IMG/VR virus record: IMGVR_UViG_3300031420_000003 | Location: 184,417-248,416 of that record | DNA from: a virus | Length of the DNA: 64,000 nt | Strand: one strand, 5' to 3' | Shown: positions 1 to 64,000 of the stretch, piece after piece | Layout: the number at the start of each line of letters is the position of its first letter | Numbering within the stretch: the stretch's first letter is position 1 | Made by a program: the position numbers and the translations under genes | Notes under the pieces: model-generated | What the model was told of the DNA's origin: nothing | The model's input: the letters and a program-made list of their open reading frames with translations, nothing else | Database searches by the model: none

Positions 1-775
1 GGTCGATGTTAGCCGCACGCTCACGGGGCAGGTTCATCACCACCAGTTTTAAGCCGGCTTTGTTGAACTTGGTTTCATCGTAGGGCTTGAACAGGAACCA
101 GTTATTGAAATACTGGAACACGCCCAAGCCTTTCGCATACACCCCATACTTTTCCTGAATGTAATCAAATACCTCCAAGAAGGTCACCGAGTCAGGGATG
201 ACCATGTCGCGATAAAGCTGTTGCTCTTCTGTCTCGTACTGAATCGAGTGCACGATACCGGCTTCGGCTTGCTGATTGGGCAAGGTGTCGACCAAGAGCT
301 TACGCAGTAGCGTTAACCCGTCGGTGCCGTGGTACGTCCCGCCCACGTTCTTCAGGCGCTGGTACCACAGTGAAGCGGGCATCAACTCCAGTGTGACGAT
401 AGCCACCGATTTATCATCCGACTCCCCAACAAACATCGTCTGGGATTCCATGTCGGGGTCACGGCTACTCACTACCACGCCGTTGTAGTTCACCGTGTTG
501 AGGATTTTCTCCCCGGCCAAGGTTAACAGCTTGACGTTCATGTTCCCGTTAGCACGCGTCGTCAGTAAACGCATTTGGGAGGTGGGGACGGCCATCGTGA
601 TGTGCGTTATCGTTGAGACCGCCCCCACGAAGTTACTGCTGTGGATGACGTCCCGAACTTTCAGCACCTTGAGCGTGATGCCCTTGATGCTGACGATAGC
701 ACTGTAGTTGATGGCAGGTGCCCCAATTGCCCGACTGATGTGACTATTGACAATTGTCTGGAACCTATCAAACAT
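1..775 (-). CDS. Partial CDS (runs off left edge), probable virion/tail structural protein
   Basis: ATG at 775 overlaps the TAA of the upstream minus-strand gene; reads MFDRFQTIVNSHISRAIG...; lies in the virion gene block. Confidence 0.6.
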   Translation of the reverse strand, partial: MFDRFQTIVNSHISRAIGAPAINYSAIVSIKGITLKVLKVRDVIHSSNFVGAVSTITHITMAVPTSQMRLLTTRANGNMNVKLLTLAGEKILNTVNYNGVVVSSRDPDMESQTMFVGESDDKSVAIVTLELMPASLWYQRLKNVGGTYHGTDGLTLLRKLLVDTLPNQQAEAGIVHSIQYETEEQQLYRDMVIPDSVTFLEVFDYIQEKYGVYAKGLGVFQYFNNWFLFKPYDETKFNKAGLKLVVMNLPRERAANID

Positions 776-1320
776 TATCGCGGTCCTCGAGATTGGAAGC
801 GGGCTGCAGATTCCAAACGCCGGATCAGGGTATCGTTGAAGCGATGTTCATCTTTGGAGGCTTTCACCTCTAACCCAAAGAACGACTGCAACGAATCTGA
901 CATGGTGACTTCGGCTTTACGGAAATAGCCATAGCGGTGCGCCACTGGAAAGAGTTTATTCGCAAGGTTGTTAAACTCACGCATTCCTTCTATCGGGATA
1001 CGGCGGCTAATCAGCGACGGGTTACTGGAAAAGGTTATCCAGTTTGCCATGTGCTCCATTATCCAGCCATACACCTTGATAGCATCGGTTGGGTCATTGA
1101 TGTCCAGCGGCATACCCTGCGACAGATACTCCGCAATTTCAAATGGACGGGCCATTATCATCTTACGGTCGTGCAGGATGGCGTTGGCCTTCTTCTTGTC
1201 TTCCGGCAAAAAGACACCGTGCTCTTGCAGGGCGTATTCGGTCAACGTTGCATAAGCCGGCACACGCCAGCTTACCCAGCTGTGAAACAAATGGAAGGCG
1301 GGGCTAAACTTCTTGGTCAT
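775..1320 (-). CDS. Conserved hypothetical jumbo phage protein
   Basis: ORF 775..1467; probable start ATG at 1320 with GAGGT SD, just after the previous gene's stop. Confidence 0.7.
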   Translation of the reverse strand: MTKKFSPAFHLFHSWVSWRVPAYATLTEYALQEHGVFLPEDKKKANAILHDRKMIMARPFEIAEYLSQGMPLDINDPTDAIKVYGWIMEHMANWITFSSNPSLISRRIPIEGMREFNNLANKLFPVAHRYGYFRKAEVTMSDSLQSFFGLEVKASKDEHRFNDTLIRRLESAARFQSRGPR

Positions 1321-1322
1321 TA

Positions 1323-2648
1323 CTACCTCACGTAACGGAGGAGCACGTAAACCAGCGGGGTGTAGTAGAACTGCGCCGTCTTCGGCAGCGTCCGTAACAT
1401 CTCCGCCAACAGGATAATTGGCATCGGGGATATCGGTTGCTGTTTGATAAAGAGGTGCAACGCCCACTCAAGCACGTTGGTGTAACTGCCCTTGTAAAAC
1501 GCCTCACTCAGGATATACGGAGTGAGTGTTGGAACACCGAAGGCCGGCAGGGATTCCCCGACGTTTCCACGGTAGTTAATGCTCTCAGGCACAAAGCCTG
1601 CAAAGCCCGGGAAGTTGTACGGGTAGGTGGCATACTTGTTATCGGCCGTGAAGAACAGGGTCGCTTGGAACTTTGACCAGCCGATAGTGTTCATCATCTG
1701 CAACACCCGGAAAGTCTTCACCGAGAAACACGCACAGCGTCGGTTGTAGTCCTCAAGGAACGTTCCGCTCTGGTTGATAATCGCATCCCAGAAAGTTTCG
1801 ATATCGTTCGCCTGCTTCGGCGGGTGCGGATAGATACGGATGTCATGGCCCGGCATCGTCAGCCCAATGGCTCGCACGAACCGTGCCAAGAACACGTCGT
1901 ATACCCGGTACTCATCTTCCGGGAACTTCAGGGTCTGGGTTTCATGGTCGTAGTAGCGTTTGACATACGTCTGCTCGATATCCAAAAGCAAACGTTCCAC
2001 CCGCATGAACTCGTTCCACTCATCCGGCTTTAACAGCGTGTCCTCACCCCACCACGCACGTTCCCGCACGTAGTAATACTCGCGCACGGTACAGGCTTTG
2101 ATAACCAGTGCCATCTGTGGCGTGACTTCATAGAGCATCGTGTACTCAATGTCGTAGGTCGCGATTTTGTTATCGGAGCCACGCACGGAGGAGGTGATGT
2201 TAAAGAAGCCCAGACGCCCGCCATCCATCTCAGCCACAAAGCAGTCGTGCACGTTCGGCGGGATGGAGTTGACAAGCGTTGCGGCACCCGTAATGGTAAA
2301 CGTCCGGTTGTCCGACTCCTGACTGCGCTGTAGGGCGGTGGTAACACGCAGCTCAAGGTTGTTGATTTTCTCAAGCTGCTGGGTTGGGTTATCGACCTTG
2401 GGGTCAAAGATAACTATTGGGTCGTTCTTGCCTTTCAGCAGATGGTAGAAGGTGACTGTCCACGACGAGCCGGTCACGTATTGCAACAGGTGCTGTTTAG
2501 ACACACGCTGCAAATCCATCACCGTGGTACGCAGCGGTTCCGTGACGATATTGGACGCTTCCTTAACCCCGTCCTGTGCTTGTACCAGCTCGGGGGCTGT
2601 GGGTTTGACAGGCTGCCAGTCGGCCCCTGACTTACTCGACTTCAGCAT
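1323..2648 (-). CDS. Virion structural protein (phiKZ-like)
   Basis: 441-aa ORF coupled to neighbours; function from synteny only. Confidence 0.6.
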   Translation of the reverse strand: MLKSSKSGADWQPVKPTAPELVQAQDGVKEASNIVTEPLRTTVMDLQRVSKQHLLQYVTGSSWTVTFYHLLKGKNDPIVIFDPKVDNPTQQLEKINNLELRVTTALQRSQESDNRTFTITGAATLVNSIPPNVHDCFVAEMDGGRLGFFNITSSVRGSDNKIATYDIEYTMLYEVTPQMALVIKACTVREYYYVRERAWWGEDTLLKPDEWNEFMRVERLLLDIEQTYVKRYYDHETQTLKFPEDEYRVYDVFLARFVRAIGLTMPGHDIRIYPHPPKQANDIETFWDAIINQSGTFLEDYNRRCACFSVKTFRVLQMMNTIGWSKFQATLFFTADNKYATYPYNFPGFAGFVPESINYRGNVGESLPAFGVPTLTPYILSEAFYKGSYTNVLEWALHLFIKQQPISPMPIILLAEMLRTLPKTAQFYYTPLVYVLLRYVR

Positions 2649-4134
2649 GCTCTACTCCTTCGATAGTCAGGATGCCGGTGTTAAAGATGGTCAGGTAGTA
2701 ATCCCGGTCTTTGAGTTTGTCACGCGGAATCTTATCAATCACTGATGGGGGAAGACGCGGTAAGTCCCACCACCAATCCGGCGTGTTCCATTCAGGGAAC
2801 AACCACTTGATTAAGACCTCAGCTGCACGCGGATACAGATGCAGCGGATACAAGTCCACGTTACGCCAATCAGACACCACCGTTTCCAACACGAAGTAGT
2901 TCTTGGTGACGTTCTGGCGACGCCGTAACTGGAAGTTACCGTCTTCCCAGTGATACAGCTTCGGCTCGATTAACGCCCCCTCTTCGAAGGCCAGGAAGCG
3001 GAACATCCCGGTCATGCCCGTGCGGTCAATACGGCGACAGTGGTCGATGTACGGCTGCAAGGCATCGTTCCAACGATACGGCAGGTCGGCTGTGTTAAAC
3101 ACCACCGGGTCAAGCATGTTATCTTCATCAAAGGCAACGTCGGTACCAAAGATAGGTAACAGGCTTTCCTTGCACGGATAGTGTAACCGTTGGAACTGTT
3201 CTTTCGGGGCCAGTAGGTAGGGAAGCTGAATCAGTGCCCGTTTTTCGTTGACCCACCACGTCCCGTCGAGGTTCTGCTGTTGCTGGGAACGGCGCACGTA
3301 TTCCTCGTTGCTTACCCACGGCCCGTCGATGTCCGGCCACCAGACATCCGGTAATGGCGTTTGGTTAATAATGTACGGATACGAGACCACCACCTCTTCT
3401 GGCGGCTGGTAAAAGAACTTGATGGTGAAAGCGGCTTCATAGTGGTTTTCATCCTTATCCCACGTTGGGGGTTCAGTTGAATACACAAGCTCCACACGGG
3501 TTGGTGCAAAACGCACCGCCAGTGACTCCTGTCCACCGGCCACGTTCGAGATACGGGTGACTTCTTTACCAAAGTACGCTTTGAGGTACTCGGGGAAGCT
3601 CTCGTGCTTCGGCACACGGGTGTTTGCTGCGATGTAACACGCGTTCAGTAACTGCAGCGCTGTCTTAGGGATAATGTAATAGGCCTCAGACTCCGCCATC
3701 AGGCTGTAGCGGCCCATATCCTGTAAAGCGTTAAGACGGTTCACCCAGCGGTGTAACTCGTCCTCTGATTGATTGTGGCGCGTTAGGGTGACGGTGACGT
3801 CATAGCCACAGGTAGTAGGCGCAGCGTGGACTTGGTCGTCGCTGTTAGCAAAGAACGGGATATGAACGTTCATGCCGATTTGGCGATTGATCCGTGCGTA
3901 CTCGTCGCGTTCTTCAACCACACCAATATAGACACGGTCGGTGCCTGCATAGGAGGCCGTGGTTTCCTCGCCCTCGGTAGACCCGACCTGATGGGTTGTC
4001 TTGAAGCGGTCATCATTGTAGATGATTTCTGCTTTCGCGATTCCCGATTCATTTAACGCACGATGAACAATACCGTCCACGATGGCTTTTCGAATGGTCT
4101 GGTCTAATGAAGGAATCTCAAAATACTGTTGCAT
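2632..4134 (-). CDS. Virion structural protein (phiKZ-like)
   Basis: 500-aa ORF, GAGGAG SD, TATG element about 22 nt upstream; function from synteny. Confidence 0.6.
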   Translation of the reverse strand: MQQYFEIPSLDQTIRKAIVDGIVHRALNESGIAKAEIIYNDDRFKTTHQVGSTEGEETTASYAGTDRVYIGVVEERDEYARINRQIGMNVHIPFFANSDDQVHAAPTTCGYDVTVTLTRHNQSEDELHRWVNRLNALQDMGRYSLMAESEAYYIIPKTALQLLNACYIAANTRVPKHESFPEYLKAYFGKEVTRISNVAGGQESLAVRFAPTRVELVYSTEPPTWDKDENHYEAAFTIKFFYQPPEEVVVSYPYIINQTPLPDVWWPDIDGPWVSNEEYVRRSQQQQNLDGTWWVNEKRALIQLPYLLAPKEQFQRLHYPCKESLLPIFGTDVAFDEDNMLDPVVFNTADLPYRWNDALQPYIDHCRRIDRTGMTGMFRFLAFEEGALIEPKLYHWEDGNFQLRRRQNVTKNYFVLETVVSDWRNVDLYPLHLYPRAAEVLIKWLFPEWNTPDWWWDLPRLPPSVIDKIPRDKLKDRDYYLTIFNTGILTIEGVEHAEVE

Positions 4135-4176
4135 TGGGGTGTCTCCTCATTAGCTCATAAAACTGGCTGGATACGC

Positions 4177-4207
4177 AAAAAAAAAACAGGAGTCCGAAGA
4201 CCCCTGT
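4177..4207 (-). terminator. Rho-independent terminator
   Basis: ACAGGGGTC-TTCG-GACTCCTGT hairpin followed by a long T run on the minus strand. Confidence 0.8.
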
Positions 4208-4211
4208 CTGT

Positions 4212-4832
4212 TTACAGTCCGAACCCGCGGGAAACGTACCGTTTAAACTCCTGTTCACCAACCGTGAAGGTGTCACCCTTCAGTGTCGCCACCACGTCAT
4301 CTTTGATGAGTTGGGTTTTAGCGGCTTCGGCTACTAGCCACAACAACCGCATGTCGTGTTTCACGTCGAACACCTCACCCTGCTGTGGGTGCTCGGTTGT
4401 GGTTACCATCGCCTTCTCAAAGACATAGAAGCCCGTGACCTTAACAGCGTTGTGACCAATGTGCTCTTCGAGCTCTGGAGAGAGCCAGACCTTATAGCCG
4501 TGCAACGTTTGTGAATTTATCACCAGTGACTCGTTACGCATCTTGCGCAGTGTGCCCATGCGGATATCGCTTTCACAGGCAATCAGGACATCGCCGCGTG
4601 TTGCGCCCAGCGGCATCTCAATGTACACCCGCTCGGGTTGAATCTTCTGATACAGTTCCAGCCGTTCTAAGAGCTTCACGACGCGTGCGTTGAGGCTAAG
4701 CTTGCCGATGTTACACCCGCCGTCATATTGGCTGAACTCTTCATTGTCATCGCCGGTTATGTTGAGGTCGATGCCTTCGAACTCAGAGAGGTGTTTAATA
4801 AAGTCTTTACGCTTTAACATTTTCTTAGTCAT
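4212..4832 (-). CDS. Hypothetical protein
   Basis: ORF 4212..4847; probable ATG at 4832 with GGAAGGA SD. Confidence 0.65.
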   Translation of the reverse strand: MTKKMLKRKDFIKHLSEFEGIDLNITGDDNEEFSQYDGGCNIGKLSLNARVVKLLERLELYQKIQPERVYIEMPLGATRGDVLIACESDIRMGTLRKMRNESLVINSQTLHGYKVWLSPELEEHIGHNAVKVTGFYVFEKAMVTTTEHPQQGEVFDVKHDMRLLWLVAEAAKTQLIKDDVVATLKGDTFTVGEQEFKRYVSRGFGL

Positions 4833-4877
4833 GGTCAATCCTTCCAAATAAAAAAGAGGGGACCGAAGTCCCCTGTC

Positions 4878-5315
4878 TTAGTTGTCAACACCCACGAGTA
4901 AAATGTGCGCCAGTTTCGGATAGTGCCAGAGCTGCACTGTCTGACCTTGCTTGCGCCACTTCGTACCCCGTTCGTCCATGAGATACCATTTCTCACCCTT
5001 GCCGTACTCCTCATGTTGGCCTGCGGACACAGACACCAACACACCCGCCTTCACAAAGTCGTATAACCAGATGAACTTGCTTAAGTCCAATGGCACACCA
5101 ACCATGATAGTCGGCCCATTACGGGGGATGGCTAAAGGTTTGCGGGTTTTCCCCTCGAGTATCAGTCGGAACCAGAGTGCGATACACAGGTATTGCGCCT
5201 CGGTGAAATGCACCTGCGGTAGCGAGTTAAAGTGACGGACTAAATCCGTCCCCGTTCCCACTTCAATCATCAGGTGACTCAACGAGGTACCGAGTCCTTC
5301 TTCGGGTCGATACAT
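4878..5315 (-). CDS. Hypothetical protein
   Basis: 145-aa ORF, GAGGA SD, followed by a terminator hairpin near 4855-4880. Confidence 0.65.
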   Translation of the reverse strand: MYRPEEGLGTSLSHLMIEVGTGTDLVRHFNSLPQVHFTEAQYLCIALWFRLILEGKTRKPLAIPRNGPTIMVGVPLDLSKFIWLYDFVKAGVLVSVSAGQHEEYGKGEKWYLMDERGTKWRKQGQTVQLWHYPKLAHILLVGVDN

Positions 5316-5359
5316 GCGGTTGTCCTCTTGGCCAATGACATAGTATCAACCCGCCAGAA

Positions 5360-5659
5360 TCACCCTTCCACTTTTTCTTTAAACGTATCGCGCAGATAGC
5401 CCATGGTTATCTTGCTGCACAGGTTACCCCACGTGAACTGGTGATTACCGTCAACCACCACCACTTCTTCCGGCTTAATGCCCAGCGGCCCCAGCCGGTT
5501 CTCAAGGAACTCCAGCACGGTGATGTCGTGACGGGATGCGCGCTTGTAAACAAATGATTCAATCCAGTCTTCGGGACGGCGACGGATAATAACGATGATG
5601 CCTTCGAGTTCTTGAATGGCGCGCTCAATGGCACCCGGATGCGATACGTTCAGTTCCAT
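5360..5659 (-). CDS. Hypothetical protein
   Basis: 99-aa ORF, AAGGA SD. Confidence 0.6.
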   Translation of the reverse strand: MELNVSHPGAIERAIQELEGIIVIIRRRPEDWIESFVYKRASRHDITVLEFLENRLGPLGIKPEEVVVVDGNHQFTWGNLCSKITMGYLRDTFKEKVEG

Positions 5660-5668
5660 GATTAATCC

Positions 5669-6193
5669 TTACTCAGTGATTTTAGTGTATTCAACGATGG
5701 TGAAGCTGTGGGCGTGTTTATCGTCGGCCTCGACGTGTAACAGGGTACGCTCTTTGTACGCCGTGACATCGAACTGCGGGAAGATGGCATCAGCCCCACC
5801 CTCAATCTCGGTATCAACGTGCGTAATCAAAATGCGGTCAGCGTGCTCGAGGTACATCTCGTAGACCTCAGCCCCGCCAATGATAACCACTTCTTTTTCA
5901 TGCCAGCTATCAGCAATGAGTAAGAGTTCATCCGGCTTGGTGATAATCCCCACACCGTATTCGGTACCCTTCGCAGGCACCACGTTTTTGCTGTCGCGGG
6001 TAATCACCCAGTTACGGCGATTGGGCAGCGGCTTGGAACCAATCGACTCGAAAGTCTTGCGGCCCATCACCACCATCTTGCCCATGGTCTGTTCTTTAAA
6101 CCACTGGAAGTCACGCGGTAAACGCCACGCCAGTTTGTTGTCTTTGCCCAGACCCCAATGGCGGTCCACGGCAGCAATTACGGTTATTTTCAT
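5669..6193 (-). CDS. folA: Dihydrofolate reductase
   Basis: Type I DHFR motifs: IAAVD..WGLGKDNKLAW, D..WFKE.T, VVMGRKTFESIG.KPLPNRRN, IIGGAEVY, GGADAIFP. Confidence 0.95.
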   Translation of the reverse strand: MKITVIAAVDRHWGLGKDNKLAWRLPRDFQWFKEQTMGKMVVMGRKTFESIGSKPLPNRRNWVITRDSKNVVPAKGTEYGVGIITKPDELLLIADSWHEKEVVIIGGAEVYEMYLEHADRILITHVDTEIEGGADAIFPQFDVTAYKERTLLHVEADDKHAHSFTIVEYTKITE

Positions 6194-6532
6194 TTACAGG
6201 TTCCCTAATCCGGCACGCATGGCGCTCAGGAGATTACGACGTTCGATTTTGTGGACTTGCACAGTGTCACTGAAGTCAATGAACTGCGCATAACGCGGTT
6301 CGACCTCAATGCTCAATGCATGGATTTCAATGTGCAGCAGACGACCCGTGCCGTGGGTGCTACGGTGCAGCTTCACGGTGAGTTGACCTTGGAAGTCTTT
6401 ATCAGCGAGCTTCTCAATTGCCTCTCTGACAGATTCAACGTCCAAGTCGTAGTCGATGTCACCGAGTTTGAAAATCAACCCGTGAACGTTATACAAGGAC
6501 TGAGCAGGGAACTCTAATACTGGGCGAGACAT
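6194..6532 (-). CDS. Hypothetical protein
   Basis: ATG at 6532 with AAGGAG SD; abuts the DHFR start. Confidence 0.65.
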   Translation of the reverse strand: MSRPVLEFPAQSLYNVHGLIFKLGDIDYDLDVESVREAIEKLADKDFQGQLTVKLHRSTHGTGRLLHIEIHALSIEVEPRYAQFIDFSDTVQVHKIERRNLLSAMRAGLGNL

Positions 6533-6582
6533 TTGATTACTCCTTACAAAAAAACTAACCCCACCGAAGTGGGGCATGTTGA

Positions 6583-7203
6583 TTAGAATTGAGACTGGAC
6601 GGAGCTCTTACGGTGAATCACCAACTGTGGCAATGTCAACGGTTGAGCAGTAATCAGTCGTTCCTTCGCACTGGACAAATTCGTTACCCGAGCATGGGTG
6701 ATACGTTCAGGCTCGATGGCACCGTTCGCTTCGTCCAACAGATGTTCATTCATCAGACGTTGTTCGATATCCAACGACATCTGCATGTCGGCTTTATCGA
6801 ACGAGAGTTCAGTTACCACGGTCAGATAACCGTCCATGACTTCCGGCACACGGGCAACGTGTTTGCGGTAGAAGTGTTCAAACTTACTGTAGTCACGGCT
6901 GGCGGTTTTGTGCATGTATTCCATACCGGCGGCAACGGCCCACTTGTAGAGTGGCTGTAAGCGCTTGTATGTTTCGAAGTCACACTTCTGGTCCAGTGTG
7001 AAGGTACGGCTGTTGTAGTGGAGGGTAGCGCTCTCCGTGTTGCGAGCGTAGCAGGCTTGTACGAAAGAGGCGATGCCAAGCATAACCGGACGCGGTACAC
7101 GTAATGGTGCTTGATGTTCGAAATGCAACTCAAAGACTTTAGCATCACGCAGGTCTGCGGTGTTGCCCGTTACGTCGATTACAGAGAGCAGGTTATAGTT
7201 CAT
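6583..7203 (-). CDS. Hypothetical protein (probably early)
   Basis: 206-aa ORF, AAGGAG SD, downstream of the conserved promoter motif. Confidence 0.7.
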   Translation of the reverse strand: MNYNLLSVIDVTGNTADLRDAKVFELHFEHQAPLRVPRPVMLGIASFVQACYARNTESATLHYNSRTFTLDQKCDFETYKRLQPLYKWAVAAGMEYMHKTASRDYSKFEHFYRKHVARVPEVMDGYLTVVTELSFDKADMQMSLDIEQRLMNEHLLDEANGAIEPERITHARVTNLSSAKERLITAQPLTLPQLVIHRKSSVQSQF

Positions 7204-7268
7204 GGGTTAAATCTCCTTGCGATTACATAATGGAATAGGTCTCGTGTAAAAAAGGTCATTGTGTTACC

Positions 7269-7289
7269 TCACCTAAATGATATCTATCT
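7269..7289 (-). promoter_or_regulatory. Putative phage RNAP (early) promoter motif
   Basis: AGATAGATATCAT-TTAG-GTGA; one of 8 copies. Confidence 0.7.
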
Positions 7290-7304
7290 CAGATTCGGTC
7301 GAAT

Positions 7305-7336
7305 AAAAGAAAGAATCCCCACTCCGAAGAGTGGGG
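7305..7336 (-). terminator. Rho-independent terminator after head protein pair
   Basis: CCCCACTC-TTCG-GAGTGGGG hairpin then T-rich tail. Confidence 0.8.
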
Positions 7337-7356
7337 TTTCCCGACACTAAAAGGGA

Positions 7357-8628
7357 TTAACCTTTTTCGTGTGCAGCGATACCAGAAGCGATATAGCCGT
7401 TCAGGCCAGCGCTCAGGTTTTTCTGGATCATGGCAATCGCACGCTCTGCAGAAGAGACGCTGGCGTTGATACCAGTGACGCCACGGCGAACCATGCGGAC
7501 TGCACGAGCCAGACCCGGCTTGTCGTCGATTTTAACATCGTCAACACGCTTAACCAGTTTGGTCAGTTCAGCTTCGAACTTAGCACGCGCAGTGTCAACT
7601 TTGCGGTAGTTCTGAACCTGTTTCTCCAGCTCTACGCCCACTTTCTTGTAGAAGGTGTTAGCAGAGGCCAGCTGACCCGGGTTAGGAGTTGGAACAGACG
7701 CTTCGCCTTCAGCTTCAGACGCAACGTACGAAATAACGGTAGTTGCTTCGTCGCCTTCGCCTTCGGTCTTAACGACCATCTTGTTGCCGCCCAGCATCTC
7801 TTCTTCGCCAGTACCATGGTCGCGAACGATAGAGACCAGTTTCTTAGCAGAAGCCAGTGAAGCGGTTTCTGGGTTGGCAGCGCCTTCCAGCGAGCTAACC
7901 ATTTCTTCACCGACCAGAGTCAGTTCAGCCAGCAGGTCAACCAGACTGGTGCAGACTTTCAGCTGCTCATCCAGCTTGGCAGTTTCGTTACCCACGAACT
8001 TGCCACCGACAGACAGTTGCTTAACGAAAGAACCAGAGATGGTGTCTTTCTTCTGCTTGCCCAGTGCGCGGATCTGCGCTTCGTATTTCTTAGCGCGGCC
8101 CTGAATGGACTTGCCGACGTTGCTGAATTTCAGCCAACGATCTTTCAGTTTACGACCCTGCTCTTGCAGCCACTCGAGGATACGCTTCAGGAAACCTTTG
8201 ATATCGGTCCACAGCGATTCACGAGCAACCTGACGACGGTTCGCAGCGCCATAGCTTTCGCGAGCTACAGACTGACGGTTGTCCAGACCCCAACGGCGAC
8301 GAATAGACTCCTGCGCAACGTCCAGTGCTTCCGCAGCGGAGTCAGGCATGTCTTCTTCGGCTTCCATCTTTTCGTCTTCCGGCGTTTCGCTATCCGGATT
8401 GGCAGCATCAGCAGCAGCGTCGACATCGTCCAGCTGTGCATCAGTTTCATCAGCATCGCCTGCCAGTACAGCAGCGTCAGCGTCGTTACCGTCGATAACG
8501 CGGTCATCGTTGGCCAGATCAGCGAGGATACCCTCTACCGACTCAGCTGGCAGTTCCAGACCGTCTGGAACAACGGTACCGGTTCCTTCGATGGACTCAC
8601 GAGCGAGTTTCTGTTGAATAAAGTTCAT
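7357..8628 (-). CDS. Internal head/ejection protein (SPN3US gp53/54, phiKZ gp93-like paralog family)
   Basis: 423 aa; acidic N-terminal propeptide with repeated ARE-S/AQE-S protease sites; clear paralog of the adjacent gene. Confidence 0.75.
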   Translation of the reverse strand: MNFIQQKLARESIEGTGTVVPDGLELPAESVEGILADLANDDRVIDGNDADAAVLAGDADETDAQLDDVDAAADAANPDSETPEDEKMEAEEDMPDSAAEALDVAQESIRRRWGLDNRQSVARESYGAANRRQVARESLWTDIKGFLKRILEWLQEQGRKLKDRWLKFSNVGKSIQGRAKKYEAQIRALGKQKKDTISGSFVKQLSVGGKFVGNETAKLDEQLKVCTSLVDLLAELTLVGEEMVSSLEGAANPETASLASAKKLVSIVRDHGTGEEEMLGGNKMVVKTEGEGDEATTVISYVASEAEGEASVPTPNPGQLASANTFYKKVGVELEKQVQNYRKVDTARAKFEAELTKLVKRVDDVKIDDKPGLARAVRMVRRGVTGINASVSSAERAIAMIQKNLSAGLNGYIASGIAAHEKG

Positions 8629-8706
8629 CTTTTCTTTTCCTCTGGGGTGGGCAACGCCACCCCCTTTAATTTAGAAACTGGAAAGCCTTTTCGACGCTAA
8701 GGGGGA

Positions 8707-9978
8707 TTAGCCTTTAGCGTAAGCGCCGATGCCTGCACCGATGTAGCCATTCAGGCCGCTGATAACGGTGTTCGCAACGAAAGACACTGCGCGATGCAGA
8801 GTCTGGTAGTTACGGACCGCTTGGTCAGCTGCAGAACGGGCTGCGCTCAGAGTTTTGTGCTCAGCGTTGTCGGCAGCAGAGTCGATAGCTTTAGCCGCTG
8901 ACTGTGCAGCGCTACGCAGTTTACCGATCTCGTCGTCGTAGCTGCGGAAATCTTTCAGCACGCCTTCGAAGCCTTTACCGATAACATCCAGAGACTGAGC
9001 AGCAGAGTTCAGTTTCGCGATGTCCGGAGTCGCAACTTCTTTAGAGTCGCTACGGTCGCCAGTTGACAGGAAGCCAACAGCAGTGAAGTCGACGCCGTTA
9101 ACGGCTTTCTTACCACACTGGATGTAGGCATTGCCCGGCAGCGCGTACAGACGCTGTGCTTCTTCGTTGTCGAACTGCGGAAGATTCTTCATCTTCTTAG
9201 CCGCAGTACCGAACAGCTCAACAGTGTCGTAGAAACCAGAGGTTGCTACTGCATTGTCAGACTTAGACGCTTTGGTCACAACGGTTTCAGCAGAAGCCGC
9301 TTGGCCCTGCAGATGGCTGATCGCTGATTTCGCTTTACCACCGGTAACGTCTTTCGCCGCAGCAACAGACTGTTCCAGATTGAACTGACCTTCGATGGAG
9401 AGCTTGCTAATGAAGCCGCCAGAGATCTGCTCTTTGTTCTTTTTGCCCAGCGTTTTAATCGCAGCCTGATACTTCTTGGCACGACCCTGCGCGGTTTTAC
9501 CCACGTTCAGGTATTTCAGCTTGGCATCTTTGATTTTGTCGATAACCATGTTGCAGAACTCGATGAAACGCTTCCACAGATCTTTCAGCGTTTCTTTCCA
9601 GCCTTCCTGCGCAGCGATGGTCATGCCACGGCCGCGACGGTAGCTTTCACGAGCCAGTTTCGGCTTGTCGATTGCCCAGCGACGACGGATAGATTCCTGC
9701 GCCACTTCGGTTTTGCTGATGGTTTCTTCCGGCAGCTCTTCACCGTTTTCAACGGCTTCGCTCGCCTGCTCGATGGCATCTTCGGTACGATCGGTATCGA
9801 CAGCCAGAGTTTCTTGGTCGCCGTCCAGACGGTCAAGCTGACCATCGATAGAAGCCACTTCGGTCAGTTGCACGTCGAGGTTATCTTCAGAAGTCTCAAC
9901 GTTGCTCAGGCCGTCAATTGCGCTTGGATCAGAGTTTTCCGCTGACTCACGCGCCAGTCGCTGTTGGATAAAGTTCAT
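8707..9978 (-). CDS. Internal head/ejection protein (paralog of 7357..8628)
   Basis: 423 aa; shares MNFIQQ.LARES, VAQESIRRRW, LK..NVGK..QGRAKKY and GLNGYI blocks with its neighbour. Confidence 0.75.
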   Translation of the reverse strand: MNFIQQRLARESAENSDPSAIDGLSNVETSEDNLDVQLTEVASIDGQLDRLDGDQETLAVDTDRTEDAIEQASEAVENGEELPEETISKTEVAQESIRRRWAIDKPKLARESYRRGRGMTIAAQEGWKETLKDLWKRFIEFCNMVIDKIKDAKLKYLNVGKTAQGRAKKYQAAIKTLGKKNKEQISGGFISKLSIEGQFNLEQSVAAAKDVTGGKAKSAISHLQGQAASAETVVTKASKSDNAVATSGFYDTVELFGTAAKKMKNLPQFDNEEAQRLYALPGNAYIQCGKKAVNGVDFTAVGFLSTGDRSDSKEVATPDIAKLNSAAQSLDVIGKGFEGVLKDFRSYDDEIGKLRSAAQSAAKAIDSAADNAEHKTLSAARSAADQAVRNYQTLHRAVSFVANTVISGLNGYIGAGIGAYAKG

Positions 9979-10036
9979 GCTTCAGTTCCTATTGGTTATA
10001 ACCAAATACCCACACGCCCCTGAATAAGGGGCCCCC

Positions 10037-10579
10037 TCAGGGACGTGCGATCTTTAAAAATACTGCGAGCGAGGATACCATGTCAGACAATCCATTGACA
10101 CGCGTAAGCCACTGCGCCAGCAGTTCGTGGTCTGCATAAGATAACAGACGGGTGTCCGGCTTCTGCGTTTGATGCGCATTACCCAGATTACGCACTTGCC
10201 CGGAGTCTCCGAACGAAGCAGCCATCATTCGACTACCGAGGCTACCAGTCTGACGCACGTATTTCGTACCATGAACATCGTTCATATACTGTTGCATCAG
10301 AATGGAGTATTGCCCAACTGAAATTTCGCGGCGTTTTCCATCGAGAAGGAATTGAACCGTCTCATTATAGAACGTATTAAAGGTAAACCCGATTTGCGGG
10401 TATTCGTCATATAATACTTCCTGAACGCTTTGCAGCGCGCAGAGACGGAAACGTGCCAGAACCACAGCACAGGCCGGGAGCACGGCGTGAATCACCGCAT
10501 CATCATGAACCAGCACCGCGTTCTGGCTAAGCAGGTCCATGTACTCTTTGATGGCCTGTTCGGCGTTATTGAAGTCCAT
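10037..10579 (-). CDS. Probable head protein
   Basis: ATG at 10579 with GGAG SD, overlapping the upstream stop; head-block synteny. Confidence 0.6.
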   Translation of the reverse strand: MDFNNAEQAIKEYMDLLSQNAVLVHDDAVIHAVLPACAVVLARFRLCALQSVQEVLYDEYPQIGFTFNTFYNETVQFLLDGKRREISVGQYSILMQQYMNDVHGTKYVRQTGSLGSRMMAASFGDSGQVRNLGNAHQTQKPDTRLLSYADHELLAQWLTRVNGLSDMVSSLAVFLKIARP

Positions 10580-11501
10580 ACTTCTTCTCCAGTTTCTCAC
10601 GCTTGTACTTGAGGTCCATCAAGCGTTTTTCCTGGTCTTTGATCAGACGCTCAATAGCCGCATCGCCATTGCCTTCTGCCTGCTGTTTTTTCCACAGCAG
10701 AATACGCAGCTCTGCCGCTTTACCGGCCGCCACACATTCGTCGTAACGGTCCATCTGCCATTCAGCGAAGTTCAGACGAGCACGGTAGACCAGTGTCAGC
10801 GGGAACGGTACCGCGCTCATGCCGAGCGGGTCGGTTGTACCTGTACCGAAAGAGGCCACGAGGTCGTTGTAGGTATCTTCATCGAAGATAGCTTCCGGAA
10901 TCTCAGCGTAGTCCGCTTTCAGTTTGTTGATAGGCGTACCTAGCACACGCAGCGCGATGCAGTAAACCATGTTCTGCGTTTTCAGATACTGCACATCGTT
11001 CGGGGCAACCGCACCACCGTCGATGTTTGACCCTTCAACCGCGTTCAGCTCAACGGCTGTCACGTAGTTCAGCAGGATGCTGCTGTACTTAACCGTGAAG
11101 TCGATGATGTCGAGCATCTGCAGCAGGGTCTGCTTGTTAAAGGTCAGCGACGAGGTCACCAGAGACTTACCGATGTCTTTGGTGATGTGCTGCTCTAAGA
11201 AGCTGCGCAGGGTCAGGACGTTCTCTAATGAAGGAATGATGTATTCCAGCATCGAGGCCACACGCAGCCCTTTCACGTTCAGATTACTGGTGCGCAGCGT
11301 CGAGACCATGTCTTCGCTCATGGCCTGCACATCGGCGTGTTTGAAAGGTTTCCCTTCCTGCGTCCCGACGACTTCTTGCAACGTTTGGAAACGTGGCAGC
11401 AGCGCTTCCCCAATCGCGTCACAGTTGGACGAGAGTTGGTTCTTCAGGTTAACGGACTCAAAGCTTGGCAGTAACATTGCCAGCATGTTCGGAATAGGCA
11501 T
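10566..11501 (-). CDS. Probable inner head protein (phiKZ gp90-like)
   Basis: Probable start MPIPNML at 11501; C-terminal coiled coil; synteny. Confidence 0.6.
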   Translation of the reverse strand: MPIPNMLAMLLPSFESVNLKNQLSSNCDAIGEALLPRFQTLQEVVGTQEGKPFKHADVQAMSEDMVSTLRTSNLNVKGLRVASMLEYIIPSLENVLTLRSFLEQHITKDIGKSLVTSSLTFNKQTLLQMLDIIDFTVKYSSILLNYVTAVELNAVEGSNIDGGAVAPNDVQYLKTQNMVYCIALRVLGTPINKLKADYAEIPEAIFDEDTYNDLVASFGTGTTDPLGMSAVPFPLTLVYRARLNFAEWQMDRYDECVAAGKAAELRILLWKKQQAEGNGDAAIERLIKDQEKRLMDLKYKREKLEKKYGLQ

Positions 11502-11511
11502 GAAAGACCCC

Positions 11512-12675
11512 TTAAAGCACCGGTTGAGCACCGGAGCGATACGCTTCGATGATTTTGTTCACGTCGGCAGAGCCAGCCTTCGCTTTGCTGAAATCGTTCT
11601 TATCCAGCTGCTGAGAACCGTTCTGACCGCGGGTGTAGATAGTGACACGACCCCATGTCTGGTCAACCACGACGTAGTACATGGTCAGGGTGTTTTCGAA
11701 CACACGCTTGCGCACGTTGAAGTCGTCGAAGTCACCACCCAGACGCGCTTCTAAGCCGTCGATGGTTTCCTGCGAAACAATCATCAGGGCCGAGGCGTTG
11801 TTGATGGACGGAGACAGGGTTAACATGCCAGACAGCCAGTTACCGTTTCTCTTCTCCATCATCTTAGAGTAATAGCCCGATTTGTCGCGGAAGCGATTCT
11901 TACGGTACTCATCGATAAGGTCGTTTGAGAACGCGATATCTTTTGCTGCACGGATTTTGTCAACCGCACCCGAACCACCGCTCTTGTTGGTCGAGACACG
12001 AATCCAACGCTCCCACATGCTACGGTTCTGTTCGCCGAGCAGGATGATGTTTTCGATTGAGGTCGTATCGGTTGAGCTGACTTCCAGACGCACACGCATC
12101 GGGACTTCCAGCTTGTTGCCATTACGCTCAAAGGTCACGCTGAACTGCTTACCAGACGACAGGCTTTCCTGCTCGCTCAGACGCTTCGCGAAATCGCTTT
12201 GCAGGGTAGCGCTGGTGCGCTCATTGCTTTTGCCATCGCGCGATTCACGTGCCACTTTACGGCGGGATGATTCACCGACCGCAAGGGCGAGGTTATCGTA
12301 TGACGGCAGCGCAAAGCGACCCGGACGTGACGACTCGCCGATTGCCAATGCACCCAGTGCACTACCGGTACGAACCGCAGCATCCAACGCGCTACGTTTG
12401 GTGGAGATTTTGTCCAGTGTGCCGATAACGTCGACTTCCGGAACACCGGTCAGCAGTGACACGGCGGTCAGGGTTTGCCCCGCCAACAGCAGCTGCATCT
12501 TTTCCATAATGCCCGGCAGATAATCCAAGCCCAACAGGCTATCTTCTACCAGCGTGGTATAGTCATTCTGTAGAACGGAGTTGAACTCCTCCAGCGAGTC
12601 CGCCCGCTGACGAAACAGCGAGGGGAAGGCAGCTAAGAACGTGATTACGCTTGACTCTACGGTTCTCTGTATCAT
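11512..12675 (-). CDS. Probable inner head protein (phiKZ gp89-like)
   Basis: 387 aa with internal AIGE-S, AVGE-S, VARE-S protease-like sites; synteny. Confidence 0.6.
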   Translation of the reverse strand: MIQRTVESSVITFLAAFPSLFRQRADSLEEFNSVLQNDYTTLVEDSLLGLDYLPGIMEKMQLLLAGQTLTAVSLLTGVPEVDVIGTLDKISTKRSALDAAVRTGSALGALAIGESSRPGRFALPSYDNLALAVGESSRRKVARESRDGKSNERTSATLQSDFAKRLSEQESLSSGKQFSVTFERNGNKLEVPMRVRLEVSSTDTTSIENIILLGEQNRSMWERWIRVSTNKSGGSGAVDKIRAAKDIAFSNDLIDEYRKNRFRDKSGYYSKMMEKRNGNWLSGMLTLSPSINNASALMIVSQETIDGLEARLGGDFDDFNVRKRVFENTLTMYYVVVDQTWGRVTIYTRGQNGSQQLDKNDFSKAKAGSADVNKIIEAYRSGAQPVL

Positions 12676-12701
12676 CTTTTTTTCTAACTCCGGAGTTAAT
12701 A

Positions 12702-13955
12702 ATGAGTAACGAGACTGAAAACGATCCGGGATATGATCCCAATACCCCGGAGGACTCCGGCTATAGCAACCCGAATAATGCGGATGCCGTGCCCTCAGTC
12801 GCGGGATACATTGATGCGCGCCGGTCTACCGTTAACCCGAACAAAGCGTTTAACATCAATGATGAGTTAACGGCATGGACGTCCCGCTTACGTTTGCTTA
12901 GCGGCCAAGGGTTGGCTGCACAACGCATGACAAACCCCCTCATGGGTTTCAACCATAGAATGGCCTCCAGCCCTGTTCCCATTAACAAGGAATACGGCGG
13001 ACTGACATTCTTTACCCGACCGGATTGCAACTTCGAGTTTGACAATATTGCTAACTCGCGTCGCTTCTCGAACATGGCGGCACAACCCAAGGGCTCGCTC
13101 GATTACTCGATACTGGCGGCACTCGACCCGGACTTTGAGCTCGGGTTTTCGGATGCTCCACGCAATGCTAATGGTCAGCGAAAAAACCGACTGGGGACAC
13201 CTTTCCACCCAGACATTCCATTCGATAACCTACAGGCTTTCATACCATTACTCAGCACACAGCTAATGAGCCTCTCGGCCCCGCCGGATGAGTCGGTGGA
13301 CGTGTGGACTTCGCAGGAAGGTTTGATGCGTGAGCAGTACGGGATGGTCGATTCCACCAACGAGGTGAACAACGCCTACACAGTGTCGGCCACCCTGAAT
13401 AACCCGTACGGTGACCCGATAATGCGCATGATGTCGGTGTGGTTGGAATACATGGCAGGGGTGAAGATGGGCAAGTTCAAGCCCAAGATTCGCAACTCCA
13501 TTCAACGTCGCATGGACTACTTCAGCCGCATCTACGGCATTCGCTACGACGCCTTGGGCAACATCTCCCGTTTTTGGACGATGTGTGTGGGCTTTCCAAC
13601 GAACAACAATGCCGGTGCAATGGCTCAGGTCGATAACTCCAAACCGTCACTAGATGATGACACCACGGTCACCATTAACTGGCAGATGTTTGGGGCACGT
13701 TATAACGACCCGCTGTACATGGAGATGTTTAACCGCTCGGTGGCTATCTTCAACCCGGACATGACTCCTGACCCCCGTCAGGAGACGTTCACCCCGCTTG
13801 GGGGTAACTCACTGGTGCCGATTCCGGCCGAGCTCTTGCCGCTGTTTAACTACTACGGCTATCCTTATCTTGACTCCGTACGCCGTCGCATCACTTGGTA
13901 CGTTTACCAAGCCGACTACCGTACTGTGCTGACCAAAGCAGGAATCCTACGCTGA
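12702..13955 (+). CDS. Virion structural protein (tail/baseplate, phiKZ gp88-like)
   Basis: ATG at 12702 with GGAG SD; TGATG coupling to the next gene; synteny. Confidence 0.6.
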   Translation: MSNETENDPGYDPNTPEDSGYSNPNNADAVPSVAGYIDARRSTVNPNKAFNINDELTAWTSRLRLLSGQGLAAQRMTNPLMGFNHRMASSPVPINKEYGGLTFFTRPDCNFEFDNIANSRRFSNMAAQPKGSLDYSILAALDPDFELGFSDAPRNANGQRKNRLGTPFHPDIPFDNLQAFIPLLSTQLMSLSAPPDESVDVWTSQEGLMREQYGMVDSTNEVNNAYTVSATLNNPYGDPIMRMMSVWLEYMAGVKMGKFKPKIRNSIQRRMDYFSRIYGIRYDALGNISRFWTMCVGFPTNNNAGAMAQVDNSKPSLDDDTTVTINWQMFGARYNDPLYMEMFNRSVAIFNPDMTPDPRQETFTPLGGNSLVPIPAELLPLFNYYGYPYLDSVRRRITWYVYQADYRTVLTKAGILR

Positions 13956-16909
13956 TGGATACTTACGACACGCTTAAAAAGAACATGCTATTGCTGGCGC
14001 ATAACCCCGCGGCGATGCAGACCTTGGCCTTAAACCAACTGGCGGCTGTTGAGGAGAACAACCAAATCGTTCTCATGGACCCAACCGACCCGGTGGTGTT
14101 TATCGCTGAGATGGGTATCATGTTGGCCCACGCCAGTATCCAGAGTCAGCGTGAGCTGCTGCCCAAAGTCTACCCGTCCATGGCCAACGACTACGACGAC
14201 CTGTTCCGTCACATGTCCGATGTGGACTACGTGGATGTCTTTGCCCAACCGTCCAGTGTGCCAATGTTACTGGTGCTGGATGTGGACTCGATTCTCTCTA
14301 AAGCCATGCCACTGGTTTCTGACGGGGTGCGCCGAGTCACCTTCCCGCGCGACACGGTCTTTAAAGTGGCGGGCTATGACTTTGCGATTCAGTACCCGAT
14401 TGAGATTCGTGTGCTGCCCTACGGTACTGTTGAGCAACCGGCGTTTCAGGTGGTGTGGTTAACCGAGAACCAGTCACCGATTACCCCGGTCTCAACGAAT
14501 GCGCTGGATTGGATTCTGACCAGTGCCCCGAACACCACGTCGCAGCTGTTGGGTATCCGCATCCCGATGTTGCAATACTCGGTGTCGTCAGAGAACAACC
14601 ACGATACCGTGGCCGGTAACAGTCAGTTCATCATGGACCGCACCTTTACCAATAACTTCTTCTACGCCCGTGTGTGGATGATGGCCTCGGGCAGCAAGAC
14701 GTGGGTTGAGATTAAGCACACGCATTCCCGTGACGTGTACGACCCACAGGTGGCCACCGGGTTGATTCAGGTCAGTGGACAGAACGTGCGTCTGACTATC
14801 CCGTCTATCTACTTACAGACGGGGTTAGTGTCCGGTGAGATTCGACTGGACATCTACACAACGTTGGGACCCCTCAGTGTGGATATCTCGTCCTACACCG
14901 GCGACCAGTTCACCTTTGGCCTGCGGGACTTTAACGGGGAGATCGATGAGACCTACACCAACCCCATCAAAGACTTCCAGATTCGCCAGCTCACTGCCGA
15001 GACCGGCTCTGTTACCACCGGGGGTCGTCTGCCGTTGACCTTTGCAGAACTGCGTGACCGTGTGGTGAACAACGCCGTGGGACAACGCCAGCTTCCCGTG
15101 ACCTTGGCACAGGCGAAATCGACAGCGAACGATTACGGTCTGGACTTGTCGGTGCCTATCGACTACGTGACGGGCCGTACGTTCCACTTGTCCTCTGCCC
15201 TGCCGGCTTCCACCGTGAAAGGGGTCAGTTCGCCGATTGGTGCCCTGACTGCCCCGCTGCTATTTAGCTGGGATGAGTTAGCAAACCTCTCGACGGTGCG
15301 GGTGAACGATAACCGCCTGACGATTATGCCCTCGACCATCTACCGTTACACCAACGGGTCGATTACCGTCGATGCGCAGATGACGGAGTTGGCCAAGAAC
15401 CTCTCGCCTGATCAACTGATTAACCTCGCCAACGCCGTGCCGTACATGTTCACCCCGTTCCATTACGTGGTGGATATCAACAACACCGCGATTGATGTGC
15501 GTATCTATCAGCTGGACAGTCCACAGGTCACGGGGAAACGCTTTGTCTCCACCAACGTGTCTACCACGCTGAGTGTGGTGTCCGGTGATTACGAACTGGT
15601 GAGTACCGAGAAAGGGTTTGCGCTGCGCGTCACCACGAAGTCCGAAGCCTCGTATAAGGCGATTGCCGATGACCAGTGCTTTGCACAAATCTCCTACGTC
15701 CCGCGTGGCTACACCGGCCAGTACGCGTACATCAACGGCACCCTGATTGGGTATCGTGACGATGAGCGTGTGTGGGAGTTCCCGCTGGAGACCAATCTCG
15801 ATGTGGACCGTAACGATGAACTGGTGTTGACCAACACCCGTCTGGCCTCTGCCAATGCCACACCGGTACCGGTGGGACTGGAAGCGGAGTTCAACGTGTT
15901 CTTCGGTGTGACCGGTTACTACCCGGGAAACTACGAGCGTGCCTCCATGGATGCGATTCTCGTGCCTCCGACCCGTGATGCGATTGGTGTGACGCAGGAG
16001 ATTTATACCCTGCAACTTGGTAAGGCGCTCTCGGCGTATTGGCGTAAAGCCCGTCCACAAACGGATGGGATTAACTACAAATACTACCAAGAGGACGTAC
16101 TGGCGTTCTACGAGTCGGATATCCTGAAGTACAAGGACGGCACCGACTCGGTGCCAGAGTACACCTACGACCCGGCAACCAACACCATCGAGTTCGTGTA
16201 CGAGCACCGCAAGGGTGACCCGGTACTGGATGACAAAGGCAATCAGGTTATCCGCTTTAGTAAAGGTGACTTGATGCGTGATGCCAATAACCAACCGATT
16301 ATTGACAAACCGCGTAGCCTTATCTTCCGCAGCGAAATGTCAGTTTACGATGCCCGGTATATGTTTGCCACCGACCCCACGGTGCAGGCGTATCTGCGCT
16401 CGGTGATTGACTACATCGTGAATGTGGTGACCGTGAAGATTCCTGCGATGGCAGGGAGCTTGCTTGACCAGACGGAAGCGTACTTCGTTCCCGTTACCAC
16501 CATGGGTTACATCCAAGCGCGTACCGAGGACGGTACCGTGACCCCGATTCAGGCAGAGAACCGCTTCACCGTCAGTTACTACTTGACGGCCGCGAACCGT
16601 CAGAACACCGACCTGCTGAAAATCATCCGCAGCAAAACCTCGAAGGTCATCAACGATTACCTCATTGCCAACAAAACCGTTTCAGCGACCAAGCTGGGCG
16701 AGGCCTTGAAGTCAGAGTTGCTGGAGTCCGTGATTGCCGTGGAAATGGGTGGGATGGGGCCAGACAGCGATTGGCGTATCTTCACCGTGGTGGGTGATGC
16801 TTCACAAGCCACCATTGGTAAAGTCCTGACGCTTGATGTTGACGGCACCATGAAACTCAAGGACGACATTGTCTTGGCCTTTAACCGCCACGACACCGAC
16901 GCCAAATAA
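13955..16909 (+). CDS. Large virion protein, probable baseplate wedge (phiKZ gp87-like)
   Basis: About 984 aa; ATG overlaps the previous TGA; TGG...AELRDRVV segment reminiscent of baseplate J/gp6-type wedge proteins; synteny. Confidence 0.6.
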   Translation: MDTYDTLKKNMLLLAHNPAAMQTLALNQLAAVEENNQIVLMDPTDPVVFIAEMGIMLAHASIQSQRELLPKVYPSMANDYDDLFRHMSDVDYVDVFAQPSSVPMLLVLDVDSILSKAMPLVSDGVRRVTFPRDTVFKVAGYDFAIQYPIEIRVLPYGTVEQPAFQVVWLTENQSPITPVSTNALDWILTSAPNTTSQLLGIRIPMLQYSVSSENNHDTVAGNSQFIMDRTFTNNFFYARVWMMASGSKTWVEIKHTHSRDVYDPQVATGLIQVSGQNVRLTIPSIYLQTGLVSGEIRLDIYTTLGPLSVDISSYTGDQFTFGLRDFNGEIDETYTNPIKDFQIRQLTAETGSVTTGGRLPLTFAELRDRVVNNAVGQRQLPVTLAQAKSTANDYGLDLSVPIDYVTGRTFHLSSALPASTVKGVSSPIGALTAPLLFSWDELANLSTVRVNDNRLTIMPSTIYRYTNGSITVDAQMTELAKNLSPDQLINLANAVPYMFTPFHYVVDINNTAIDVRIYQLDSPQVTGKRFVSTNVSTTLSVVSGDYELVSTEKGFALRVTTKSEASYKAIADDQCFAQISYVPRGYTGQYAYINGTLIGYRDDERVWEFPLETNLDVDRNDELVLTNTRLASANATPVPVGLEAEFNVFFGVTGYYPGNYERASMDAILVPPTRDAIGVTQEIYTLQLGKALSAYWRKARPQTDGINYKYYQEDVLAFYESDILKYKDGTDSVPEYTYDPATNTIEFVYEHRKGDPVLDDKGNQVIRFSKGDLMRDANNQPIIDKPRSLIFRSEMSVYDARYMFATDPTVQAYLRSVIDYIVNVVTVKIPAMAGSLLDQTEAYFVPVTTMGYIQARTEDGTVTPIQAENRFTVSYYLTAANRQNTDLLKIIRSKTSKVINDYLIANKTVSATKLGEALKSELLESVIAVEMGGMGPDSDWRIFTVVGDASQATIGKVLTLDVDGTMKLKDDIVLAFNRHDTDAK

Positions 16910-16913
16910 AATG

Positions 16914-16950
16914 AAGTACCCACCTCCCGCAAAGGAGGTGGGACTTTTCT
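16914..16950. terminator. Bidirectional terminator between convergent genes
   Basis: CCCACCTCC-CGCAAA-GGAGGTGGG hairpin with flanking A/T runs. Confidence 0.75.
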
Positions 16951-18648
16951 TTATTTCGCCATCTTGTTGCGTGTGGAGGTATTCGCTACCGCCTGCAACG
17001 ACGCCCCGGCGATACAGATGCGGCGGACCACATCCATGTTCGCGCGAAGCCCAGTCACAAAGTCATCGGACTTCATGTACACCAGAGACAGCTCACGCCC
17101 GTCACCGCTACCGCGTTTGCCTTGACCGACATCCCGCTGGATAGCATCCGCGAGGTATTTGAAGAAGTCCGGTTCGAGTTTGTTGACACCCTCGGCCCAT
17201 TTCTCAAACACTTTCATGAACTGGTCAATCTGCTGGCGCAGTGCTGTGTAGTTACTCAGTGCACCCCGGTTAGCATCCTTGGTGTAACCCTCAGGATTCA
17301 GACACACCAGTGCGGCCAAGATACCACGGGCATCGGTTGCGGTGAGTTTGATTTTCTCACGCAGGGTTTGGAACGAGCTACGGGTAAAGTACGCCCCTTC
17401 TTGCGTGGTGTGCAGGCGAATGCCGTTCACCATGTCAATCCCTTCGTCGTAACCGACCAAGTCACGCGACTGTGCAGGACCGATTAACACCGCAGGGCCC
17501 ATGTCGAAGGAGAAGCCACGGGTGGCGTCATCGACGATGCCCATCGAGGCGTTGTTCAGCTGCTCCAGACCTTCTGAGAACAACCCTACGGCGATATCAC
17601 CGGCCGGGAATACCGAACGTTGGCCTTTGGTGAACACGCCGTGTGGGTCACGGTAGTTCTGCAACAGACTCTGCTTGTCCATGGCCGCAAACCCACGCAT
17701 CATCACGTTAAAGTAATCGATGAGTTCTTTCACCGTGTTGCCATAACGCTTGTACACGAGCTCACAGGCGAACTTCATGCCGGTTGCCTGCACAGTCTTC
17801 GGCAGGCGGCTGTACGCTTCCTGAGACGTCCGTGAGTCGAACACCGCAGAGGTCACGCACATACCCAGCAGTGCATCGATGGCGTCGAACAGCACTTCGT
17901 TCTCGGCTTTCTTTCCGCCCTTGGCATATTCAGAGAACATGTTCATGAACGGTGACTTACCACCATTGGCTGCCGCGACCTTGTTCAGGAAGTCTTCCGC
18001 CTTGAGGTCAGTCAGCACTTTGTCAAGCTGTGCGGTGGAGAGGTTGTAGTGGTCGACAGACGAGGCATCTTTGGCATACGCCAGATACGCGTCTTTCACT
18101 GCTGTGATGGTCAGTGAGCCCAGTACACTCTTGCCACCGACTTCAACGGCATCAACTTTCTCTTTGACTTTCTCAGCATACCCGCTCGCATCCACATCGC
18201 CCTTGCCCCCGAACGGTTTCCCGTTTTCAATAATCCATGACACCACTTTCAGCAGTGCGGTAATGGCCAGCACGATTAAACCCATGCGCCCGGCTTTGGC
18301 CCACGACTCCAGCGCCACCAGTGTTTCTTTCTGGTGTGTGCGACTGTAGTTCGAGGTCAGGAGACGTTGTACGTTGGTCGGGATAGTCCCGGGACGTATG
18401 GACTCGACGGCCACGGCTTGGTCACGGCTTAACCCCTGACGTTTCACCTGTTCGATAACCGCTTCAATCTGCGTCATCAAACGTGCACCGTACACGAGGT
18501 CGGCATCGTTGCGTTGCATGTACAAAGAGAGCTGGTCGACAGAATCGACCTTCTCTTCCATGCGGTCTTTTAACAAAGCGCCAATTTCACCCAGACGCCA
18601 TTTGGGGTGAACATTGACGGTGCCCGCAGGCCCAGTCATTGAAGTCAT
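16951..18648 (-). CDS. Head/ejection protein
   Basis: 565 aa; VAVE-S and VALE-S cleavage-like sites followed by a hydrophobic helix; head-block synteny. Confidence 0.6.
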   Translation of the reverse strand: MTSMTGPAGTVNVHPKWRLGEIGALLKDRMEEKVDSVDQLSLYMQRNDADLVYGARLMTQIEAVIEQVKRQGLSRDQAVAVESIRPGTIPTNVQRLLTSNYSRTHQKETLVALESWAKAGRMGLIVLAITALLKVVSWIIENGKPFGGKGDVDASGYAEKVKEKVDAVEVGGKSVLGSLTITAVKDAYLAYAKDASSVDHYNLSTAQLDKVLTDLKAEDFLNKVAAANGGKSPFMNMFSEYAKGGKKAENEVLFDAIDALLGMCVTSAVFDSRTSQEAYSRLPKTVQATGMKFACELVYKRYGNTVKELIDYFNVMMRGFAAMDKQSLLQNYRDPHGVFTKGQRSVFPAGDIAVGLFSEGLEQLNNASMGIVDDATRGFSFDMGPAVLIGPAQSRDLVGYDEGIDMVNGIRLHTTQEGAYFTRSSFQTLREKIKLTATDARGILAALVCLNPEGYTKDANRGALSNYTALRQQIDQFMKVFEKWAEGVNKLEPDFFKYLADAIQRDVGQGKRGSGDGRELSLVYMKSDDFVTGLRANMDVVRRICIAGASLQAVANTSTRNKMAK

Positions 18649-19088
18649 GCTGCCTGTCCTTTCAGTTCTAACAGGTAGAAACCGATCGCTTCCAAGAAAC
18701 GGTCAGCCCACAGGGTTACAGTCGCCCAGACGTCTTCACCCACCGCATCATCAAAGATTTGCTTCACGGTGAAGGCTTCCAGTGCTTTGTAACGGCCCCA
18801 CGCCGCGTCGTAGCGGTTCAGGTACAGGCCAGACGTCAGGTCTTGAATCGACCCTAAGTCAATCTGCATGATTTCGTTCACATCCGAGATGACAGGTGCC
18901 ATCAGGGGACGCAGCAGCTGGTTAGCCGCTTCCAGTGAACCGTTCATGCCATTATCCGGTACCGGCGTGGAGAACGCGATAGAGAACGCCACCAGTGCAG
19001 TCAGGGCACGGGTCGCCTGTACGCCTTGGCCTTCGTTGGCACGTTTGAAATCGTAGACGAGTCCGCCTAAAGAAACTTTGTGTGTCAT
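18645..19088 (-). CDS. Probable head protein
   Basis: ATG at 19088 with AAGGT SD; ATGA overlap with the next gene. Confidence 0.6.
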   Translation of the reverse strand: MTHKVSLGGLVYDFKRANEGQGVQATRALTALVAFSIAFSTPVPDNGMNGSLEAANQLLRPLMAPVISDVNEIMQIDLGSIQDLTSGLYLNRYDAAWGRYKALEAFTVKQIFDDAVGEDVWATVTLWADRFLEAIGFYLLELKGQAA

Positions 19089-19125
19089 GATAATACCTTT
19101 AATCAAGTTGAGGGCGAACTGCTGC

Positions 19126-20481
19126 TTACGCTGAAGAAGCCTTCAGTTTGTTCATGGCAACAGTCAGGTCGTTAGACAGATACGATTCCACATCGCGCTG
19201 GTAGTCCACCGCGTCACGTTCACGACGGCCAGACGGAATGAGGTTCTTGTAGATGTACGCATACAGGTTGTCTTTGTCTTTCACGACTTTGAGCAACTCA
19301 TCAATCTGCGCAATCCCATCCAGCACACGTTGACGGTGTGCGTTGGCGGCTTTGGTGTTGATACCGTCCAGCGTCTTGAGCTCTTCAACCAATGCACGAC
19401 GCATGGTTTCAAAGCGCTCCTGCGGTGGATCGTAGATGGTCGCAGACGGGTCATTGGCCAGCAGACCAAAGGCGATAGAGGCAGTTGCCAGCAGCAAGCC
19501 CATCGGGTTGGTGGACCACAGAATCAGCAATGCCACACGGCCGAGTTCCAGCGTCAGGTGCACACCCATGTTCATGTACGAGGTGCCACGCAGCAGGTAC
19601 ATCGGCGCGGTTTCCAGTTTGTACAAACCAGTAGCCAGATGCGGGGCTGCACCAAAGCGGGCAGCGTAGTCATCCGCAGCACGTTCCCACGTACGGTTAC
19701 CAAACCCTTCACCACCGGTAATGTTCGGACGCTCTAACAGCGTCGCGGTCACCAAGTGGATATAGATGTTCTCTTTTTTGAACTCACGCACAATGGTTTC
19801 AGGCTGGTCGATTTTGGTGTTCAGCATGCGCTCAACGTCTTTGACAACGCGCAGCTTCTCAACATCCGACTCCATGCCCATCATGCGGTTAGCAGCCGCA
19901 TCGGCAATCAGGTTCACCACCACCCCACGCATCAAACTGCGGAAGTAGTAATAGACGTGACCCACTTCGTGCAGGATGATGGCCGCGATTTCGTAGTCGG
20001 TCATTTCCAGACCGTGCATCAGAATCGGGGTCACGTACAGCGGGCTTGACACCTTGGACAGGTCACCTGTGATTTTGGCGTTGCTGTCATCAAACGTCCC
20101 GGCCAGTTCGTTCTCTTTGATGAACTTGGTGTACGCATCCAAGTCATTGTTGCCACGGTAATACTGGCGATGGAGATTAGAGACGATCGGGTTGTTGGCA
20201 TCGAGCTTCGGTGGCTCTACGCCGGCAAAGGCAAACGCCGCCAGACCAATCTCGGAACCGTTACGAAAAGCGATAGTAATTCCGCAGTTCTCGAACACCC
20301 ACTTTTCAACACCGGAGTTTTCATACCCAGCAGGAGAGAAGTCACCGGCGCGCCGAAAGGCTTCAATCAATTCCGCCAGTGTTGCAAGCTTCTTTTTATC
20401 TTGGAATCGAATTGACTCCGCGGCGACGAGCTTTAGCTCAGCCACCGTCTTGGCGCGTTTAGCCCAGTAACCTTTCATCAT
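19126..20481 (-). CDS. Virion head protein with zinc metalloprotease (M48-like) motifs
   Basis: ORF extends to 20547, probable start 20481/20478 (GAAGGA SD); LHEVGH plus downstream ERAADDYA..FG...LATGLYKL; hydrophobic segment; VAAE-S site. Confidence 0.65.
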   Translation of the reverse strand: MMKGYWAKRAKTVAELKLVAAESIRFQDKKKLATLAELIEAFRRAGDFSPAGYENSGVEKWVFENCGITIAFRNGSEIGLAAFAFAGVEPPKLDANNPIVSNLHRQYYRGNNDLDAYTKFIKENELAGTFDDSNAKITGDLSKVSSPLYVTPILMHGLEMTDYEIAAIILHEVGHVYYYFRSLMRGVVVNLIADAAANRMMGMESDVEKLRVVKDVERMLNTKIDQPETIVREFKKENIYIHLVTATLLERPNITGGEGFGNRTWERAADDYAARFGAAPHLATGLYKLETAPMYLLRGTSYMNMGVHLTLELGRVALLILWSTNPMGLLLATASIAFGLLANDPSATIYDPPQERFETMRRALVEELKTLDGINTKAANAHRQRVLDGIAQIDELLKVVKDKDNLYAYIYKNLIPSGRRERDAVDYQRDVESYLSNDLTVAMNKLKASSA

Positions 20482-20549
20482 CTTTCCTTCTAAGAAAATT
20501 ACGTCTCCACTGGATGCTATAGAAGCCCTATATAGCTTGAGAGACACCC

Positions 20550-22322
20550 ATGGAACAAAATCACTATTACAGTCCCTCTGATATCGCGGGACGTGAATGT
20601 AAAAACATTACGTACGCCACAGACGAAGAAAAAGAGAATGACTGTGTCCTCGTCAAAGAGGTCATCCATACTAATGATGGTCGGCAGATACCGGCTATCC
20701 GTATTGCTGAGAACGTGAAACGTCCCATCTACATTACTCAACCACAGCATCGTAACCATCAGGAAAAGAAAGAATACGAAGAGCGGGGCAAGTGTCAGGA
20801 ACTGATGACGACCGATGTAAACATGGCGGCCACCATTCAGTTGGGACTCGGCTATCGGTTTGTGGACAAAAAGAAAAGTCTGCGTCAAGCGTGCAGCAGC
20901 CCTTACGTCTATTGGGCAGACTTAACACTTCCCACGTACATCAAAAACCAGTACCTCAAGAAGTGGTCACAGTTCGTTTCTGAAAACCGCATCTGCGTTA
21001 TCGACGTGGAAACCAACGTGCGTGAAGGCCGTGACCGTGAACCGAATATCATGAGTTTCATCTTGGATGATGAGATTCACTTCTTTGGTGACAAGCCGTA
21101 CATGGACCGTATTGGCAAAGACGCTGACCAGATTATTGCCAAGAAAGCCAAAGAGCTCTTAACCCGTGTGCCGTTCTTGGAAAAGGACAAAGCCACCGGT
21201 GAGGAGAAGTGGGTAGAGAAAGATGTGCTTGGCGATTTCAAACTCTTTGTCTACACCTGTGCAACCCCGGGTCAGTGTATCGTCTCGATGTTCCAGAAGA
21301 TTCACCAACGACTGCCGGACTTGGTCGTGGCATGGAACCACCAGTTCGACCACAACTGTATCATCAACCAACTGGCACAAGAAGGTATTCCGGCTGAAGA
21401 CGTTTACTGTCACCCTGACGTACCGGTTAAGTATCGTCGTTGCTGGTTTAAAGAAGACCAAGCCAACAAAAAGACCGAGTCAAAGTCACTGACCAAATCC
21501 CCAGCCGACCAGTGGCATGTGATGTACTGCATGGCCTCGTTCTACTGTGTGGATGCAATGTGCCTGTTTAAGAAAATCCGTACCCACGAAGGTAACCGTC
21601 CGAACTATAAACTCAGTTCGATTCTGGAAACCGAAATCGGTGTCGGCAAGTTAAACATTCCGGGGCTGGATTACACCGACAACCTCGGGTGGCACGAAAA
21701 GGCACAGACAGACTTCCCAGCTGAATATGCCGTCTACAACATCATGGATAACCTGTTGATACTCTTGCTGGACCAGAAGACCAAAGACTTAGCGTCGGCG
21801 TTCTCGGTACTGGCCGGTGTGTCAATGTTCGATATCTTCCCTTCACTGCCAAAGCGTATCTGTAATGCCTACACCTTCTACCTCTATGACCAGAATCTGG
21901 TGATTGGGGCAACCGGTAAGGAGATGCGTACCGACAAGGACGGTGAGGTTATCGGTACCGACGGATGGATTGTTACCCTGCCCGCGCACATGAACCAAGA
22001 GAACGGTTTGCGTAATATCTTGGCAGAGATTGGTGACTTCCATTCCGCGTTCCGTGGTCAAACGGCGGATGCGGACTTAACACAGGCCTATCCATCAGCA
22101 ACGAATATGTTAAACCAATCACGTGAAACCACACTGATTGAGCTTATCTACGTTGACGGGGTAACCGAAGAAGTACGTCGTCGTGTTGGGGTGAACCTGA
22201 CCGCCGGTCGTATCAATGCCATGGAAATTGCCACGGACTTCTTCTTGTTGCCAGACAAAGACACCGTACTTGAAACCTTCATGAAACGTATGGCCGATAA
22301 CGCGGCACACGCTACCCATTAA
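20550..22322 (+). CDS. Split family-B DNA polymerase, exonuclease/motif-A subunit (phiKZ gp82-like)
   Basis: ExoI IDVET, ExoII AWNHQFD, ExoIII YNIMD, polymerase motif A DADLTQAYPS. Confidence 0.85.
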   Translation: MEQNHYYSPSDIAGRECKNITYATDEEKENDCVLVKEVIHTNDGRQIPAIRIAENVKRPIYITQPQHRNHQEKKEYEERGKCQELMTTDVNMAATIQLGLGYRFVDKKKSLRQACSSPYVYWADLTLPTYIKNQYLKKWSQFVSENRICVIDVETNVREGRDREPNIMSFILDDEIHFFGDKPYMDRIGKDADQIIAKKAKELLTRVPFLEKDKATGEEKWVEKDVLGDFKLFVYTCATPGQCIVSMFQKIHQRLPDLVVAWNHQFDHNCIINQLAQEGIPAEDVYCHPDVPVKYRRCWFKEDQANKKTESKSLTKSPADQWHVMYCMASFYCVDAMCLFKKIRTHEGNRPNYKLSSILETEIGVGKLNIPGLDYTDNLGWHEKAQTDFPAEYAVYNIMDNLLILLLDQKTKDLASAFSVLAGVSMFDIFPSLPKRICNAYTFYLYDQNLVIGATGKEMRTDKDGEVIGTDGWIVTLPAHMNQENGLRNILAEIGDFHSAFRGQTADADLTQAYPSATNMLNQSRETTLIELIYVDGVTEEVRRRVGVNLTAGRINAMEIATDFFLLPDKDTVLETFMKRMADNAAHATH

Positions 22323-22334
22323 TCGGGAGGAGAT

Positions 22335-22535
22335 ATGTTTGCTATTCTGGAAACCACGCTGGGCATGGCTCAAGCAATTAATCCGCAACTGGCGCGGCGC
22401 ACCGCGTCACGACCTGTCACGACTGTGCGAGAAGAACCGCGCACAGAAATCCGCGAGGAAGAGGAGGAGAAGGGCCCGAGCCAGGAAGTCCAGCTTACAG
22501 CGGCGTTCCTCATCGGACGACTAACCCGCAAATAA
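22335..22535 (+). CDS. Small hypothetical protein
   Basis: 66 aa, strong GGAGG SD, followed by a terminator. Confidence 0.55.
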   Translation: MFAILETTLGMAQAINPQLARRTASRPVTTVREEPRTEIREEEEEKGPSQEVQLTAAFLIGRLTRK

Positions 22536-22578
22536 AAGAAACCCTACTACTCCTTCGAGTAGTAGGGCCTTTACTTTT
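22535..22578. terminator. Bidirectional terminator
   Basis: CCCTACTACTC-CTTC-GAGTAGTAGGG hairpin between convergent genes. Confidence 0.8.
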
Positions 22579-23099
22579 TAAATGACGTTGAAAGCGTGGG
22601 CAACCAGCTGCTTCAGGTCATTGTCGATGATGCGACGAATCAGACGATCGATGTTGTTACGCTGACCGTAATCCGCTTTGTTCTGGGACTTCGCAAACCG
22701 CGCCACGTTGTTGATGAAGATAAGGTACACTTCACGCTCGGACTGGTCAGGGAAGGTTTCCATGAAACGGTTGATGGTGGTCAGGCTGAACAGACCCTTG
22801 TTGTATTTCGTGGCCGAGGTCACGAACACACCGAAGGCGTCCATAAACGCATCACCGCGCAGTTCCCACAGCTTACGCCATGCCTGTTGCACTTTGGCAA
22901 TGGCCTGCTTCTCTTCCTGCGTACCCGTAGGCTTGCCCGGCGCAGTAGCTTTACCGGCTTCGTCCAGCAGTTCAGTGATAAGCTTGACTGCGTACTTCTC
23001 ATCCTGCGTATAACCCGCATTGGACACGACATCTTTGTCGCGCTGTGGAGCATCAACGCGCACGGCGTTGGTGTTGGTATCGTTGCTAGCAGAACCCAT
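22578..23099 (-). CDS. Conserved hypothetical protein
   Basis: 173 aa, AAGGA SD. Confidence 0.65.
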   Translation of the reverse strand: MGSASNDTNTNAVRVDAPQRDKDVVSNAGYTQDEKYAVKLITELLDEAGKATAPGKPTGTQEEKQAIAKVQQAWRKLWELRGDAFMDAFGVFVTSATKYNKGLFSLTTINRFMETFPDQSEREVYLIFINNVARFAKSQNKADYGQRNNIDRLIRRIIDNDLKQLVAHAFNVI

Positions 23100-23109
23100 G
23101 ATTCAGTCC

Positions 23110-24414
23110 TTACGTAATGTGGAGTAGGGGATCGTATTCTTCAACGACGGTTTCACGACCGTGCATCGCGCCCATGGCGTTCAACATGATGTTGGACATC
23201 CCGGTGGCGATATCGGCGGCAATCGCGCGTTCTTCCTTTGCTTTATCGAGAGACGCACAAGCCGCGCAGCAGTCCACGTGCCCCCGTTGGCATAAAATAG
23301 GTCGACGAATACGAATCGTTTTACCGTTCATCCCTTTCAGGATGTCTATGCTCAGTGGTACGAGTTTGTTGTTCTCGACCATGTGCATACCGGTGTACAT
23401 AAACTGGTTAGCGGGGGTGATGGTCACCGCATGGGTAAGCTTCGTCCCGCAGTCACCTTCAACGATACGGTGGTTCTGGAAAATCATCTGGATGATTCGT
23501 ACCTGCTCACCACCCTTCGCGGTTTCTGCACCACGCATGAAGGAACCTTCACGGGTCGAGTTGTACTTGTCAACCAGATACTCCATGCCCGTCTTATCGA
23601 CTTCCATCAGGGAGGTCGGAATCAGGGTGAAGTCCGCACCTTCTTTAAAGGCGGTCTCGATGCCGTACATCAGGAAAAGCTTACGACGACGCATCCTCGA
23701 TTTCTTGGAGGCGTAGAACTGAATCGACTGGTCACCCGACAACCATTCGGTATCCAGTGCATCCAACGCCTTCTCAATCTGCACGATAACGGCCGGGTTA
23801 TCCAGCTCGTCTTTGTGCTTGAGCAGCAGTGCGTCACGGACTTTGTAGGTGTCCGGGTGTACCGACAACGAACGCAGGGTACCGGTTGGGGCAATGGCAA
23901 TGGTCATCGGGGCAATCTCGCTTAAGCCCTGAATGAACTTCCCTACCATGCTAGGACGAATCGCCTCGTCGTTCTCGGGGTCATCGTCTTCATTATCCAG
24001 ACAGCGTTTGTAAATCTCTGACTGGTAAACGAGGGCCGTTGGGGCATCCGCCAAATACGGCATGCGTGTCCCGAAAGCGTAATAGATGACAATCCAGTTA
24101 AAGACGTAACGCCCTACCCCGGTTTCAATCTTCCCTTCAAAACCCGGATAGTGTTCGGGTATCATCGTGAAGCGGTCTTCTGCGTAGAACAACTCTGCGT
24201 TCTTGTCCGCCCCCTCAATCTTAATCCATTCACCCGGACTGTCTTCATCCGGCTCTTCCCAGTAATGGGGATAGCCGTCGATGTAGTTCAGGTCGTACTG
24301 CGAGGGTTCTTGGTTAGCTGGAAACTGACAGACGTTGAAGACACTCAGTCGCCAAATCAATCGCCGCCATGCCCCGCTATTACACGCCGCAATCAGGTAA
24401 TCAAGCTTGTTCAT
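23110..24414 (-). CDS. rpoC: Virion RNA polymerase beta' subunit (middle fragment, phiKZ gp80-like)
   Basis: beta' motifs STREGSFMRGAETAKGG (bridge-helix region), EGDCGT, RRPILC...CCAAC zinc site. Confidence 0.85.
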   Translation of the reverse strand: MNKLDYLIAACNSGAWRRLIWRLSVFNVCQFPANQEPSQYDLNYIDGYPHYWEEPDEDSPGEWIKIEGADKNAELFYAEDRFTMIPEHYPGFEGKIETGVGRYVFNWIVIYYAFGTRMPYLADAPTALVYQSEIYKRCLDNEDDDPENDEAIRPSMVGKFIQGLSEIAPMTIAIAPTGTLRSLSVHPDTYKVRDALLLKHKDELDNPAVIVQIEKALDALDTEWLSGDQSIQFYASKKSRMRRRKLFLMYGIETAFKEGADFTLIPTSLMEVDKTGMEYLVDKYNSTREGSFMRGAETAKGGEQVRIIQMIFQNHRIVEGDCGTKLTHAVTITPANQFMYTGMHMVENNKLVPLSIDILKGMNGKTIRIRRPILCQRGHVDCCAACASLDKAKEERAIAADIATGMSNIMLNAMGAMHGRETVVEEYDPLLHIT

Positions 24415-25246
24415 TTTCTGCCGTCACCCCGTATATGGTTTTAAGCGCCTGTAAGCCATCCTGAAGCGTTTGAGTAGACGGGTACCCATCTGTATTCAAC
24501 GCATCAAAAGACTTCTCTAACTGCGTGTAAGCGCTGTCAAAATCATCACACTGGGCAACACACAAGCCCACACTGTAGATGGCCAGTAATTCGGTAGCAC
24601 TGACCCCGTTTTCATCCCCGAAGTCAAACTGCTGGATAAGGACTTTCTCATCGATAACCGCCGGCAGGTTCATAAAGACCCACGCACTTGGGTTCTGCGG
24701 GTAATAACGCAGGTAGGCTGCCACCCGCGACATCCGGTCATCGCTGTTGAGGTTGTTCTTCTCAATGGTCGCCGCAGAGAGGAAGTTTTGCAGCACCGTC
24801 ATCACACGCTGTTCGACATTGATAATCAAATCTTCGATGTGCAGGTTGTCATCACCGAACACGTAGCGAATCAGGTTCTCCAGGACAAAGACAGGCGGTT
24901 CACCTGACAGCACGATACCGTACAGGGTGTCGACATCTTCGTTGGCTTCAAAGCCTTCCAAGAGACCATGGAGAATCAACCCGGTTTCCTTGGGTTTGTG
25001 CCATGCCACCTGTGGGTTAAACGCGATGCCGCATTTCGAACCAAAGCTCTTGGCACAGCGAATGATAATCTCTTCGTAACGAATGGTTTCTTCATTCGGG
25101 TCAGGAATGGGCTGATGGTAAATCTCGGTTAACGCCGGCTCATAGCCGTTGTCGAGCAAGATGGTGGTCAGGTCTAACATCGCCGCCGCACGGGTCTCAT
25201 GGCGATACATGATGAGCTGATCAGCGACATCGTCGTAGATATTCAT
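24401..25246 (-). CDS. Conserved hypothetical (probable virion) protein
   Basis: 281 aa acidic ORF, AAGGA SD, TATG element upstream. Confidence 0.6.
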   Translation of the reverse strand: MNIYDDVADQLIMYRHETRAAAMLDLTTILLDNGYEPALTEIYHQPIPDPNEETIRYEEIIIRCAKSFGSKCGIAFNPQVAWHKPKETGLILHGLLEGFEANEDVDTLYGIVLSGEPPVFVLENLIRYVFGDDNLHIEDLIINVEQRVMTVLQNFLSAATIEKNNLNSDDRMSRVAAYLRYYPQNPSAWVFMNLPAVIDEKVLIQQFDFGDENGVSATELLAIYSVGLCVAQCDDFDSAYTQLEKSFDALNTDGYPSTQTLQDGLQALKTIYGVTAENEQA

Positions 25247-25318
25247 GGTGTGTGTCCTTCGTAGGGTTCATAACATCGGCCAGACAAAAAAAGAAAGGGG
25301 GCCGAAGCCCCCACGATG

Positions 25319-25801
25319 TTACGTGTTCCCGTGCAACTGTTGTTCCAACGAGTCAACATCTTTTCCGGCTTTATTGAGTTCCTTGGACACCACCGCGTTA
25401 TAACGCCCCACGACATTTATCATGCGCATGATTTCATAACGGGGTCGGTCAAGGAATTCATCGAACGACAGGTTGAACCGTTCGCCAATACGTTCACGAA
25501 TGTACGTGTCCAACCAGATGTCCAACAGAGAGCCGGTCAGCGGGTCTTCGAAGTCAGAGAAGAACACCGAGTTAGGCCCGGTGTCATGCTCCAGTGCATC
25601 GTCGAATGCTTCCAACAACGTATCATGGGCTTCCTGATACGTGATGGGCTTCCCTTTGCGTGCCTTAAAGAGCGATGAAGCATCGAGCTTCAAGGTCGCG
25701 ATGATGGTCTCGGTTGAAACGTGCTCGCTGTCTAGCCAATATCGGCGTATTGACTGAGCCAGAGCCTCTGCATTGCGGACACCGCACGAGATAGCGCGAA
25801 A
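25319..25801 (-). CDS. -1 frame extension of the upstream ORF (gpT-like part of a G/GT assembly chaperone)
   Basis: Listed ORF 25319..25693 has only a TTG start without SD; its frame stays open back to the T-TTT-TTC slippery site at 25798-25804. Confidence 0.6.
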   Translation of the reverse strand, partial: FRAISCGVRNAEALAQSIRRYWLDSEHVSTETIIATLKLDASSLFKARKGKPITYQEAHDTLLEAFDDALEHDTGPNSVFFSDFEDPLTGSLLDIWLDTYIRERIGERFNLSFDEFLDRPRYEIMRMINVVGRYNAVVSKELNKAGKDVDSLEQQLHGNT

Positions 25802-27720
25802 AAAACCCGGTCCGGTGAAATGGTCACGATACCACGGAAGTCACCGTCCGCCTCACCCTGCGACTGCTGGCACTGTGGGCAACGTTTGCCCATGTAACCA
25901 AACACCGCCAGACGAGACATCTCCGTGAACTTCGTGACTGCCGCTTCAAACTCCTGTACGTACAGGCGGTCCGCTGACAGCTCGGCCAACATGGCTTTGA
26001 GTTCGCCACGCACGGTGGTTTTCGATACCTGTCCATCACCCTCATCAACCGAGATGGATTTGACCATGTGCAGGTAACGGGTCAGACGACGAGACTCTGC
26101 GTTCACACGCAGGTGGTTCTCACGGTCTTTCTCCGTGGCATAGTCAGTCAATGCACGCGTGGTGGTGTCATTGATTTCCTGCGCCCACTCATCCGTGACA
26201 TCAAAGAAGTCACCCAGAGTTGCACGACCAAACTCCACAGTCAGGCCATCTTTCTCAAAGATAGCAGCGGCCACCGACTTATGCTGCTGACGGTACGTTG
26301 TCTGCTCTTCGTAAGTGATGGTGTTTTCTGACTCATCTTCGCTACGCTGACGGTAATACAGCTGGCGCTGTTCGTCTGCGAGCAAACCGGTTGCCATGCG
26401 AATTGCACGGGCCAGATTCAGACGCCCTTCTTCAACGTGGTCACACGTCGGGTTCAGGCAGCTTAAGCCCCACGGAATACCGGTTGGGAACTTCGCTGCC
26501 AGCAGGCCAACAATAATGAACCAGTAGTCATCTTTATCGATGCGATCGATAAGGGTGGTCTTCAGGTCATCACCGCCAAGTTCGAGTGAACAGCCTTCCA
26601 CAAACAGCAGGCAGAACTCGATGATGTTACGCACGTAGATACCGGACGAGGCCGACATCAGTAAGCCGTACGAGTTCATCCCGACACGCGCCGTTTCCAG
26701 TGCCATCTGAATATCGAAATCACAGAAGTCACGTTCGTGCGGTGCACGGAAGCTCAGGCAGAAACCCGAGGCCGGCAGGAACACCGTGGACGGTGAACCC
26801 GACTTACGTTTACGACGCAGGGCTGCCAGTGCGCCTTTACCTTTGGTCTGCACACTGACCAGACCACGATACGCCTGACCGTCCTGCTGGATACCTTGGT
26901 TCCAGACGGTGTCATCACGGGCCATGGCCATGTCAAAGCTTGCATGACGTGTACCCGGAGCCGTAGGCGGGGTATTCGACAGCACCGCTTGCAGGCGGGT
27001 AAAGGTGCGCTCTTCTTCTTCGCTACGGAACAGTGGCGCATTACTGCGCGGGTCACGCTCAAGACTGGAGAAGAACTGGTTCACCTGCTTTTGCATTTCA
27101 GGCAGTGACTGCATCGGCCCCACCAAGTCACCCATGCCAAGCAGCATCAGGTCTTGGTCTTCAGCACCGATACTGTTGATTTCACTGGTGGCCAGTGAAC
27201 TGCCTAAACGCATACGCGGGGTTTCGGCTTTCGGGTAGTCCGGCACACGCTCTTCTTCTTTCTCCGGCATCAACGGTTCAGCCTGCGTAGGCGTCTGCGG
27301 TGAAGCCGGGGCAGGTTCTTCTACCGGAGGCAAAAAAGAAGGGGCAGCGGACTGTGCTTCTTTTACTGTCGCATCCATAATCGGAGACGACTTTATAAAC
27401 GGTGCAATCGGTTGCACCTGCTCTTCCAGTGGTTTAGCAACCAGTGGCTCCGGCGGGGTTGGTTCAGCATGAACGTGCTGATGCGTGATATTCGACGGGG
27501 CGACATCCTCACGCTGTGGTTGTGGGGCAGACTGGCTCAGCGGTTGAGCGTTCTCCTGCTCTTCCTTTAAAGCCAGCCCACGTTGTTCGTCGAGCATCAC
27601 CCGCGCCTGAGCAATGCCCAGATTCGGGTTAGCTTCCATGATGGCCATCAGTTCAGCGGCATCATTGTTCGCCGATGGCGCAATGCGACCGGTGCCCGGA
27701 CGCCCTTCATTGTTCGACAT
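25732..27720 (-). CDS. Putative tail/baseplate assembly chaperone (Zn-binding)
   Basis: 662 aa; Pro/Glu-rich disordered N-terminus; CLNPTC and CPQC pairs; slippery heptamer about 22 codons before the stop. Confidence 0.55.
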   Translation of the reverse strand: MSNNEGRPGTGRIAPSANNDAAELMAIMEANPNLGIAQARVMLDEQRGLALKEEQENAQPLSQSAPQPQREDVAPSNITHQHVHAEPTPPEPLVAKPLEEQVQPIAPFIKSSPIMDATVKEAQSAAPSFLPPVEEPAPASPQTPTQAEPLMPEKEEERVPDYPKAETPRMRLGSSLATSEINSIGAEDQDLMLLGMGDLVGPMQSLPEMQKQVNQFFSSLERDPRSNAPLFRSEEEERTFTRLQAVLSNTPPTAPGTRHASFDMAMARDDTVWNQGIQQDGQAYRGLVSVQTKGKGALAALRRKRKSGSPSTVFLPASGFCLSFRAPHERDFCDFDIQMALETARVGMNSYGLLMSASSGIYVRNIIEFCLLFVEGCSLELGGDDLKTTLIDRIDKDDYWFIIVGLLAAKFPTGIPWGLSCLNPTCDHVEEGRLNLARAIRMATGLLADEQRQLYYRQRSEDESENTITYEEQTTYRQQHKSVAAAIFEKDGLTVEFGRATLGDFFDVTDEWAQEINDTTTRALTDYATEKDRENHLRVNAESRRLTRYLHMVKSISVDEGDGQVSKTTVRGELKAMLAELSADRLYVQEFEAAVTKFTEMSRLAVFGYMGKRCPQCQQSQGEADGDFRGIVTISPDRVFFALSRAVSAMQRLWLSQYADIG

Positions 27721-28351
27721 GCGTTTCTTCCTTCAGCTCGGTGACTTGACCTTCTGGCTTAGCCAGCGTGTCGATTGCCTGCTGCTCAGCAGCGGCCTGA
27801 CGCTCGGCTTCGGACTCTTTCGCGATGTTCTCTGCCAGACGCTGTTTAGCAATCTCAACAGTGGCACCCGCTTTCACTTCACGTTCCACGAATTCGAGGT
27901 TACGGAAGTAGTCCTGCATGATTTCCAGAATCAGCCCGGTGTATTTCTGGCCTTCAACAGCTGCCAGCGTCGATTGGTGTTCCAGTGCCAGCTCAGCGAC
28001 GAACGCTGCGTCTTTCATTTCTTTCCATGGACGCACGCGCAGGTCTTCAACGACTTGACCAGCCAGACGATCGGCTTCAGTGATGATAACCGACAGGTCT
28101 TTACTGACTTGGCTGATAAGGCCGATGTAGGCAGCTTTGGTGCGCTCAGTCTGCTCACGTTTGTACGCATCCAGTTCGGTGGTACCGGTGAGCGCCTTGA
28201 GGTCTACATCCAAACGACCTGCCACTTTGCCCGACTCCGCCGTGAACATGTCCTGAACGTAGAAGATGCTAGCCATCAGCTTCTCTAAACGTTCACGAGC
28301 CAGTTTACGTGGGTTATAGGCGGGTTTCTTTTTGCGCTGGGACATTGTCAT
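27707..28351 (-). CDS. Hypothetical protein
   Basis: 214 aa, AAGGA SD, helical. Confidence 0.65.
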   Translation of the reverse strand: MTMSQRKKKPAYNPRKLARERLEKLMASIFYVQDMFTAESGKVAGRLDVDLKALTGTTELDAYKREQTERTKAAYIGLISQVSKDLSVIITEADRLAGQVVEDLRVRPWKEMKDAAFVAELALEHQSTLAAVEGQKYTGLILEIMQDYFRNLEFVEREVKAGATVEIAKQRLAENIAKESEAERQAAAEQQAIDTLAKPEGQVTELKEETHVEQ

Positions 28352-28403
28352 TCCTTACCGGGAGGTTGTGTGGTTTACACACCATATACCCGTAACGTTT
28401 TTA

Positions 28404-28784
28404 TTAGATATCGTGCGGCACAGTCACCCAAGCATTCCACTCGCTGTCGAACAGACGATAGGCAATCTTGGGGTTCTGGTCCACATTTCCTGATGGGTCA
28501 TCGCGATACAGCACGTAGCTGTACAGCTCGTAAGACGCCGTCCCCCGGATGGAGGACTGACGCGTTACGTAGTAGGTCTTGCCCCGCTGGAGAATCATCA
28601 GCCCGGCTTTGTGTTCCGTTACCATGTAGTAATGAAACGCCGGGCCAATCACAGGGTCAGTGCAGAGTGCTTTAGCGACGTCTTCTGCGCCGGGATACGC
28701 CCTTAGAACGTTTTGGAGAAAACTTGCTAAGTTCAATCCGGCGTACGGGGGTTTGGGAAGCGAAGGAGTAGGAGGTACTAGCAT
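28404..28784 (-). CDS. Hypothetical protein
   Basis: ATG at 28784 with AGGAG SD inside the helicase 3' end. Confidence 0.6.
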   Translation of the reverse strand: MLVPPTPSLPKPPYAGLNLASFLQNVLRAYPGAEDVAKALCTDPVIGPAFHYYMVTEHKAGLMILQRGKTYYVTRQSSIRGTASYELYSYVLYRDDPSGNVDQNPKIAYRLFDSEWNAWVTVPHDI

Positions 28785-30369
28785 TGCTGCTCCTGATAAC
28801 GTAGGGCGAAAATGCGATTTGGAACGACTTGACTTTCTCACCCAGTGAATTCTTGCGTGAGCTTAAGTACGTCCCGTGTTTAGGGATATCATTGCAGTGC
28901 AGGAACCAGACACGCGGGTCAATCGGCCAGCGTGTTGTTGCGCGCGGACGACCGGCAATCTGCTCGTTGAGCTGCTGGTCATCAATTGGGATTGTCACGA
29001 ACGCGTGCATTAATCCCGGGATATCGATGGCGGTACCGGCTTTGCCCGGAGTTGATACGCCGATATCGGCTGCGATGAAGTCATCATACGAATCCCCCGC
29101 ATTATACTTAAACACCTGCAAGTAGTCCCACTCGGATGCCGCGAGCTTACGTTGCAAGAATTCAGTAAAGAACGCACACATGTCAACGGTGGCAAAGAAC
29201 ACCAGTGCCTTCTGACCCACCTCGTAGTTCTTGAGGTACGTCTTTTGCATCAAGTCCCACACCATCTCGGCGAAGGACTCATGTGCATTGTACTTGACAA
29301 ACGCCTTCTCAAGCATCTTGTGGTTATACGGGGTCATCTTCGATCCGTACATCACAAGCTTCTTGTTCTCGATGCTGTAGTACAATGCTCGCACATCCAC
29401 AACCGGAATAAACGGCACCGACACACGACAGTTCATGGGGAAGCGCTCTAAGTAGCGTTCACCGATAAACTGCTTGCTGGCACCCGGCGTTAAGGTTGCT
29501 GACATCTCGACGGTTGCCGGCGGGTTCAACATGATCCCGGCCAGATACACCAGATAGAAATGTTCGTGCACCTCATCACAGCCAACCAGACCCACACCCA
29601 TTACGTCGTAGAACTTCTCTAAGCACACGGCGTTCGAGTGCGCGGTGCTGATGTACTCTTTGATGAACATCATCAGGGAGGTGGTTGAGAAGATGATGAT
29701 CTTTATTCCCTTCGCGTCCAGCTCACCGTTTAACCCCATCTGGTAGGCTTCGTAAATCCCCTCTACTCCTTTACAAACGTGCACGCCTTCGGCAGGTTCT
29801 TGCAGACCGGTTGGGTCCTCGCTACAGTCGAACTTCCACTTATCAACGTAAGAGGCTCGGTGAATCAACGCTGTCCTGACACCTTTTCTCACCATTACTT
29901 TCTGGAAGGTTTTGGTCTTACCCCGTCCGGTCTGTATCGCAAAGATGGTTTGCATCTGCCCGTCAGAACAGGCAGTCTCCACCACTTCGTTTTGGTAAAA
30001 GAAACGTGAGGTCTCATCCGTCACCACCATGTCAAAACCGTAATTGGCGAATTCGCACTTATACGGCTCGGCACGGGGATAATGATGTTCCCGGATTTCG
30101 TAGTCAACCTTATACTCTACACCCACGTGATTGAGGATGGACTGAATGCGATTCAAGAATGTTTTGTGAAAGATAAAGGTGTGAATGGTTGGCATGTGGA
30201 CATAAAAGCCATCCCCTTTCTCCGTCACTATCCTTCCGTGGTCTTTGCCCATCTTCGGGGCGTGCAGATTCGCCTGTGCCCAGTCCAGTATCGCCACTTC
30301 CATCTGGCGGACAGGCACCTCCACACGTATACCCATGCTCGTGTGGGTAATGTGAATCGTATAGCGCAT
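28672..30369 (-). CDS. SF2 DNA/RNA helicase (phiKZ gp75-like)
   Basis: Walker A QTGRGKT, DEVHE, SAT, GTAIDIPGL, QIAGRPR motifs. Confidence 0.9.
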   Translation of the reverse strand: MRYTIHITHTSMGIRVEVPVRQMEVAILDWAQANLHAPKMGKDHGRIVTEKGDGFYVHMPTIHTFIFHKTFLNRIQSILNHVGVEYKVDYEIREHHYPRAEPYKCEFANYGFDMVVTDETSRFFYQNEVVETACSDGQMQTIFAIQTGRGKTKTFQKVMVRKGVRTALIHRASYVDKWKFDCSEDPTGLQEPAEGVHVCKGVEGIYEAYQMGLNGELDAKGIKIIIFSTTSLMMFIKEYISTAHSNAVCLEKFYDVMGVGLVGCDEVHEHFYLVYLAGIMLNPPATVEMSATLTPGASKQFIGERYLERFPMNCRVSVPFIPVVDVRALYYSIENKKLVMYGSKMTPYNHKMLEKAFVKYNAHESFAEMVWDLMQKTYLKNYEVGQKALVFFATVDMCAFFTEFLQRKLAASEWDYLQVFKYNAGDSYDDFIAADIGVSTPGKAGTAIDIPGLMHAFVTIPIDDQQLNEQIAGRPRATTRWPIDPRVWFLHCNDIPKHGTYLSSRKNSLGEKVKSFQIAFSPYVIRSSNASTSYSFASQTPVRRIELSKFSPKRSKGVSRRRRRR

Positions 30370-30416
30370 AAGGCCCCTCTGAGAAAAAAAGAGGGGCGGG
30401 TGCCCCTCTCTCTTAT

Positions 30417-32516
30417 TTACTTCGGTAGCGTAGGAAACGCCCCATCATAAAGACTGGCAGGACGCTTCTCATTGACCCAGAAGCCTACGTTGTTGAGATA
30501 GTCTTGCTGACCTTGGAACAGCAACATCGGTGCACCACTACGAATCCCAATCAGGGTGTTGTGATCCACGAAACGTTTGCCGCTCACCTCGTTAGCTTCT
30601 TCACGGTCAAAGCCCACCGCCGGGAATGAATCGGTTGGGGATTCAACACGTGACACCGCTAACATGATACCCACGTGACACATCGGTACGCCGTTAAGCT
30701 TACGCCCAATGTAACGGAAGGTATCAAACAACGCATACGTACACTGCCGCTCAGTAGCGCCACCCATCTCAACCAGCGTTAAGGTTTTCACCTTGCCTTT
30801 CTTGTTCATCTTCACTGAGTTGTCGACGCTGATAACGTCATCCGCCTCATCGTTCTTATCCGCCGCAACAGAACGCAGCTTGGTCTCAAGACCCGCAACG
30901 AACTCTGCCATGGATTCAGAACGGTTGGTGTAGATAAGCAAGGGTTGTGCGGTGTGCCACTCTTTCAGTGGAATGTGCACGAGCTTCTTCACGAAGCGCA
31001 GCTTGTCACGGTGCTTCAGGAAGTAACGTAAGAACGCCTTCGAGAAGTTACCGCAAACACCCATACGGGCATCGACTGATTCTTCAAACTGCAACTCACC
31101 TTCTTTGTCATAGCGCTGGAACGTGAGGTCGTTGATCTCCGGCAGTGCCGTCTCATCAACATCATCCATGTTCTCATGATACGCAATCTGGCTCAGCTCA
31201 GAATACAGCTTGTCGGAGATAACCAGTTCGTACTCATTCCATGCGCCTGTCAGCGGTTTACCTTTGAGCTTCAGGCCCTTCTGGGAATCCTTCTCGAACT
31301 TGTCCAGATACTGCTGCATAGGTGGCGTCAGAATTAACTTCAGCAACGCACGCAGGAAGTCTAAGTGCTTGGTCGAGAGAATACCCTGAGAACCCTTCTC
31401 AGAGATAGAGGTAGACGCCAAGTGACCCGGCGAGGTATCTTCGGATAGGTTGAAGATAAGATCGCCCATACAGCCCGCACACAAGCCCTGCTTGGCTAAG
31501 TGGCGACAAGTCATGGCACTGCGGAACAACAGCGGGCGGTCTTTCACCTTTTCAAAGTCTTCAGGTTCAAACCGACGCCAAGGTCCGCCCTCATTCTCAA
31601 AGCGATAGCGCATGCCTTTCATGGCTTTGAACGCTTGCTTGTGATGCTCAAGTTCCGTAAAGGTAAACTCGTGCGCCTCTGTGGTGCCACAGTCGTCGTA
31701 GCTGAAGTTCATGAGCACGTTCGCTACCAACTGCAGCTTACGTGAACCGTACTCGGCTTCGGCGATGTTATCCGTGTTATACAGATGCGACCGCGAGGTG
31801 GCTCCCGCTTCCTTAAGACGGGAAGCGAGTTTGTGCAGACCGTTGAAGAAACCTTCCCAGACCTGATTGGTGTACACACGTGAGTCAATCTCTGACGTTT
31901 TACCACGCACATACGCTTGCAGTATCTGGTTCATCTTCATAGTACCGTCTTTCACCGACATCGCCAACGGGTTCATGGCAAGGTTCGGATCGCGAAGCAG
32001 TATCCCTTCGATGATTTGATAGGCGTCTTCAACTTTGTCGTTGCCTTCCGAGTCGTAACCCGTCGGGTGCTCGACAGCCCAGCGCAGGATTATCTGGAAG
32101 TCCGGGTGGTCGTAGATATCCCGCATGGTGTCGATGTCAATCGTGGTGCAATACGGCAGCAGATGCTTAACGGTTAAGTTAAAGGCATCGGCATACACAT
32201 GTTGCGACAGGATGTACCGCGTATCCCCCAAATCCACACCGGCCTCACGCGCCAATACCGCTGCAATCGACATGAAGTCAATGTGGCGGTCATCGGTAGA
32301 CACATCCCCCGGCTTAAAGCACAGAGACGAGGGTGTCGAGACCTGCGGATAGTAGCGCGACAATGCCCAGTACGGCCAACTCAACTTTACGTGTCGAGAG
32401 GAGACCGGCAACGTCACACCGTCATCGAATGTCACGTCGTAACGACCGCGCATCTTCCAGACTTTCTCCGCAGGTAACATCCTTAAATCACGAATGTGTA
32501 CAGGACACCCATTCAT
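30417..32516 (-). CDS. rpoC: Non-virion RNA polymerase beta' subunit (phiKZ gp74-like)
   Basis: DDCGT, RSAMTC...LCAGCMG zinc site, GHLASTSISEKGSQGILSTKH (trigger-loop region). Confidence 0.85.
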   Translation of the reverse strand: MNGCPVHIRDLRMLPAEKVWKMRGRYDVTFDDGVTLPVSSRHVKLSWPYWALSRYYPQVSTPSSLCFKPGDVSTDDRHIDFMSIAAVLAREAGVDLGDTRYILSQHVYADAFNLTVKHLLPYCTTIDIDTMRDIYDHPDFQIILRWAVEHPTGYDSEGNDKVEDAYQIIEGILLRDPNLAMNPLAMSVKDGTMKMNQILQAYVRGKTSEIDSRVYTNQVWEGFFNGLHKLASRLKEAGATSRSHLYNTDNIAEAEYGSRKLQLVANVLMNFSYDDCGTTEAHEFTFTELEHHKQAFKAMKGMRYRFENEGGPWRRFEPEDFEKVKDRPLLFRSAMTCRHLAKQGLCAGCMGDLIFNLSEDTSPGHLASTSISEKGSQGILSTKHLDFLRALLKLILTPPMQQYLDKFEKDSQKGLKLKGKPLTGAWNEYELVISDKLYSELSQIAYHENMDDVDETALPEINDLTFQRYDKEGELQFEESVDARMGVCGNFSKAFLRYFLKHRDKLRFVKKLVHIPLKEWHTAQPLLIYTNRSESMAEFVAGLETKLRSVAADKNDEADDVISVDNSVKMNKKGKVKTLTLVEMGGATERQCTYALFDTFRYIGRKLNGVPMCHVGIMLAVSRVESPTDSFPAVGFDREEANEVSGKRFVDHNTLIGIRSGAPMLLFQGQQDYLNNVGFWVNEKRPASLYDGAFPTLPK

Positions 32517-34732
32517 TCTGCATCCTCCCGGACTGGTCTAATCAATTCAAAACCTTCGCAACGGTGAATGTTACGAATCATCTTGTCAACCTGAGACTCA
32601 CCGAGTGGGAATTTCTTCCTGTCGATGATGTACCCCGGATTGGTCGGCGTATCAGATTCGTACATCGCCTCCACTACCGTACGGTGTACCACGTTTGAGT
32701 TTGCACGGTTGTGCACCTCATCCGCCAGATTACCGTAACCGGATAACAGTCGACGTTCGGACTCACCCATCCACTTCTTCGCAGAGAAGTTAATCGGATA
32801 GCCACCCCGTCCTGCATGAGACGCATCGATAGTCCCGAGGTAGTTCAAGTGCATCGAGGAGATACACGAGAACTCACGACCGGTCTTATCCAGACGAAGG
32901 GTTTCCACGTGACCCACGTAGAACTTGTTCTTCGTCCACTCCTGCACACCGTCGTAATTGGTGATAAGCAGCTCAGATTTCTCTGGTGCAAACTCACCGA
33001 GATTATGCACGATGTCCATGGGTGTGGTGTCGAGTTCGTGCGGAAGCCAGATACGGATAGTAAAGTCGAAGATCTCTTTGAAGAGTTCCACGCGCTTCAC
33101 TTCTGTGTCATGCTCTTCCAGCATGTAGTTCGCCCAATCGATGTTGTAACGCGAGAGATAGTCGATGAGAATATCAAACGCTTCATTCACCTGATCCTTT
33201 TCCAGCATCGGCTTGATACGCAGTTTCAGTTGTTCACTGGCTGCAGACCAATAGATGTGGAACAGGCCTGAATAGGTCGAGCGACGTACCACGGCGTTCT
33301 GAGAACGAATGACGTGCACACGCTGACCGAGTTTGTTAATCGGCATCTGCTCATCAGGTAATACCCGACCCACGATACCTTTGGTGCCAGAACGGTCAGT
33401 GATTTTCGAGGAGACCGTCACCGGAATCGGATAGCGTACCACAATCTTCACGGTGTACGTGTTGATAGGGTCTTTCAGTGAACGCTGAACCGGCTCCTTT
33501 AAACGCTGCAGAATACGCGTGTCCGCTTGGTCACGTTTGTACTCGCCACGTTTAACGGCTTCATCAATCTCACGACGCATCTCACGTTGGAACTCCGAAT
33601 AGACTTCGTAGGTTTCCGAGGCGAATGCTTTATCCAGAAGCTCGGCTGCTTTAGGCGACCAGACGATGTTGTCGTCTTTGCTCATGGTAAAGTAGAACCG
33701 CACCAGTTCCCGATAGAAGTCTTTCAGTGCACCGGCGTAGAGATCCAGTACGTTTTTGTTTTCCGTGGTACAACGGATATTGTTCTGTCCGTTGTTAATC
33801 GATGACTCGTCACGCCAGACCTGAATGTCAATCACGCGACTGCCATTGAATTCGGATGGACGCATGAAATGCTCCGGGTCCGCATCCACGTACTCACAAT
33901 GGTCAAAGAACGGACTGGCATGCATCGTCTCACCCAAGTGAGAATCAATCGCCGCGTACAGCGGGTCATGACGTCGCGCTGCAATCACCAAACCATCGTC
34001 ACGAATCGCCTGTCCGTATTCCGGGAAATACTGCGGACGACGCACACCGTTGACAAAGCTGCCATACGTGTCGAGCAGGTACTCGTCTTCACGCAGTGAT
34101 AACATTATCTCACGATAACCCCAACCGTGCATCAGATGTGCCGCAGTCTGCGATATCGTGTACGAATCCTCGATAATGTCCGGGTGCGACATCGCAACCG
34201 TTGGCAGGGCCACACCATCGACCAGCTCACCGTCCTGTACTGCATTGAAATCGGTCAGGATGTCATCGCGTTGCAGGTCATTGATTTCACCGCGTGCAAT
34301 ACCACGCAGTTTATCAGTGGGGCGCAGCTCTGAGGTGAAGATATGATCGTGGTGCGTGTAGTTACTGGTCATCGCCAAATCAATCATCGTTTTGTGCTGC
34401 GTACTCGCATCACGTTGTTTACGACGAAAGAAGATGGCGTACTGCAAGACATTCGGATCGCCACGTTTTGCATGCCGTGCAAACACCGCACGACGTTGAC
34501 GACCTTTATCGTTGAACGAGGCCACTTCGCCATCGTCTTCGATGATGTCATTGAACATGTACTTCGCGTACTCGGAGTCGGCTCCGGTGAAATGTGGGGA
34601 GGGGGTTGGATGGTCAATCGGTACGGCCGATTTCATATGACCACCGACCATTGCTGCGCGAGAACCAGAAACGTGATCGATTAACGGTTCACGGTCTGCG
34701 GATACGCCCTTGTATTCGACATTCGACTGCAT
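32513..34732 (-). CDS. rpoB: Non-virion RNA polymerase beta subunit (phiKZ gp71-73-like)
   Basis: SRAAMVGGHM, EDS, SSKITDRSGTKGIV, WMGESE motifs of the beta C-terminal half. Confidence 0.9.
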   Translation of the reverse strand: MQSNVEYKGVSADREPLIDHVSGSRAAMVGGHMKSAVPIDHPTPSPHFTGADSEYAKYMFNDIIEDDGEVASFNDKGRQRRAVFARHAKRGDPNVLQYAIFFRRKQRDASTQHKTMIDLAMTSNYTHHDHIFTSELRPTDKLRGIARGEINDLQRDDILTDFNAVQDGELVDGVALPTVAMSHPDIIEDSYTISQTAAHLMHGWGYREIMLSLREDEYLLDTYGSFVNGVRRPQYFPEYGQAIRDDGLVIAARRHDPLYAAIDSHLGETMHASPFFDHCEYVDADPEHFMRPSEFNGSRVIDIQVWRDESSINNGQNNIRCTTENKNVLDLYAGALKDFYRELVRFYFTMSKDDNIVWSPKAAELLDKAFASETYEVYSEFQREMRREIDEAVKRGEYKRDQADTRILQRLKEPVQRSLKDPINTYTVKIVVRYPIPVTVSSKITDRSGTKGIVGRVLPDEQMPINKLGQRVHVIRSQNAVVRRSTYSGLFHIYWSAASEQLKLRIKPMLEKDQVNEAFDILIDYLSRYNIDWANYMLEEHDTEVKRVELFKEIFDFTIRIWLPHELDTTPMDIVHNLGEFAPEKSELLITNYDGVQEWTKNKFYVGHVETLRLDKTGREFSCISSMHLNYLGTIDASHAGRGGYPINFSAKKWMGESERRLLSGYGNLADEVHNRANSNVVHRTVVEAMYESDTPTNPGYIIDRKKFPLGESQVDKMIRNIHRCEGFELIRPVREDAE

Positions 34733-34758
34733 TTATGAATTACTCCTTTCGTGTAGCA

Positions 34759-34779
34759 TCATGAGGATAATATCTATCT
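34759..34779 (-). promoter_or_regulatory. Putative early promoter motif
   Basis: AGATAGATATTAT-CCTC-ATGA upstream of nvRNAP beta. Confidence 0.75.
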
Positions 34780-34803
34780 CTAGTTTCTTTTAAGGAGACA
34801 CCC

Positions 34804-35124
34804 GTGTTAGAATCGTTTATCACCCTTGGAAATATTATCCCGCCACCGGAGACAGATAGGAACCGTGTGTTGCGCGACCACGTCACGTTTATGCGCAACC
34901 ATGCGGAAACCACGGATATGCTGGTTGACCCTGCTCACAGCTACCCAGAGGTTCATTCCTTCTACACCTTCTGCAAAGCAGTTGGCTTAGAGGACATTCA
35001 AATCTATCCCACAATGTTATTGAACGGTATCACTAACCCGCTTGCTTTCACGCCTGAAAAGTACACGATGCTGAAAGTCCCCAGTGCACCACTGGTGAAC
35101 TCCATTATCTCCACCATTCAATAA
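34804..35124 (+). CDS. Small protein, possibly LysM-like baseplate component
   Basis: 106 aa, GTG start with AAGGAG SD; LLNGITNP...LKVP resembles LysM/tail-X family. Confidence 0.5.
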   Translation: MLESFITLGNIIPPPETDRNRVLRDHVTFMRNHAETTDMLVDPAHSYPEVHSFYTFCKAVGLEDIQIYPTMLLNGITNPLAFTPEKYTMLKVPSAPLVNSIISTIQ

Positions 35125-35162
35125 AAAAAGAAGGGGCCACTGCGACCCCTTTATTTTTTTTT
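35123..35162. terminator. Bidirectional terminator
   Basis: AAGGGG...CCCCTT hairpin flanked by an A run and a T run. Confidence 0.7.
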
Positions 35163-35164
35163 GC

Positions 35165-36499
35165 TTAGATGCCTAAGCCCCACACGCCACCGTTGTTACC
35201 GCTCAGTAACGATCCACCGCTGTCACCGCCTAACAGTGAACCACTACCGCCACCCAGCAGAGAACCCCCGCCCAGCAAGCTGCCGGTGTTGGAGTTACCG
35301 CTCAATAAGCTGTTATTGTTACTGATGGTGGTATTGTTACCCACCGCCTGTGCCAACGACATGCCGCTGATGGTTTCGTTCTGTGCGTTCACACGACCGG
35401 TACGCTCGTACTCTGCCAACTGAACCGGCGTCATACGCGCTGGGTCCGGTGCGGCCAAGATAGAGTTGTTACCACGACGTGAGACACCGTGACGGGAGAA
35501 GAATGCCATCGGGTCATCTTTGGCTGGCTCTTCTGCACTACTGGCAGTGGGCGCAGCTTTCTCGATGTGGCCATGAGACGGCTTCAGACGATATTCACGG
35601 GCAGAGGTATCCTGCTCGTTCTCCCCACGCGGGCCGACATTATACGGCAGCGTTTGGATTTTATCGTTATACTTCTCCAGCGAGTCCAGCTCTGAGATCC
35701 ACGCATCGTCCAGCGGACGCAGCGGTGTGTGATCCTTTAAGCCACGCACAATCTGGTTGTAGTTGATGACATAGTTCGCCCAACCACGTGACAGACAGCC
35801 GAAGTACGGACGGTCATCATTGGAACCCGTAACCGGTGGATACCAGCCAAAGATTGCCATCAGCAGGCGATGGATAATCACCTTATCCTGCTTACGACGC
35901 AGGGTTGCACCAAAGTACGTTGCAGTTCCGTCTTCGCCTTCTTCTTCAAAGCAGTGACGGAAGTTTGCCGCACGCACGTACTTCACGCCATCGATAACCA
36001 GATCCGTTGCAATGAACAACTGCAGACGTTTCTTTTCTTCGATGTTCTCACGCACGTAGTTCATGAGCGTCGTGAAGCTTTGCTGGAGCACCTTATCAAG
36101 CTTCGGGTCTTTAATCCCTTCGCAGATGCTGGCCAGCCAGTTGGTGTAACCGGCCAGACGAACCTTCTTACCTTCGGCAGCGGTATCGAGTACGTACTCA
36201 ATCAACTCGATGGAACGCGACCACAGTTGGTTCATGATGGCTTTCTTCATGAAGCGGTTGGTGCCTGACTCGCCGTACATTACAGATTCGCACAGCGGGT
36301 GATAGGCATGACACTCGGTGCCATCGTCATCTTCCATGCCCGCTTTGAGCATGGCCGTGGTTGGCAGCACCAGACGACGACGTACTTTGTTGTACGTGAA
36401 ATACGCCGGGGTCTTATCATCGCGGTAGACGAACTTGTCGCCATCGCGGTCAAAGCCCCACGATCCCATTTGACTGGTGTAGCAGTCTAAAATATTCAT
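35165..36499 (-). CDS. Nucleus-block conserved protein (phiKZ gp70-like) with Gly/Ser/Leu repeat tail
   Basis: 444 aa; position between the PicA-like gene and nvRNAP beta. Confidence 0.6.
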   Translation of the reverse strand: MNILDCYTSQMGSWGFDRDGDKFVYRDDKTPAYFTYNKVRRRLVLPTTAMLKAGMEDDDGTECHAYHPLCESVMYGESGTNRFMKKAIMNQLWSRSIELIEYVLDTAAEGKKVRLAGYTNWLASICEGIKDPKLDKVLQQSFTTLMNYVRENIEEKKRLQLFIATDLVIDGVKYVRAANFRHCFEEEGEDGTATYFGATLRRKQDKVIIHRLLMAIFGWYPPVTGSNDDRPYFGCLSRGWANYVINYNQIVRGLKDHTPLRPLDDAWISELDSLEKYNDKIQTLPYNVGPRGENEQDTSAREYRLKPSHGHIEKAAPTASSAEEPAKDDPMAFFSRHGVSRRGNNSILAAPDPARMTPVQLAEYERTGRVNAQNETISGMSLAQAVGNNTTISNNNSLLSGNSNTGSLLGGGSLLGGGSGSLLGGDSGGSLLSGNNGGVWGLGI

Positions 36500-36517
36500 C
36501 GGTTAATTGATCCTTGC

Positions 36518-38191
36518 TCAGAGTGTGAAGTTATCGTTATCGGAAGATAACCCCAAACCACCCAGTCCCAGACTGCCCGAACTTGGCGCATCAGGAATGT
36601 TGAATTGGAGATTGCTCTTACCTACCTTGCGCTCGTTATCGACGTATGCTTCGTCGATGCTTGAGAACAGGCGTTCGGTGTCTTTAGCCAATTGGCCGAC
36701 GTATTTCAGGTCAGTGGTGTTACCCATGTGCAGACGGTTTGACATGAAGGAGGCGAAGGTGAAGAACTCTTTAACCAAGTCCCCATCCATTCTGATCTCA
36801 ACACGGTTGACCGTACCCAGACGTGCGATGATGAACACCTCAAAGCGAAGGCTGTTGTGCTTGCTCACGGTAATGAACAAACGCTTCAGATCCTGCATCA
36901 GCTGGTTGGCCAGTGCACCGGACAACTGCGTCTTCAGAAGACCTTCGACAGAATTCGGGTTGACCATCAGAGTCGGTTCGGTCACGAAGTCTGTATTCAA
37001 GTTATCAAACGTGATAGCACACGCGCCCACTTTACTGCGGGCCATGACCTGTGACAGCTGCATTGCGATATCAAACGCAACCAGTGAAGCCGGCGTTGAA
37101 TAGTCATTCATGGACAACCAGTCATCGGTCTTCTCGATGATACCGGTACGGTTCATGAACGCATCATGCAGTGACGTGATGATGTCCGTGTTCAGCTTCT
37201 CAGGGTTTGAGATTGCCGCACGGATATCCATCAGGCGGAAGTTCGCCTTCTGGGCATTACGCCACGCATCACTGCCTAGGCCGGTATTACGTTGCAGGGA
37301 TTCACGCAGAGAACGGATGAACGGGAACGATGCAAAGCTGCGCATCACACCCATGCCATTCAGTTCACGCTGCACGCCGTTTGCGCCATCAGAGTCAAAG
37401 AACGAATCGACGGCCGTCAGCGTGTCGTCCTGACCACGAGACTTCAGGTAACTCGTTGACATCGCATTGACAAACTCACCCGGACTGGTCAGACGCGAGG
37501 ACATTAACTGCGCCTGCGTTGAAGCCACTGGTGAGAAGATGGTGGTGGAATCCGGCACGAATGCTTCGTTGGCACCCAGCTCAATCTTGCGAACCATGTC
37601 CGCTGACTTCGCAATGGAAATCAGGTCGATGGTCGATTCTTGATAGGAGTCCACACTCAGTGCCTGAGACAACACGTAGTTGTCCACCATGCGCTCACTG
37701 CCCGGGATAACGTGACGCTGACCGAACAGATCCGGTGCACCGTACGTCTGCTGCATGCCGTATACGTCGTTGATATAAAGCACCATGTCATCTGGCAGTA
37801 AGCCCGACAACGATTGCTCTCCACGACTGGTATAACCGGTGATGATAAATTGTGTTTCTTGGCTGCGTGTGTCATTGACAGGGTCAGCCACCAGAACAGC
37901 GATGAAGTTGTACACATCGGTATTGTCGCTGTTATAGTTGAAGCGGTCGACGATGTTACCTTCGCCCACGTTAACCAGTGGACGCTCAACACCGGTCGGT
38001 GTTGAGTCGAAGGAAACCACATCAGACAGCGCCTGTTGGTACAGGGGTGTTGAAGTCGCGTTACGGCCTTCACGCGACACGATCTCTTTCAGTTCATCCA
38101 TCGCTGAGAGAGAAGAGCTATACGCCATACGACGACGAATCTGCTCAGGGATACCATAGACCGGGTACATCAACATGTTGACTAATTTCAT
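36518..38191 (-). CDS. picA: Putative phage-nucleus protein import factor PicA/Imp1 (phiKZ gp69-like)
   Basis: 557 aa; syntenic position directly after the gp68-like gene in the chimallivirus core block (synteny, no alignment). Confidence 0.6.
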   Translation of the reverse strand: MKLVNMLMYPVYGIPEQIRRRMAYSSSLSAMDELKEIVSREGRNATSTPLYQQALSDVVSFDSTPTGVERPLVNVGEGNIVDRFNYNSDNTDVYNFIAVLVADPVNDTRSQETQFIITGYTSRGEQSLSGLLPDDMVLYINDVYGMQQTYGAPDLFGQRHVIPGSERMVDNYVLSQALSVDSYQESTIDLISIAKSADMVRKIELGANEAFVPDSTTIFSPVASTQAQLMSSRLTSPGEFVNAMSTSYLKSRGQDDTLTAVDSFFDSDGANGVQRELNGMGVMRSFASFPFIRSLRESLQRNTGLGSDAWRNAQKANFRLMDIRAAISNPEKLNTDIITSLHDAFMNRTGIIEKTDDWLSMNDYSTPASLVAFDIAMQLSQVMARSKVGACAITFDNLNTDFVTEPTLMVNPNSVEGLLKTQLSGALANQLMQDLKRLFITVSKHNSLRFEVFIIARLGTVNRVEIRMDGDLVKEFFTFASFMSNRLHMGNTTDLKYVGQLAKDTERLFSSIDEAYVDNERKVGKSNLQFNIPDAPSSGSLGLGGLGLSSDNDNFTL

Positions 38192-38205
38192 TTATTAATT
38201 ACTCC

Positions 38206-39822
38206 TTACGATACAAAGAAATCGACTTCATCCAGTTTTCTACGCGCTTGGATGGTCAAGAATTCGGCCAGTTGAGACTGGATGCGTCCACCCAGTTTCA
38301 TGCGTTCCACCGTCGTGGAGTCGCTTTTCAACAGTACCCTGGCCTCTTCGGTACAGTTGAAGTTGAAGTAGTACGGCGCGATATGCTGGTCTAACAACAG
38401 ACGCAACGATTCACGAGCCGGACTCTCGCTGTTACCGCCACCTTTAACAGTGCGATAGTCATGAGGATAATATCTATCCATCTTAATTTTGATATCAGGT
38501 TCGATTGCATAGATGGGATGGCCCGACACATTGCCCGGCAACATCTGACAACTGAGTAACGCCGCCACTTCGTGCATGCCGTAATGCAGATACACTGCCT
38601 GAGCAATACCCATGCCGTACTTGAATTCGACTTCGATATCTTTGTACGTTTGACGGTGTGCCTTCGAGTGCAGTGCTGCTGCCACCAACCATTCATGCAG
38701 TTCGTAGATAGGCCCGGTGTGGTTGACCAGAATCGAATCAATCAACGTCTTCACCGTGGCCGGTGCGATGTCGATGTTCTTCAGCGTCTTGATAAACCGA
38801 CGGTAATCTTTGAACGCAACCGCAGTTCGGACAAACTCCTTCACCGGTGCAGGGCTACGTGCCTGTACCAAGTCAATGGCGTTCGTCTTACCCTTCTCAC
38901 CATTAAATACCGTGTTGCTCGGATGCTGCTTTAAGATAACCGATTGACCGGAAATCTTTGAAGCAAAGCCACCGTCCACTTCACCACGAATCGCATAGAA
39001 GATTTGCGAGATGGTGTTGTTGTCGTTGAGATCCGCTGTCGCAAAGTCCGCACCCACCGGATGCAGGCCCAGTACGTAGACCACGGTGTACGCCAGAAGA
39101 TACTCTTCCAACATATCCGACCCATAGCCCCGAACCGATGCCAACACAGACAGGCTTGTGCCGCCCATGCCTTTGTTCGACTCACGCTGGAACTTCTCAA
39201 CCAGACAGTTCAGGAACACCCGCAGCTTATCAATGGCTGGCGAACGGGCTACTGCGGTATCCGAGATAACACTGAAGCAACGCACCATGCTCAGCACCAC
39301 TTTACGCTTGGTGTCTTGCGACAGACCTTTACCACCGATATACGCACCCAGCAGGTTAAACACCGGCAGGAACGGTTTGATGGCCAAGGTTTCAATCAAC
39401 AGCTCGTAATACTCCGGGCGGATATAGGTCATCGCCTCAGGGTAGTTTGGCGGAAGTCCGTCAAAGTTCTCTTGGAGCTTCTCAGGAATCCACACCTTGT
39501 TCATGGGATACAACTGCTTGAACACCTCAGGTGGGTGTAAGCGGTCGATAACACGAATGACTTTTGGCAGATGCTCTTCTAATAAAGAAGAATCCACAGC
39601 CGTCAAGTCCTGAACCATCTCGTAAGCTTCCCACAGCTCATCGAGACTTTTCGCCGGAAGCGTAGCCCAGTAACGTTCGAGTTCGAGGAACAACAAATCA
39701 TCGCGACTCAAATCGGTCTGGATCGTATTACGCTTGCGGTTAATGGCGGGCAGGCCGTCGAACGTGAGGGTCTGACCATTACGCGAAATCGTAATCTCGT
39801 CTTTGACCTTTTTGATTTTCAT
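38206..39822 (-). CDS. Non-virion RNAP promoter-specificity subunit (phiKZ gp68-like)
   Basis: 538 aa; size and position between ChmC and PicA-like genes; preceded by the promoter motif. Confidence 0.6.
   Translation of the reverse strand: MKIKKVKDEITISRNGQTLTFDGLPAINRKRNTIQTDLSRDDLLFLELERYWATLPAKSLDELWEAYEMVQDLTAVDSSLLEEHLPKVIRVIDRLHPPEVFKQLYPMNKVWIPEKLQENFDGLPPNYPEAMTYIRPEYYELLIETLAIKPFLPVFNLLGAYIGGKGLSQDTKRKVVLSMVRCFSVISDTAVARSPAIDKLRVFLNCLVEKFQRESNKGMGGTSLSVLASVRGYGSDMLEEYLLAYTVVYVLGLHPVGADFATADLNDNNTISQIFYAIRGEVDGGFASKISGQSVILKQHPSNTVFNGEKGKTNAIDLVQARSPAPVKEFVRTAVAFKDYRRFIKTLKNIDIAPATVKTLIDSILVNHTGPIYELHEWLVAAALHSKAHRQTYKDIEVEFKYGMGIAQAVYLHYGMHEVAALLSCQMLPGNVSGHPIYAIEPDIKIKMDRYYPHDYRTVKGGGNSESPARESLRLLLDQHIAPYYFNFNCTEEARVLLKSDSTTVERMKLGGRIQSQLAEFLTIQARRKLDEVDFFVS
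38459..38479 (-). promoter_or_regulatory. Intragenic copy of the early promoter motif, upstream of the PicA-like gene
   Basis: GGATAGATATTAT-CCTC-ATGA; 20 nt identical to the copy at 34759. Confidence 0.6.
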
Positions 39823-39849
39823 GCGAAAACTCCGATACCAGTTGATAGT

Positions 39850-39870
39850 TCACGATGATAATATCTATTT
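39850..39870 (-). promoter_or_regulatory. Putative early promoter motif
   Basis: AAATAGATATTAT-CATC-GTGA upstream of the gp68-like gene. Confidence 0.7.
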
Positions 39871-39954
39871 CAGATCTTATCCAGTGGGTCCAAATGCTAG
39901 CAGTACACATAACCGCTAAAGGGGTGTGGCCTGCAGGCCACACCCATCGCTTTA

Positions 39955-40650
39955 TTAAAGCATGATGTCGTCGAACGACTGGTCAGGCGGTGCCTGACGA
40001 TTGTTGTTATTGTTTTGCTGATAACCGCCTTGCTGACCGCCACCTTGGTTATTGTTCTGGTAGCCGCCACCTTGGTTGCCTGCGCCGCGGTTGTAACCAC
40101 CACCGCCACCTTTATTACCGAAACCGCCAGCGTTGTTGAAGTCACGCGGCTTGTACACTTTCAGCAGGTGTTGCAGGAACAGGTCGAAGTCAGTGACAAA
40201 CGAACGAGCACAACGCTCACGCATTTCCAGATCGCTGATTGGCTGACCGTCGCGCAGAACGCGGAAACCTTTCGCCGGATAGAAGAAGAACTTCTTGGTG
40301 CGCTTCTGACCATTGACTTCACCAGAGATAGCCATGAACGGTACCAGGTCTTCACCACGACCCACATGGATAACGCTTGGCGCTTTGTTACCACGACCGT
40401 TTTCAAACGACAGGGTTAACTTCTCTGGCTTTTTCAGTGCGTCTTGCAGCGCTTCGATAATCTGACGCGAAGTGCCATACGGAGCATCGAAGTACACGCC
40501 TTCGCCTTTGCCCCAGCTGTAAGAAAACTTCAAGCCTTCGCAGTCGCCGTTGAACACGTTAGGCTCAATGTTAAGCTTACGTTGCTTGCCCTGATTGTCC
40601 GGCTCTGACAGGGGAAAGAGCGTGCGGTCATTAAAAATTTGTTCGTTCAT
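39955..40650 (-). CDS. chmC: Nucleus-associated RNA/ssDNA-binding protein ChmC-like
   Basis: 231 aa; folded N-domain plus G/N/Q/Y-rich disordered tail and acidic end; position just upstream of the gp68-like gene. Confidence 0.65.
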   Translation of the reverse strand: MNEQIFNDRTLFPLSEPDNQGKQRKLNIEPNVFNGDCEGLKFSYSWGKGEGVYFDAPYGTSRQIIEALQDALKKPEKLTLSFENGRGNKAPSVIHVGRGEDLVPFMAISGEVNGQKRTKKFFFYPAKGFRVLRDGQPISDLEMRERCARSFVTDFDLFLQHLLKVYKPRDFNNAGGFGNKGGGGGYNRGAGNQGGGYQNNNQGGGQQGGYQQNNNNNRQAPPDQSFDDIML

Positions 40651-40712
40651 TTTTCATCCTTCGTAAATGCTGTAGGTCTTACCTTCAAATTAAGACCCGG
40701 TAATGTAAAAAA

Positions 40713-41531
40713 CTAGCGCGCGAGTTTACGCAGGTAATCGACCACGTGCGGTTCGTTCACCAGCCTCAGGCAGTTGTTGATACGGTCCATGGTGGTAGAC
40801 TGCGACCAGTGGTATTTCTCCGCTGCCTTGGTCACCACGTTACGAACCTTCCTGTCAAGCGGATGGAACATGACCCCATCACCGAACAAGGTCAGGAACG
40901 CCTTGTTAAACGGAATCTGAGCGGACTTGCCGTTTACCTTGGTGTACCATTCCCTGTGGGTTTTGAGTTTGCCGGTGTGGGATTCGATTAAGGCAAGTTT
41001 CGGGAACTCCGAGCGGGCTAATAAGTCCGACGGCATATGGGTGAGCAATATCGTGTCGTGTTCGCCTTTTGGCGCACAGTCGAAGAATTCCGTACCCCAC
41101 AACTTTTGCCCCACGACCTGTTTGTAAACGTCTTGCTCCAGCGAATTGTAGAAAATCTGTGACGGGGTATTCGCATTGCGAAATGCCGCTTCAGGGAACG
41201 TTTTGTTCACTGAGTTAAACTGACACAGGTACGGGACACATAACATCGAAGGGGCTGCAGCCAGTGCCGCAGCCAGAATATTTTTAATATCTTCTTCAAT
41301 CGATGTCAGTAAAACGTCGGGTGTCAATCTTTCACGATTATCTTCAAACGCGTAGAAAGCGTTACGGAACAGAGTCCGGAGGTTCAGGTACAATACCTGA
41401 TAGTCATGAATAGGAGGCTTAGCCCCCCAACTGGCAAATTCACCAGTGTGCGTCAAACCTTCGATCGCCAGCGAACTGGCGATAGAGACAGGATAATGCC
41501 CAAAAACACGGTCAGTGCTAATGGGTGTCAT
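40713..41531 (-). CDS. Conserved chimallivirus core hypothetical protein
   Basis: 272 aa; ATGA-coupled to SbcD. Confidence 0.65.
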   Translation of the reverse strand: MTPISTDRVFGHYPVSIASSLAIEGLTHTGEFASWGAKPPIHDYQVLYLNLRTLFRNAFYAFEDNRERLTPDVLLTSIEEDIKNILAAALAAAPSMLCVPYLCQFNSVNKTFPEAAFRNANTPSQIFYNSLEQDVYKQVVGQKLWGTEFFDCAPKGEHDTILLTHMPSDLLARSEFPKLALIESHTGKLKTHREWYTKVNGKSAQIPFNKAFLTLFGDGVMFHPLDRKVRNVVTKAAEKYHWSQSTTMDRINNCLRLVNEPHVVDYLRKLAR

Positions 41532-42694
41532 AGGACTTTCCTGATTATCTCAGCAACGATAGTGGGATTGTATTTCATCCCCGCCATCTCTTCTAGCAGG
41601 ATACGCTCGGTGTTCTCGGGCGTAATTGCTTCCACCACACTGGCCTCATTGGAAAAGGCCTGCGTGAGCAACTCTTGTTCTTCGGGAGTTGCCACCTTAC
41701 TCCCCTCGATGTGAAAGGAGTATTGTTTCTTCCAGCGGGCGATATGACCCGCTATCGGAGAACCGGCCTGATATTCAATCTCAAGCCAACCGATTTGTGA
41801 CGCCGGGTGTTCGTCGATATACCGTAATGCGTCAATACACGCCTCGTAGTGCGCGTCTTGGTCATCATGGTGTCGCACTTTACGTTGTGGACACGCGTAC
41901 GGATTCTCGTAGAACCAGTTGCGACTCAACGTGTCATTAAAGTCCACGATGGTCATGCCTTTGGGTTCTTCTTCCCCCACTGTTAATCGGTCTGTAGAAC
42001 CGGTAACGGTGATTTTATCCAACATCTTGCGTCGATGGTCATGGCCGATATAGATGCCATGGCGTACGCGGGACAACCAGAAGGCCTCATCAAAACTTCT
42101 TGGTGAGTCAATCATGGGAAGTTGAAACTTGAAACAACCGTGCATGAAAAAGTAGTCAACCTGACTCAAGCACCGGGTGGCCATTAATTCGGCCATCTCT
42201 TGTTCCGTAGCAGCAGCATTTATACTATCTGCACCATTAGCCTTGTACTCGTCTTGCACCCAGCCTACTGTGGCTTTGATCACCTCATCGTAAAAGATGC
42301 CGATTTTGTCTAAGTAAAGACACTCTGCCCCTATCGCGAGGTTTAGAGTTTCGACAATTTTCGATTGACCGTGGTCGTGAGAAGGTGTGCCTTCAAGAAT
42401 GCGCAGGGCGGTATTGGTCGATTTGCACCAAGACAACAGCCAAGTAACAAAGCCAACGGACTCTTGCGAATCAGACTGGCGCAGATAGCGGGAATCGTCA
42501 AAGAGGTCCCCTGCTATATAAATGGCATCAACTGTGTTACCACAGGCTTCGATCATATCGCGCAGGTACGTGACCATATGCCACGTCGGGACTCGGCGAT
42601 GTAACAGATGAACATCGCTGAAAACCAACATGCGCGTCAGGGACGCCGCCTTTGCAATCGGACGAAAACTAAAGGTCTTCTCCGCCACCACCAT
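41528..42694 (-). CDS. sbcD: SbcD/Mre11-like metallophosphoesterase nuclease
   Basis: FSDVH, AGDLFD, GTPSHD, MHG, GHDH motifs. Confidence 0.85.
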   Translation of the reverse strand: MVVAEKTFSFRPIAKAASLTRMLVFSDVHLLHRRVPTWHMVTYLRDMIEACGNTVDAIYIAGDLFDDSRYLRQSDSQESVGFVTWLLSWCKSTNTALRILEGTPSHDHGQSKIVETLNLAIGAECLYLDKIGIFYDEVIKATVGWVQDEYKANGADSINAAATEQEMAELMATRCLSQVDYFFMHGCFKFQLPMIDSPRSFDEAFWLSRVRHGIYIGHDHRRKMLDKITVTGSTDRLTVGEEEPKGMTIVDFNDTLSRNWFYENPYACPQRKVRHHDDQDAHYEACIDALRYIDEHPASQIGWLEIEYQAGSPIAGHIARWKKQYSFHIEGSKVATPEEQELLTQAFSNEASVVEAITPENTERILLEEMAGMKYNPTIVAEIIRKVL

Positions 42695-43325
42695 GATACC
42701 CACCTTGTGATCCCGCGCTGGAAGCTTTCGCCCCGCTGGCTACTACTGGTTTACCTGCAATGCGCAGTGCCGCTTCTTCCAAACCTTCCGGCATGGGAAC
42801 ACGACCAGTGAGGCCATAACGCTCGAACACAAAGTTCAGAGTCTTAATGGTGTTGTAGGCACGAATCGTGTTCTCACGAAACGACAAGTCATCAATCCCG
42901 CCCAGTGTGTCCTTAATCAGGTTCGCCATCATGCTGTGGCCGGTACTGGACATGATAAGGGTCTGGTTGTAAATCTCCGCAGACTCTTCTGACAGTGACG
43001 GCTGACCTTCTACCTGACGCAACGTCTGTCCGGTATAGAGCAGTGGCGGGAACGTGAACAGCACGTCGTCGTAATCGCTGTCTGAAACCACTTCAAGCGG
43101 TACAAACATTGACCCGACGTAGTTCGCCCACAGCTGCGGGTCGAATTTGTCATCCAACATCATGGCCAGAATCGGCAGACCCTGACGACGGAAGTGCGCT
43201 TCTGGAAAACGCGAAGCACCGGCGATGGCCGGTTTCATTTCACTTTCCATTTCTAACAGGCGCTCCACATGAAACTGACCCTCAGGGGTAAGCTTATCTT
43301 TTATTGCATCGTAATCGTGGCTCAT
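42669..43325 (-). CDS. Conserved hypothetical protein
   Basis: 218 aa, GGAG SD, coupled to neighbours. Confidence 0.65.
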   Translation of the reverse strand: MSHDYDAIKDKLTPEGQFHVERLLEMESEMKPAIAGASRFPEAHFRRQGLPILAMMLDDKFDPQLWANYVGSMFVPLEVVSDSDYDDVLFTFPPLLYTGQTLRQVEGQPSLSEESAEIYNQTLIMSSTGHSMMANLIKDTLGGIDDLSFRENTIRAYNTIKTLNFVFERYGLTGRVPMPEGLEEAALRIAGKPVVASGAKASSAGSQGGYHGGGGEDL

Positions 43326-43696
43326 GTGTTTTCTCCATTCACCGTTTCAACGTAATTCACCGCATCCATCCGCACACCATTGTGTACGACACTTAATTGG
43401 ATGTTGAGATTAAACCGCACGTCGGAATCAGGTTCGTACGTAACCTCGACGCTACACTCCGGGTCGTCGAAATATTGACCGTACAAGTCCAGCAAATCCT
43501 GTTTCACCTGATCGGCCATTGTCTCTGGCTGTTGCGCCAGCATCGCCTTGGTGTAGGCCAGCGATTTAATTTTACCGCGATAGATAACCGTCTGGCTTGC
43601 GCCTGCTTCGGTGTAATGATTCATCAACTCACGAATCATGTCTTCTGGGGTTTTGGCCCAGCCGCGGACTGATAGGGTGCCGACTGCTTTTCCCAT
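43322..43696 (-). CDS. Probable T4 gp25-like baseplate/sheath initiator
   Basis: About 124 aa, GGAG SD; helix followed by beta strands; weak family resemblance. Confidence 0.45.
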   Translation of the reverse strand: MGKAVGTLSVRGWAKTPEDMIRELMNHYTEAGASQTVIYRGKIKSLAYTKAMLAQQPETMADQVKQDLLDLYGQYFDDPECSVEVTYEPDSDVRFNLNIQLSVVHNGVRMDAVNYVETVNGENT

Positions 43697-43742
43697 TTCA
43701 AACTCCAGCAAAAAAAGAGGGGCGACCAACCCCTCTCTTTAT

Positions 43743-44333
43743 TTAGCAGGACGCGCCAAGCTGTGACAGTGGGTCATCATCTTCCCAATCCATGTCACGC
43801 ATCTTCGCCCAGTTCATGTTGACCACGATATGCTTCTCAACCATCGTGGGTCGTTTGGTGCGCGCTTCGTCACCTGCCCAGTGCCAAATACGATCGGTGT
43901 CGTATTCAGTCTGGAGATCACTGGTAATTTCGCGGTAGTTCGTATCCGTGTGCAAGTAGCCTGTGCCACGATACGGGTCTACCTTCGCAAAGCCATTCTC
44001 GAAGCCTGCCGCCATGTTCTGGTTATACAGATTACGATACTCAGGCATCGCGACCAGATAACCCTGTACAGATTCCGGTGCAAACTGGAACTCGCCCAGC
44101 TTGTCCAGAATTCGGATAACATCATCCAGTCCATCGTACAGAACTTTACGAGCGGCCGCATTGGTCTTACGGAATGTATCCAGTGCAATTAACTCGTTGT
44201 TGTGCTCTGTGACCCGTTCCAACAGCCCCGGGGATAACTTACTTAAGTCGAAAGTATCCTTGATAGTATCAAAGAACCCCCCACCCTCGGTTTGCTGATG
44301 CCACGGGCTCAGTGCCTGATTCCACATGCCCAT
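43743..44333 (-). CDS. Conserved hypothetical protein (nucleus block)
   Basis: 196 aa, AAGGAG SD, directly after nvRNAP beta'. Confidence 0.65.
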   Translation of the reverse strand: MGMWNQALSPWHQQTEGGGFFDTIKDTFDLSKLSPGLLERVTEHNNELIALDTFRKTNAAARKVLYDGLDDVIRILDKLGEFQFAPESVQGYLVAMPEYRNLYNQNMAAGFENGFAKVDPYRGTGYLHTDTNYREITSDLQTEYDTDRIWHWAGDEARTKRPTMVEKHIVVNMNWAKMRDMDWEDDDPLSQLGASC

Positions 44334-44360
44334 TTCGTTGGTTACTCCTTACAGTTGTTA

Positions 44361-45950
44361 CTAAAGATCTTCTAAAGCCACACCGACTTCATCATCCTCA
44401 TCCGCTTCAATGAGGAACTGGTTCTGCATACTGATGAGCTCGTTATGTAAAATCATGCCACCTTCTACCTTATCAACATTGGTCGAAGACATGAAGCCGT
44501 TATCAGGACGATACGCTTCGGCAAGATCCATTTCGAGTTTGTCCACTGGACGGTACACCATGAACTGGTCACCATCGAAGTCGCCGTTCGCACATTTGAT
44601 AACGCGGTCGGAGATTCGGATAGAACACTGGTTCACATCGGTCACAACTTCATCAATGTACAGCAACTGCACGGACAACTGCACAAGTGTTGGGTTACGC
44701 AGCGGTACAACAGGAATACCAATGCCACCCGGCGATTCACGAATCAACTCATCGAGAATCTCTTTGACCTCTGGCATAAACTGCATGCAGGCCATTGCAA
44801 TGATGCGCTCACATTCCCGTGGTGAGTAGCCACGACGCAACAGTTTGTTTTCGATGTCAACCGACATCAACCCAACCATCCAACGCCACGGTGCTTTAAG
44901 CTTCCATGCATCATGCGGTTCAGAGATAGGTGAGATTGTCGCACGACCCGAGAACGGGATATGCGTTGCACTGACCTTGCCACGATAATAACCGGGTTTC
45001 TGTTCCAGCACTTCACGACGGAAGTCCATGTGGAAATACGCCAGCTGTTGGTTGGCTTTGATCGCACGACTGATTAAGAAACGAGGCTCAATCATCTTAC
45101 CGCGTGTGTACAGTAAGCTGATGTTCTTGACCGCATCAATTGCACCGGTGAAGACCGGGTCAATCATGATCCCACGACGGCCCTCTTCCGAAACGATAAG
45201 CTTCGGTGAGATAATCGGGAGATGACGGGTGAACATTCCATGCGATTGTGTTTCGAAGAACGTTTTCCATTGCTGACGGAGAATCTCGCTGGCTCCCGAC
45301 GTATTGCGGTTGCTTGGATAAATCTCCTTCCAGACTTCCGGGTCAGTCAGCACGGCAAACACAGACTGATGTCGGTCAACGAAGTTTCTGATCCCACGCT
45401 CGAATCCACGTTCGGTTAAGATCCGCTTCACCACCTGCATACGTTTCGAATCTGCATCTTCTGGACGGTAGTACGGGTCTAACATCCACATCATCAAATC
45501 CGAGCCACGCTGCACAGTGACTTTGTTACGGTCGAACTTCTTCATCTTACCGCCGTAGAAGGCGTTGAACATTGCCCAGAATCGCGGACTGACGAAAAAC
45601 TCCATTTCCTCTGGGGCACGAATCCAGACTTCAGATTCAATGCGGTGTTCAGTTACAGCATACCCGCACGTTGGGCAGACAACGCCCAAGTTATAGCGAT
45701 GGGCAATCGGACGCTCACAGGTGATACTGCAAATCGGTGCACTGTTGAGCTGCTCATCGCGAATGCGGTTTTGCACCAACAAATCAATTTCTTCAGCGAC
45801 TTTAATCGGGTCACCAGAACGCGCTACGTCATTGATAACCGTTGGCGGTTTAATGTTCTTCGCAGCTGCTTCGATGAACAAATCCTTCAAGTAGTTATCT
45901 TGGCATTCTAGTCGGCCCGAGATGCCGTAGAACTTAGGGGCTTTATGCAC
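44361..45950 (-). CDS. rpoC: Non-virion RNA polymerase catalytic beta' subunit (phiKZ gp55-like)
   Basis: N-terminal zinc finger (CSITC...CPTC), SGRATISP, LRNPTL, catalytic NGDFDGD. Confidence 0.92.
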   Translation of the reverse strand: MHKAPKFYGISGRLECQDNYLKDLFIEAAAKNIKPPTVINDVARSGDPIKVAEEIDLLVQNRIRDEQLNSAPICSITCERPIAHRYNLGVVCPTCGYAVTEHRIESEVWIRAPEEMEFFVSPRFWAMFNAFYGGKMKKFDRNKVTVQRGSDLMMWMLDPYYRPEDADSKRMQVVKRILTERGFERGIRNFVDRHQSVFAVLTDPEVWKEIYPSNRNTSGASEILRQQWKTFFETQSHGMFTRHLPIISPKLIVSEEGRRGIMIDPVFTGAIDAVKNISLLYTRGKMIEPRFLISRAIKANQQLAYFHMDFRREVLEQKPGYYRGKVSATHIPFSGRATISPISEPHDAWKLKAPWRWMVGLMSVDIENKLLRRGYSPRECERIIAMACMQFMPEVKEILDELIRESPGGIGIPVVPLRNPTLVQLSVQLLYIDEVVTDVNQCSIRISDRVIKCANGDFDGDQFMVYRPVDKLEMDLAEAYRPDNGFMSSTNVDKVEGGMILHNELISMQNQFLIEADEDDEVGVALEDL

Positions 45951-45965
45951 AGATTCCTCACTAAC

Positions 45966-46010
45966 AAAAAAAGAGGGAAAAGCGGGGGCGTTAACCCCCG
46001 CTTTTTTTTC
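45966..46010. terminator. Terminator after chimallin
   Basis: GCGGGGG-CGTTAA-CCCCCGC hairpin flanked by A and T runs. Confidence 0.75.
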
Positions 46011-46033
46011 TTACACGTTAACTACGCAGCACC

Positions 46034-47842
46034 TTACAGGGTGAAGGAGTTGGTAGTCAGGTTCAGGCTGAAGCTGTCGAAAGAACCGTTGCTGCCGCCA
46101 CCAGACAGAACGAAGGTTTCGTTGCCGTTGTTGGTGAACAGGCTGTTGCTCATTGCATCGTGTGCTTCCACACCGTTCAGCTGCCATGCAGACACAGCAG
46201 AGCGTACGCTGTCCAGCAGGGTCTTAGCGAACACCGGATGAATTGCCATATCCAGAGATTCACCAGTAGGACGGAACTCACGACCGCCGTACATAGACGC
46301 AGCCAGCTTCATCAGGTAGATGCGCTGTTCTTTCTGATCCATCTGACGGTTAGAGAATGACTGCGCATGCATGTAGCGGTACGCATCAGACTGCTTGTCG
46401 CCGAGGTGGGTCAGTACAGACACCAGATCCATGTCGCTGACAGAACGCTTCTCGCCAGTACCTACGTAGATACCTGCGATGGTCGGAACTGCGGCTGCGA
46501 TGATGTGGCTGGTTTTCAGCTCAGTCACGCCACCGAGGTTCGCGGCCAAGACGTTACGGAACTTGGTGTCGCCCGGGAACATTGCGTCAGCAACGTTCAG
46601 CAGCTGTGCCAGAGAGTTCACGTTACCGGTTGCGATTTCCGCCAGCAGCGTTGACAGACCGCCCAGACCGTTACCAGCACGATGGGTTACAACCAGCGCA
46701 GCCTGAGCTGGGCAGAAGGTATCCAGTGCCATATCGATCGCGTCACGATTGCCGTCCAACTTCTTAACATCAACTTTCTCACCGCCCCAGCTCAGGTACG
46801 ATGCTACCGCAGAGAACTTACGGTCGCTGTTGTTCAGAGAGTTTTTCAGCTCTGCACGCCAGCCGCCAATCTGTGCGATGTCAGCGAATGCTGCCAGTGC
46901 CAGAAGGTGACGTTCGTACGGTGCTTTAGAACCGGCCATCTGAGAATCGGTCAGCGTGACAACCACTTCGCCCTGCATCTGCTTCAGGTCAGTAACACCC
47001 TGCTGCTGAGGTTTCAGGCCAGTGTAACGCAGGTTAACGAAACCAGTTGCTACGGTCTTAGGCAGTGTACGGTCGCCGCCATTGCTCAGCAGAGTTGGAC
47101 CTGCTTCGCTCTGGGTTTGCTGCTGATGGTTAACAGACAGTGCGAAACCAGCACGCTGTGGGTGAGCATTGCTGTCCGCGATAACGCCGCTTGGTACGCC
47201 AGCTACGTTGATTGCGAAACGGTCTGCTTTAGACAGTTTAACATCGCCCAGCGCGCCAGCGATACGACCAGCGATACCGGTCAGCATCTGACCCATCAGC
47301 TGCAATGCCCATGCGTCGTCCATCTGCTTACCGAGATCCGGTACGGAGTTCAGGCAGATGAAGGCCATGTTGCTGATGCCGTGTTTATCGGCAGCGGCTT
47401 TCTCAACGCTTGCCAGAACGTCTTTGTTTACCAGACTGGCGATGGTGTAGTAAGACTCAACGTTGTTGTTGATAACCACACGCATGCTGTCGCCCTTCTC
47501 GAACAGGACGATACCGTACAGCCACTGGTCATTACGCTGCAGAGCAACGTACGCCGCAGAAGCGAAGTCAGACTGGGAGATGGTATCAACCATGCCAATC
47601 TTAAAACGGTCCAGTTTGGCGTTCGGGTTTTCTTTCGCGTGGTTCGCGATACGGGTGACGAAATCATTCGCCATGGAAGAGACGGACTGCCAGCCGAAAG
47701 CTTGGTCCATCGTTACAGAGGCACCCAGGCTACCGAAGTCCAGAGAGTTGGAACCTTCGTTAACTGGTGCTGAATAAGCCGGTGCAGACTGCTGAGTAGT
47801 GGTAGTCTGAGCAGCTGGAGTTGGGGTAACTTCTTTGACCAT
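46034..47842 (-). CDS. chmA: Chimallin, phage nuclear shell protein
   Basis: 602 aa; immediately upstream of nvRNAP beta' as in phiKZ gp54/gp55; disordered N- and C-termini; strongly biased codon usage; two promoter-motif copies upstream. Confidence 0.8.
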   Translation of the reverse strand: MVKEVTPTPAAQTTTTQQSAPAYSAPVNEGSNSLDFGSLGASVTMDQAFGWQSVSSMANDFVTRIANHAKENPNAKLDRFKIGMVDTISQSDFASAAYVALQRNDQWLYGIVLFEKGDSMRVVINNNVESYYTIASLVNKDVLASVEKAAADKHGISNMAFICLNSVPDLGKQMDDAWALQLMGQMLTGIAGRIAGALGDVKLSKADRFAINVAGVPSGVIADSNAHPQRAGFALSVNHQQQTQSEAGPTLLSNGGDRTLPKTVATGFVNLRYTGLKPQQQGVTDLKQMQGEVVVTLTDSQMAGSKAPYERHLLALAAFADIAQIGGWRAELKNSLNNSDRKFSAVASYLSWGGEKVDVKKLDGNRDAIDMALDTFCPAQAALVVTHRAGNGLGGLSTLLAEIATGNVNSLAQLLNVADAMFPGDTKFRNVLAANLGGVTELKTSHIIAAAVPTIAGIYVGTGEKRSVSDMDLVSVLTHLGDKQSDAYRYMHAQSFSNRQMDQKEQRIYLMKLAASMYGGREFRPTGESLDMAIHPVFAKTLLDSVRSAVSAWQLNGVEAHDAMSNSLFTNNGNETFVLSGGGSNGSFDSFSLNLTTNSFTL

Positions 47843-47883
47843 GGTATATATTCCTTAAGGATTTAATAGAGTAATGTAGTACA

Positions 47884-47904
47884 TCACGGGAATAATATCT
47901 GCCT
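47884..47904 (-). promoter_or_regulatory. Putative early promoter motif (proximal, chimallin)
   Basis: AGGCAGATATTAT-TCCC-GTGA. Confidence 0.65.
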
Positions 47905-47969
47905 GTGATATTTTACAATGTGGGTAAGCCGTCGCTTTGAACACATATACAGACAGTTTCACCGTTCTG

Positions 47970-47990
47970 TCACATAGATAATATCAATCT
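47970..47990 (-). promoter_or_regulatory. Putative early promoter motif (distal, chimallin)
   Basis: AGATTGATATTAT-CTAT-GTGA. Confidence 0.65.
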
Positions 47991-48041
47991 GTAATTATTT
48001 AGATTGTGGGGATTTCCTATGTGCAACCAAAGGAGACAGTC

Positions 48042-49103
48042 ATGTTCAGTCACGCCGATTTAAATCAGGCCGCAATCAAAGGCATCTACGCGGACCCGTC
48101 CGCTATACAGATTGCCGCTGCTGTAAAAAATAACCAACAACGTATCCGCAGCTTCTTAGAACGTGCAGGTACCCGAGTTGATTCCAACCATTTGATTCTG
48201 GAGTTAATCACCAATGTAGGCTACGCGGGAGAAATCACGTACGACAATGTCGAATGGGCCTGCATGAGAAAACTCGCCGGAATCGGTAACGCGCTAAAAC
48301 TTTCCTCGGTGGGAGAATTCGGCCAAGTACACAATGGCAAATTCATCACCGGCCAAGATGAGATCATTTCGCTGGTTGCACGCCCGGTTGATCCCAATCT
48401 GTCTTTTCAGGACTACACCCCGGCTGTCTACCTTTACCACGAGTATACCAATCTGAACTGGCAACTGGGTACGGGCAAACCACAAGGTGTGAGTATCATT
48501 GAGATTAACTTGGTGGCCCTGCTCTGGCAATACGCCAAAGGGGTGGAATACTACCAGCGAACCAAAACACCTATAACGTCTCCGGTTTACGCACAACAAC
48601 ACGTAATCGCCCGGATGCTACCCTCGTACATGGATATCGCATTTCTGAATATCCACCGTTGGGTCGCAATGGGACTGGAGGTGGAGAAAGATGTTCCGAC
48701 CCGTGTTGTCCCTGTACCTCCGTTACGCGACCTTGCAGTGCGTCACGCCACCAAGATAGACGAAGCCCTTAAAAGAGGCTCGCCACTTCCCGGTGTGGTA
48801 CTGAGACACATTCCACAGTTCTTCTCTACCTACGAACCCTCAACCGCCATTGACCGTATCCTCTTTAGAGAAAGCGGGTCGACACTGCAATCGAATTGGC
48901 CTCGGGAGATTGTGAACTGGGAGTGGGCGTTATTCTGTTATCAGTACGATAACCCGGCGATGCAGAAAGACAAGTCTAACCTGAAGGTTGACCTTGAGCG
49001 CTTTGAAGATCTGCGGGTACTTGAGAAACTCAAGCGTCCAGTGCAGAACCACTACAAGCACAGTCTCCTGTTTCCGCTTTATCGTATCCTTGAACAAAAT
49101 TAG
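48042..49103 (+). CDS. Conserved protein, probably virion-associated
   Basis: ATG at 48042 with AAGGAG SD; divergent from chimallin; TATG upstream. Confidence 0.65.
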   Translation: MFSHADLNQAAIKGIYADPSAIQIAAAVKNNQQRIRSFLERAGTRVDSNHLILELITNVGYAGEITYDNVEWACMRKLAGIGNALKLSSVGEFGQVHNGKFITGQDEIISLVARPVDPNLSFQDYTPAVYLYHEYTNLNWQLGTGKPQGVSIIEINLVALLWQYAKGVEYYQRTKTPITSPVYAQQHVIARMLPSYMDIAFLNIHRWVAMGLEVEKDVPTRVVPVPPLRDLAVRHATKIDEALKRGSPLPGVVLRHIPQFFSTYEPSTAIDRILFRESGSTLQSNWPREIVNWEWALFCYQYDNPAMQKDKSNLKVDLERFEDLRVLEKLKRPVQNHYKHSLLFPLYRILEQN

Positions 49104-49196
49104 CAATTCTTTCCCCTGCGTGAAACACCCGTTAGGATGCTTCATATAATAGGGTAATAAAACCTGCACCGTTTGGTGCAGGGCTTTCTTTTTTTA

Positions 49197-49574
49197 TTAG
49201 TCTGCCACGACAGGAATGATTCTGGCATGGTTATCAGCGCGCACAGACAGCACAGGCAGGCCAGAAACAAAGTCATCGTAGGAAAGGTCACGATAGACCA
49301 ATTGTTGCTTGACATGGTCTGCTGAGAGCGTCTTAGGCTCCACCGTGCCTGCAGGCACATCAATCATGCCAATCACAACACTGTACAACTTCTCAGTGTT
49401 TCGACCAATAAAGACCTGCTTACCGAAATAGCTGCCCCGATCCATTTCGAAGTCAGGATGCTGCTTTAAGAACTCACGGGCAGCCGCGTACGCGGTGCGA
49501 TGCAATGTCGCCCCGAGTGGTGTATCAAAACTCCCCGGTGAGGCACAGTAATGCAATTTACGAACAGAAACCAT
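49197..49574 (-). CDS. Hypothetical protein
   Basis: 125 aa, AAGGAG SD. Confidence 0.6.
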   Translation of the reverse strand: MVSVRKLHYCASPGSFDTPLGATLHRTAYAAAREFLKQHPDFEMDRGSYFGKQVFIGRNTEKLYSVVIGMIDVPAGTVEPKTLSADHVKQQLVYRDLSYDDFVSGLPVLSVRADNHARIIPVVAD

Positions 49575-49583
49575 GGTTACTCC

Positions 49584-49883
49584 TTAATGATTAAGTTGAC
49601 GATAACGCATGAAACGATCCGAGCACAACTTATCCACAGCAGTCTTTCGGTAAGTTCGCACTGAGATATCTTTTCCGTCTTCACGGATGGTAATAGCAAA
49701 ATCAGGAAGCTCAATGAGGCGGGACGCGATAACAGGTACCCCACCGTCGCTGAAGCTGAAGCTTGCATGGTCCTCATCGTTAACCAGTCGGTTAATCAAC
49801 TCCACGATGACTTCTTCTTCCGTTTGCCGACAGATGCTGAGACACTGCTTATCAACATCGGCATGGATTAGGTATTCTTTCAC
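49584..49883 (-). CDS. Hypothetical protein
   Basis: 99 aa, GTG start with GGAGG SD, GTGA overlap. Confidence 0.55.
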   Translation of the reverse strand: MKEYLIHADVDKQCLSICRQTEEEVIVELINRLVNDEDHASFSFSDGGVPVIASRLIELPDFAITIREDGKDISVRTYRKTAVDKLCSDRFMRYRQLNH

Positions 49884-50077
49884 TCTGCATCCTCCCGCAC
49901 GATGCCATGCGATTCAATCATCTTTTTCTTTTTGGGGTTAAACGCAGTAAAGCGGATACCCGTTGGGGAAACGTGGTGACAGATAATCTGTTCCAGTCCA
50001 CGCTCCTCCAACTCCCGGCGCATCTCTGAGGCCATGGCGTGCGCTTTCGCCACAGCCTTCTGATCGTTGTAGTTCAT
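49880..50077 (-). CDS. Hypothetical protein
   Basis: 65 aa, coupled to neighbours. Confidence 0.5.
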   Translation of the reverse strand: MNYNDQKAVAKAHAMASEMRRELEERGLEQIICHHVSPTGIRFTAFNPKKKKMIESHGIVREDAE

Positions 50078-50439
50078 TTATTCGCCAAGTAGGTGACCCG
50101 GAAGGGATGCTTGTCGCCTTTGACAACGACATCCTTTATCTGTACGCCCTGTGCTGCGTATTCCAACGCAGCCGTTCGCACCTTCTCTTCGTAGATGGCC
50201 GTGAGCTGAGGGTACCCTTTCTTCGCCACGTATTCATGCGCGGTGCGTGTCAGGTGTTCCATCTCATGCGGGCTGAGTGTAATCGCTTGCGTGTTCACAT
50301 TGTGCACAGCGCGAAACACCAGTCCGTCTTTCCCCTCGAAGTGGCAATCCACCCGAGCTAGGCCCGGGCAATCACGTAACTTGTTCAGGTACTGCTCAAC
50401 TGCATTACGAATCTGCTTTTCAATCTTCGTCGATAGCAT
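50074..50439 (-). CDS. Hypothetical protein
   Basis: Probable start MLSTK at 50439 within the DNA polymerase 3' end. Confidence 0.55.
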   Translation of the reverse strand: MLSTKIEKQIRNAVEQYLNKLRDCPGLARVDCHFEGKDGLVFRAVHNVNTQAITLSPHEMEHLTRTAHEYVAKKGYPQLTAIYEEKVRTAALEYAAQGVQIKDVVVKGDKHPFRVTYLANK

Positions 50440-52711
50440 CCTCGTCGTCCTCGTCTTCTTCCTCGTCTTCCCACAGCTCTTCACCGTCGTCGGCAGCACG
50501 CAGTTGCTCCATGACATCTTCGATAGAGGCTCCGTAGTAGTCTGACAACAGACGCGTACGGTTCTTATCAATCATGAACACACCCAAGCACTCCAGCGCA
50601 TGGTAATAAGGTTCTACGGTTGCGAACGCAGAACGGCGAACATCTGCTACGGAGCTAAGATCTTCTGGCAGACCGAAGTTCTCAATCAGGTAGCCCGGGA
50701 TAACCAATGTGGTATATTTGCGATAGTTGGTTTCTTCAAACCAAGCCTTCGCGCCGTTTTTGATAATCGGGTCTTTAATGCTTTCCAGCCAGTCGTTGAT
50801 TGCGGTTTTGTTCTGGAGGTTAACCGGAAGCTTCACGCAGTCGTACGGTGGTTCTGGTAACATGCCATACTTCGGTCCGAAGATGGTGTTGTACATGCGA
50901 TGGTAGTGGTATTGCTTCTCGTCACCGGTATAGGCCGAACGGTCTTTGATGTTCGTGGTTTTCAAGAAGTCACCGTTACCGGCTTTGATGGAGTCCATTA
51001 CATTGTGTTCGATGCTGGCCACTTTCTCCAGCAGGTCCACAATCTTAATCTTCTCACCGGCTGCTACCTGCACACACAACTGCTTAATGGTTTTCTTGAA
51101 CTCACGCATGATGATAGGCGGGATGTTCGAGGTACGCAGGGATACCCCTTTGACTTCGAGTTCCGGCTCTTTCTTCAGCTGACCTTCCTGCCCCGTGATA
51201 ATGGAGAAGTAGTGCTTTGCTTTGGTGGTCAAGGCAAACGAGTCAAACTTATACTCGTTCTTCATGGCGTACAGGAACAGGCGTTTCTTCGCCACGCCTA
51301 AGTTCACCGACATGCTGGCCATCAGGTGACGCAGGTGCTGCGTTGCGATGTAGATCATGGCATCCGATACACGGGTCGCCTCTTCACCGTAATGCTTGCC
51401 TGTGAACCACTGTGCCCACCACTGTGCAGTCATCATGGTGGAGTCCGTATCTGATACCACACCCACGTTACGAATCACATCAGGCAGACGCGCGATGTTG
51501 ATTGGCAGGTTCTTGGTGGTCAGGACGTTTTTGATAAGGCAGCTGTATTCACCGATGGTCTTTTGCAGGAACAACGCCGAGCGAATCAGCTCTTTGTATT
51601 TGTCCTGTACTTCCCACGGCAATGGCACCTTGGTCTCGTCGTTAATCAACTTAACGTCTTTGAACGATTTACCCTTTGGCACGATATCTGTACGGAACTG
51701 GGAGATGATGATTTTCATGTCCCCGTCTACAGATTTCTCAGCGGCTTTCCAGTCTGTGATTTCTTCTTCACAGGCCATGTCCTTGGAAATCAAGGCACCG
51801 ATGAAGCCACGCATGAATTCGTCGTTGTATTTCGCCAGATGGAAGAAGTCACCCATGTAGACGAAGGCCGCACGCGCCATGTCGTGTGTGCGTTCAACGT
51901 AGTGACGAATCTTCGCCATGTTCTCTTCTGAGCGCCAGTAATCCTTCGCTGAGTATTCGATGACTTCCATGGTTTCATCAACCGTCGGCACATGCAGACC
52001 GTATTTGTCCATGCACGCTTTGAACTCAACGAAGTCGGTGAGTGTCGAGATGCTGAGGAAGTGGTCGATAACACGCGAGGCATTATCGTAGTGACGACGA
52101 CCGCCCAGCAGACGTTCGTTACCGGCGTTACCAAACGAGGTCGCCGTACGGCACGTCGATGTCAGTGTAGAGTGCGCTGACTGGTTAAAGAGAATGGTGT
52201 ACGGTGAGGAGAAGGCACCTGACATCCCGTTGTTCAGGGTTTTAACGGCGTTCTGCTCGTTCTTTTTGTTGGTACCCAGAACCGGATTACCGGCGGCGTA
52301 GGCATCCTGCATCTCACCTTTGATCACGCCACGTTTACGCACGTTATCGGCGGTAAACTCGGAAAGCTTAGAACGCTTTGCCGTCTCTGGCATGTAGAAG
52401 GTTAACGACGGTGCAAAGATAATGTCCTTTTCGATAACCTTACGGAATAACTTATCAACCGTGGTGTATTTCTCTTCACGGTCACCTGTGTTGGGGTTAC
52501 GCACCCACATCTTACAGGTCGGGTAGCTATGCTGTAGCTCACCCTCGGGCCCGAACATGCTATTAAGCTGTTCGCGGATATACTCTTCGGTGTATTCCCC
52601 GCCGAGCATGGTAAAGATATAATGGGCAACTTGTTGCAGGTACGCGTCTTGAATATCAATATCACGGTCGTACTCGTCTTCCGTTAGCCGGAAGGGTTCT
52701 TGGTAGCTCAC
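50420..52711 (-). CDS. Split family-B DNA polymerase, polymerase subunit (phiKZ gp50-like)
   Basis: Motif B QNAVKTLNNGMSG, motif C VVSDTDS, KAKHY and EVKGV; acidic tail. Confidence 0.88.
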   Translation of the reverse strand: MSYQEPFRLTEDEYDRDIDIQDAYLQQVAHYIFTMLGGEYTEEYIREQLNSMFGPEGELQHSYPTCKMWVRNPNTGDREEKYTTVDKLFRKVIEKDIIFAPSLTFYMPETAKRSKLSEFTADNVRKRGVIKGEMQDAYAAGNPVLGTNKKNEQNAVKTLNNGMSGAFSSPYTILFNQSAHSTLTSTCRTATSFGNAGNERLLGGRRHYDNASRVIDHFLSISTLTDFVEFKACMDKYGLHVPTVDETMEVIEYSAKDYWRSEENMAKIRHYVERTHDMARAAFVYMGDFFHLAKYNDEFMRGFIGALISKDMACEEEITDWKAAEKSVDGDMKIIISQFRTDIVPKGKSFKDVKLINDETKVPLPWEVQDKYKELIRSALFLQKTIGEYSCLIKNVLTTKNLPINIARLPDVIRNVGVVSDTDSTMMTAQWWAQWFTGKHYGEEATRVSDAMIYIATQHLRHLMASMSVNLGVAKKRLFLYAMKNEYKFDSFALTTKAKHYFSIITGQEGQLKKEPELEVKGVSLRTSNIPPIIMREFKKTIKQLCVQVAAGEKIKIVDLLEKVASIEHNVMDSIKAGNGDFLKTTNIKDRSAYTGDEKQYHYHRMYNTIFGPKYGMLPEPPYDCVKLPVNLQNKTAINDWLESIKDPIIKNGAKAWFEETNYRKYTTLVIPGYLIENFGLPEDLSSVADVRRSAFATVEPYYHALECLGVFMIDKNRTRLLSDYYGASIEDVMEQLRAADDGEELWEDEEEDEDDEDAIDED

Positions 52712-52759
52712 GGCTAACTCCTGTCCAAGTCTTCATCTATAATAGATAACGCTGCTGTG

Positions 52760-52800
52760 AAAAAAAAAAGAAGAACCTACCGCCGAAGCGGTAGGTCTTT
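52760..52800 (-). terminator. Rho-independent terminator
   Basis: ACCTACCGC-TTCG-GCGGTAGGT hairpin then T run. Confidence 0.8.
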
Positions 52801-52801
52801 C

Positions 52802-53212
52802 TTAACCGGCCATGTTGTCAACGATTTCGTATTTGACATCGCTGAAACCACGGGCAGCCAGAGCTTTGGTCATGAGGTCAAGCTCATCGCGGTTATCCAA
52901 GGTCACGGTAAAGTTCACTTGGAGGTTCTTGATGATTTTGACTTCACGGAGCCACACGTCAGCCGCGACATGTAACTTGTTCTGGCTATCGGTGTAGAGC
53001 AGGAACAAGCTCTTCTCGATTTTGTTCTCAGGCTTACTGACCAGTGTCGAGTAGATGTTGTTGTGCTTAACGCGAACATCCTCTGTCTTCTGTGCCTGAT
53101 TGTAACCGATGTAACCCTGCACCACGACGCGGGACTCCTGTGCCAGAGCCTCCGTATCGTAGATGAGGTTAACCACTTGTCCCGGTTCGAACTGCTTAAC
53201 ATCAACTGTCAT
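52802..53212 (-). CDS. Conserved hypothetical protein
   Basis: Probable start MTVDVK at 53212. Confidence 0.6.
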   Translation of the reverse strand: MTVDVKQFEPGQVVNLIYDTEALAQESRVVVQGYIGYNQAQKTEDVRVKHNNIYSTLVSKPENKIEKSLFLLYTDSQNKLHVAADVWLREVKIIKNLQVNFTVTLDNRDELDLMTKALAARGFSDVKYEIVDNMAG

Positions 53213-53816
53213 TTTCGCCCTCTTCAACTTCAATGAGCATTTTCATGTCCAGCATCGCTGTGTCCAACCGACCCGCATCCACCTTCACACGAATCGCTTT
53301 GATGCGATGACGATGGGCTTTGGTGAACATCTCCAAAGTGTCGCCGAATTCGTTAAAGATGATTTGAGACAGGTCTTGGCCAAAGCGGCTGATGGTGAAT
53401 GAGACAATGCCGTCCACCACATCGAAGTTCCCCTTGTTCATCTCCTGACAGATTTCCGCTACCGGTTCCAGTTCATGGAAGATGTGGTCATTGACCTCAC
53501 CCTCATCAAACTTGGAGCGAAACTTCCACTGGCGATGTTCACGGAGCACCTTCGCCAAAAACTCCTTGAGCTGTGACCGCTGACTAGCCGGCCAGTGCAC
53601 AGGAACTTTGGATTTGGCGGACAGCACTAAGCCATCGTAAGCGGAGTCGAACAAAGCCTCTGGCGTGAAGTTGATGGGGTTCACTTCAAGCGAGAAAGGT
53701 GCAAGACCTTTAATCACGTCGTTCACAGCCTGCAGAAAATCCTGACCGTGATCGATATATCCCACAACGCCTAAATCGATTGAGTAGGCCTGCGGGGCGA
53801 GCACTCTGTACACCAT
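53202..53816 (-). CDS. Hypothetical protein
   Basis: 204 aa, GAGGAG SD. Confidence 0.65.
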   Translation of the reverse strand: MVYRVLAPQAYSIDLGVVGYIDHGQDFLQAVNDVIKGLAPFSLEVNPINFTPEALFDSAYDGLVLSAKSKVPVHWPASQRSQLKEFLAKVLREHRQWKFRSKFDEGEVNDHIFHELEPVAEICQEMNKGNFDVVDGIVSFTISRFGQDLSQIIFNEFGDTLEMFTKAHRHRIKAIRVKVDAGRLDTAMLDMKMLIEVEEGENDS

Positions 53817-53825
53817 GCTTACTCC

Positions 53826-54281
53826 TCAAACTTCAATAAGGATGTATGCCGTCCTTATCTCGTTCATTTCTAATTTGACCTTCACCGTGTCGGCAAACGC
53901 TTCATAGGTTAAGCCTGCATTGGCTCGAGCGGCTTCGGCGAGTTGTAGCAGGTGCTGGACCCGAATCAAACTATCTTCGCTTAAGCCTTCCGACCACCAC
54001 CACTCATCGATATTGTCTTTCAACTCAATCCACGTATCAGGTGAGATACCTGATTGACGCAGTAACCGGAGCACCTTAGAGACGTCCGGTCGGGTGTAGG
54101 TCAGAAAACCTACCCCGTGACATTTATTCATAACCACAGCCTCTAAACACTCGCGGGCATATTCGCTCACGAAGATGTAGAAGAGTTCTGCGGTGCCGGC
54201 CGATAAGCGACTCATCCGAGTGAGTGCTTTCTGCATCGGTTCGGGGTTATAAATGTCCGCCAAGCTGAGGTATAGTCGCAT
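53826..54281 (-). CDS. Hypothetical protein
   Basis: Probable start MRLYLS at 54281. Confidence 0.55.
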   Translation of the reverse strand: MRLYLSLADIYNPEPMQKALTRMSRLSAGTAELFYIFVSEYARECLEAVVMNKCHGVGFLTYTRPDVSKVLRLLRQSGISPDTWIELKDNIDEWWWSEGLSEDSLIRVQHLLQLAEAARANAGLTYEAFADTVKVKLEMNEIRTAYILIEV

Positions 54282-54816
54282 CGCATTCCACCACCAAATT
54301 AAAGTAATCGTCACCAAAGTAGCGTTGCATCTCGCCGGGAAGCAAACTGTCAAACAAAGCAAAGAGCCCGGTTTGCGTTTCCATCTCATTGGTGAAGAGA
54401 TCCAGAACAACCTGCATCGCTATTTGATGCTGCTCGTCTGTACCATAACTGTTAGGGAAAGTCTGTAAAGAATCCGTCACAAGCGCGAACTCATCTTGGG
54501 TGATGAACAGCATCGGCTTGGTCAGGTTGTCAATAATCGCATCCAGTCCTTTGTCTTCTTGGACTTGCCAATCCCCAACCGGGTCATGGGTATCTTCGAA
54601 CAACAAATCGACCAGCGTGTCAACGCTACGGGCTTTCGTGGCGAGGGCATAAGCAAACGCGTACTTCTGATAGAGGGCTATGACCGCCTCGTCAGTTTCC
54701 ACGAAGTTCAAATGCGACTTGTCCACGATTTGATAGATGTGCTCACGAACATGTTCGTAGAGTTTATCCACCCCGTAGCCTTTGACGATGTCAAGCATAT
54801 CGTAAAGACCACGCAT
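54247..54816 (-). CDS. Hypothetical protein
   Basis: 189 aa acidic ORF, TGATG coupling. Confidence 0.6.
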   Translation of the reverse strand: MRGLYDMLDIVKGYGVDKLYEHVREHIYQIVDKSHLNFVETDEAVIALYQKYAFAYALATKARSVDTLVDLLFEDTHDPVGDWQVQEDKGLDAIIDNLTKPMLFITQDEFALVTDSLQTFPNSYGTDEQHQIAMQVVLDLFTNEMETQTGLFALFDSLLPGEMQRYFGDDYFNLVVECDATIPQLGGHL

Positions 54817-55322
54817 CAGATTTTCAGGCCTCCACCCAGTGAGCCAATCAACTCCATTACGACGTTCATCATAACAGGGGAGATTTGTTCCAGTGTTTGC
54901 TGGTTCTCCAGCTCCGGGTATTTGATTTGGCTAAAGTTCACCATCATCTCAACCGCGTCAGGCATCAGGTTACTGTACCGCGCCCCACAGAACTGCGGGA
55001 AGCGAGTAATCCAGAATGCTGACTCCGACAGGGCCGCGACGTAGAGTTTGGCAACATCTTGTATTGCGCGTCCATACGTCAGTAGCGATTCACCCTCAAT
55101 GGTGATACCCCGCGCGTTGAGTTCTCGTGAAACAAACTGCATGGAATTCGGCAGCGTGTACTCAAGCTGACCGACACTGCCCTCTTGGACAAACGAGATG
55201 GCCAGATTAATGATGTTGTTCACATCGGTGTTAATCTCGCGCAGAATCGAATTGGGATCGAACTCGGTTAGAGGGCCAGCATTGTATTGGTAGTTGTGGA
55301 TAAGGAAGTATTGTTCAGACAT
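54816..55322 (-). CDS. Hypothetical protein
   Basis: Probable start MSEQYF at 55322. Confidence 0.6.
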   Translation of the reverse strand: MSEQYFLIHNYQYNAGPLTEFDPNSILREINTDVNNIINLAISFVQEGSVGQLEYTLPNSMQFVSRELNARGITIEGESLLTYGRAIQDVAKLYVAALSESAFWITRFPQFCGARYSNLMPDAVEMMVNFSQIKYPELENQQTLEQISPVMMNVVMELIGSLGGGLKI

Positions 55323-55699
55323 GGCACGTACCCCAGGGTTAATATTTTCCAGACACCCGAACCCAGACTCCACATCCAAGGTTCGCCTGTAACTGAGAAA
55401 GTGACTTCTTCTTCGACCGCATGCCACACCTTCGGTTCATTCACCATGTGATGAATGACGTTATGGTTGGTGAAATAATCCGTGACCAGCGGATGTTCCC
55501 ACACTTGGCAGTAAACCCATGTACGGGCTTGGTTGTCGCTAATCGGTAATTGGCGACGACGTATCTCCATCAGGATAAACTGCTGGGCATAATAGTCGAT
55601 CAACTCAGTCGAGTCTTGATACTCAAGATGAGTGAATCGACGCACCACGGCCATGATTTCCTTATACAACTCCGGCGTGTGCAGGAGAATAGTAATCAT
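55268..55699 (-). CDS. Hypothetical protein
   Basis: 143 aa, GAGGA SD. Confidence 0.55.
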   Translation of the reverse strand: MITILLHTPELYKEIMAVVRRFTHLEYQDSTELIDYYAQQFILMEIRRRQLPISDNQARTWVYCQVWEHPLVTDYFTNHNVIHHMVNEPKVWHAVEEEVTFSVTGEPWMWSLGSGVWKILTLGYVPCLNNTSLSTTTNTMLAL

Positions 55700-56105
55700 A
55701 ACCGTTTTCCTCTAGAGGAATGTAGTAAATGAATTCACCTTGACGTTTGAGTAATAACCGATAGCCTTTCGGTGGCACTGCCAATTCCTCACACAACACC
55801 TCGCGTACAGTGCGGGTGATATGAAAGGATTCGAGAAGTGTTGTCCGAGGACGCGACGCACGACACAGTAACAGCACATGACGCGCATCCCACATCCCGT
55901 GTGGGCTAAAGGTATCAATCAGGTAATCCAAGACGTCGAGGATAGTTTGCCGGATAGCAACTTGGCAATCATATCCCGTGGTCAGGATGTCCGTCTTCAG
56001 CAGACTCTCGTAAGCCCTGAACGTCACGAACTTCAGACTCGTGACCCTCACGGTATCGTCCACCGGGGAATGCCTTACGGAAGTGGATATGTCGAATGTC
56101 TTCAC
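55662..56105 (-). CDS. Hypothetical protein
   Basis: 147 aa, overlaps both neighbours. Confidence 0.45.
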   Translation of the reverse strand: MKTFDISTSVRHSPVDDTVRVTSLKFVTFRAYESLLKTDILTTGYDCQVAIRQTILDVLDYLIDTFSPHGMWDARHVLLLCRASRPRTTLLESFHITRTVREVLCEELAVPPKGYRLLLKRQGEFIYYIPLEENGYDYYSPAHAGVV

Positions 56106-56646
56106 CGAGTATTAACTCCAGAGTTAATAAGCGCCCGTTCCGACTGATGAGTGGATTGAGCGTAACCGTTGCGTACGGATTGAATCGAAGCTCCAGACGA
56201 CGACAAGCTGAACGGATAAGCCGCTCTACCCCGTCACGGAAGGCCAAGAACATATCATCAAACGCAAGCTGTACTAAACACTCGGTCGACATCAACACAG
56301 CACGTTGACGTTCGACTTGACCCGTTGGCGTAACACCCAGAATACTTTCCTGAGTAGTCATGGTTTTCGTGACGAGCATCTCGGGGGGTTCAACCACACC
56401 GTATGTCACCAGATACGCGTTGAGTTGTTCCTGATTGGCAAACGGTGCAAGCAGGTCTTCAAAGTTCGCATTCTTCATGATAGGGATGGAGAGGAAGATA
56501 TCCTCCAATGCTGTGTGTAAGAATTGGAGTGTTAACTTTTGGCGTTCACCCTCAGTCAGGGTTAAGCATCGGCCGTAAGGGGATAGGCTGATTGGTTCCC
56601 AGATCTGATTATGGACATCAATTGGTTCGATGTGTAGTTTGACCAC
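55969..56646 (-). CDS. Hypothetical protein
   Basis: 225 aa, GTG start. Confidence 0.55.
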   Translation of the reverse strand: MVKLHIEPIDVHNQIWEPISLSPYGRCLTLTEGERQKLTLQFLHTALEDIFLSIPIMKNANFEDLLAPFANQEQLNAYLVTYGVVEPPEMLVTKTMTTQESILGVTPTGQVERQRAVLMSTECLVQLAFDDMFLAFRDGVERLIRSACRRLELRFNPYATVTLNPLISRNGRLLTLELILGEDIRHIHFRKAFPGGRYREGHESEVRDVQGLRESAEDGHPDHGI

Positions 56647-56873
56647 GTTAGTACAACCCCATTGCTAAAGTAAAACGGCTGATAATGATTTCGGCCAAGC
56701 GAGTACAACATATACCATGCAGAACTACCGAAGTAGCGCTCAGCATGCTTAAGCACAGTGCTTGGAATGTCGGGATGCATTCCCGGATAAAGCAGTTCCT
56801 GCATCGCGTTGACAAGCAACTGTGGCGTGCAGAGATTCTGTTGTTGGTACAGCTCGAACACGACATGGGTCAC
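56562..56873 (-). CDS. Hypothetical protein, first gene of the early operon
   Basis: 103 aa; AAGGAG SD; promoter motif upstream. Confidence 0.55.
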   Translation of the reverse strand: MTHVVFELYQQQNLCTPQLLVNAMQELLYPGMHPDIPSTVLKHAERYFGSSAWYMLYSLGRNHYQPFYFSNGVVLTWSNYTSNQLMSIIRSGNQSAYPLTADA

Positions 56874-56895
56874 ATTAGATACTCCTTACGATTAA

Positions 56896-56916
56896 TCATG
56901 GTGATAATATCTATCT
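56896..56916 (-). promoter_or_regulatory. Putative early promoter motif
   Basis: AGATAGATATTAT-CACC-ATGA. Confidence 0.75.
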
Positions 56917-57038
56917 AAATCTTTTTTACCTTGTGTCATGCCGCACAGAATAGCACTGTAATGTAATTTTAGTATACATAGGTACTGACCCTTAGCCTTT
57001 TGCTATGGTGGCCGCAAAACGTTTCTGAGGAGCGTAAA

Positions 57039-57851
57039 ATGAATGTGTTAGATGCTTGCCTACGCCGCATTCGTCGCAAAATCCCAGAGCCAATTCTTCG
57101 GGCCGCTTTTGTCCCGGAAAATATCAGGCTCTTAGGTATTGCCAGCAGCGTTGATAATGAAATCATGAACCGCGTGCTGCGTGAGTATGTTATTCCTGAA
57201 GTGGCCCGTATCGGTCAGTACATGGAAATCGACTTAACTTCCGCCACGTACGAACCCGACCCCATTGACCAATACAGCCGCGTCTATTTCATCGATGAGC
57301 AAATCACCGGTGGACGTGAACTGGTTGCCGCACACGTTGCAGTAACCCCGGTTGCCGGTCAGGCCTATACGTTACCCCCAGCCGGTTCTTATCTGGACGG
57401 TGTCTCATCAGGTGTACTGGCGTCGGTTAACAAAGTCGTGGACAGTAACTCGGCCATGCCGCGTATCTCATCTGCAGAGGTGCGCATTGCCGGCCCCAAT
57501 GCCATTGTGATTAAAGACCCGGGGATGTTCGTTTATGCAACGAAGATTATGGCGCAGTTTGCCATGACCGAAGAGCTGAACGAAATCAAACCGGCTTTCT
57601 TCCCGGTGATTGAGGAGCTGGCTGAGTTCGCCTGTAAGAGTTACGTCTACAACAAACTCATCTTCGACATGGATGCCGGTCAGTTACAGAACGGTATGCA
57701 GTTCGGTGCGTTTGCAACCGTAATTGAAGGTTACTCCGATGCGGGTCAGATGTTTGATGACACCGTACCCAAAGTGCGTCGTTGCATGGTTCACAACGAT
57801 GACATCGGTGACCGTTTCAACTACATGTCCGGTGGTCGTTTCACCGCGTAA
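57039..57851 (+). CDS. Conserved protein, probably virion structural
   Basis: ATG at 57039 with GAGGAG SD; TATG upstream; followed by a terminator. Confidence 0.65.
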   Translation: MNVLDACLRRIRRKIPEPILRAAFVPENIRLLGIASSVDNEIMNRVLREYVIPEVARIGQYMEIDLTSATYEPDPIDQYSRVYFIDEQITGGRELVAAHVAVTPVAGQAYTLPPAGSYLDGVSSGVLASVNKVVDSNSAMPRISSAEVRIAGPNAIVIKDPGMFVYATKIMAQFAMTEELNEIKPAFFPVIEELAEFACKSYVYNKLIFDMDAGQLQNGMQFGAFATVIEGYSDAGQMFDDTVPKVRRCMVHNDDIGDRFNYMSGGRFTA

Positions 57852-57853
57852 GT

Positions 57854-57889
57854 CCTGCCCGCCGAAAGGTGGGCAGTCTTTTCTTTTTT
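57854..57889 (+). terminator. Rho-independent terminator
   Basis: CTGCCCGCC-GAAA-GGTGGGCAG then T-rich tail. Confidence 0.8.
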
Positions 57890-57932
57890 AATGCAAAAAA
57901 TAAAAGCGTGTTGACCTGCCCGAAGACAGGTC

Positions 57933-58151
57933 TCACATGCGGGTGTATTTTAACATTGCTGTTGTGTAATAGTTATAAACTCGGTGAAAGATATCGGCCA
58001 GCAACAAACTTATCAACGCCCCAATACAGGTCGCAATAAACGGTCGCTCTGGATTCAGTAACCGAAAGCCAATCGGAACAGTGATTATCGCAGTCAGGAA
58101 AAAACTGAACACTCCCCAAACGAACATCACTTTCAAAGTACGCACAAACAC
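57933..58151 (-). CDS. Small membrane protein (2 predicted TM helices)
   Basis: Two hydrophobic stretches; GAGGAG SD. Confidence 0.55.
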   Translation of the reverse strand: MFVRTLKVMFVWGVFSFFLTAIITVPIGFRLLNPERPFIATCIGALISLLLADIFHRVYNYYTTAMLKYTRM

Positions 58152-58200
58152 TCCTCGGTCAGTAGAAATAAGATAACCCTGCCCGGAAGCAGGGTCTTAC

Positions 58201-58587
58201 TTAACCGGGCTGAAAAATATCTTTAAGGTGTGCAGTGGTACCGTGCTGCCACGCCACACCCTCACGCACGATAGCTTCCTGAGCGTTGATGACTCGACGC
58301 AAAGAGATAACGTGCTCTGCCGCACCGGCGATAGGATACCGCGGGGGCACAGTTGCTTGACGTACGAATTGGGTAACGTCTTCACAACCGTCTGTTTCAG
58401 ACCAGTCAATGGTGGCCCCTTTCGGGATATCCATTGGTTGGGTATTGTCAGCTTCATCTGGGTGCAAAGCAAAACCCCACTGAATAGAATTCAGGAGTTC
58501 TTTGTCCAGTTCTGACGTTGGCTCAATATTAGCCAAAGAATCCGGATGGGCGCGGATAACGTCCATCGGTCGAACTTTGATGCTCAT
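58201..58587 (-). CDS. Hypothetical protein
   Basis: ATG at 58587 with AAGGAG SD. Confidence 0.6.
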   Translation of the reverse strand: MSIKVRPMDVIRAHPDSLANIEPTSELDKELLNSIQWGFALHPDEADNTQPMDIPKGATIDWSETDGCEDVTQFVRQATVPPRYPIAGAAEHVISLRRVINAQEAIVREGVAWQHGTTAHLKDIFQPG

Positions 58588-58656
58588 GATAAAGGTCTCC
58601 TTGAGAGAAGCTACAGCACACACTTCCCTATAATGAGACCGGGTGCCGTAAAAAAC

Positions 58657-59055
58657 TTAGTGGACGTTCTCGATACGGTTACCCGTAGCGTAGGCCATGG
58701 AATGGATGCAGTCCGTTACGATAGCAAATACTTCATCACAAGGAATCGCACGATCGACCAATGCCTGTGCCATAGAGGCAAAGAACCGCACACCCACTTT
58801 TGGGTTGTTGCGCATGGCACCGGCTTCGGCTGTGGAAATGTTGTACTGTGTGGTGTAAACCGGAACATCAGCACCTTCACGCATGGCCATCTCATCGCTG
58901 AGCTTCAGGCCGGCAATCCAGCTTTGGAACATAGGCAGTGTGCCCATGACTTCCATTACGTCAGATTGAATTTCATCGATGCGTGAGCGTTCGATAAAGT
59001 CGTTTGGTTTGATGCCGTTTTCCAGTAATTCAAAAAAGCTAGATGTGGTTTGCAT
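58657..59055 (-). CDS. Hypothetical protein
   Basis: 132 aa, AGGAG SD. Confidence 0.6.
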   Translation of the reverse strand: MQTTSSFFELLENGIKPNDFIERSRIDEIQSDVMEVMGTLPMFQSWIAGLKLSDEMAMREGADVPVYTTQYNISTAEAGAMRNNPKVGVRFFASMAQALVDRAIPCDEVFAIVTDCIHSMAYATGNRIENVH

Positions 59056-59137
59056 TGAGGTCTCCTATCGCCTTCTATAAGAAATCATGCATGAAGTAAA
59101 AAAAGAAAAAAAAAGAGCCCGAAGGCTCTTTCTCTTA

Positions 59138-60190
59138 TTACACTTTAAAGAATGTCCGTGCACCCATAACCCACTCCTCTTCGGTGTGGACGGCACGGAG
59201 TTCTTTAGGCACAAACAACATTGGCTTGATAAGCACCGTACCCGGTCCAGAGATGTAGGGCACATCCACAAAGAAAGCCGGCAAGCTTCCTTGTAATGCC
59301 GTCGCCTCAAGTTGTGCCGCGCCGTTAACGAAATGCTCCCCATCAACAATGAGAATCCTCCCGCCCTCCAGATACACACCGGGAATAAACTCATTCGTGC
59401 GAATACCAATGTGGTTTGGATTTTGCATGATGCGAATCACATGGCTACGGAAGGACTGGTCTTTCTGTGGATAGAGTTCGCAGAGCTTGCCGAGGGCGAA
59501 GGCCAAGCGGTGTGAGTCGCAGTGCAGGTACTTAGTAAAGCACAGACGTTCTGGATTGAGGTTCCAGCCATTCTGCAGTGTGTGGTTGCTGTGACACACG
59601 GCCGCCATGGTGAACAGTGTAGCGATGGACTGGTACGCATCCTCGGTATACCGCTCAAGGTTGCGGGGCAGGTAGCCGCTATCAGCATTGATGTCGTACA
59701 CGTCTTGCTTGGCATCCATCTCTGCAATGCGGGTAGCGAGGGGTCCGCGTTTGATGCGCAGATTCTCACCGATGTACTCAAGCTGACGAGGCCCGCCTTC
59801 AAACGCATCGGTTGAGCTGCGCCATAACCCATCACCGAAGTGACGCACGAACTCCAATGACCAAACCGTAGCATGGAGTGTCGGGCTGCGGTACTCCAAG
59901 AACTCATTGTCGGTGAACTGGAAGACGGTACGGCCTTTGGCATAACCGGCGAACTGTAAGGAGATAGCATTGGTACGTTTGTACTGCTGCATGTCCTTGA
60001 CGATGGCGTAGGCTTTCCAGAACTCGAGGTTAGCCCGTGGTAATGCATAGCCTGCCATACCGAACTGACGCGGTAACCAGAGGCGAATATTTCTGGCTTG
60101 CTGGAACGTGTAGCCTAATCCCTGTAAGCCGCTCAGTGCATCAATCTTAGGTGCACCACTGCGGGTATTACTGAAGTGACGATTTTTCAT
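59138..60190 (-). CDS. Protein with C-terminal ParB/Srx-like domain
   Basis: 350 aa; PGVYLEGGRILIVDGEHF..GAAQL..LPAFFVD resembles the ParB-N signature. Confidence 0.55.
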   Translation of the reverse strand: MKNRHFSNTRSGAPKIDALSGLQGLGYTFQQARNIRLWLPRQFGMAGYALPRANLEFWKAYAIVKDMQQYKRTNAISLQFAGYAKGRTVFQFTDNEFLEYRSPTLHATVWSLEFVRHFGDGLWRSSTDAFEGGPRQLEYIGENLRIKRGPLATRIAEMDAKQDVYDINADSGYLPRNLERYTEDAYQSIATLFTMAAVCHSNHTLQNGWNLNPERLCFTKYLHCDSHRLAFALGKLCELYPQKDQSFRSHVIRIMQNPNHIGIRTNEFIPGVYLEGGRILIVDGEHFVNGAAQLEATALQGSLPAFFVDVPYISGPGTVLIKPMLFVPKELRAVHTEEEWVMGARTFFKV

Positions 60191-60238
60191 TTTTTACTGG
60201 CCTCTGTGACAAGTCGATTAAAGTGAATACATCTTCGT

Positions 60239-60259
60239 TCACAGAGATGATATCTATCC
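60239..60259 (-). promoter_or_regulatory. Putative early promoter motif
   Basis: GGATAGATATCAT-CTCT-GTGA. Confidence 0.7.
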
Positions 60260-60261
60260 GA

Positions 60262-60301
60262 AATAAAATAGAGTATTCCCCTCTCCAAAACGGAGAGGGG
60301 G
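60262..60301 (-). terminator. Terminator closing the tRNA/ncRNA transcript
   Basis: CCCCTCTCC-GTTTT-GGAGAGGGG hairpin followed by an AT-rich tail. Confidence 0.65.
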
Positions 60302-60306
60302 TACCC

Positions 60307-60670
60307 TGGTGTGGTCGAAGTCTTTCTAACTACCTGGGCAGTATCCGACGGGTCAGGTTCAGACACTTATTAGCAAGCGCGCTAATGTGGATTGTCGGGT
60401 AGGCTGACACAGCAAGCATCCATGGGGGGAAGCGAACTACCTACCCGACAAACGGGGTTTGCTCGAACACCTTTTAAACCACCGCCAGGCGAGTTAAAGG
60501 AATGGTATCCGAGCAATGGGGAACAGACAAAAGCCCGTAATGGCTCTGGGCGTATGTGCAGTAGAAAAACCTATTCGGCTTCTGTCTGTATTGGGTTTTG
60601 CGCTGAGACGCCTGCACGTGTTAGGTTGAATGAAATTTTTCCGGAATGCCATTCACAGTTATCTCAGAGC
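60307..60670 (-). ncRNA. Putative structured ncRNA A (about 360 nt)
   Basis: No credible ORF; several stems, including perfect 12-bp TTGTCGGGTAGG/CCTACCCGACAA, TTGCTCG/CGAGCAA, ACAGACAAAAGCC/GGCTTCTGTCTGT; minus-strand end reads ...CCACACCA. Confidence 0.5.
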
Positions 60671-60675
60671 AAAGG

Positions 60676-60751
60676 TGGCTGGTGATGCAGGAATCGAACC
60701 TGCGACATATGGATTAACAGTCCACTGTTCTACCGACTGAACTAATCACCA
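60676..60751 (-). tRNA. trnN: tRNA-Asn(GTT)
   Basis: Cloverleaf, anticodon loop CT-GTT-AA, TTCGATT T-loop, encoded CCA. Confidence 0.95.
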
Positions 60752-60756
60752 AGAAA

Positions 60757-60833
60757 TGGGTCAACGGTTATGGGATTCGAACCCACCTAGTCTGTTCGCG
60801 AGCACAGTGCATCACAGTTTTGCTTACCGTTGA
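60757..60833 (-). ncRNA. Aberrant tRNA-like element 1
   Basis: 8-bp acceptor TCAACGGT/ACCGTTGA, T-arm GTGGG-TTCGAAT-CCCAT, CCA end; 4-bp anticodon stem with 8-nt loop GCTCGCGA; non-canonical D arm. Confidence 0.6.
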
Positions 60834-60839
60834 AAATAG

Positions 60840-61112
60840 TGGCCGCTTGCCCCCTAACGACTTAACGTTAGACGACTCATCTGGGATTGCTTTGCCCCAG
60901 ACTATACACCCCGCGCGCCCATTGGTTTCGTCAAGAGGGGATGATCCTTTTAACGTGTGTAGGTGACACCCCTCCGAATCCCACGGAGTTCTAAAGGCTG
61001 CACTTAGCGGTCCTCACCATCTACGCCCGCAGGCTACGGTTAACGACTGATGCTTTTATTGGCTGCCATCCCTCAATCGCGTAACGCCGAAGCGTGCTAG
61101 GGGAAGGTGTCA
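60840..61112 (-). ncRNA. Putative structured ncRNA B (about 270 nt)
   Basis: Terminal pairing CCCCTAGC/GTTAGGGG, internal hairpins ACGC-TTCG-GCGT, CTCCG/CGGAG, TCTGGG/CCCAGA; ends GCGGCCA. Confidence 0.5.
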
Positions 61113-61202
61113 TTGTAGGGTGAACGCTCGGTATCTAAACCAGTTAACCAAATGGGGGACACTCTGCAGGAGGAGACCCATTCAGATTACACGCTCATTG
61201 AT

Positions 61203-61292
61203 TGGCGGAGAATGTTGGATTCGAACCAACGGTACCCTTACGGATACACTCCCTTAGCAGGGGAGCGACTTAAGCCACTCATCCAATTCTCC
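61203..61292 (-). tRNA. trnS: tRNA-Ser(GCT)
   Basis: Cloverleaf with long variable arm, CT-GCT-AA loop, CCA. Confidence 0.95.
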
Positions 61293-61297
61293 AGATA

Positions 61298-61373
61298 TGG
61301 CAGTGCTGATGGGATTTGAACCCACGATTTCCTACGTGACAGGCAGGCGTCTTAACCGCTCGACTACAGCACT
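61298..61373 (-). tRNA. trnD: tRNA-Asp(GTC)
   Basis: Cloverleaf, CT-GTC-AC loop, CCA. Confidence 0.95.
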
Positions 61374-61379
61374 ACTGTT

Positions 61380-61455
61380 TGGCAGGGAAGAGAGGACTCG
61401 AACCTCCAACACCCGGTTTTGGAGACCGGTGCTCTACCAATTGAACTACTTCCCC
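61380..61455 (-). tRNA. trnW: tRNA-Trp(CCA)
   Basis: Cloverleaf, CT-CCA-AA loop, CCA. Confidence 0.95.
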
Positions 61456-61473
61456 AGAATTGCGCATCGCTTG

Positions 61474-61563
61474 CTTGGTGGGGTCAACCACCTCACTAGT
61501 ACACTCCCCGCGAAGAAAGGAATCGCGTAACCGCTAGTAGTGGCGACTAACCACCCCGCAAGG
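61474..61563 (-). ncRNA. Putative small rod-like ncRNA C (about 90 nt)
   Basis: Nested pairing CTTG.GTGGGG/CCCCGCAAG, ACTAG/CTAGT, CGCGA/TCGCG in the tRNA spacer. Confidence 0.4.
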
Positions 61564-61578
61564 TTACGTTCTTGTGTT

Positions 61579-61654
61579 TGGTATTCCCGACGAGATTTGA
61601 ACTCGTGTACCGTCAGTGAAAGTGACGTATCCTAACCAACTAGATGACGGGAAT
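61579..61654 (-). tRNA. trnE: tRNA-Glu(TTC)
   Basis: Cloverleaf, CT-TTC-AC loop, CCA. Confidence 0.93.
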
Positions 61655-61657
61655 ATT

Positions 61658-61732
61658 TGGTACACCCACGGGGATTTGAACCCCGGTTAACTGCTCGAAA
61701 GGCAGCGGTCCTAACCGCTAGACGATGGGTGT
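61658..61732 (-). tRNA. trnE: tRNA-Glu(TTC), second divergent copy
   Basis: Cloverleaf, CT-TTC-GA loop, CCA. Confidence 0.88.
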
Positions 61733-61737
61733 ATAAC

Positions 61738-61823
61738 TGGTGGCACGGGTTGGATTTGAACCAACGAAGCCCGAAGGCGGCAGATTTACAGTCTGCTCTC
61801 GTTAACCGCTTGAGTACCTTGCC
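61738..61823 (-). tRNA. trnY: tRNA-Tyr(GTA)
   Basis: Cloverleaf with variable arm, CT-GTA-AA loop, CCA. Confidence 0.95.
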
Positions 61824-61846
61824 AGAATTCTTTATACATAACAAGA

Positions 61847-61929
61847 GGGTTGTGTTGTGGAATTGAACCACGAAGTGCTTACGTCCGTTTGCCTGCCGTA
61901 AACCCAACTCACGCCAACGTGACACAACC
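61847..61929 (-). ncRNA. Aberrant tRNA-like element 2
   Basis: 8-bp acceptor GGTTGTGT/ACACAACC, T-arm GTGG-TTCAATT-CCAC, hairpin CACG-TTGG-CGTG, 7-bp central stem with 13-nt loop; no encoded CCA. Confidence 0.55.
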
Positions 61930-62028
61930 ATTGCACATATGTACTGAGATAACTTGTTATTTTTGCAACAGTTTATCTAAGCGCACATGTCTTGTACATA
62001 ATACAGTGTAAACCTGTAATTACATTTT

Positions 62029-62104
62029 TGGAGCAGACAGTCAGGTTCGAACTGACGACCCTCTGATTGGAAATCAGATGCTCTACCAACTGAGCTATGC
62101 CTGC
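62029..62104 (-). tRNA. trnG: tRNA-Gly(TCC)
   Basis: Cloverleaf, TT-TCC-AA loop, U73, CCA. Confidence 0.93.
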
Positions 62105-62124
62105 AACATATATACTAACTAAAG

Positions 62125-62706
62125 GTTAAACGGGTGTCGATGGACTTCTTCTTCTGAGCCTGTCCGCGGACAGGTCTTAGCGCCTCCAAGCACCGACCCC
62201 TATTACTTTCAATTCGTGACGTACCGGCCGTTTGAGGTACCGCGCCAACTGCAGCACACAGCTGCTCTTTCGCATCTGGGAACTCAATCCCATCAGTTAT
62301 TTTCAAATTGTGGGTGAAGGTTGCCTATGTCAGCGAGTCAGCTTAATGGGCTGGTGCTTGACCTTCTTCCTTCACGACGTTCGCCGCAGTTGAGGGCTTG
62401 CGCCCTGAAACAGGTTTATGGCGTACAGTCCCACAGCCTGATAACCAATAAGTATCGAGCCTCCAGAAGCGCATGTTGCTAATGACATTCCGAAGAAGGC
62501 CAAGAGCATGATGCACAAAGGCTCTAATCATTTTACGCTCATCGAATAAGTTGTGGACGGACGGGACACCTACCGGATTAGCAGTAGTGCTTTGTGTGTC
62601 CCGGCTGCGCAAGGCTTAAGGGTCTGCTTGCGGTCTTAGCATGCGATAACCGTTATCTCGCTTCCGTCGCGATGGGGATATCAGCCCGCACCGCTGAGTT
62701 GTCAGA
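62125..62706. ncRNA. Putative large structured ncRNA D (about 580 nt)
   Basis: No credible ORF; dense hairpins (CCTGTCC/GGACAGG, GTACC/GGTAC, GCAGC/GCTGC, AGGGC/GCCCT, CGGGACAC/GTGTCCCG, GAGCCT/AGGCTC, TGTGGG/CCCACA). Confidence 0.45.
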
Positions 62707-62709
62707 TAA

Positions 62710-63540
62710 TTACTTCGCTGTGCCGAGGATACGAGACTGATTCTTCAGTAGAATCGTCGACACGGCTTCAAGCAGATCGTCGCTACTGTTGTTGTTGGCA
62801 ACAACAAGCGTGGTCGTACAAGGAACATCGACACTGCCACCGAAGAATGCGCCGTTAACTTTCGCAGACTCTTTGGTGTACACGGATTGACCGTTAGGCA
62901 GTTTGTCGTTAACGTTCCACGTTGACATATCAATCATCTGCAAGCCAGAACCGTCCTGATTAACCGCATCAAGGAACTTGTTGTTCTTGCCCGGAGCCGA
63001 TACCCACAAGAAGGCGTCGTATTCACCGGTAGCCATTTTGGCCAGTGAACGGATACCGCCTTTTGCGTAGGTCTCAGCCTTACCATATTCTTTCACCAGT
63101 TGTTGCAGATACTGCCAGCTGGCATACGAGCCGCTATCAGGTTCGCCAACCGCAATCTTCGCGCCGTTGGTGAGGTCTTCTGCTTTACTGATTTTGCCGT
63201 CTTTCTTCACGGCTACCCAGACGCACTCTTTGGCCAACTGGCCAACGATGTCAACGTTCTGCGCTTCGTTCGGGTGCTTGTTGCGCCAGAACTGGAATGC
63301 ATCTGCCTGCGTGAAGCCAACCTGTGCTTCATTCGCCGCGACTTTGTCGAGGTTATCCAGCGACCCTTTGGACGGGACGACCTGCGACTTGTTACCGAAC
63401 TCGGCCAGAGCACCGGCTAAGTTCACCCCGTAAACGGAGTTGTAGGTTAAACCCTGCTGTCCTGTGGTGATGACCACATTCTCGCCTGCCAGTGCCGAAA
63501 AGCTGAAAAGTGCCAATACTCCAATGAGTAACTTTCTCAT
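62710..63540 (-). CDS. TAXI-family TRAP transporter solute-binding protein
   Basis: Signal peptide (..FSALA); TG...TY, SKGSLDNL, VGFTQAD, KIAVGEPDSGS motifs. Confidence 0.85.
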   Translation of the reverse strand: MRKLLIGVLALFSFSALAGENVVITTGQQGLTYNSVYGVNLAGALAEFGNKSQVVPSKGSLDNLDKVAANEAQVGFTQADAFQFWRNKHPNEAQNVDIVGQLAKECVWVAVKKDGKISKAEDLTNGAKIAVGEPDSGSYASWQYLQQLVKEYGKAETYAKGGIRSLAKMATGEYDAFLWVSAPGKNNKFLDAVNQDGSGLQMIDMSTWNVNDKLPNGQSVYTKESAKVNGAFFGGSVDVPCTTTLVVANNNSSDDLLEAVSTILLKNQSRILGTAK

Positions 63541-63601
63541 GATTGTTGTTAACCTTGTGTTAAGAAAGAAAGCGTGCTAAGGGGAACGTCCCTACCACGT
63601 A

Positions 63602-63772
63602 TCAGGTGCTCTTCCGTTTAGGAATGAGTCGCTTGATGACAGGCCAAGCCAGAACGACGACAAAGCCGATAACGAGAACGATACCGAACAGTGTCATGAT
63701 TCGGCCAACGAAGTGACCGAGCAGCATGAAGAACAATGCCGCCGCGATGTACAACTTGGTCTTCAGTTTCAT
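63602..63772 (-). CDS. Small membrane protein
   Basis: 56 aa MKLKTKLYIAAALFF..., two hydrophobic segments and a basic tail. Confidence 0.55.
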   Translation of the reverse strand: MKLKTKLYIAAALFFMLLGHFVGRIMTLFGIVLVIGFVVVLAWPVIKRLIPKRKST

Positions 63773-63794
63773 TCGAGTCTCGAAAGAATCAAAA

Positions 63795-63869
63795 TGGAGG
63801 AGCAGGGCGGAATTGAACCGCCGTAAAGTGATTTGCAATCACTCGCCTAAGCCACTCGGCCACTGCTCC
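63795..63869 (-). tRNA. trnC: tRNA-Cys(GCA)
   Basis: Cloverleaf, TT-GCA-AA loop, U73, CCA. Confidence 0.93.
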
Positions 63870-64000
63870 AGTGTGGTGGGCCGAAGCCCACCGTTATCTA
63901 GCCTGCACAAAATGACTCATGGACAACGCCCGCCGGTAAGTCGGTACGACCGATACAGGTAACGCTCAGGCGGATGCCTTCTTCGCAGCTACCATCACAG

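What the first reader, a model, noticed from the sequence alone, without database searches (positions are those of the whole stretch)
60307..62706. tRNA array interleaved with several large unannotated structured RNAs: a candidate phage ncRNA system
Seen: in an otherwise gene-dense genome, about 1.4 kb of spacers between tRNAs (60307-60670, 60840-61112, 61474-61563, 62125-62706) lack credible ORFs yet are packed with stems, including long-range closing helices. Two of them end in CCA on the minus strand (60307-60309, 60840-60842), as the flanking tRNAs do. A terminator at about 60280 closes the array. Known: large phage ncRNAs such as GOLLD and ROOL sit in tRNA clusters and could be released by tRNA processing. 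Inference: these are distinct ncRNAs cut from one polycistronic precursor, with possible decoy, scaffold or anti-defence roles. None is recognisable to me as tmRNA, RNase P RNA or a group I intron.
Basis: partly seen in the sequence, partly recalled or inferred. Interest (0 to 1): 0.85.

Follow-up and report, generated by a model that had tools for sequence, protein, structure and literature searches.

The report
Folded RNA genes between phage tRNAs
The gaps between the tRNA genes of this Erwinia giant phage hold several separate, evolutionarily conserved folded RNAs (two kept across at least four phage genera and absent from the RNA-family catalogue) plus one small protein gene, and what these RNAs do is unknown.

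Summary
The window is the end of a 248-kb Wellingtonvirus-like Erwinia jumbo phage. Eight tRNA genes lie on the minus strand at 60676-62104. The gaps are not one RNA system. They hold a row of separate modules.

Two modules are strongly supported. E-RNA (62366-62129, 238 nt) is kept in Wellingtonvirus, Erskinevirus, Seoulvirus and Machinavirus: 95.3% of cells pair, 15 of 42 pairs show compensatory change, and 0 of 500 shuffles reach this. B1 (61112-60960) is a tRNA-shaped RNA with a large insert where the anticodon loop should be: 95.7% paired, 7 of 21 compensatory.

Modules C, B2, D, an upstream leader and the spacer-A hairpins have weaker comparative support.

None matches Rfam 15, here or in 11 relatives.

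Its stop codon sits in an E-RNA hairpin loop.

RNA libraries of an SPN3US-like phage contain that gene plus E-RNA.

Function is untested.

The kind is known (T4 RNAC/RNAD; GOLLD/ROOL near tRNA islands). This scan has noted similar arrays in at least 16 other phage genomes.

The parts
62556..62693 (-). Leader RNA ('Eup'): a multi-helix element between the TAXI/NMT1-like gene and the small ORF.
   Evidence: RNAalifold on 5 sequences (window, Wellington, Kwan, L025, pEa_SNUABM_11) gives 49 predicted pairs, 11 of them with compensatory change. BLAST found it only in Wellingtonvirus-like sequences, plus short pieces in L022 and L020.
62343..62531 (-). Small protein gene: 62 codons plus stop. The model shows an N-terminal helix and a disordered basic tail. 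The stop codon (62345-62343) lies in the loop of E-RNA helix H1.
   Evidence: The frame is kept in 16 of 16 relatives and ends at the same TAA. In the closer pairs, differences fall most on codon position 3 and least on position 2, for example 11/6/17. phrog_26199 matches at E 1.1e-4; there is no Pfam match. Only 5 representative clusters are found among 1.84 billion proteins. AlphaFold2 gives a helix at residues 2-30 and pLDDT below 50 from residue 34.
62129..62366 (-). E-RNA: a 238-nt structured RNA. Helices are H0 (spans the end of the ORF), H1, H3, H4 (conserved UGUGU loop), a variable hairpin H5 with three alternative versions, and a 3' domain H6 with two conserved purine-rich internal-loop strands.
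   Evidence: Alignments A1, A2 and A7. On 20 sequences from 4 genera plus uncultured contigs: 42 pairs, 95.3% of 824 cells paired against 87.1% in shuffles (0 of 500 reach it) and 30-46% when partners are slid; 15 pairs have change on both sides. H0 is a 6-bp helix in 18 of 20 sequences. 50 of the 824 cells are G-U, which fits the minus-strand transcript only (counted). No Rfam match. RNA-library contigs of an SPN3US-like phage cover it.
62029..62104 (-). tRNA-Gly(tcc)
   Evidence: ARAGORN; Rfam tRNA, 70.8 bits.
61930..62028 (-). Two A+T-rich hairpins after tRNA-Gly.
   Evidence: Fold z = -2.94. 97% identical in Wellington and Kwan, 75% in L022. No covariation test was made.
61847..61929 (-). 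tRNA-shaped RNA 'D': 8-bp acceptor stem, canonical-looking T loop, and a 7-bp stem with a conserved 13-nt loop in place of the anticodon arm.
   Evidence: No Rfam tRNA match even at E<=10. ARAGORN calls it only at an 80% threshold, as Cys(gca). L022 keeps the acceptor and the 'anticodon' stems through changes on both sides, and Wellington through G-U changes (alignment A11; read by eye from 3 informative sequences). Absent from pEa_SNUABM_11 and Asesino.
61579..61823 (-). tRNA-Tyr(gta), tRNA-Glu(ttc), tRNA-Glu(ttc)
61456..61578 (-). Module C: a folded spacer RNA between tRNA-Glu and tRNA-Trp.
   Evidence: z = -2.84. 86-88% identical in Wellingtonvirus and about 80% over 108 nt in the Machinavirus phages ChrisDB and pEa_SNUABM_9, where it starts right after tRNA-Met. 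One hairpin is seen in three compensating versions (A9; read by eye).
61203..61455 (-). tRNA-Trp(cca), tRNA-Asp(gtc), tRNA-Ser(gct)
61113..61202 (-). B0: a poorly supported spacer.
   Evidence: z = -1.11. Found only in the near-identical contig L039, in L022 (87%) and in part in pEa_SNUABM_11.
60960..61112 (-). B1: a tRNA-shaped RNA of about 153 nt. It has a 7-bp acceptor stem, a 4-bp D-like stem closing a hairpin, an anticodon-like stem closing a 45-140-nt insert, and an invariant 5-bp T stem with a non-canonical 7-nt loop. The 3' tail is C+CCA in Erskinevirus, Machinavirus and SPAsTU, and CCUA here.
   Evidence: A4 and A8. On 10 sequences: 21 pairs, 95.7% paired against 87.8% in shuffles (0 of 500) and 36-50% slid; 7 pairs have change on both sides. 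In Asesino and SPAsTU it fills the slot between tRNA-Glu and tRNA-Asp exactly. No Rfam match.
60838..60959 (-). B2: a three-hairpin RNA.
   Evidence: Two hairpins are seen in two to three compensating versions among window, Wellington, Kwan and pEa_SNUABM_11 (A6; read by eye). In pEa_SNUABM_11 it sits directly between tRNA-Met and tRNA-Asn. z = -1.95.
60757..60833 (-). tRNA look-alike with an 8-bp acceptor stem, an 8-nt 'anticodon' loop and an encoded CCA.
   Evidence: Rfam tRNA 20.6 bits against a cut-off of 29. ARAGORN calls it only at a relaxed threshold, as Met with an intron. 98.6% identical to an unannotated stretch of Machinavirus pEa_SNUABM_6. Wellington and Kwan carry A instead of C in the T loop.
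60676..60751 (-). tRNA-Asn(gtt)
60301..60675 (-). Spacer A: a chain of hairpin modules after the last tRNA. Whole modules are swapped or missing between close relatives. A 41-nt core at 60654-60614 is identical in all 4 phages.
   Evidence: z = -6.98. Alignment A5 shows the module gain and loss. alifold per module gives 3, 0, 2 and 3 compensatory pairs, from only 4 sequences. BLAST found it in Wellingtonvirus only.
60278..60300 (-). Closing 9-bp G+C hairpin: terminator-like, but with no adjacent U tract.
   Evidence: Sequence. Pairing is kept in pEa_SNUABM_11. Not listed by the terminator scan.
60246..60259 (-). Copy of the phage's recurrent promoter-like motif. It starts the next transcription unit (the 350-codon gene at 60190-59138).
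   Evidence: 23 matches with up to 2 mismatches in the 248-kb genome, 21 of them on the minus strand. None lies inside 60260-64000.

Best explanation
The stretch is the tRNA operon region at one end of a nucleus-forming, SPN3US-like Erwinia jumbo phage. The gaps between the tRNA genes are filled with separate cassettes. These are one small protein gene and at least six independently conserved folded RNAs, each with its own distribution among related phages. They are gained, lost and shuffled like the tRNA genes themselves.

Shown:
- The modules exist.
- E-RNA and B1 are kept by compensatory change across four genera.
- They fold on the tRNA strand.
- They belong to no catalogued RNA family.
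- The small gene is conserved as a reading frame.

Inferred mechanism:
- The modules are transcribed together with the tRNAs. They are set free when host RNase P and the 3'-trimming enzymes cut out the neighbouring tRNAs. Their closed helices make them stable.
- The tRNA-shaped modules (B1, D and the look-alike at 60833-60757) are themselves RNase P-type substrates that cannot decode. They most likely act as tRNA mimics that occupy tRNA-binding proteins, such as host tRNA nucleases or tRNA-modifying and processing enzymes.
- E-RNA is made as the 3' part of the small-gene transcript. It most likely works through its two invariant purine-rich loops, either as a partner of a protein (possibly the small basic protein encoded just upstream) or as a processing and stability element.
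For: Identity and context: 91.7-92.4% identity to Erwinia phages Wellington and Kwan. The record is 248,416 bp with terminal repeats, and all nine tRNA genes lie in this region.

E-RNA:
- Conserved at 70-87% in 57 phage records of Wellingtonvirus, Erskinevirus, Seoulvirus and Machinavirus, and mostly unannotated there.
- 15 of 42 pairs are compensatory and 95.3% of cells pair, against 30-46% when partners are slid.
- One G-U pair is kept in 17 of 20 sequences.
- Its motif occurs in 7 real jumbo-phage metagenome contigs out of 8 hits, and in 0 of 32.2 million contigs of bacterial and archaeal genomes.

B1:
- 7 of 21 pairs are compensatory.
- It occupies a tRNA slot exactly in Asesino and SPAsTU.
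- C+CCA is encoded in most members.

Other modules: C, B2, D and the leader have compensating hairpin versions.

Catalogues and copies: no Rfam family matches at E<=10 here or at E<=5 in 11 relatives. There are no paralogous copies elsewhere in the genome.

Expression, in an SPN3US-like relative (one study, 4 RNA runs):
- Contigs cover the small gene and the first two thirds of E-RNA in 4 of 4 runs.
- In 3 of 4 runs the contig stops at L021 2674-2677, inside the 5' loop strand of H6. In 2 of these it runs on into letters that I recall as a sequencing adapter.
- One run bridges the place at lower depth.

Transcription units: the recurrent promoter-like motif is absent inside the array and present just after its closing hairpin.
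Against: - No discrete transcript, end or processing step has been shown for this phage. The only RNA data are assembled contigs from a relative, and these cannot establish ends, strand or level (tool caveat).
- Folding energy of E-RNA and B1 alone is no better than shuffled sequence (z = -0.25 and -0.23), and spacer B as a whole is worse than the shuffles.
- Support for C, B2, D, the leader and spacer A rests on 4-6 sequences, some nearly identical, and partly on reading alignments by eye.
- Wellington, Kwan and L013 carry a different sequence in place of the conserved 3' domain of E-RNA (and the 'other: 2' rows). That domain is therefore replaceable.
- In Machinavirus and SPN3US, E-RNA is not followed by a tRNA. 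Its fixed neighbour is the small gene, not the tRNA array.
- The tRNA look-alike at 60833-60757 has lost a universal T-loop base in Wellington and Kwan, as a decaying gene would.
- No function, partner or phenotype was tested. The decoy and partner roles are inference.
Confidence: 0.55

Rival explanations
1. E-RNA and the upstream leader are cis-acting parts of the small-gene mRNA, not trans-acting RNAs. The leader controls translation at the ribosome-binding site. E-RNA is a 3' structure that stops exonucleases or the phage RNA polymerase.
For: E-RNA always follows the small gene (16 of 16), and the stop codon lies in its first hairpin loop. The 3' strand of the leader lies about 25 nt before the start codon. 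RNA contigs in a relative join the gene and E-RNA and stop inside E-RNA in 3 of 4 runs.
Against: E-RNA is far better conserved than the gene it follows. BLAST detects E-RNA across genera where the gene is no longer detectable at the DNA level. It has long invariant unpaired strands, which a mere stabiliser would not need. The contig stop lies inside the covarying 3' domain, not after it.
Confidence: 0.25
2. Most gap sequence is debris: decayed tRNA genes, recombination scars and hairpins that only space the tRNAs for processing, without functions of their own.
For: Modules are gained and lost between close relatives. The look-alike at 60833-60757 scores below the tRNA cut-off and carries a T-loop change in Wellington and Kwan. 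B0 is barely conserved. Energy z-scores are weak for B0, B1, B2 and the look-alikes.
Against: E-RNA and B1 are kept over four genera with compensatory change and invariant loops. The D element keeps its stems through changes on both sides in L022. A 41-nt core of spacer A is identical in phages that are otherwise 74-83% alike there.
Confidence: 0.12
3. The whole 605-nt gap 62709-62105 is one ornate non-coding RNA of the GOLLD/ROOL sort, and the 62-codon frame is not translated.
For: Structured elements lie on both sides of the frame. The whole gap folds better than shuffles (z = -2.44). Helix H0 reaches into the frame. Other first-stage notes of this scan read relatives this way.
Against: The frame is open in 16 of 16 sequences despite 25-95% protein identity, with conserved W, W, G and R positions and a codon-position bias. 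Public gene callers list it, and it matches a PHROG. There is no match to the GOLLD or ROOL models.
Confidence: 0.05
4. The conserved hairpins act in DNA (a replication origin or packaging signal near the genome end), not in RNA.
For: The region lies within about 4 kb of the end of a record with terminal repeats.
Against: 50 of the 824 pair cells of E-RNA are G-U, including one kept in 17 of 20 sequences. These would be A-C mismatches on the other strand. Wobble-only changes are also seen in spacer A and the D element. The region is present in RNA libraries, with gaps that contaminating DNA would not leave.
Confidence: 0.03

Closest known systems
Phage T4 small RNAs RNAC and RNAD (species 1 and 2)
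   Same: Small non-tRNA RNAs encoded in a phage tRNA region and expressed in infection, with roles still unknown. Passages read: PMC3014915 and PMC9697503.
   Different: No sequence relation was tested. The modules here are more numerous and some are larger (238 nt). They occur in a nucleus-forming jumbo phage lineage, and one is tied to a small protein gene.
GOLLD and ROOL RNAs
   Same: Structured RNAs of unknown function in phages and prophages, often near tRNA islands (passages of bioRxiv 10.1101/2024.12.08.627333).
   Different: No match to any Rfam model, at the gathering score or up to E = 10. The modules are 80-240 nt, not 500-800 nt, and are several separate units rather than one giant RNA.
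tRNA-like domain of tmRNA
   Same: B1 has the same topology. The 5' and 3' ends form a 7-bp acceptor stem next to a T arm, an encoded CCA follows, and a large insert replaces the anticodon arm.
   Different: ARAGORN and Rfam do not call it. The third acceptor pair is A-U or G-C, not the G-U needed for alanine charging (the requirement is recalled). It is 127-230 nt long and no tag reading frame was recognised.
YrlA-type bacterial and phage Y RNAs
   Same: Non-coding RNAs with a tRNA-like module, some of them in phages. PMC7824862 mentions a Ro/TROVE protein with a tRNA-like partner RNA in some jumbo phages (passage).
   Different: The best YrlA score here is 18.5 bits against a cut-off of 69, and it falls on tRNA-Asn. 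The genome has no TROVE gene. In B1 the ends form the acceptor stem, whereas in Y RNAs they form the Ro-binding stem (recalled).
Dual-function small RNAs that also encode a peptide (for example SgrS/SgrT, RNAIII/hld; recalled, not read here)
   Same: One transcript would carry a small reading frame and a conserved structured RNA domain.
   Different: No base-pairing target, regulator role or peptide is known here. The resemblance is only in layout.

Membership tests
GOLLD / ROOL (Rfam) | Match to the family covariance model | tested here: not met
   cmscan against all 4227 Rfam 15 families found only tRNAs at the gathering score. Nothing fell in the gaps up to E = 10 apart from chance-level hits. 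Nothing overlapped E-RNA or B1 in 11 relatives.
GOLLD / ROOL (Rfam) | Location in phages near tRNA islands | tested here: met
   the paper passage.
tmRNA | Recognised by ARAGORN or by the Rfam tmRNA models | tested here: not met
   None at default settings. At a 70% threshold ARAGORN gives only permuted calls that overlap true tRNAs. The only Rfam tmRNA hit is tmRNA_permuted at 14.9 bits against a cut-off of 47, and it lies outside the array.
tmRNA | G3-U70 pair in the acceptor stem (alanine identity; recalled) | tested here: not met
   The third acceptor pair of B1 is A-U in 8 sequences and G-C in 2 of 10 (columns 7/227).
Canonical tRNA (for B1, D and the look-alike at 60833-60757) | Rfam RF00005 score of 29 bits or more, and a 7-nt anticodon loop | tested here: not met
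   The look-alike scores 20.6 bits and has an 8-nt loop. B1 and D have no hit at E<=10. B1 has a 45-140-nt insert and D a 13-nt loop.
YrlA / Y RNA with Ro60 | Match to RF02553, and a TROVE (Ro) gene in the genome | tested here: not met
   18.5 bits against a cut-off of 69. PF05731 was found in 0 of 1 genome, while the controls were positive.
T4 RNAC/RNAD-type stable RNAs of tRNA regions | Encoded within a phage tRNA gene region on the tRNA strand | tested here: met
   (the G-U pairs fix the strand).
T4 RNAC/RNAD-type stable RNAs of tRNA regions | Accumulates as a discrete stable RNA in infection | tested here: inconclusive
   The only data are assembled RNA-library contigs of an SPN3US-like relative, and only for E-RNA. 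There are no data for this phage or for B1.
Intrinsic (Rho-independent) terminator, for the hairpin at 60300-60278 | G+C-rich stem directly followed by a U tract | tested here: not met
   The stem is present, but the scan does not list it: the T-rich run starts about 10 nt after the stem. The signals used by the phage's own polymerases are unknown.
Self-cleaving ribozyme classes in Rfam (considered because of the contig stop inside E-RNA) | Match to a ribozyme covariance model | tested here: not met
   No such hit. Cleavage itself is not testable with these tools.

The most novel reading that the evidence does not exclude
E-RNA, together with the small basic protein encoded immediately upstream, is a new phage ribonucleoprotein or a self-processing RNA. 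The tRNA-shaped RNAs (B1, D) are a dedicated set of uncharged tRNA mimics with which SPN3US-like nucleus-forming phages neutralise host tRNA-cutting defences or take over tRNA-processing enzymes. That would be an RNA-based counter-defence layer carried in the tRNA operon.
Probability: 0.12. Interest if true: 0.85.

Novelty: new variant of a known kind. Interest (0 to 1): 0.55.

Why it matters
SPN3US and its Erwinia relatives are laboratory models for nucleus-forming jumbo phages and candidates for fire-blight and Salmonella biocontrol. Their genome annotations leave these stretches blank or fill them with doubtful small ORFs.

Two RNA families emerge with clear borders, secondary structures and a four-genus alignment. 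They can be added to RNA catalogues and tested directly in SPN3US, which has genetic tools.

If the tRNA-shaped RNAs prove to be decoys or competitors for tRNA-binding proteins, they would extend the current view that phage tRNAs answer host tRNA-targeting immunity.

E-RNA, with a stop codon in its first loop and a possible internal processing site, is a tractable case of a coding and structured dual transcript in a phage.

If they prove inert, the result still corrects the annotation.

Tried and rejected
Classification attempts that gave nothing:
- Rfam at the gathering score, at E<=10 on the region and at E<=5 on 11 relatives.
- ARAGORN at relaxed thresholds. It gave only low-threshold calls, several on the wrong strand or overlapping true tRNAs, and I do not use them as evidence beyond noting the two look-alikes.
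- By eye I considered RNase P RNA (a purine-rich strand ending in GUCC), SRP RNA, group II intron domain V and a YrlA-type Y RNA. None has any model match, so I dropped them.
- A possible pseudoknot between the conserved CACA stretch and the UGUGU loop of H4 could not be tested, because both sides are nearly invariant.

Other searches that led nowhere:
- TATATAT near tRNA-Gly is not a recurrent promoter: there are 2 sites on each strand in the genome.
- The sigma-70-like site at 62140-62112 is one of 3 found where shuffles give 3.0. It is not evidence.
- Pattern scans of IMG/VR returned 13 and 6 loci. Four of the 13 (L016, L018, L019, L023) did not match the E-RNA profile and are chance hits. 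One of the 8 metagenome hits (L033) is also chance.
- Self-BLAST of the array against the whole genome found no paralogues.

The small protein gave little: no Pfam family, no solved relative, and a single-helix model with mean pLDDT 59.7. I did not run a fold search on it.

In the RNA-library lay, the part of the stretch without cover in three runs (about L021 2678-2782) is reported only as a hole. The tool warns that a hole proves nothing.

Literature searches found nothing on these RNAs: 'SPN3US' + 'non-coding RNA', 'tRNA-like' + 'jumbo phage', 'tRNA array/phage/structured RNA/covariation', and the decoy search. PMC10690425 catalogues 8495 candidate structured RNAs of 29-151 nt from IMG/VR (passages).

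Full report
WHAT THE DNA IS.
Megablast of 60100-62800 finds Erwinia phages Wellington and Kwan, covering 90% and 85% of the query at 91.7% and 92.4% identity, and then other SPN3US-like jumbo phages. The window is bases 184417-248416 of a 248,416-bp virus record with terminal repeats. All nine tRNA genes of the genome lie at this end. ARAGORN places eight of them on the minus strand between 60676 and 62104.

THE OBSERVATION.
The gaps are real and total 1869 nt: 60191-60675, 60752-61202, 61456-61578, 61824-62028 and 62105-62709.

Rfam 15 finds only the tRNAs at its gathering scores. With loose filters up to E = 10 it finds nothing in the gaps except a sub-threshold tRNA match at 60762-60831 and chance-level hits.

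Folding energy against shuffled sequence is uneven:
- Spacer A is outstanding (z = -6.98).
- C and the hairpins after tRNA-Gly are moderate (-2.84 and -2.94).
- The last gap as a whole is moderate (-2.44).
- Spacer B as a whole is no better than chance (+0.56).

The 'terminator' is a 9-bp G+C hairpin at 60300-60278. It is kept in pEa_SNUABM_11 with a changed sequence, but the terminator scan does not list it because no T run follows directly.

Eighteen bases further on lies a copy of a promoter-like motif. This motif occurs 23 times in the genome with up to 2 mismatches, 21 of them on the minus strand, and never inside 60260-64000. I found the motif by following another first-stage note.

THE LAST GAP HOLDS THREE THINGS, NOT ONE.

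(1) A small gene.
A 62-codon reading frame lies at 62531-62343. In 16 of 16 related sequences a frame of 55-69 codons ends at the same TAA. It carries conserved W, W, G and R positions. In the closer pairs, differences fall most on the third codon position and least on the second. Asesino gp9 and Machina gp9 are its annotated counterparts. It matches phrog_26199 weakly and no Pfam family. A profile search of 1.84 billion representative proteins finds only five clusters. The model is one helix followed by a disordered tail.

(2) A leader RNA.
Upstream of the gene, 62693-62556 folds into a multi-helix leader. 11 of its 49 predicted pairs show compensatory change in five Wellingtonvirus-like sequences.

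(3) E-RNA.
Downstream lies E-RNA, 62366-62129.

Conservation. Sensitive BLAST finds its core in 57 phage records of four genera at 70-87% identity, mostly unannotated. The neighbouring gene is no longer detectable at the DNA level in most of these.

Structure. On a 20-sequence alignment with a structure I derived from RNAalifold:
- 95.3% of 824 cells form standard pairs, against 87.1% after shuffling (0 of 500 shuffles reach it) and 30-46% when partners are slid by 1-3 columns.
- 15 of 42 pairs change on both sides, against 0-5 in the slid controls.
- A further 6-bp helix, H0, reaches into the last codons of the small gene in 18 of 20 sequences and comes in three compensating versions.
- The stop codon lies in the loop of H1.
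- Fifty cells are G-U, one pair in 17 of 20 sequences, so the fold belongs to the minus-strand transcript.
- The middle hairpin H5 exists in three unrelated versions.
- Wellington, Kwan and L013 carry a different 3' domain with a similar closing helix.
- The window is thus a mosaic: its 3' domain is that of pEa_SNUABM_11, while its H5 hairpin is that of Asesino.

Distribution. Exact-pattern scans find E-RNA only in jumbo-phage contigs. Nine of the 13 loci from the first IMG/VR scan matched the E-RNA profile in full, and a tenth locus from the second scan holds only its 3' end at a cut. Seven of 8 metagenome hits are real. The pattern occurs in none of 32.2 million contigs of bacterial and archaeal genomes.

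Energy. Its folding energy alone is unremarkable (z = -0.25).

EXPRESSION OF E-RNA IN A RELATIVE.
A run search with the SPN3US copy (locus L021) found four runs recorded as RNA from one study. They hold a phage 95-99% alike. Their assembled contigs cover the small gene and the first two thirds of E-RNA in all four runs.

In three runs the contig stops at L021 2674-2677. This place lies within the conserved 5' loop strand of the 3' domain. In two of those runs the contig continues into letters that I recall as a sequencing adapter. Cover resumes about 100-170 nt later. The fourth, deeper run bridges the place at lower depth.

Contigs cannot establish ends or strand, and a hole proves nothing. 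I take this only as a hint of a frequent RNA end inside E-RNA, and as evidence that the region is present in RNA libraries.

SPACER B HOLDS AT LEAST THREE UNITS.

B1 (61112-60960) has a cloverleaf-like layout:
- a 7-bp acceptor stem formed by the two ends;
- a 4-bp D-like stem that appears in at least six compensating versions;
- an anticodon-like stem that closes an insert of 45-140 nt;
- an invariant 5-bp T stem with a 7-nt loop that lacks the usual tRNA loop sequence.

On 10 sequences, 95.7% of cells pair against 87.8% shuffled (0 of 500) and 36-50% slid, and 7 of 21 pairs change on both sides.

A discriminator C plus CCA is encoded in the Erskinevirus, Machinavirus and SPAsTU copies. The window has CCUA.

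In Asesino and SPAsTU, B1 fills the slot between tRNA-Glu and tRNA-Asp to within a few bases. This is what one expects of a unit released by tRNA processing.

It is not tmRNA.

B2 (60959-60838) has hairpins in two or three compensating versions among four phages. In pEa_SNUABM_11 it lies directly between tRNA-Met and tRNA-Asn.

The tRNA look-alike at 60833-60757 scores 20.6 bits. It has an 8-bp acceptor stem and an 8-nt loop. It is 98.6% identical to a stretch of a Machinavirus phage, yet it carries a T-loop change in Wellington and Kwan. It could be functional or decaying.

THE OTHER GAPS.
- Module C is about 80% conserved in two Machinavirus phages, right after a tRNA, and has a compensating hairpin.
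- The D element (61929-61847) is a second tRNA-shaped RNA with an 8-bp acceptor stem and a conserved 13-nt loop. The uncultured contig L022 keeps its stems through double changes.
- Spacer A is a chain of hairpins found only in Wellingtonvirus. Whole hairpin modules are swapped or absent between close relatives, around a 41-nt core that is identical in all four phages. Compensatory support is thin because only four sequences exist.
- Nothing in the array has a second copy in the genome, and the genome has no Ro/TROVE gene.

HOW IT MOST LIKELY WORKS.
Shown: the modules, their folds, their strand, their distribution and the small gene.

Inferred: they are transcribed with the tRNAs, since there is no internal copy of the recurrent promoter motif and the closing hairpin and next promoter lie at 60300-60246. 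They are freed when RNase P and the 3'-trimming enzymes excise the tRNAs. The tRNA-shaped ones cannot decode, so they would act as mimics for tRNA-binding proteins. E-RNA is tied to the small gene rather than to the tRNAs, because in Machinavirus and SPN3US no tRNA follows it directly. It probably acts through its invariant loops, or serves as a processing and stability element of that transcript. I put 0.55 on this composite reading. Most of the doubt lies in the functional part.

COMPARISON WITH WHAT IS KNOWN.
The closest known cases are T4 RNAC and RNAD. [quoted passage not shown] GOLLD and ROOL are encoded 'often near tRNA islands' (bioRxiv 10.1101/2024.12.08.627333, passages).

The modules here are not members of any Rfam family. 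My four literature searches found no description of them. A 2023 catalogue of 8495 short candidate RNAs from IMG/VR (PMC10690425, passages) may contain pieces of them, but I could not see its supplements.

This scan has already noted the same kind of array in at least 16 other phage genomes, and has first-stage notes on look-alike stretches in two other genomes. The phenomenon is therefore recurrent. What is new here is two well-delimited RNA families in a laboratory-tractable phage group.

VERDICT.
I class it as a new variant of a known kind. Interest is moderate (0.55), because function remains unknown and the general phenomenon is already on record.

Noticed in passing
window 60246-60259, and 22 other sites in the 248-kb genome (for example window 7289, 34779, 38479, 39870, 47990, 56916): A recurrent promoter-like motif, about 14 nt with a conserved GTG a few bases downstream and a T-rich stretch upstream. 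It gives 23 matches with up to 2 mismatches, 21 of them on the minus strand. It is probably a promoter class of the phage's own RNA polymerase.
   Followed up: partly
window 62129-62200, compared with L001, L007 and L013: The 3' domain of E-RNA in this phage is the version of pEa_SNUABM_11, although the flanks are about 92% identical to Wellington and Kwan, which carry a different 3' domain. The variable hairpin H5 also exists in three unrelated versions, and the window shares its version with Asesino. This indicates module-level recombination inside one RNA gene.
   Followed up: partly
L012 (SPFM4) and L010 (Huxley), within the 3' loop strand of E-RNA: Two phages from different genera each have one extra AGA unit in the purine-rich AGAAGAAGAAG strand. 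Triplet slippage is tolerated in an otherwise invariant loop.
   Followed up: no
L003 1803-1923 (Asesino) and L005 4376-4472 (Machina): GenBank annotates over-long 'tRNA-Ile(aat)' genes of 121 and 97 nt near tRNA-Asn. Rfam scores the Machina one at 31.4 bits. They may be further tRNA-shaped RNAs with inserts.
   Followed up: no
L039 (metagenome contig): A metagenome contig is 99-100% identical to the window across the array. It may be the same phage sampled again.
   Followed up: no
window 62710-63540: The gene upstream of the array is a periplasmic-binding-protein-like (NMT1/TAXI family) protein (Pfam PF16868, E 1e-12; phrog_6856). This is an odd gene for a phage. It is conserved in Wellingtonvirus, Erskinevirus and Machinavirus, and no annotated counterpart stands at this position in SPN3US.
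   Followed up: no
L021 1854-2123 (SPN3US-like, RNA run X12): Contig depth over the start of the SPN3US_0002 region is very high, up to about 150,000, compared with about 2,000-8,000 further on. Contig depth is a poor measure, so this is only a pointer to a very abundant early RNA.
   Followed up: no

Follow-up and report, generated by a model that had tools for sequence, protein, structure and literature searches.

The stretch behind the last tRNA gene of a 248-kb Wellingtonvirus-like (Erwinia-type) jumbo phage is the 3' trailer of a tRNA operon, and forms an RNA element on the tRNA strand that is non-coding and highly structured. It lies in the window, by which we mean the whole analysed stretch of 64,000 nucleotides (positions 184,417 to 248,416 of IMG/VR record IMGVR_UViG_3300031420_000003); coordinates below are those of the window. 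The trailer is an array of stem-closed hairpins, 58–77 nt long and strung like beads, and does not look like one closed multi-domain RNA. We put the chance at about even that these hairpins are hairpin-type substrates of tRNA processing, tRNA-sized and released by host enzymes, with a candidate role carried out through their loops.

The structured stretch is bounded on one side by tRNA-Asn (GTT; 60676–60751, minus strand), which has an encoded CCA and was identified by ARAGORN and by the Rfam tRNA model (73.5 bits). This gene closes an array of nine tRNAs, and its CCA directly adjoins the start of the trailer. On the other side, local folding revealed a G+C-rich, terminator-like hairpin of 9 bp, CCCCUCUCC/GGAGAGGGG, at 60278–60300 on the minus strand. 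An earlier note on this DNA had placed the RNA between tRNA-Asn and a terminator; the tRNA and the hairpin are both there, but a U-rich run occurs only 9 nt past the stem with no U-tract directly adjoining it, and a simple terminator scan did not call the hairpin. In pEa_SNUABM_11 the hairpin is retained as CCCUUCUCC/GGAGAAGGG, with one C-G to U-A exchange in alignment rows read by eye. A scan of the trailer for sigma-70 promoters and terminators gave nothing exceeding shuffled expectation; one "terminator" that it listed is merely the inner part of hairpin D2, described below. As context outside the RNA, a 20-nt motif at 60252–60271 (minus strand) recurs as three near-copies in the part of the phage genome outside the window (20 nt, 95%; 19 nt, 95%; 21 nt, 90%), and is probably the promoter of the adjacent 350-aa gene (59138–60190, minus strand). 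A degenerate tRNA-like element was also observed near the trailer at 60762–60831 (20.6 bits with the tRNA model). A CCA-adding enzyme was sought in the phage and none was found.

The array consists of four large hairpins, D1, D2, V2 and D3, and two small ones, all on the minus strand; the large ones were delineated by local folding. D1 (60597–60673, 77 nt, tail ACCC at 60593–60596) is closed by an interrupted helix of 5 + 7 bp, UUUGC/GCAAA and CUGAGAU/GUCUCAG, and its apical part at 60627–60654, GAAUGGCAUUCCGGAAAAAUUUCAUUC, is conserved. The other three large hairpins have continuous closing helices of 12–13 bp. D2 (60523–60589, 67 nt, tail UCCC at 60519–60522) has a 13-bp closing helix, ACAGACAAAAGCC/GGCTTCTGTCTGT, whose single mismatch is a G-U pair on the minus strand, and a conserved interior, GAAUAGGUUUUUCUA...UACGCCCAGAGCCAUUAC. 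V2 (60459–60516, 58 nt, tail ACCC at 60455–60458) is likewise closed by 13 bp, with TTGCTCG.../...CGAGCAA enclosing CCTTTTAA/TTAAAGG, and D3 (60392–60451, 60 nt, tail UCCA at 60388–60391) by a perfect 12-bp helix, TTGTCGGGTAGG/CCTACCCGACAA, around a 36-nt interior. The small hairpins are AUUAGC/GCUAAU (60369–60386, 6 bp), found in the local and consensus folds, and AGUGUCUGA/UCGGAUACU (60340–60367, 9 bp), found in the consensus fold (columns 402–410 with 422–430), where a conserved UGACCCG lies inside a 10-nt loop. The remaining 3' segment (60299–60339, minus strand) is weakly structured and ends in the invariant CCAGGGUACCC (60299–60309). Linkers of 5–7 nt containing A/U separate the hairpins, and a single-stranded leader precedes each 5' strand. 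The hairpins open with U-rich strands; tRNAs usually start with G, which counts against the reading of the hairpins as tRNA-processing substrates. The stems that the earlier note had listed for D2, V2, D3 and the 6-bp hairpin (as ATTAGC/GCTAAT) were all recovered, as was its CTGAGA/TCTCAG stem, which falls within D1. None of the trailer modules is repeated elsewhere in the phage genome.

We then compared folding of 60280–60680 on the two strands. The minus-strand fold reached −140.8 kcal/mol (z = −4.98) and was equalled by 0 of 100 shuffles, whereas the plus-strand fold (z = −1.42) was equalled by 9 of 100. G-U pairs accounted for 16 of the 127 pairs in the minus-strand local fold. The structured RNA belongs to the minus strand, the same as the tRNAs, and the asymmetry between strands together with the G-U pairs points to RNA. 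We consider a DNA-level or coding element (a signal for packaging or replication, a promoter, a gene for a small protein or what is left of a neighbouring gene) very improbable, even though the genome end with its terminal repeats is only about 3.7 kb from the trailer, a 52-aa open reading frame occupies 60494–60652 on the minus strand, and the D1 apex includes the DNA palindrome TTCCGGAA. The D1 motif occurs once in the genome, and an extra 64-nt hairpin inserted between D1 and D2 in Wellington and Kwan sits within the 52-aa frame and shifts it. Relatives have a further gene between the trailer and the 350-aa gene, and a remnant of that gene was considered and rejected: in tblastn with the products of four relatives, the best E value over 58000–62800 was 0.075, with no match within the trailer and none genome-wide at 1e-3.

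The earlier note had stated that its reading would be refuted if relatives did not conserve the stems. The results demonstrated that the stems are conserved, with compensatory changes. In the consensus fold of five Wellingtonvirus-type sequences, 13 of the 141 predicted pairs had changes on both sides. For the D1 closing helix, compared across 12 distinct sequences from three other genera in a model-fitted alignment that still includes one row of the reverse strand, 98.7% of cells were paired and 7 of 13 pairs showed both-sided change, which was matched by 0 of 500 shuffles. The D3 helix is intact in pEa_SNUABM_11 despite three differing positions in its 5' arm and four in its 3' arm, and it is maintained in Wellington with two G-U pairs. 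The stem at 60369–60386 is invariant in all five sequences; its loop, 4 nt long in pEa_SNUABM_11, measures 6 nt in the other four. The helix at 60340–60367 has both-sided change in one pair and one-sided change in five, one pair being disrupted in a single sequence. In these alignments, compensatory changes have maintained the stems.

Conservation extends to the loops. The apical 41 nt of D1 and long runs of D2 are invariant in all five Wellingtonvirus-type sequences, and 25 of the 28 nt of the D1 apex are common to the phage and Machinavirus phages; by contrast, the adjacent 350-aa protein shows only about 33% identity over 39% of its length. Model R1 matched 60627–60654 (25 bits, E 0.0008) as the sole such site in the 248-kb genome. 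It also detected D1 in 13 of 13 related loci (Machinavirus, Seoulvirus and Erskinevirus; 23.8–103 bits), each time on the tRNA strand and behind either the last tRNA or a tRNA-like remnant. D1 is thereby kept across four genera. Hairpins homologous to D2 were recognized in pEa_SNUABM_29, SPN3US and Proteus phage 7 from single folds and rows read by eye, MAFFT having misplaced the pEa_SNUABM_29 3' arm by one column. The loops bear on the reading of the stretch as a passive trailer, in which the hairpins shield the tRNA 3' end, aid release of tRNA-Asn or stop transcription and the pieces are then degraded. The location right behind the last tRNA and ahead of a terminator-like hairpin suits such a role, but stability and termination need stems and not specific loops, so the kept loop sequences of D1 and D2 speak against it. 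A series of four or five large hairpins with N-CC tails also exceeds what a 3' end needs, and D1 is retained between genera; we regard a passive trailer as unlikely.

While individual hairpins are conserved, the array as a whole varies between relatives. Wellington and Kwan have the extra 64-nt hairpin and carry unrelated sequence in place of V2, which is missing altogether from pEa_SNUABM_11; judged by these comparisons, V2 is a lineage-specific module. In Machinavirus trailers D1 is present without D2, V2 or D3. As read from the aligned genomes, these differences show modules that have been gained, lost or swapped independently between relatives. Such turnover, in which close relatives insert, replace or drop modules while keeping the rest, argues against the earlier note's view of a single multi-domain RNA, taken here as one folded non-coding molecule of about 370 nt comparable to ROOL or GOLLD, as does the occurrence of D1 in Machinavirus without D2, V2 and D3. 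ROOL and GOLLD are structured phage non-coding RNAs often found beside tRNA genes, but each is a single ornate fold, whereas the trailer is a modular string of hairpins that matched neither of them nor any other Rfam family at E up to 10. A single RNA could draw on RNA-library contigs that span the whole stretch, on a weak long-range closure, ACCC(U)/(A)GGGU around D2–D5, suggested by the consensus fold, and on mutually complementary loop runs at genus level (read by eye). However, the closure comprises 4–5 bp, has no informative variation and is broken in pEa_SNUABM_11. The loop-loop pairings between D1 and D2 seen within the genus (GGAAAAAUU/GGUUUUUCU, AAUGGC/GCCAUU and GUGCAG/CUGCAC) are not kept in the Seoulvirus versions and were rejected; in rows read by eye, the complementarities are kept in neither SPN3US nor pEa_SNUABM_29. 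We judge a single RNA of this kind to be unlikely as well. What stands of the earlier claim is a real structured RNA with covarying stems, and what finds no support is its unity, the domains behaving as independent modules.

Exact-motif scans of IMG/VR returned the same two contigs each time, one of them Kwan-like. A metagenome scan yielded three contigs; contig L013 matches the window along 565 nt at 99.6% identity, and the match in L012 is identical to that in L004. Contig L011 was rejected as a relative and is a probable chance match: only 22 nt are in common, it has no tRNA and no phage match, and by our estimate one match to a 21-letter pattern is about what chance gives for a collection of this size.

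All four large hairpins in the window are followed by an N-CC(A/C) tail. The exact CCA occurs only at D3 (one of the four), the other three having CCC, and CCU is also found among relatives. The real tRNAs of the array have N-CCA and then a spacer of 3–6 nt, comparable to the hairpin tails. The D3 tail UCCA is invariant in five of five sequences; at D2, Wellington and Kwan have the tail ACCA, and pEa_SNUABM_11 has UCCA. NCCA as a specific D2 tail was nevertheless rejected, being lost in SPN3US and pEa_SNUABM_29, and only the NCC part is general. Across ten phages, CC was located at +1/+2 or +2/+3 after 29 of 43 hairpin domains, compared with 285 of 2000 (14%) dinucleotide-shuffled controls (maximum 9 in any of 60 shuffle sets); a CCA tail followed 17 of 43 hairpins, compared with 89 of 2000 (4.5%) shuffled (maximum 4 in any set). 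When the hairpins were grouped by eye into module families, NCC was present in 11 of 15 (binomial p 3.8e-7 at the shuffled rate). Homologous modules of the ten phages are not independent. The tail is missing from 14 of the 43 hairpins, for example the last big hairpin of Seoulvirus trailers. These results show that NCC tails exceed chance. The earlier note had also reported a CCA-like end; a CCA is indeed found at 60307–60309, invariant in five of five sequences, but its neighbours CCAGGGTACCC are equally invariant, and nothing singles it out as an RNA end. The CCA-like feature that matters is the N-CC(A/C) after each large hairpin.

Tails of this type, tRNA size, and a site in a tRNA array with clear turnover would also be expected of fossil tRNA genes, that is, decayed tRNAs reduced to an acceptor stem and CCA. 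The tRNA-like element at 60762–60831 and an extra tRNA-like segment ahead of D1 in pEa_SNUABM_11 could be counted on the same side. However, neither the tRNA model (E up to 10) nor ARAGORN finds a tRNA within 60278–60675, and most closing helices run over 12–18 continuous bp as against the 7 bp of an acceptor stem (D1 in the window having 5 + 7). No intermediate linking a module to a specific tRNA was seen among the 16 trailers compared. Covarying stems and loops conserved between genera point to selection and not decay, and an origin as fossil tRNAs seems improbable to us.

The trailer is present in RNA libraries. Contigs from two metatranscriptome studies, X15 record 1 (560 nt) and X19 record 22 (661 nt), cover tRNA-Asn and the whole trailer, in the Kwan-like form. 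The ends of the two long contigs fall at 60256 and at about 60296–60314; the RNA-library contigs span the hairpin junctions and are silent on ends, strand and level, and DNA carry-over may contribute to them. The flanking gene is not covered by these contigs: no piece from three RNA runs fell in 59800–60204, and a run that is probably DNA bridges into that gene. Uncovered parts of the tRNA array and the small-share run X20 were left out as evidence.

We compared the trailer with known systems. Rfam searches of the window at the gathering threshold, with 4227 families over 60100–64000 (E up to 10) and over six relatives (E up to 1) gave only tRNAs and chance matches, and the literature searched held no report of non-coding RNAs from phages of the SPN3US type. 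Two specific candidates were rejected. A CsrA sponge would need more than the five GGA in about 400 nt (counted by eye), which is roughly the chance number. For a bacterial Y RNA (YrlA), the only match scored 18.5 bits against a threshold of 69, over tRNA-Asn and the upstream tRNA-like element, and no TROVE domain (Ro60) was found in the phage genome.

By position, the trailer may be regarded as analogous to RNAC and RNAD of phage T4 (species 1 and 2 RNAs), which likewise lie directly behind the last tRNA on the same strand. Behind T4 tRNA-Arg come rnaD (119 nt), after a gap of 1 nt, and then rnaC (139 nt), after a gap of 6 nt. The T4 RNAs share tRNA-like ends: annotated rnaD ends in ACC with A as the next base, and rnaC ends with the T-arm-like GGGUUCGAAUCCC. 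The likeness does not extend to sequence or fold. blastn-short of the trailer against rnaC and rnaD gave a single 11-nt match (E 0.49), R1 run unfiltered on the T4 locus scored at best 11.6 bits (E 0.097), and T4 has two RNAs with branched folds whereas the trailer has four to five simple long hairpins whose modules turn over. The function of RNAC and RNAD is described as still unknown in the passages cited (PMC3014915, PMC9697503).

In their build, with a long helix, a 5' leader and no T-loop, the trailer hairpins resemble the hairpin substrates of RNase P; the tail of those substrates is of the RCCA type, and the N-CC tails of the trailer include an exact CCA only at D3. As set out in the cited portions of two sources, E. 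coli RNase P processes such hairpin-like non-tRNAs (pre-4.5S and 4.5S RNA, phi80 M3, P4 CI and P1/P7 C4 RNA), several of which are phage RNAs (PMC5499578, PMC11143913). These are single RNAs with jobs of their own (SRP RNA, immunity or antisense repressors), while the trailer units are arrayed behind tRNAs and their cleavage is predicted. 4.5S RNA ends in ACCC, the same tail as after D1 and V2. A functional RNA from the trailer of a tRNA operon also has a precedent in 3'ETS-leuZ of the E. coli glyW-cysT-leuZ operon, a sponge for sRNAs that arises from the trailer behind the operon's final tRNA and is freed by tRNA processing. 3'ETS-leuZ is short, Hfq-dependent and pairs with known sRNAs; it is exceeded in length about sevenfold by the present trailer.

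Bacterial RNase P needs as its minimal substrate a helix with RCCA behind it, and for this reason cleavage by RNase P and RNase E into hairpins appears the most likely fate of the trailer. Under the processing-substrate reading, the trailer would be transcribed from the minus strand together with tRNA-Asn, host RNase P would cut each helix at its 5' base, and trimming just past the CC(A) would fall to RNase E with 3' exonucleases. The products would be separate and presumably stable small hairpin RNAs. Since their sequences are kept, the loops would do the actual work in trans, through binding of protein or RNA or through mimicry of the tRNA acceptor end. The cited parts of the literature are consistent with these steps: a 3' RCCA motif can determine RNase P cleavage (PMC12710915), and the RNase E cut site lies 1–3 nt past the encoded CCA (PMC2190699). 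A bolder proposal, which we consider doubtful, is that SPN3US-like nucleus-forming jumbo phages carry an undescribed class of N-CCA hairpin RNAs that are released by RNase P and RNase E and act in trans as acceptor-end mimics. Such RNAs might serve as decoys for host defences or toxins directed at the 3' ends of tRNAs, or as baits for tRNA-handling factors, and the conserved loops would assign each module its own partner.

In several deposited genomes, small "hypothetical protein" genes have been annotated where these hairpins lie; they are probably not genes, and the result corrects annotation in this respect. Phage tRNA clusters are now viewed as tools against host defences that deplete tRNAs, and the small RNAs that accompany such clusters, for example T4 RNAC and RNAD, have been unexplained for fifty years. 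The trailer offers a comparative handle on RNAs of this kind in genetically studied relatives of SPN3US, with defined modules and predicted ends, and identifies the D1 apical motif as being under strong selection. Should release of the hairpins leave them with CCA ends, they would provide ready substrates for work on RNase P and non-tRNA hairpins, and would represent a simple natural case of tRNA-end mimicry by a phage.

We analyzed the non-coding stretch that follows the tRNA array on the minus strand, here called the trailer. The viral record spans 248,416 bp with direct terminal repeats, the window being its right end, and among named phages it is closest to Wellington and Kwan, which are Wellingtonvirus jumbo phages of Erwinia amylovora (~86-88% identity over the trailer), with a further partial trailer match to pEa_SNUABM_11 (~84%). 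ARAGORN and Rfam identified nine minus-strand tRNA genes from 60676 to 63869. The trailer starts beyond the last of these, tRNA-Asn (60676-60751), and is bounded on the other side by a minus-strand gene for a 350-aa protein (59138-60190), for which no Pfam family was found. The minus-strand RNA of 60280-60680 folded at -140.8 kcal/mol (z = -4.98), with 0 of 100 shuffles folding as well, compared with z = -1.42 for the plus strand, where 9 of 100 did. In the local minus-strand fold, 16 of the 127 pairs are G-U, which become A-C mismatches on the plus strand. The structure of the trailer is, on these predicted folds, that of the minus strand.

With pair span limited to 100 nt, the trailer folded into a string of stem-closed hairpins, all on the minus strand: D1 (60597-60673; 77 nt, closing helix of 5 + 7 bp), D2 (60523-60589; 67 nt, 13 bp), V2 (60459-60516; 58 nt, 13 bp), D3 (60392-60451; 60 nt, perfect 12 bp) and two small hairpins (60369-60386, 18 nt, 6 bp; 60340-60367, 28 nt, 9 bp). 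Every stem that the earlier note had listed was recovered where it had been placed. The linkers after the large hairpins measure 5-7 nt and begin with ACCC (D1), UCCC (D2), ACCC (V2) and UCCA (D3), while the tRNAs of the array, in the same fold, show N-CCA and then 3-6 more bases. We folded ten non-redundant trailers and counted top-level hairpins that measured 45-100 nt and had 15 or more pairs. CC stood at +1/+2 or +2/+3 past the closing helix in 29 of the 43 hairpins, compared with 285 of 2000 (14%) in dinucleotide shuffles (maximum 9 in any of 60 shuffle sets), and a CCA tail in 17 of the 43, compared with 89 of 2000 (4.5%; maximum 4 in any of 60 sets). Since homologous modules are not independent, the hairpins were also grouped by eye into 15 module families, 11 of which carry the tail (binomial probability 3.8e-7 at the shuffled rate). 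The tail was absent mainly from the final large hairpin in Seoulvirus and Erskinevirus trailers and from hairpins located in the following gene's leader.

Conservation of the stems in homologs, named earlier as a check, was borne out by covariation. We aligned the trailers of the window, Wellington, Kwan, a Kwan-like IMG/VR contig and pEa_SNUABM_11, and the consensus fold of these five sequences contained 141 pairs, 13 of which were kept with both sides changed in some sequence. MAFFT misaligned the 12-bp D3 helix of pEa_SNUABM_11, and this phage was folded singly instead, which showed the helix retained at 13 bp. As read from the alignment, it differs from the window at three 5'-arm and four 3'-arm positions, so that three pairs are swapped on both sides and one has become U-G; the Wellington D3 helix is intact with two G-U pairs. 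In D1, 41 consecutive nt are invariant in all five sequences, and D2 also contains long invariant runs.

A 45-nt query covering the conserved D1 apex (60627-60654) matched 25 of 28 nt in 13 Machinavirus records that represent nine distinct phages, since GenBank and RefSeq both list some of them. In the Machinavirus loci retrieved, the match starts 23 nt past tRNA-Asn. The apex is thus 89% identical while the adjacent 350-aa protein shares only ~33% identity over 39% of its length between the window phage's genus and Machinavirus, indicating selection on the apex sequence. R1, a covariance model built from five Machinavirus copies of D1, detected D1, always on the strand of the tRNAs and at 23.8-103 bits, in all 13 related loci searched, namely eight from Machinavirus, Erskinevirus Asesino, and Seoulvirus SPAsTU, pEa_SNUABM_29, SPN3US and Proteus phage 7. 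The feature preceding D1 is the last tRNA, except in SPN3US and pEa_SNUABM_29, where it is a weak tRNA-like element. Within the window's own group R1 matched the apex only (25 bits, model positions 23-50), at a single place in the whole 248-kb genome. Across 12 distinct sequences, in an alignment fitted to R1 itself and including one reverse-strand row, 98.7% of the cells of the 13-bp D1 closing helix were paired and 7 of its 13 pairs showed both-sided changes. None of 500 column shuffles did as well, and pairing fell to 39-58% when the partner was shifted by 1-3 columns. D2 homologues were found in pEa_SNUABM_29, SPN3US and Proteus phage 7, in which the arms differ but motifs of the interior, among them GGGUUUUU and AGAGCC, are retained. 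Machinavirus trailers are shorter, consisting of D1 and then one to three more hairpins, the last with a U-run. An exact 22-nt apex match also occurs at 1139-1160 of a 3.6-kb metagenome contig (L011) that carries neither a tRNA nor a phage match, and this is probably chance, a distant relative being less likely.

The modules vary between relatives. D1, D2, D3 and the two small hairpins are common to all five aligned sequences, whereas Wellington and Kwan carry an additional 64-nt hairpin between D1 and D2 and unrelated, likewise hairpin-forming sequence at the V2 position, and V2 is missing from pEa_SNUABM_11. The latter phage has a ~100-nt tRNA-like extra segment between tRNA-Asn and D1 (L003, 2791-2888, minus strand), in which GGTTCGAATCC resembles a T-arm, another stretch resembles a D-arm and the end reads CGCCACCA; the whole has the look of a tRNA that was rearranged or has decayed. 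The sole sizeable minus-strand ORF of the trailer encodes 52 aa (60494-60652), and the 64-nt insertion lies within it and shifts its frame, so the trailer is not coding. Deposited "hypothetical protein" genes lie over conserved trailer hairpins in SPN3US (L007, 1416-1652; SPN3US_0003, on the opposite strand), Huxley (L014, 728 onward; gp20, whose long start overlaps the hairpins while relatives start ~220 nt later) and Asesino (L019, 2074-2478; gp20 and gp21), and these are probably mis-annotations.

At the distal end, a weakly paired segment follows the small hairpins and precedes a G+C-rich minus-strand hairpin of 9 bp (60278-60300). The earlier note had called this a terminator; the hairpin is present, but its U-rich run begins only 9 nt past the stem, and a simple scan omits it. 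Directly behind lies a 20-nt minus-strand motif, 60252-60271, of which the genome has three further near-copies (90-95% identity). It probably serves as a phage promoter for the 350-aa gene, in which case the trailer is not the leader of that gene. The leader itself contains a 47-nt minus-strand hairpin with a 9-bp stem (60201-60247), whose 3' arm includes, shortly before the ATG, the GAGG that probably binds the ribosome, and this predicted hairpin may be a translational control element. A tblastn search of the window phage found no remnant of the gene carried behind the trailer in relatives.

Upstream, a minus-strand tRNA-like element (60757-60833) between tRNA-Ser and tRNA-Asn scored 20.6 bits against the tRNA model (E 0.75, over 60762-60831) and folded locally with an 8-bp closing helix and then CCCAUUU. 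The minus-strand spacer 60841-61197 likewise folds as stem-closed modules, with CCCUACA directly after module 61121-61197 and module 60841-60911 ending ...GCGGCC, then A; the hairpin-plus-CC layout thus extends beyond the trailer.

Parts of the trailer are present in runs on record as RNA. Contigs from four runs were placed on 59800-62200, three of them RNA (X15, X18, X19) and one probably DNA (X16). X15, a seed metatranscriptome, yielded a 560-nt contig from 60760 to 60256 with ~60 additional letters at the site of the extra Wellington/Kwan hairpin. X19, from another study, yielded a 661-nt contig from 60755 to 60314 that also reached 60906-60967 in the upstream spacer over a joint holding other letters, and X18, from the same study as X15, gave two short pieces on D1 and tRNA-Asn. 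No piece on 59800-60204 was found in the three RNA runs, whereas the X16 contig (60114-60457) bridges the trailer and the 350-aa gene. This pattern fits an abundant, stable RNA ending near the terminator-like hairpin, with contigs being blind to ends, strand and level and DNA carry-over being possible.

Neither ARAGORN nor the Rfam tRNA model called the trailer hairpins as tRNAs, and no Rfam family, including ROOL and GOLLD, matched the trailer in the window or in six relatives. Weak Y-RNA-like matches lay over the neighbouring tRNA and, with no Ro60 (TROVE) gene in the phage genome, are not meaningful. In position, T4 rnaD/rnaC (L023, 1409-1672, minus strand) are the nearest analogue, with rnaD 1 nt behind the last tRNA and rnaC 6 nt behind rnaD. 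The ACC that closes annotated rnaD is followed in the genome by A, so that a CCA end is encoded, and rnaC has a T-arm-like GGGUUCGAAUCCC near its 3' end; neither shares sequence or model similarity with the trailer. Their roles are described as still unknown in the literature consulted, and our search found no paper on the trailer RNAs.

Bacterial RNase P is described as cleaving hairpin-like non-tRNAs that lack a T-loop, including 4.5S RNA, phi80 M3, P4 CI and P1/P7 C4 (PMC5499578, PMC11143913), cleavage of a minimal substrate can require a 3' RCCA (PMC12710915), and for RNase E of E. coli, cuts 1-3 nt past each encoded CCA are reported (PMC2190699). Long helices, N-CC(A/C) and A/U-containing linkers, in series with CCA-encoding tRNAs, form a layout suited to release by the same enzymes, and tRNA-processing enzymes would release each trailer hairpin separately. 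No CCA-adding enzyme was found in the phage genome. Conservation of the hairpin loops argues for specific partners, and we favour, as a weak guess, that the released hairpins would serve as decoys or baits by mimicking the acceptor end of tRNA.

The trailer is a real and conserved region of structured RNA that looks expressed and lies on the strand of the tRNAs. The earlier reading holds in that respect, but the region is better described as an array of modular hairpins, tRNA-sized and with tails like those of tRNAs, than as a single multi-domain RNA with a CCA end. We file these hairpins as a new family within a known, unexplained kind, the phage tRNA-operon small RNAs and hairpin-type RNase P substrates, with RNase P cleavage being predicted. 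The comparative signal is clean, and the proposal is testable in a studied phage group.
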